18,000 bases of DNA from Takakia lepidozioides (Eukaryota > Plantae > Bryophyta): positions 1-18,000 of the forward strand of contig JAKLZA010000142.1 in assembly GCA_030704615.1 (NCBI GenBank). The letters are read 5' to 3'. Below the pieces are notes generated by a model. The model was not told where the DNA came from and ran no database searches. It worked only from the letters and a program-made list of their open reading frames with translations. The position numbers were made by a program, and so were the translations under genes. Below, one piece after another: positions 1-18,000 of this stretch; the stretch's first letter is position 1; every line of letters starts with the position of its first letter.

Positions 1-705
1 GCCACATGTGGGCCCTGCTGCAGCCACAGGCACGAGCATTCATGACCCTATTATTGTTAAATGAGAAGCGTACGACGGTGTGAGCACATTTTGTTTTGCC
101 CTATCATATTCTCTGTATATTTGTAAAATGTAAAGTGGCTCTTAGTTACGCCGGCTTCGGCCGGAGTCTTCTCTCTCTCTTCCTAAAATGTAAGGAATAT
201 CATTTCTTGCTCATCTAAGCATCTACCCAACTGAGAATTGAATCCAGATTTTTTTCCAAGATCAAATATCTAGAACCAAATCTGGACTTCTTTAAGAAAC
301 AAATCTAGACACAGAACCGACGAGTTCTTTAAAAAAATCTATTTGCACAACACTACCAATGTGATCATGTTCACTAAATGTTTGTTGTCATCTAAATAAA
401 CTACAATACTAGGGAGGAGGACAAAATAGAATATGAGAAGTAGATTTATGCTCTAGGAGACATTTCTCTACATCAAACTTTAGCTTTGTCGACAAGAGAG
501 AGACAAGTTCTACTCACATAGAGAAAAAAAGAACGGCTAATCAGCAAGAAAAAGGTTGTGGTCCGCCGTGCTCCATTTATTTAGCACATAGACCATGTAG
601 GTTCGTTTCACACTGTTCAGCCATAAAACGTATCCATTTTGTAAAACCAAATGCAATTTTGTCAAATCCAACACTCTAGATGTTAACCGGGAACCTCTAG
701 ATAAC

Positions 706-3230
706 GGAAGATAATAGGAATAATGTAAGAACTTAATGCAAGCGCGTCAGGACGGTCCAGCCCTGACACCCGTACCGCCGGTTCTTCGCCTCCGGCAGAC
801 ATCGAAAGGCAGCCGGCTGGGCTCGGTCAATCCCTCCCCACCCTCGCCCTCATCCATCGCGTCGTCGCCCCAGGCGCGTCGTCGCCTCCCCCCCCCCCTG
901 CGTCTCGTTCTGCGACACCAGTCCCCGCTTCCAGCAGTCCGCCAGTTCCTGTAACCCCCGCCCCGGGTTCAACCATCACCCCCATGTAACCCTCTGTAAC
1001 TCCGCCGAGTGTAACCCACATTACCATGTAACCTTTGTAACCCATTAACCCCATGACCCTCTGTAACCCATGTAACCCTCTATAACACCGCAGAGTGTCA
1101 CCCCCACCCCTATGTAACCCTCACTACATGTAACCCTCTGTAACCCATAAAACCTTATAACACCCGCAGAGTGTCACCCCCACCCTATGTAACCCTCACT
1201 ACATGTAACCCTCTTAACACTTTGCAACCTATGTAACCCTATGTAACCCTCTGTAACACCGTAGAGTGTCGCCCTCACCCCTTATGTAACCTCCCTCCAT
1301 GTAACCCTCTGTAACCCATGTAACCCTCTGTGACCCTTTGTAACCCTCACCACCATGTAACCCTCTGTAACAACCGCAGAGTGTCACCCTCACCCGTATG
1401 TAACCCTCATTCCATGTAACCCTCCTGACCCTCTATACCCACTCCATGTAACCCTCTGTGACCCCTATATCCCTCACCAGGTGTAACCCTTACCTCCATG
1501 TAACCCTCTGTAACACCGCAGAGTGTCACCCTCGCCACCATGTAACCCTCACTCCATGTAACCCTCACAAACCCTCTGCTCTGTAACCTATAACCCTCTG
1601 TAACACCCTAGAGTGTCGTCCTCACCCCTTATGTAACCCTCTATAACCCATGTAATCCTCTGTGACCCTTGTAACCCTCACCACCATGTAACCCTCTGTA
1701 ACACACGCAGAGTGTCACCCTCACCCCTATGTAACCCTCACTCCATGTAACCCTCTCTGACCCTCTATAACCCTCACCACCATGTACCCCTCTGTAACCC
1801 ATGTGACCCCTCTATATCCCTCACCAGGTGTAACCCTTACCACCATGTAACCCTCTGTAACACCGCAGAGTGTCACCCTCGCCACCATGTAACCCTCACT
1901 CCATGTAACCCTCACAAACCCTCTGTGGCTCTGTAACCTATGTAACCCTCTGTAACACTGTAGAGTGTCGTCATCACCCCCTTATGTAACCCTCTGTAAC
2001 CCATGTAACCCTCTGTGACCCTTTGTAACCCTCACCACCATGTAACCCTCTGTAACACCGCAGAGTGTCACCCTCACCCGTATGTAACCCTCATTCCATG
2101 TAACCTCTTTGACCCTCTGTAACCCTCACCACCATGTAACCCTCACCCATGTAACCCTCTGTGACCCTCTATATCCCTCACCAGGTGTAACCCTTACCCT
2201 CCATGTAACCCTCTGTAACACCGCAGAGTGTCACCCCCTCGCCACCATGTAACCCTCCGTAACCCTCACAAACCCTTTGTGACACCGCAGAGTGTCGCCC
2301 TCACCCCTTATGTAACCCTCACTCCATGTAACCCTCTGTAACCCATGTAACCCTCTGTGACCCTTTGTAACCCTCACCACCATGTAACCCTCTGTAACAC
2401 CGCAGAGTGTCACCCTCACCCGTATGTAACCCTCATTCCATGTAATCCTCTCTGACCCTCTGTAACCCTCACCACCATGTAACCCTCTTTGACCCTCTAT
2501 ATCCCTCACCAGGTGTAATCCTTACCACCATGTAACCCTCTGTAACACCGCAGAGTGTCACCCTCGCCACCATGTAACCCTCCGTAACCCTCACAAACCC
2601 TTTGTGACACCGCAGAGTGTCGCCCTCACCCCTTATGTAACCCTCACTCCATGTAACCCTCTGTAATCCATGTAACCCTCTGTAACCCATGTAACCCTCT
2701 GTAATCCATGTAACCCTCTGTAACCCATGTAACCCTCTGTGACCCTTGTAACCCTCACCACCATGTAACCCTCTGTAACACCGCAGAGTGTCACCCTCAC
2801 CCGTATGTAACCCTCATTCCATGTAACCCTCTTTGACCCTCTGTAACCCTCACCACCATGTAACCCTCACTCCATGTAACCCTCTGTGACCCTCTATATC
2901 CCTCACCAGGTGTAACCCTTACCTCCATGTAACCCTCTGTAACACCGCAGAGTGTCACCCTCGCCACCATGTAACCCTCACTCCATGTAACCCTCACAAA
3001 CCCTCTGTGGCTCTGTAACCTATGTAACCCTCTGTAACACCGTAGAGTGTCGTCCTCACCCCTTATGTAACCCTCTGTAACCCATGTAACCCTCTGTGAC
3101 CCTTTGTAACCCTCACCACCATGTAACCCTCTGTAACACCGCAGAGTGTCACCCTCACCCCTATGTAACCCTCACTCCATGTAACCCTCTCTGACCCTCT
3201 GTAACCCTCACCACCATGTAACCCTCAGTA
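706..3230 (+). repeat. Left TIR (~2.5 kb): unique outer segment 706-~950 plus C-rich TGTAACCC satellite array ~950-3230
   Basis: 706-843 differs from the right end at only 2 positions (734, 779). The inner end TCACCACCATGTAACCCTCAGTA (ends 3230) matches the right-arm TACTGAGGGTTACATGGTGGTGA (starts 15629) in inverted orientation. Confidence 0.93.
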
Positions 3231-3250
3231 TCACCGCCTCGTGTACATCA

Positions 3251-3308
3251 TACACGTGTAAACTATCCGACGGCCGAATGGAGGTTTAAATAGAGGCCGA
3301 AACCCTAA
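3251..3308 (+). promoter_or_regulatory. Candidate plus-strand promoter just inside the left TIR: G-box palindrome, TATA-like box and telo-box
   Basis: TACACGTGTA 3251-3260, TTTAAATA 3285-3292, AAACCCTAA 3300-3308, then pyrimidine-rich sequence. Motif match only; no expression evidence. Confidence 0.4.
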
Positions 3309-3402
3309 TTTGCTCTCTCCATCCGTTTCCAGATTCTTAGCTCGCTCGTTTTTTTGCTTTGGGGCATCAGCTTTCTGCAATTCCCATGGTGCCCAATCGG
3401 CT

Positions 3403-3780
3403 TCACACATCAATGCGAAAGATTTGTAGTTCATTCAGTTCAGTATCGTCATCCCAGCAACATACAAGACAACTCTTTCCGTGCAACGATCCGTCAAATT
3501 TATTACCACGGTTTTCTCTACGATTGATACGGTTGTCTCTATTCTTTTTCTTTCTCAATGTCATTCTTGTTGTTTTGTCACCGTCCCCGATGGCTATGGT
3601 ATTCCTAAGATCCGCATTAGGAAAGGGTTTTGTTTCTTTCGGTCTAGCCATGCAAGCAGCCGCTCATTTGACGGGGTGCCCATTCACTCTCCTCTCGTGT
3701 ATCTTTTGTTCACACACCAGCCGGGGCAGCCTACTCATCGCTATTATGGATGCAATACGTATCGAATCATGCGTGTTTTG
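3403..3780 (-). pseudogene. Decayed inverted paralog of the zinc-finger exon of the accessory gene
   Basis: The minus strand reads CEQKIHERRVNGHPVK*AAACMARPKETKPFPNADLRNTIAI, versus CGAVKVDKSRLNRHIVDGTAACMARPKGTKPFPDAELKHAMAV on the plus-strand gene. 3589-3660 vs 4795-4866 match at 56/72 nt. A TGA stop aligns with a Gly (GGA) codon. Boundaries are approximate. Confidence 0.75.
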
Positions 3781-4548
3781 CAAGCACTGTCAACCGGTTA
3801 CATGTCTGATGGTTTATATGACTACCTCACGTGTGGTATGGTTACACACAGGGGGTTACACGGTGTTTTCTTTCTCAATACATGCTAGCTTGGTAGACGG
3901 TTTAGTAATGGAGGTTTAGATGGGTTGACATGTTTGATGGGTTACGTGGATGTTGCGCTCGCGGAGCCACATAGGCTAGGGTTACATGGGTGGGGCATTA
4001 CATTGACCATGTTTACCTGGAGGTTGCATACTAATGGTTTGATATGACAGGGTTACATCGATGTTGTGTTCGGGAGTCACATAGACTAGGGGTACATGAG
4101 GTTGTGACGAAGGGTTACATCATATCTGGGTACCTGACGGAGGGTTACACTCGACGTGCCTGGCATTCGAGTAACGGCCGGTTTGTCGCGCTCACAAGTG
4201 TAGGGTTACGGGTTACACTCCGCTATTCCGGGTGACACCGGGATTGCAACTCATACACGTGTGAGTCAGTGCGGATATAATTGATTGCAAGCCGCCAGAT
4301 TTTAATGAACCGCCGTCTTTCGCTTAACCGACGTGCCTTACGGGTGACATCTAGCTAGCTTCGTTCTTCGTTCTTTGATCATTGTTCAGTTTTCCCCTTC
4401 TCGCAGCCATTCATATTCTTCCTGCACTCCTTGCTGTGCGTGCTCCCTGTTGTGCATTCTTCGGAATTCTCTTGGTCTTGGTCTTTTCTTGTCTTGTCTT
4501 TTCTTGCTCTTGCTCTTCTCTTCTCTTCTGTCAGCTTTTTCTTTTGTC

Positions 4549-7500
4549 ATGGCTGATTGTTATTTGTTCCCTGGAGAGGCTACTATTCCATTTGATCACT
4601 TGAAAAGGGATGGCGAACGAGTTCGCTTTTGGTACACTGAGCATGAGCATGCTACAATGATCGCGTACTGCCACACCAGGTGTAGAGAGGCCAAGGTGGA
4701 GGGAGCAAAGGGCCGGCCTAAGTTCAAATGTCCTTATTGTGGGGCAGTAAAGGTAGATAAGAGCAGATTGAATCGGCATATTGTCGATGGAACGGCCGCA
4801 TGTATGGCCAGACCGAAAGGAACAAAACCGTTTCCTGATGCGGAGCTCAAGCATGCCATGGCTGTTGAAAATGTGATGAATTCTGTTCCAGCTTCTTCTG
4901 TTGATGCATATCATGCATGGATTCTGCAAAATAGGGTGGCTTTGGGTGAGATTGCAGATCCTATTGAAGTGCCTGCTGTTGTACCTTCTTCGGCTATTTC
5001 TGCTACAGAGGTTCCATCTTCTAGTGCTCCTGCTGTTTCTGTCCCTGGTCCTTCTATTCGGCAGGTTTCTAACGAGAGAGACAAGCGGCGATTGAGCCCG
5101 CCTCTACCTGTCCCTATTGCAAAGAAAATCAACATTGCAAACCGGGGAAACCGGAGCTCAAGGTTCATCTTGCGAAAGAGAACTCCAGGCTCAATCCTTC
5201 TGCTACCGCATGGCCTTATTCCTCAGTTCCCATTTCCGAATGTCAATGAGAAGGGGTTTTGGCCGGCATTCCAAGAATTTGTTGCGCGAGGCGAGGGCGC
5301 AGTCCATGCGACAGCTGCAAAATCAAGTTGGGTTCTATCGACAGACAATCAAGTTGGATTCCCTGCCATTTCTCTGTTTTTCAAATTTTGGGCTGTTGTC
5401 TATCCATGTAACCCTTTGTGTTACCCCCCTGTCTCTCCTGTGGCGTGTAACCCAGAGTGTAACCCACCTACAGAGGACCCCTTTTAAAAACCCCTATGGT
5501 GTGTAACCCACCTCTGTGTAACCCCGTGTAGCCCATCTTGTTTGTAACCCATTTTCATGTGTAACCCCTCGTGCTGTAACATTTTTCTCTGGTGTAACCC
5601 CTCACGCTGTATTGCGCAGGGAGGTCGATATCATCTTAGAAGCGATGATATGGACAGTGTTGTTGCTGCCCACAAGGCATTTACTGCCCAGCCGGATCAT
5701 GGTCCGTTAATGATAGAGGAATTGAATCGGGTGAAGGAGTATTTAGAGAGCATTGGGCATCCTGACATGCCAAAGCAGAAAAAGAAAAAAGGTGGGAGAC
5801 TTACACGAGTCCATCGAGAGAGCCAAGCCTCACATGATGATGACACGATGGACGAACTAGCTGTTGGCAATACCGACCTTGACGATGCCAGAACTTCAAA
5901 TCCTCTTGTCATCACTATTACTGTAGATGGAATCAAAGGTTTGGTTGTTCCACATCCGTTGGAATTCACTCGTGGTTTTGCCGAAGGATTGATCAGTCAA
6001 ATGGAGAATCTCACCAAACCGCACATTGGACCGCCACCACTCCTTTTGAGAATTCTAGCCCACAACGATGTAAGAAATCATGGCAGGTCAGTTTCCCAAA
6101 CGCATCCCAGGTTGGGGTTCACGACTGAACTTCTGGAAAGTGCTCTTACGGCCTCAAAGGTGAAGGACCTGGTCGATGAGTATTACGGCTTTAGTCTGAT
6201 GTACTTTGCACAACCTGGTGACGGAATTGCGACCTTGGATTCTGAGCTCGAAGACTTAAGATCGAGTTTGAGTACAGAAGAGTGGGGTGACCGGTCAATT
6301 AAGATCAACGGAGCTATACAGTTTTGCAAGGCAAGCCGTCGTCGCGCCGCCCATCACTTTGCGATCCAACAGAGAGAATCGTTTATCCAGCTTTGGTGTT
6401 GTGGCCTCTTCAGCGAATCACCAACAGAAATGGACTTCAATGCGCGTTTGGGCATCCAGTATATGAGAGACCTTGGGTCTGTAGTGCCTTGGTATCTCTG
6501 TAAGTGTTACTCCATCCACTGTCACCCCTCTCGTCGTGTAACCCCTTTGTGTGTAATCTTGTAATCATTGTAACCCTCGCTATGTGGAACCTTGTAACTC
6601 AGTGTAACCCTCGTTGTGTGTAACCCTGTAATCAGTGTAACCCTCGGCTATGTGGAACCTTGTACTCAGTGTAACCCTCGCTGTGTGTAAATCAGTGTAA
6701 CCCTCGGAGTATGTAACCCTGTAATCAGTGTACCCCTAATGGTACCCCTCGCTGTGTTACCCTAGATTTGTTACCCTCTCGTTGTGTAATCTCAGTAGTG
6801 TAACCCATGGTAGTGTAACCCATTGCAAACTACTGTCTCTAACAGGGTGGTGTAACCCATATCGTGTAATCCGAACCACTGTCTTGTCCTAGTCAGTGTA
6901 ACCCTTACATAGTGTAACCCTTGCACTTTCAAAAACCTCGTTCCACGACTAAAAACCTTTGTCTTTTCCCCGATGCAGATGAGTCCGAGCTCATGACCAA
7001 TCAAGTCGCCAATGCGTTCAAAAACCTTTTTGAGGCTCAACGTGAGCTTCACGAAGTTGTGTATGGGGCCCCTCCACAATGCGATACAGGGGGCGTAGGG
7101 GGCGCGCAGACGAGCGATGGGCCAATTTCCGCCCCGCAGAGCGACGATGTACATGACGAGGACATCATTCCAAGTCAATCTGCCGTTGTATCTTTGTCGC
7201 AGGTTGGTGAATTGTACTCAACCCAGCTGCACTTAGGGGTGAACCTAGCAGACTTGACGCGGGATTTGCCCATGATTTCTGATACTGATACTGAAGATGA
7301 TACATCAAGGTGGAACACCCAAGTGCGAACCTCTTTGTCCGCAGCCCCAGTCATTTCTTTTGAAGGTCTTAATCGAAGAATCGGGGACCCGCTTGACCCA
7401 GAGTCTGTGTATGACTTTGAATCTGGAGATGCTGGGTTGAACCCTCGATGCAGCAATGTAAGTATTTGTCAGGATCATGTGGTCAACCTCTCTCAGAATG

Positions 7501-10072
7501 ACCCAGCCTTCGTGGGTCCCATTGATGCGCAGGGTGACTCTGCAAGGGGAGGATGCCCTGAAACCGAGGGTTACACTGCACCTGAGGGTGACACTGTGCA
7601 GAGAGGAGCAACAGGGAAGGAGGGTTACACTGCACCTGAGGGTGACACTGTGCAGAGAGGAGCAACAGGGAAGGAGGGTTACACTGCACCTCAGGGTGAC
7701 ACTGTGCAGAGAGGAGCAACAGGGAAGGAGGGTTACACTGCACCTCAAGGTGACACTACGGATACCGGTGTGGCTGACAATGTCGTGAGGGACATTGTCG
7801 TGGGTGACACACCATTGCCCGTGAACACTGCAACTTCCGTTGAGAGTGACATTGACATGGGTTACACTGATAGGGGTGACACCCCACAGCCAACCCACAT
7901 GGTAGATGTCAGTGAGTGTAACACTGTCATGGATGACATTCCACTACCACTAGTCGTGGAAGGTGACACTCCTTTGCCACGGCCACTAGTCGCGACGGAT
8001 GACGGTCTTCTGCTAGTCAACATGGTCTTGGAGGGTGCGGAGAAGGGCGACACAAACAAGGATGGCATTGAGGAGGTTGATGCAAAGAAGAGTGACATCG
8101 ACATGGGTGACACGGGGAAGGGTGTCACCGAGGAGGTTGTCAGTTGGAAGGGTGACACAAAGCAGGGTCACACTGAGAAGCGTTTCACTGTGGAGAGTCA
8201 CGAAGAGAAGGATGTTGCGGAGCATCTAGACACTGAGAAGAGTGACACTGCCAAGGGTGACACACATAAGATTGTTACTCAGCAGAGTGACACTGGGAAG
8301 GAACCCGATGAGAAGGGTGACACTGCGAAGAGTGACACTGATAATGCGGCCAAAGAGAAGGGTGACACTGAGAAGGTAGCCGGAGAGAAGGGCGACACTG
8401 AGATGCGTGACTCTGAGGAGGTAGCTGAAGAGAAGGGTGACACTAAGAAGAGTGACACTGAGGAGGTAGCCGAAGAGAAGGGTGACATTGAGAAGGGTGA
8501 CACTGAGAATCGTGACACTGAGGAGGTAGCCGAAGAGAAGGGTGACACTAAGAAGCGTGACAAGGGGTTTGAACAGAAGGGTTACACTGACAGGGGTAGC
8601 ACCGAGGAGGTGAGCTGTGACACTTCTGCCCTTGGTCAATCACCTTCCCAGCACGTCTCAGACGAGGGAGTGCAGTCTTCAGCACTTGCAGCAAACTCAG
8701 AACAAGGCACCTCTGGCTCAGAAATTCCCCCTATCGGCGGCATTGTCAGGGTTGCAGAGAATCCCAGGAGGTCAAAACGGCCGCCTGCTCAAAGAAAGCG
8801 GTTGGCTGAACCCCCTAGCGCTGACAAAGAAGTATCTGTTCTTGTCGCACCCAAAAAACAGCGAACCAAACCGAAAGGCAAAAGTGCAGGGGTCTCGGAG
8901 GTTGACGTTGTCCAGCAGCAAGAGGTCCTGCCAAGCACTTGCGGGAGCGTTCGAGGTACCTCATTGTACTTTGATCCTCTCTGATTTTGAATATTGATTA
9001 TAACTCTTGTATGATGCATCGTAATGTTCGTAATGTGCGGTTTGTTGTGCAGACTAAAACAACGGTACTTGACAAAGTTCAGAATGGTGTCGGACCCTCC
9101 TGGGGCGCCCGAAGTGAAGTTTTATTATGGCGATGCCTTCCTGGCTTCTAGTCCGTTACAGTTTTACTTGGAAGAGACAGATTTTGAGCCGATGTATAAA
9201 ATAAGAGCAACTGTCACAGATGCATTGCTCTCGGGTTACAACAAACTTCTGGAGGCCAAATTGTTTAAGGCTATCGCACCTGAGTTTGTCATCTGTGCTC
9301 CTTTTCAATGGCATGTCATGCGTACCAATGGTAACGATCTGCAGACGCTATTCGGGTTGGTGCAAGAATGGTACACTCAGGATGCCCGAGGGATGGTGTT
9401 CACAAAGAATCGAGATCTTGTGGACGTGGTTGTCATCCCTATTGTCTTCGAGTAAGTAATTTCAGCATTGACTGAGCATGTTGGGTTACACTCCTCTATT
9501 CTAGACTGAGTTGCACTAGTGACTGCTGACTAGTTGTGTAACACCGTTTAGAGTTACAGTACAAAGGGTTACACTACTGGGTTACACCACAATGGGTTTC
9601 ATTGGAGATGTTTTTTTCTATTCTGACGTAACGGCTTTGTTTGTGTTGCAGTGATCACTGGAGTGTTGCTGTTTTAGAGCGCCGAGGTCGGATAGTACAT
9701 TTGGACTCCCATAAAACCATTGCCCGACCCAAACTCATTGAAGGAATTTTGCGAAATTTTGCCATAGCGTTCTTTGATTTCATGCCTGGATCTGATGACT
9801 TCAGTTACGTCATGGAGAGGATGGAATGGTTTGAGGCCAGTGTCCCCCAACAACGGAGCTGTTGGGAGTGCGGCTATTATGCACTTTGTTTTGTGCAATT
9901 TTACTTGGAGTGGAAGTTCAATGTGAAAACCACAGAAGATCGAACCCGTCATAGGCGGGCGTTTACTGCAAGTTGGTTCAACGAGTCAACCATGATAGCT
10001 TCCCGTACTCATATGATTAGTTGGCTGTGTGACGAGATGGACAAAGACTTGGTCAGATGGCCAAAGAAATAA
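4549..10072 (+). CDS. Spliced TE accessory gene: C2HC zinc finger + unknown domain + acidic repeat linker + Ulp1/SENP-family (peptidase C48) protease. Exons 4549-5352, 5620-6499, 6979-8955, 9053-9451, 9652-10072; ~1,493 aa if one base is restored near 8911
   Basis: ATG at 4549 follows a CT-rich leader. Introns 5353-5619 (phase 0), 6500-6978 (GTAAGT..GCAG, phase 1) and 9452-9651 (GTAAGT..GCAG, phase 2) join the ORFs in frame. Intron 8956-9052 joins in frame only if one base is added near 8911 (giving VDVVPAARGPAKHLRERSR/LKQRY). Exon lengths sum to 4481 nt. The 5353 donor (GTTGGA) is weaker than the others. Confidence 0.75.
4723..4803 (+). other. C2H2-like (C2HC) zinc finger FKCPYCGAVKVDKSRLNRHIVDGTAAC
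   Basis: F-x-C-x2-C-x12-H with the conserved L-x-x-H. The probable fourth ligand is a Cys after a 7-residue gap. Confidence 0.7.
5400..5605 (+). repeat. TGTAACCC motif cluster in intron 1 of the accessory gene
   Basis: Repeated (G)TGTAACCC with variable spacers inside intron 5353-5619. Confidence 0.8.
6515..6920 (+). repeat. CAGTGTAACCCTCG motif array in intron 2 of the accessory gene
   Basis: Dense AGTGTAACCC copies, including a duplicated ~34-bp unit containing GCTATGTGGAACCTTGTA. Confidence 0.85.
7566..7757 (+). repeat. Coding tandem repeat, 54-bp unit x ~3.5 (EGYTAPEGDTVQRGATGK)
   Basis: Units start at 7566, 7620, 7674 and 7728 (partial) and are nearly identical. Each full unit carries GGGTTACAC and GGGTGACAC. 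Confidence 0.95.
8040..8590 (+). repeat. Coding degenerate 15-bp-based repeat (AAGGGTGACACTGAG; K[G/S]DT pentapeptides)
   Basis: Recurrent EKGDT/KSDT/RDTE peptides encoded by variants of GGGTGACAC. Confidence 0.85.
9053..10072 (+). other. Ulp1/SENP-like cysteine protease domain (split by intron 9452-9651)
   Basis: Spliced VVIPIVFD-DHWSVAVL (His 9656-9658), HLDS (Asp 9704-9706) and VPQQRSCWECGYY (oxyanion Gln 9851, Cys 9869-9871) follow the canonical C48 motif order. Confidence 0.9.
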
Positions 10073-10119
10073 ATAGCGTCTCTTGATGCATTTTTGCTTC
10101 TATGTGGTTTGTTCGTAAC

Positions 10120-11310
10120 ACTTCATAGTTTGGGTTTCATGCAATGGGCTTACATGGGGTTACACCTTATAAGGTTACATGAAGTGGAATCATAGACAAG
10201 TACTTGGGTACACCTTTGGGCCCTGGGGCAATGGGCTTACACTCTGTGGGTTCACACATAAGTGATGGGTTACACCATGCCGGGTCTCACAACGTGGGGT
10301 TACACTTATGGGTTACATACCTGGCTATGTCAGGGTCACGTTGCTGAAACAGTATACTTTCGTGGCATGTAACCCCACCTCGACTATGCGCATTTGTTTT
10401 ATTTTTTATTTTTTTCGCACTGAAGTGTTTGTGCACTGAAGTTCTCAGATTTATACTACATGGGGTTACATACATGAGGGCTATGTACAATGGGTTACAT
10501 ACGATGGGGTCACAATAGTGTGGGGGTAACATCTGGTCGGGCTACATACTTCTTGGAGTTACAACACTCTGGGTTACACTCACTCAAGAGGGTTACACAG
10601 TTCTAAGTTACACTGTGCACAATGAAAGTGGGCAGGGTTGCCTATACAAGGGCTACGTGTCGTGGGGATACATAAGATGGGGTGATGTAGCATCGGGGTT
10701 TATAGCGTGCACCCCAAATTGTACAATGGGTTACATGCGATGGGGTGACATCAATGGGGGTTACATATGGTCGGGATACATACTTCTTGGGGTTACACAA
10801 CAACAAGTTACACTCCGGAGGGCTACACTGGTCCATAACATAGGTTGAACGGAATGATTATCTATCTCATGGATTACACGTCCATGGGTTACACACAAAT
10901 TGGGTTACACATAGAGGGGTTACACATACAGGGGCTAGTGTTGGTGACTAAAGGTGCTCGACTTCAACATCTTCCCACTCTGTATTGAAGGGTCATGTAA
11001 CCCCGGCAGACTAACCCAGACCCTGTAGTCACATTGTAGTCACATTGTTCTCAGAGTTACACCACTGACAGCAATATTCTATGGGGTTACATACTAGGTT
11101 ACACTGTTGATAGTTACATTGCAGTTACACTTGGAGTTACACCACAATGAGTTACACTGAAGAGGTTCACACTCATCTGTGTTACACTGTGTGGAGTACC
11201 ACAGATGCAAGTTACACTAAGTAGAGCTATGTTACGTTATGAAACCCCAGACAGTGTAACCCTGCGGTGTGTCACCCCGGCCCATGGGTGTCCCATTGAG
11301 TGGGTTACAT
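10120..11310 (+). repeat. Intergenic spacer between the convergent genes, saturated with dispersed TGGGTTACAC motifs
   Basis: Dozens of GGGTTACA/GAGTTACA copies, mostly in one orientation. No credible ORF. Confidence 0.8.
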
Positions 11311-11421
11311 AGGTTGAATGTGGATGGAATGGCAAAGTGAATAACAACCCATGAACAGACATGTACTTCATATTAAACTTGGTGATCACAAAGTAAGTGT
11401 CATTGCCAATGGACTCAATGG

Positions 11422-14400
11422 TCACTTACTACGGAACCGGTCTACAAAATCTACTTTCCTGGCAAGGGACATGTTGTTTCCATCATCATTTTTTATGAAT
11501 GGAACTGCTTGAAGAGGGTGCAACAGACCTTTGTCGATTCTAACTTGTAAAGTGGACAGCCTCCCACGAACACAACGAAGCTCGGCAAGCAAATGTTTGC
11601 GCATTGTTTCACTCTCATTGCCAAGAAGCGACAGGGACTTCATCTCAGATTCAATTGATGAAACATCCGATGGCTCCTGCCGACCACGCCGGGATGATGC
11701 TGAGCACTCCGTAGGCTCTGCTAGATTCACAACTTCCTCCTCTGCATCAATATCTGGAAGTTCCGATTTCATCAACATGTGAAGACCTCCATGAATGGTC
11801 CCGAGCTTTGTGCCACAGAGCTTCACAATAAGCCCTTCCTTCAGATTTGGCTTCATCAATTGAAGAACGCGGATTTGATGTTTGCACAAGTTACCCTTCA
11901 AAGCCCATGGACAATCGCAACAAGCCCAGGTGGTCGCAGGTGCATAGATTGTGTAGCTTCGACCGGCCGTTTGAACACTATCCACAATCGCCGGATGACC
12001 AGGAACAGTGGGCAAATGAACATTGACATCAGGGATCTCCCTTGCAGTCCAAACACATTACTGATAAATTCCTCCTGTCGTACATTCCTTTTGAAGCCTT
12101 TCGATTTTCAAGTTATCTCTATACCAATAGTGGGTTAGAACAGGACCCACGAGTTCGCTGATCAGCCAATCGATTCTCCTGCCATCAAGCCTTTGCTTTC
12201 CCGAGCGTAAACGAGCCTTCAAATTTCCGTGCCAAGATTCAATTGCGGCATTAGTATCCTGACTTGCGTGGGGAATATAACGAGCCCCCGTGATCCACAT
12301 GCTCAGTTTTGGGACCCATTCCATTCTGATGTAACGTAGGAAGTCACGCGCAAGCGGATAGGAATAATTCAAATCTTCCAGTCGCTCCAGCGCCCACTCT
12401 TCTGGGGTGACTCCCACACAGGCGTTAATGCCGTACATTACGTCGCCAAGCTGTTTCAAAACAGCATTGCGAGTGTATGGATCGGGCATCTTACGCCACG
12501 AATGTTTCAGCCAAGCGCGGCGAACATGCCAAAGGCATAGAAATATTGCTACGTCCCCAAACGATTCCCTGCACGCACACACATCAAATGCCACCCAATC
12601 CATCAGTGTAACTCTTGTCAGTGTAACTCTTATCAGAGGAACTCTTCGCAGTGTAACTCGTAGAAGTGTAACTCTTCAAAGTGTCACTCTTAGTAGTGTG
12701 ACTCATGTAACCCTCTCGTGCATCTGGTCATGTAACTATCAGTGAAACTCACAGCAGTGTAACCCAACACATATAACCCCTCGCAGCGCTGTAACGCAAT
12801 CCATGTTACACCGTGTAACTCTCAGAGCGACCCAACCCATACACCCTCTGCGATGCTCCCAGTGTAACTCACATGCTATAGCAGTGCAACCTAATCCATG
12901 TAGGACTGCGGATGACACGCCGTGTAACTCCCTGTGTAACTCGCAGTGTAACCCTCTGTCTACCTCATAGCAGTGTAACCCTCGGTCTAACTCACAGTAG
13001 TATAACCCTCGGTCTAACTCACAGCAGTGTAACCCTCCCCTCCGTCCAACTCAAGGCAGTATAACCATCTGTCTAACTGATAGTGTAACCCTCAGTGTAA
13101 TAGACAGCACTGCAACCCAATCCATGTAACCCCTCGAGCAACTGACAGTGTAACTCCAAGTGTTACAGGCAGCAATGCACCCCCTCGTGTAACTGGCAGT
13201 TTAACTCTTACTGTGATTCTCAGTGTAACTAGCAGCAGTGTAGCCCGATCCATGAAACCCCTCGTGCATGCAACTTGTAGTGTGACTCAGAACATTGTAA
13301 CTTCTAGCCGTGTACCTGATAGCATTGATTTCTGCGTCTGCATCGTCGACAACAAAAGCATTTGGCCTCCAATCTGGTTTGCTCTGAAGAAGTCGGTCGC
13401 GAAGACGTTTCATCCAGGGGCTCAAGTCAGTCGTTTTGTTTCTCGCTGATATAATATAAGCAACAGGTATGCCGTTGAGCCATTCGTCGAACACCATCAT
13501 GGTATACATTGGGAACTGCAATGTCGCAATGGTACAAAAATGAATAAGGTGAGCGTTAAAATATTGGCAACAGTTGCATGGCACTCACATTTCAGAATGC
13601 AATGAAAGGTAAAGCGTGACACGAATACCTTATTTTCGTTGGTCCCAAATGTTGCATCATCGCAGGATACCACACGGTTGTGTCCCAAGTCGATCATTTT
13701 CTGTTTTTGCCACTCCGTTTGTATTCCAATTACGAACTTCAAATCACCCGCCACTGGCGCTGTCTCTTCATGGTAGAAAAGACGCTTTCAGGATTGCTAT
13801 TGACCCACATACGTACACTTTGTGCATCATCTGGATGTTTTTTTGTAACTCTCAATCGCAAGCTTGTCGGCAATGTTTCTCACGTCGTACTCGAACAAGA
13901 AACAATCGCGACTCCACTCCATGCCTGGCTGAGACGCACAAGCTTCCTGGAGTTGTTGAGTGTGTTGTGTCATAATCATAGCTGGAGATAGGCCACTGCG
14001 AAGACTATCGACGATCCACTGTTTCATATCTTGGCTGAGACGAGGGGCATGCACGAATCGCGAGAAATGGAAAGAGGGGTCAGCTGACCATGACATGGCT
14101 TTCCTTTTGCATCCACATGCTGTTTCTGGAAGTATTGTATGATTGCCAACTCTGAATCTAGAAACACTGGCCAACTTTGAAGCTACACGTACACCCACGT
14201 TTGTATGACTCTCCGAAATCCGCTGCCTTACGTCTGATTCGCTTGACTGTTGTTTTGATTATCGGAGGCTGCTATCGGTTTTTCTTTTTTCTTCTTCACA
14301 ATCGGCGGGTCCGTGCGCCTATCTATCGGGCCGTAGCAGCAGTGGTACCTGCAAAAAAGCATATAAAGCGAGGAGGGTTATCGCCATATACGACTTTGCT

Positions 14401-14782
14401 AGACTAGCAGAAAGAAGTGGGGCTGGGAATGTTATACAACCCTCATAAGTGACTTACTTATGCCACTGACGATAACTGTTTGCACGCGGTGTTGTCAATC
14501 TGGCAACTTCACTGTACCTTCGATCTTGAACATAAAATTGGGTCTTCCCATCCACTCTACTACCTTTCTCCCTCCAAAAGTCAGGAATGCGAGACCATGG
14601 AACGACAGCTACTTCGATGGATATCCGTTTCCCTTTTCCCTGGGAAACCTGGCGTATCCAACGGAGGTTTGTGTGATTGAAAAGCCCGTCTAGGGCAGCT
14701 GTAGGATGCATTTCAAATGAGATACCAAATGCTGCAAATGACAGAGTTCTCCCGCCTCATCTTTCAAACCATTTGATTCCAT
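11422..14782 (-). CDS. MULE-family DDE transposase with C-terminal SWIM zinc finger, frameshifted as written. Exons ~14782(or 14711)-14458, 14348-13629, 13515-13316, 12568-11422
   Basis: Motifs in order: YHCCYGP, KRGCTCSF, QHVDAKGKPCHG, HPDDAQSVRMWV, FVIGIQTEWQ, DATFGTN (D1), VFDEWLNGIPVAYII, FVVDDADAE (D2), FLCLWHVRRAW (CxxH), TNAAIESWH (E), CDCPWALKGNLCKH (SWIM). GT-AG introns 14349-14457, 13516-13628 and 12569-13315 are phase-compatible. About seven 1-bp indels are needed to read through. The start codon is uncertain. Confidence 0.9.
12604..13300 (+). repeat. CAGTGTAAC[T/C]C array in the 747-bp transposase intron
   Basis: Seven units at 15-bp period (12604, 12619, 12634, 12649, 12664, 12679, 12694), followed by ~29-bp units around 12945-13080. 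Confidence 0.85.
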
Positions 14783-15039
14783 GCTGCTTTGCGTTCCTCG
14801 TCTAGCACTTCGCGCAGCACATGCCATTAGCAGCAACAATACCACCAGTACAGTACAATCGCATAACTACACGCGGCAACGCAGCGGAGCCCTCGGGCTG
14901 CACGTCGTCTACGCACCTGGTGAAATGCAGCGATGATGGAGTTACACGTGGTTTTGATGTCACCGAATCGTGTAACCCAGGTTTGAATTCAAATATCTGA
15001 CACCTCTTGGAGCCCGCCAATTTTTGCCGGGCACTAAGG

Positions 15040-15628
15040 GCTACACGAACAGGGGTGACATGCGTTGGGGATAAAGGATCCGGGTGACACGAGCTATGAG
15101 TGACCCAATCGGGGGTTACAACGGGGGGATTGATACAGTATCGGGGTTACATGGTGGGGTTACAATGTGAGAGTTGCACAATGAGGGTTACACGAGGCGG
15201 AGCTAAACGCTGACGTGCAGAGGGTTACAGGGATGATGGGGTTACGAGGAACTGGAGTTACACACGGAGAGGGGGTATATGGTATAACATGATACAAGCT
15301 TACATTGGGGTTACACGATGCAGGATAACATGGAGTGAGGGTTACACCTCGCGGAGTAACAGAGGGTTACTGGGTTACAAAGGGTTACAGAGGGTCATGG
15401 GTTACATGGGTTTACAGAGGGTGACATAGGTTTACATGGGAAGGGTTACATGGAGTGAGGGTTACACTCACGGTGTTACAGAGGGATAAACGGGTTACGG
15501 AGGGTTACATGGTGGGTGAGGGTTACACCCTGGTGATGTTACAGAGAGTCACAGAGGGTCACATAGGTGTTTTACATGGAGTGAGGTTACACAGGTTATG
15601 AGGGTGACTTCTAACTCTGACAGAGGGT
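15040..15628 (+). repeat. Degenerate GGGTTACA array internal to the right TIR, upstream of the transposase
   Basis: Many GGGTTACA/GGGTGACA copies with diverged spacers. There is no inverted counterpart inside 3230 on the left. Confidence 0.75.
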
Positions 15629-17390
15629 TACTGAGGGTTACATGGTGGTGAAGGTTACACCTGGTGAGGGTTATAGAGGGTCACAGAGGGTTACATGGGT
15701 TATAGAGGGTCAGAGGGTTACATGGAGTGAGGGTTACATGGGGTTACATGGGTTAGGGTCACAGAGGGTTACACGGGTTACGCAGGGTCACAGAGGATTA
15801 CATGGGTTACAAGGAGTGAGGGATGCATAGGGATGGGGTGACACTCTGCGGTGTTACAGGGTTACATGGTGGTAAGGGTTACACCTAGTGAGGGATATAG
15901 GGTCACAGAGGGTTACATGGGTTACAGAGGTTACAGAGGGTCAGAGAGGGTTACATGGAGTGAGGATTACATAGGGGTGAGGGTGACACTCTGCGGTGTT
16001 ACAGAGGGTTACATGGTGGTGAGGGTTACAAAGGGTCACAGAGGGTTACATGTGTTACAGAGGGTTACATGGAGTGAGGGTTACATAAGGGGTGAGGGTG
16101 ACGCTCTACGGTGTTACAGAGGATTACATGGGTTACAGAGCCACGGAGGGTCACAGAGGGTTACATGGAGTGAGGGTTACATGGGGATGAGGGTGACACT
16201 CTGCGGTGTCACAGAGGGTTTGTGAGGGTTACGGAGGGTTACATGGTGACGAGGGTGACACTCTGCGGTGTTACAGAGGGTTACATGGTGGTAAGGGTTA
16301 CACCTGGTGAGGGATATAGAGGGTCACATGGGTTACAGAGGGTTACATGGTGGTGAGGGTTATAGAGGGTCAGAGAGGGTTACATGGAGTGAGGGTTACA
16401 TAGGGGTGAGGGTGACACTCTGCGGTGTTATAGAGGGTTACATGGTGGTGAGGGTTACAAAGGGTCACAGAGGGTTACATGGGTTACAGAGGGTTAGGGG
16501 TGAGACGACACTCTACGGTGTTACAGAGGGTTACATAGGTTACAGAGCCACAGAGGGTTTGTGAGGGTTACATGGTGGCGAGGGTGACACTCTGCGGTGT
16601 TACAGAGGGTTACATGGAGGTAAGGGTTACACCTGGTGAGGGATATAGAGGTCACAGAGGGTTACATGGAGTGAGGGTTACAGAGGGTCAGAGAGGGTTA
16701 CATGGAATGAGGGTTACATACGGGTGAGGGTGACACTCTGCGGTGTTACAGAGGGTTACATGGTGGTGAGGGTTACAAAGGGTCACAGAGGGTTACATGG
16801 GTTACAGAGGTTACATGGAGTGAGGGTTACATAAGGGGTGAGGGCGACACTCTGCGGTGTTACAGAGGGTTACATAGGGTTACATGGGTTGCAAAGTGTT
16901 ACAGAGGGTTACATGTAGTGAGGGTTACATAGGGGTGGGGGTGACACTCTGCGGTGTTATAAGGGTTACATGGGTTACAGAGGGTTACATGTAGTGAGGG
17001 TTACATAGGGGGGGGTGACACTCTGCGGTGTTATAGAGGGTACATGGGTTACAGAGGGTCATGGGGTTATATGGGTTACAAAGGGTTACATGGTAATGTG
17101 GGTTACACTCGGCGGAGTTACAGAGGGTTACATGGGGGTGATGGTTGAACCCGGGGCGGGGGTTACAGGGAACTGGCGGACTGCTGGAAGCGGCGGACTG
17201 GTGTCGCAGAACAACGACGCAGGGGGCGACGACGCCGATGGGATGAGGGCGGGGGTGGGGAGGGATTGACCGAGCCCAGCCGGCTGCCTTTCGATGTCTG
17301 CCGGAGGCGAAGAACCTGCGGTACGGGTGTCAGGGCTGGACCGTCCTGACGCGCTTGCATTGAGTTCTTACATTATTCCTATTATCTTCC
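15629..17390 (-). repeat. Right TIR (~1.76 kb): G-rich GAGGGTTACA satellite array plus unique outer segment ~17165-17390
   Basis: Inverted copy of the left arm built from the same sub-modules (e.g. GGGTGACACTCTGCGGTGTTACAGAGGGTTACATGG), with fewer array units. Confidence 0.93.
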
Positions 17391-17432
17391 AATAAAGTCT
17401 TACAAATAAAGTTTTACAAATAAAGTCTTACA
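17391..17432 (+). repeat. 14-bp tandem triplication abutting the right TIR
   Basis: AATAAAGTCTTACA / AATAAAGTTTTACA / AATAAAGTCTTACA. Confidence 0.95.
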
Positions 17433-17542
17433 GGGTTTCATCATGTTTCAAATTTGTTCTAGCGTGAGCCTACACCAGCATTCCTCAGGAAACTCAAACA
17501 ATTACAAGCTAAAGACTATGTTTATGTGATGCTTTCATACAG

Positions 17543-18000
17543 GCCAAACAATGAGTAGAGAACATCTCTGGCAGGAGTTCTTCTCAGATCCTTCACAGTG
17601 GTGAGACAACAGGGTGATAAGGTGAGGCTAGGTTTAGTGAGGACGTGAGAAAGTCTGTCAAGTAGAGCTTCCGATTAAGAACTGGCATGATGATATTTCT
17701 TGGACCGGGATTGTATCTTGGGTTGTTGAGATTAATTGAGAAATCTGCTCGAACACATGGAAAGCGGTTCTTGTTATGAGTAGGTTGTCCCTCCTTGTCA
17801 GCAGGGCAGAAAGCAGCTAGGTGCCCTGCTATTTAAACGATGCTTCGAGCATGGCGGTTACAGCATCGTCTATGCGAGGCTGTGGTTGGAGCTATGGCTG
17901 CTCAGCTGTCCCAAAGGGTTTTCCACACAGGAGCCCAAGTTCCCCCGACTTCAGAAATAATGATCCTCCTTGGGTGAAAGCGGAGCTGGCTGCCATTGTG
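17543..18000 (+). pseudogene. Decayed host gene fragment with an OSB-type PDF motif (organellar ssDNA-binding motif); runs off the window
   Basis: 17551-17613 reads MSREHLWQEFFSDPSQW*DNR, with TGA at 17602 in place of the second W of WWDNR, and a donor AG/GTGAGG at 17622. 17932-18000 reads SPSSPDFRNNDPPWVKAELAAIV, lacking the usual HK...ALWL segment. The match to the PDF consensus W..FF..P..WWDNR..K....PDFK is from recall. Confidence 0.65.

Follow-up and report, generated by a model that had tools for sequence, protein, structure and literature searches.

A Mutator-like transposon of the moss Takakia lepidozioides filled with a short motif, and a candidate accessory protein to read it

The locus examined here raises the question of what, if anything, reads a short word, GGGT[T/G]ACA, that occurs 268 times in the window (the whole stretch of 18,000 nucleotides that was analysed), where 2.53 copies would be expected and the maximum reached in the 200 dinucleotide shuffles of the window on which this expectation is based was 8. 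The word belongs to a 16.7-kb Mutator-like transposon (MULE) of Takakia lepidozioides with terminal inverted repeats (TIRs) and two convergent (tail-to-tail) genes, one for a transposase and one for an accessory protein (Table 1). We favour, with about as much doubt as conviction, a reading in which a MULE accessory protein of a moss clade recognises the amassed family word and keeps the element's own copies transcribed or unsilenced.

Table 1. Features of the 16.7-kb element, in coordinates of the window
Feature	Position	Strand	Remarks
Left TIR, outer motif-free part	706..940	+	begins GGAAGATAAT; no motif copies
Left modular array	941..3240	-	101 motif copies; 9-19-bp subunits, ~95-195-bp higher-order units
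Motif block upstream of accessory gene	3781..4350	+	8 copies
Accessory exon 1	4549..5352	+	single zinc finger C-x2-C-x12-H-x7-C: Cys 4729, His 4777, last Cys 4801
Accessory intron 1	5353..5619	-	267 nt; 8 motif copies
Accessory exon 2 (domain X)	5620..6499	+	weak colinear match to same exon of L013/L016
Accessory intron 2	6500..6978	-	14 motif copies; GTAAGT donor, CAG acceptor, phases agree; predicted only
Accessory exon 3	6979..8955	+	acidic low-complexity linker; 20 in-frame motif copies (GDT/GYT/SDT repeats)
Accessory exon 4	9053..9451	+	front half of Ulp1-like domain by position; splice sites predicted
Accessory intron 4	9452..9651	+	3 motif copies
Accessory exon 5	9652..10072	+	Ulp1/C48 catalytic part: His 9656, Asp 9704, Gln 9851, Cys 9869
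Spacer between convergent genes	10073..11421	.	21 motif copies
MULE/SWIM transposase gene	11422..14782	-	predicted exons ~14782-14458, 14348-13629, 13515-13316, 12568-11422
Last transposase intron	12569..13315	-	7 exact motif copies and many GAGTTACA variants
Motif block upstream of transposase	14900..15628	+	merges gradually into right array
Right modular array	15629..17170	+	67 motif copies; segments 96-100% identical to left array
Right TIR, outer motif-free part	17171..17390	-	no target-site duplication

The element and its two genes

The TIRs are 98% complementary over 150 nt (706-855 with 17241-17390) and 91% over 400 nt when gaps are allowed, and kilobase arrays adjoin them. Such long TIRs are characteristic of MULEs, as is a DDE transposase with a SWIM finger, for which the SWIM match here lies above the Pfam cut-off and the MULE match is weak. 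The transposase is 35-58% identical to the Ceratodon protein P0136, which carries PF10551 (E 2e-13). It is interrupted by an in-frame TAA at 12058-12060 and by frame breaks in exons 1-2, and those breaks that could be located all fall in single-base runs. The 9-11-bp target-site duplication of MULEs was looked for at both ends of this copy and is absent. Two related elements have one (9 bp in L013, 10 bp in L014), and the 16.7-kb copy is therefore probably rearranged at one flank. With its duplication missing and its transposase broken, the copy looks damaged. Metagenome scans with the transposase and with an array 35-mer found nothing.

The accessory protein consists, in order, of a zinc finger, domain X, an acidic linker and a Ulp1-like protease. 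Spliced gene models were searched exon by exon, which makes the searches less sensitive to the transposase and to the Ulp1 domain. The finger follows a basic stretch and gives a weak C2H2-type Pfam match, below the Pfam cut-offs (E 0.002-0.05); its profile matches DNA-binding C2H2 fingers in the PDB, as a single finger only. The C-x2-C-x12-H pattern, with Leu at the helix core, is kept in four elements, the fourth ligand being Cys, and exon 1 is homologous to L007 (E 2e-5) and to L016 and has paralogous contigs among RNA-run reads. A BED finger was considered as its identity, and Pfam gives this no support. Domain X matches L013/L016 with E values of 0.006 and 8e-4, as good a match being found in only 1 of 2000 shuffles, and it has no relative in Pfam, in a word-indexed database search or in the Atlas. 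Full HMMER gave exon 2 a single match, the repeat-rich C1q protein P0001, which is spurious. For exons 1 and 2, structure models built from the single sequence reach a pLDDT of 36-38.

At the C-terminus, exon 5 matches PF02902 (Peptidase_C48) above the cut-off (E 8.5e-5). The catalytic Cys lies where the preliminary description of this locus had placed it, and the whole His-Asp-Cys triad and the oxyanion Gln are intact. Weak PDB matches to this exon are a Ulp1-like protease and the deNEDDylase SENP8, while exon 4, searched alone against Pfam, has no match. A spliced paralogue of the accessory gene is present in an RNA run and matches intron 1 exactly: the RNA-run X9 contig skips 493 letters with 226 between, giving 267 nt in phase 0. 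RNA run X1 has one extra G behind 8929 relative to the 16.7-kb copy, and a 40-nt piece of intron 4 recurs unchanged in another context.

Distribution of the motif in the element and its relatives

The two terminal arrays together contain 63% of all motif copies. The preliminary description had placed the motif in both TIRs, which is correct for these inner modular arrays and incorrect for the outer ~230 bp of each TIR, where there are no copies. Its other placements were confirmed: upstream of both genes (18 copies in 14801-15628 on the transposase side), in four introns (three of the accessory gene, whose intron 3 has no copy, and the last of the transposase), in the spacer, and in exon 3, where all copies read in one frame. 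The folded-domain exons hold 1 copy in their 4.9 kb, and the bias towards non-coding DNA is pronounced (p 1e-12). The VANDAL-like layout that had been suggested, a family-specific word amassed in separate blocks of non-coding DNA, is borne out. The flanks of the element (~1.3 kb) contain no copy of GGGT[T/G]ACA and, as had been noted, a lone 7-mer GGTTACA, in the right flank; because only ~0.1 copy would be expected there by chance, the empty flanks are weak evidence alone. Motif orientation is constant inside each block, flips between blocks and is unrelated to gene direction, and on this ground an RNA-level or splice signal was rejected. A telomeric repeat was likewise rejected as the identity of the motif, there being no TTTAGGG in the window. 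The core is unchanged while the flanking letters are block-specific; substitutions between the two arrays (7/480 vs 13/849) do not drop inside the core.

The tail-to-tail layout is common to related elements, one of them in Ceratodon. In L013, L016 and L006/L007 a finger-X gene and the transposase gene converge tail to tail, and L002 shows domain X; across relatives, conservation of the finger and domain X is colinear and individually weak. Each related family has its own dispersed word (GTGACACT, GTAACACT, GTAACATG, GGAACAGG); its count exceeds the maximum of the shuffles in L013, L016, L006, L002, L009 and L015 and equals it in L007. The words are biased towards non-coding DNA in L013 and L009 (p 3e-5 each). 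Most copies in L013 lie in internal introns and the spacer, and the introns of relatives hold one or two isolated copies with no tandem context. One check proposed at the outset was whether different words go with co-diverged N-termini: the relatives' words do differ, and their fingers are diverged yet homologous, an outcome in favour of the proposal. Related words recur in families whose transposases share only 43-50% identity. The words also follow the transposase tree, so kinship alone explains the co-variation of word and finger.

The Ulp1 domain is found again in L002, L010 and the Ceratodon element L015. Two families, L013/L016 and L006/L007, have the finger, domain X and the motif and no Ulp1 domain; as they amass the motif all the same, Ulp1 is dispensable for its accumulation and for the motif pattern. 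The complete, transposase-only element L014, the single control of its kind, has no enriched 8-mer. In L012, whose ends were not found, a word is mildly enriched (8 vs 0.3) and no finger gene was detected.

Candidate readers of the motif

According to the reading we favour, the accessory protein, made up of the finger and domain X and, in some families, a Ulp1-like protease at the C-terminus, would recognise the family-specific short word amassed in the element's non-coding DNA. On dense word clusters it would keep family copies free of silencing or transcribed, the part that VANC plays for VANDAL. We infer both the binding of the word and the anti-silencing outcome. An accessory reader is supported by the presence of motifs deep inside the element, in introns and spacers that lie kilobases away from its ends, and by their absence from the outer TIR. 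It is also supported by the constant core, by the non-coding bias in the 16.7-kb element and in L013 and L009, by the finger-X genes and family words of the relatives, by the lack of an enriched 8-mer in L014 and by the spliced paralogue. Weighing against it are the individually weak finger and X homologies, the single transposase-only control, the word of L012, the word count of L007, the lack of a drop in core substitutions and the agreement of the words with the transposase tree. The finger-X part is likely to be the word reader; since a single finger covers 3-4 bases, it would require the help of basic residues beside it, of domain X or of multimers. More tentatively, moss MULEs may possess an anti-silencing system of their own, built of a finger and an uncharacterised domain, independent of eudicot VANC and co-diversifying with the family words; in some families, that of the 16.7-kb element included, the Ulp1-like protease would then strip a ubiquitin-like mark from silencing factors.

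Alternatively, the transposase may read the motif, in which case the arrays would be foldback-type end-pairing sites, the internal copies extra, and activation the work of the transposase itself. The AtMu1 transposase, acting alone, binds the motif of its TIR and removes methylation from cognate ends (bioRxiv 10.64898/2026.08.24.746577), and the weight of the terminal arrays, the agreement of words with the transposase tree and the word of L012 all fit. We nevertheless consider this unlikely, given that L014 is complete with its transposase and yet motif-free, that most L013 copies are internal and that the outer TIR has no motif. The preliminary description went further and had the protease remove SUMO from the element's chromatin as the anti-silencing step once the protein has bound the motif. 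The intact catalytic residues of the protease and the recurrence of the domain in three relatives agree with this, as does the retention of Ulp1 by KIU-type VANCs (PMC13317346). However, two families combine motif and finger-X without the domain, which makes the protease optional and weakens the SUMO idea; the best structural relatives include, weakly, a deNEDDylase; and one review considers it doubtful that Ulp1 domains carried by transposons, including those of KIU, act on SUMO (PMC6117577). We therefore regard this version as improbable: of the original anti-silencing model the VANDAL-like layout stands, and the SUMO step is weakened.

Neutral spread, with a seed word amplified by slippage, moved by conversion or template switching and surviving where coding constraint is absent, would account for the uniform orientation inside blocks, for a core not specially conserved between arrays, for the recurring 40-nt piece of intron 4 and for the single frame of the exon 3 copies, as expected from tandem duplication. 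It is nonetheless very improbable, as the core is kept although flanks are block-specific, the relatives' introns hold isolated copies outside any tandem context, and related words recur across families at the transposase distances given above. Least probable of all, in our judgement, is that a host factor (telobox/TRB-type or another transcription factor) binds the word and is exploited by the element. The commonest context, AGGGTTAC, has 7 bases in common with a TTAGGG-type repeat, and TRB proteins are reported from mosses; but TTTAGGG is absent from the window, and the relatives' words (GTGACACT, GGAACAGG) do not resemble a telomere repeat and vary from family to family; L002 and L013, two of these families, come from one sample.

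Dedicated accessory-protein, sequence-specific anti-silencing is so far known from eudicot VANCs and Spm TnpA. If the accessory protein does act as we suggest, a moss clade would be doing this with an unrelated protein that leaves the same genomic signature, and the strategy would have arisen again. The moss clade provides natural controls, namely families with and without Ulp1, differing words and one family without an accessory gene, so that two questions become testable: the role of transposon-borne Ulp1 domains, and the co-evolution of reader and word. One of the relatives resides in Ceratodon purpureus, a laboratory moss.

Comparison with known systems

Foldback-type MULEs with modular TIRs have kilobase inverted arms of unequal length, made of short tandem subunits. 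The moss element has arms of this kind and differs in that its subunit word recurs throughout the interior. With Spm TnpA and the AtMu1 transposase it shares motif clusters that are specific to the family and track the phylogeny of the elements; those proteins act at termini, AtMu1 by binding its own TIR motif (bioRxiv 10.64898/2026.08.24.746577), whereas the moss motifs also fill internal introns and spacers.

Accessory genes with a Peptidase C48 domain also occur in Ulp1-carrying MULEs, known from Arabidopsis, melon, rice and grapevine, and among active TIR elements C48 turns up repeatedly (PMC12973397). What sets the moss C48 apart is its fusion with a zinc finger and domain X; it is barely alignable even with the Ulp1 of its relative L002 (E 0.01). 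The joining of Ulp1 to a protein that targets a motif has a precedent in the Arabidopsis KIU (KAONASHI) VANC, described as an anti-silencer of this type (PMC13317346), and the fusion is thus less new than was implied at first.

A close parallel is with VANDAL elements, where VANC binds introns and spacers (PMC5735166). Both are MULEs with an accessory gene and a short family-specific motif in introns, spacers and ends (PMC5735166, PMC13317346); in both, motifs vary between related families and Ulp1 is present in some accessory proteins and not in others. The moss element differs in its long modular TIRs, where VANDAL ends are non-TIR or degenerate, and in having two genes rather than three. 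Its protein has a putative C2H2-type finger and domain X and, as first reported, resembles no VANC: Pfam, searched to E values of 1-2, gave no match to DUF1985, DUF287 or PMD/MAIN-like domains for any of the exons or relatives, and the domain X profile found no VANC chain in the PDB. VANC is reported to be dicot-specific and MAIN-derived (PMC13547354). As no VANC domain was found in the moss elements, convergence with the VANC system is probable.

The element and its two genes

The window contains a single Mutator-like element (MULE), the ends of which are 98% complementary across 150 nt and the two modular arrays of which match segment by segment at 96-100%. No target-site duplication is present at its ends. 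The right end is directly adjoined by three copies of a 14-bp repeat (17391-17432), and the right flank may be rearranged. Of the two convergent genes, one encodes a transposase that is 35-58% identical to one Ceratodon purpureus protein, Ceratodon proteins being its closest named relatives, which makes a moss the most likely host; this copy has an in-frame TAA (12058-12060) and frame breaks within exons 1-2. Two mutually compensating frame shifts lie in its exon 2 (~13780 and ~13835), and the DNA run X1 reads one additional base at two places, a C behind 5423 and a G behind 8929, all in short single-base runs; these four indels may be long-read assembly errors.

Positions of features of the element in the window
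Feature	Position	Remark
Mutator-like element	706-17390	
Left modular array	941-3240	inside left end
Right modular array	about 15629-17170	inside right end
MULE/SWIM transposase gene		minus strand
Accessory exon 1	4549-5352	predicted
Accessory exon 2	5620-6499	predicted
Accessory exon 3	6979-8955	predicted
Accessory exon 4	9053-9451	predicted
Accessory exon 5	9652-10072	predicted

A paralogue of the second, accessory gene, about 83% identical, occurs in two runs presumed to be RNA. One paralogue contig passes over 493 letters and has 226 in between; the 267 nt that remain correspond exactly to intron 1 (5353-5619, phase 0). Splice phases are consistent at introns 1, 2 and 4, and at intron 3 only with the additional G that X1 has behind 8929, so that the window copy either carries a frameshift or an assembly error, or is spliced from a weaker donor at 8966. 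The predicted product, with a length of about 1,490 aa, would comprise, in order, a single C-x2-C-x12-H-x7-C finger, an uncharacterised domain X (exon 2), an acidic linker and a C48 (Ulp1) protease with His, Asp, Gln and Cys at 9656, 9704, 9851 and 9869. Searches run exon by exon found no similarity to VANC, DUF1985, DUF287 or PMD. Judged from sequence, the predicted N-terminus is fast-diverging; between 4549 and 4960 an incomplete list of differences from the RNA-run paralogue holds 15 residue-changing and 10 silent codons. One run with only 3 million contig letters holds 86% of the sequence words of 4549-10072, and the data suggest that this stretch belongs to a multi-copy family. A paralogous finger fragment is also found in runs from a second organism.

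Distribution of the motif in the window

The preliminary description held that one motif saturates the element, and the counts bear this out: GGGT[T/G]ACA (the family word) occurs 268 times against 2.5 expected, a real and non-random pattern. Copies lie in both arrays, upstream of both genes, in the spacer, in exon 3, in three of four accessory introns and in the last transposase intron; there are none in the window's flanks or the outer ~230 bp of the terminal inverted repeats (TIRs), and exons, linker excluded, contain a single copy across 4.9 kb. Orientation is constant inside each block and bears no relation to the direction of the genes, suggesting a signal in double-stranded DNA rather than RNA. 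The core is retained between blocks and its flanks differ.

In exon 3, all 29 GTNACAC sites share one reading frame. The encoded residues are variable (G/S/C/R, D/Y/N/H, T), synonymous positions are almost invariant, and GGT accounts for 21 of 23 Gly codons at motif sites versus 13 of 44 elsewhere, a pattern that duplication alone could explain. Between the arrays, substitutions are no rarer in the core (7/480) than in spacer bases (13/849), and selection on individual copies is therefore without support here. A 40-nt motif-bearing piece of intron 4 (9548-9587) is unchanged in contigs from the runs X9 and X10, where its flanks differ from the window and hold further motif copies; motif blocks may be common to the element and other loci.

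Related elements and their words

Contigs of the same clade were reached through a transposase profile. In one of them, L013, the element is complete at 10.7 kb; its TIRs measure 428 bp and it has a 9-bp duplication. Like L016, L007 and L006, L013 has a gene in tail-to-tail arrangement that encodes the same finger, in which two Cys, one Tyr and one Arg-Leu pair are invariant. Exon 1 of the window matches L007 (E 2e-5) and outscores 2000 of 2000 shuffles against a profile made without it. Domain X is common to L013, L016 and L002, matches exon 2 of the window weakly, and by sequence reading terminates at a phase-1 intron in L013 and the window. Ulp1 was found in the window, L002, L010 and L015 (Ceratodon), and was undetected in L013, L016, L006 and L007, all with finger, X and motif. 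A foldback-like insertion (~13300-18000; arms ~1.1 kb, GACGGCC-rich) splits the L015 element between transposase and Ulp1 gene. In L012, unclassified ORFs without a Pfam match (12845-14233) follow the transposase 3' in the same orientation, possibly a further accessory gene or a host gene.

The relatives' words are GTGACACT (L002, L010, L015), GTAACACT (L009, in part a 20-bp tandem array), GTAACATG (L013, L016), GGA[A/G]CAGG (L006, L007) and GGAACACT (L012). The family words make up a series centred on G[GT]N[AG]CA and track the transposase tree, on which the window branch is long and uncertain. The relatives' words are absent from their flanks and reach about 1-3 per kb, versus 8 per kb in the window interior; non-coding bias is evident in two relatives, L013 and L009, with p 3e-5 for each, and not clear in L002 (p 0.08). 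A second word, CGGCACTT, occurs nine times upstream of the L016 accessory gene (15808-16498). In L014, which is complete at 6.5 kb, has TIRs and a 10-bp duplication and encodes a transposase only, no 8-mer is enriched. Positions 12448-12678 of L014 hold a fragment of an RNase H1 N-terminal domain (Cauli_VI, E 5e-16). The clade-wide comparison supports the pattern of motif and accessory gene, for which a function is predicted.

Candidate readers of the word and known systems

The simplest reading, to which we give about an even chance, is that finger and X together read the word and that the protease is an optional module. By likeness to Arabidopsis VANDAL elements, finger and X would bind the family word, and anti-silencing would result. 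Two contrasts are important here: the relatives with finger, X and motif in which Ulp1 went undetected, and the transposase-only L014 with no enriched 8-mer. Against them stands L012, where a mild word occurs and no finger gene was found, though the ends of that element were not located. The main rival, which we consider unlikely, is that the transposase reads the word: the transposase of AtMu1 suffices to demethylate the TIRs of that element, but works at the termini. That the accessory protease removes SUMO from the element seems improbable, and a review doubts SUMO as the target of transposon-borne Ulp1 (PMC6117577). Neutral spread of the word is rated lower again, and binding by a host factor is the least probable of these explanations.

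MULEs carrying Ulp1 have long been known. Our literature search turned up no account of moss MULEs in which a zinc-finger accessory gene goes with family-specific words. VANC, described as dicot-specific and MAIN-derived (PMC13547354), binds 8-9-bp words amassed in VANDAL introns, spacers and ends (PMC5735166), and Ulp1-bearing VANCs of the KIU type target their own motifs, the role of the protease being unknown according to a review (PMC13317346). The window element probably works as VANDAL and KIU do, although it differs from them in its ends and in that no VANC domain was found.
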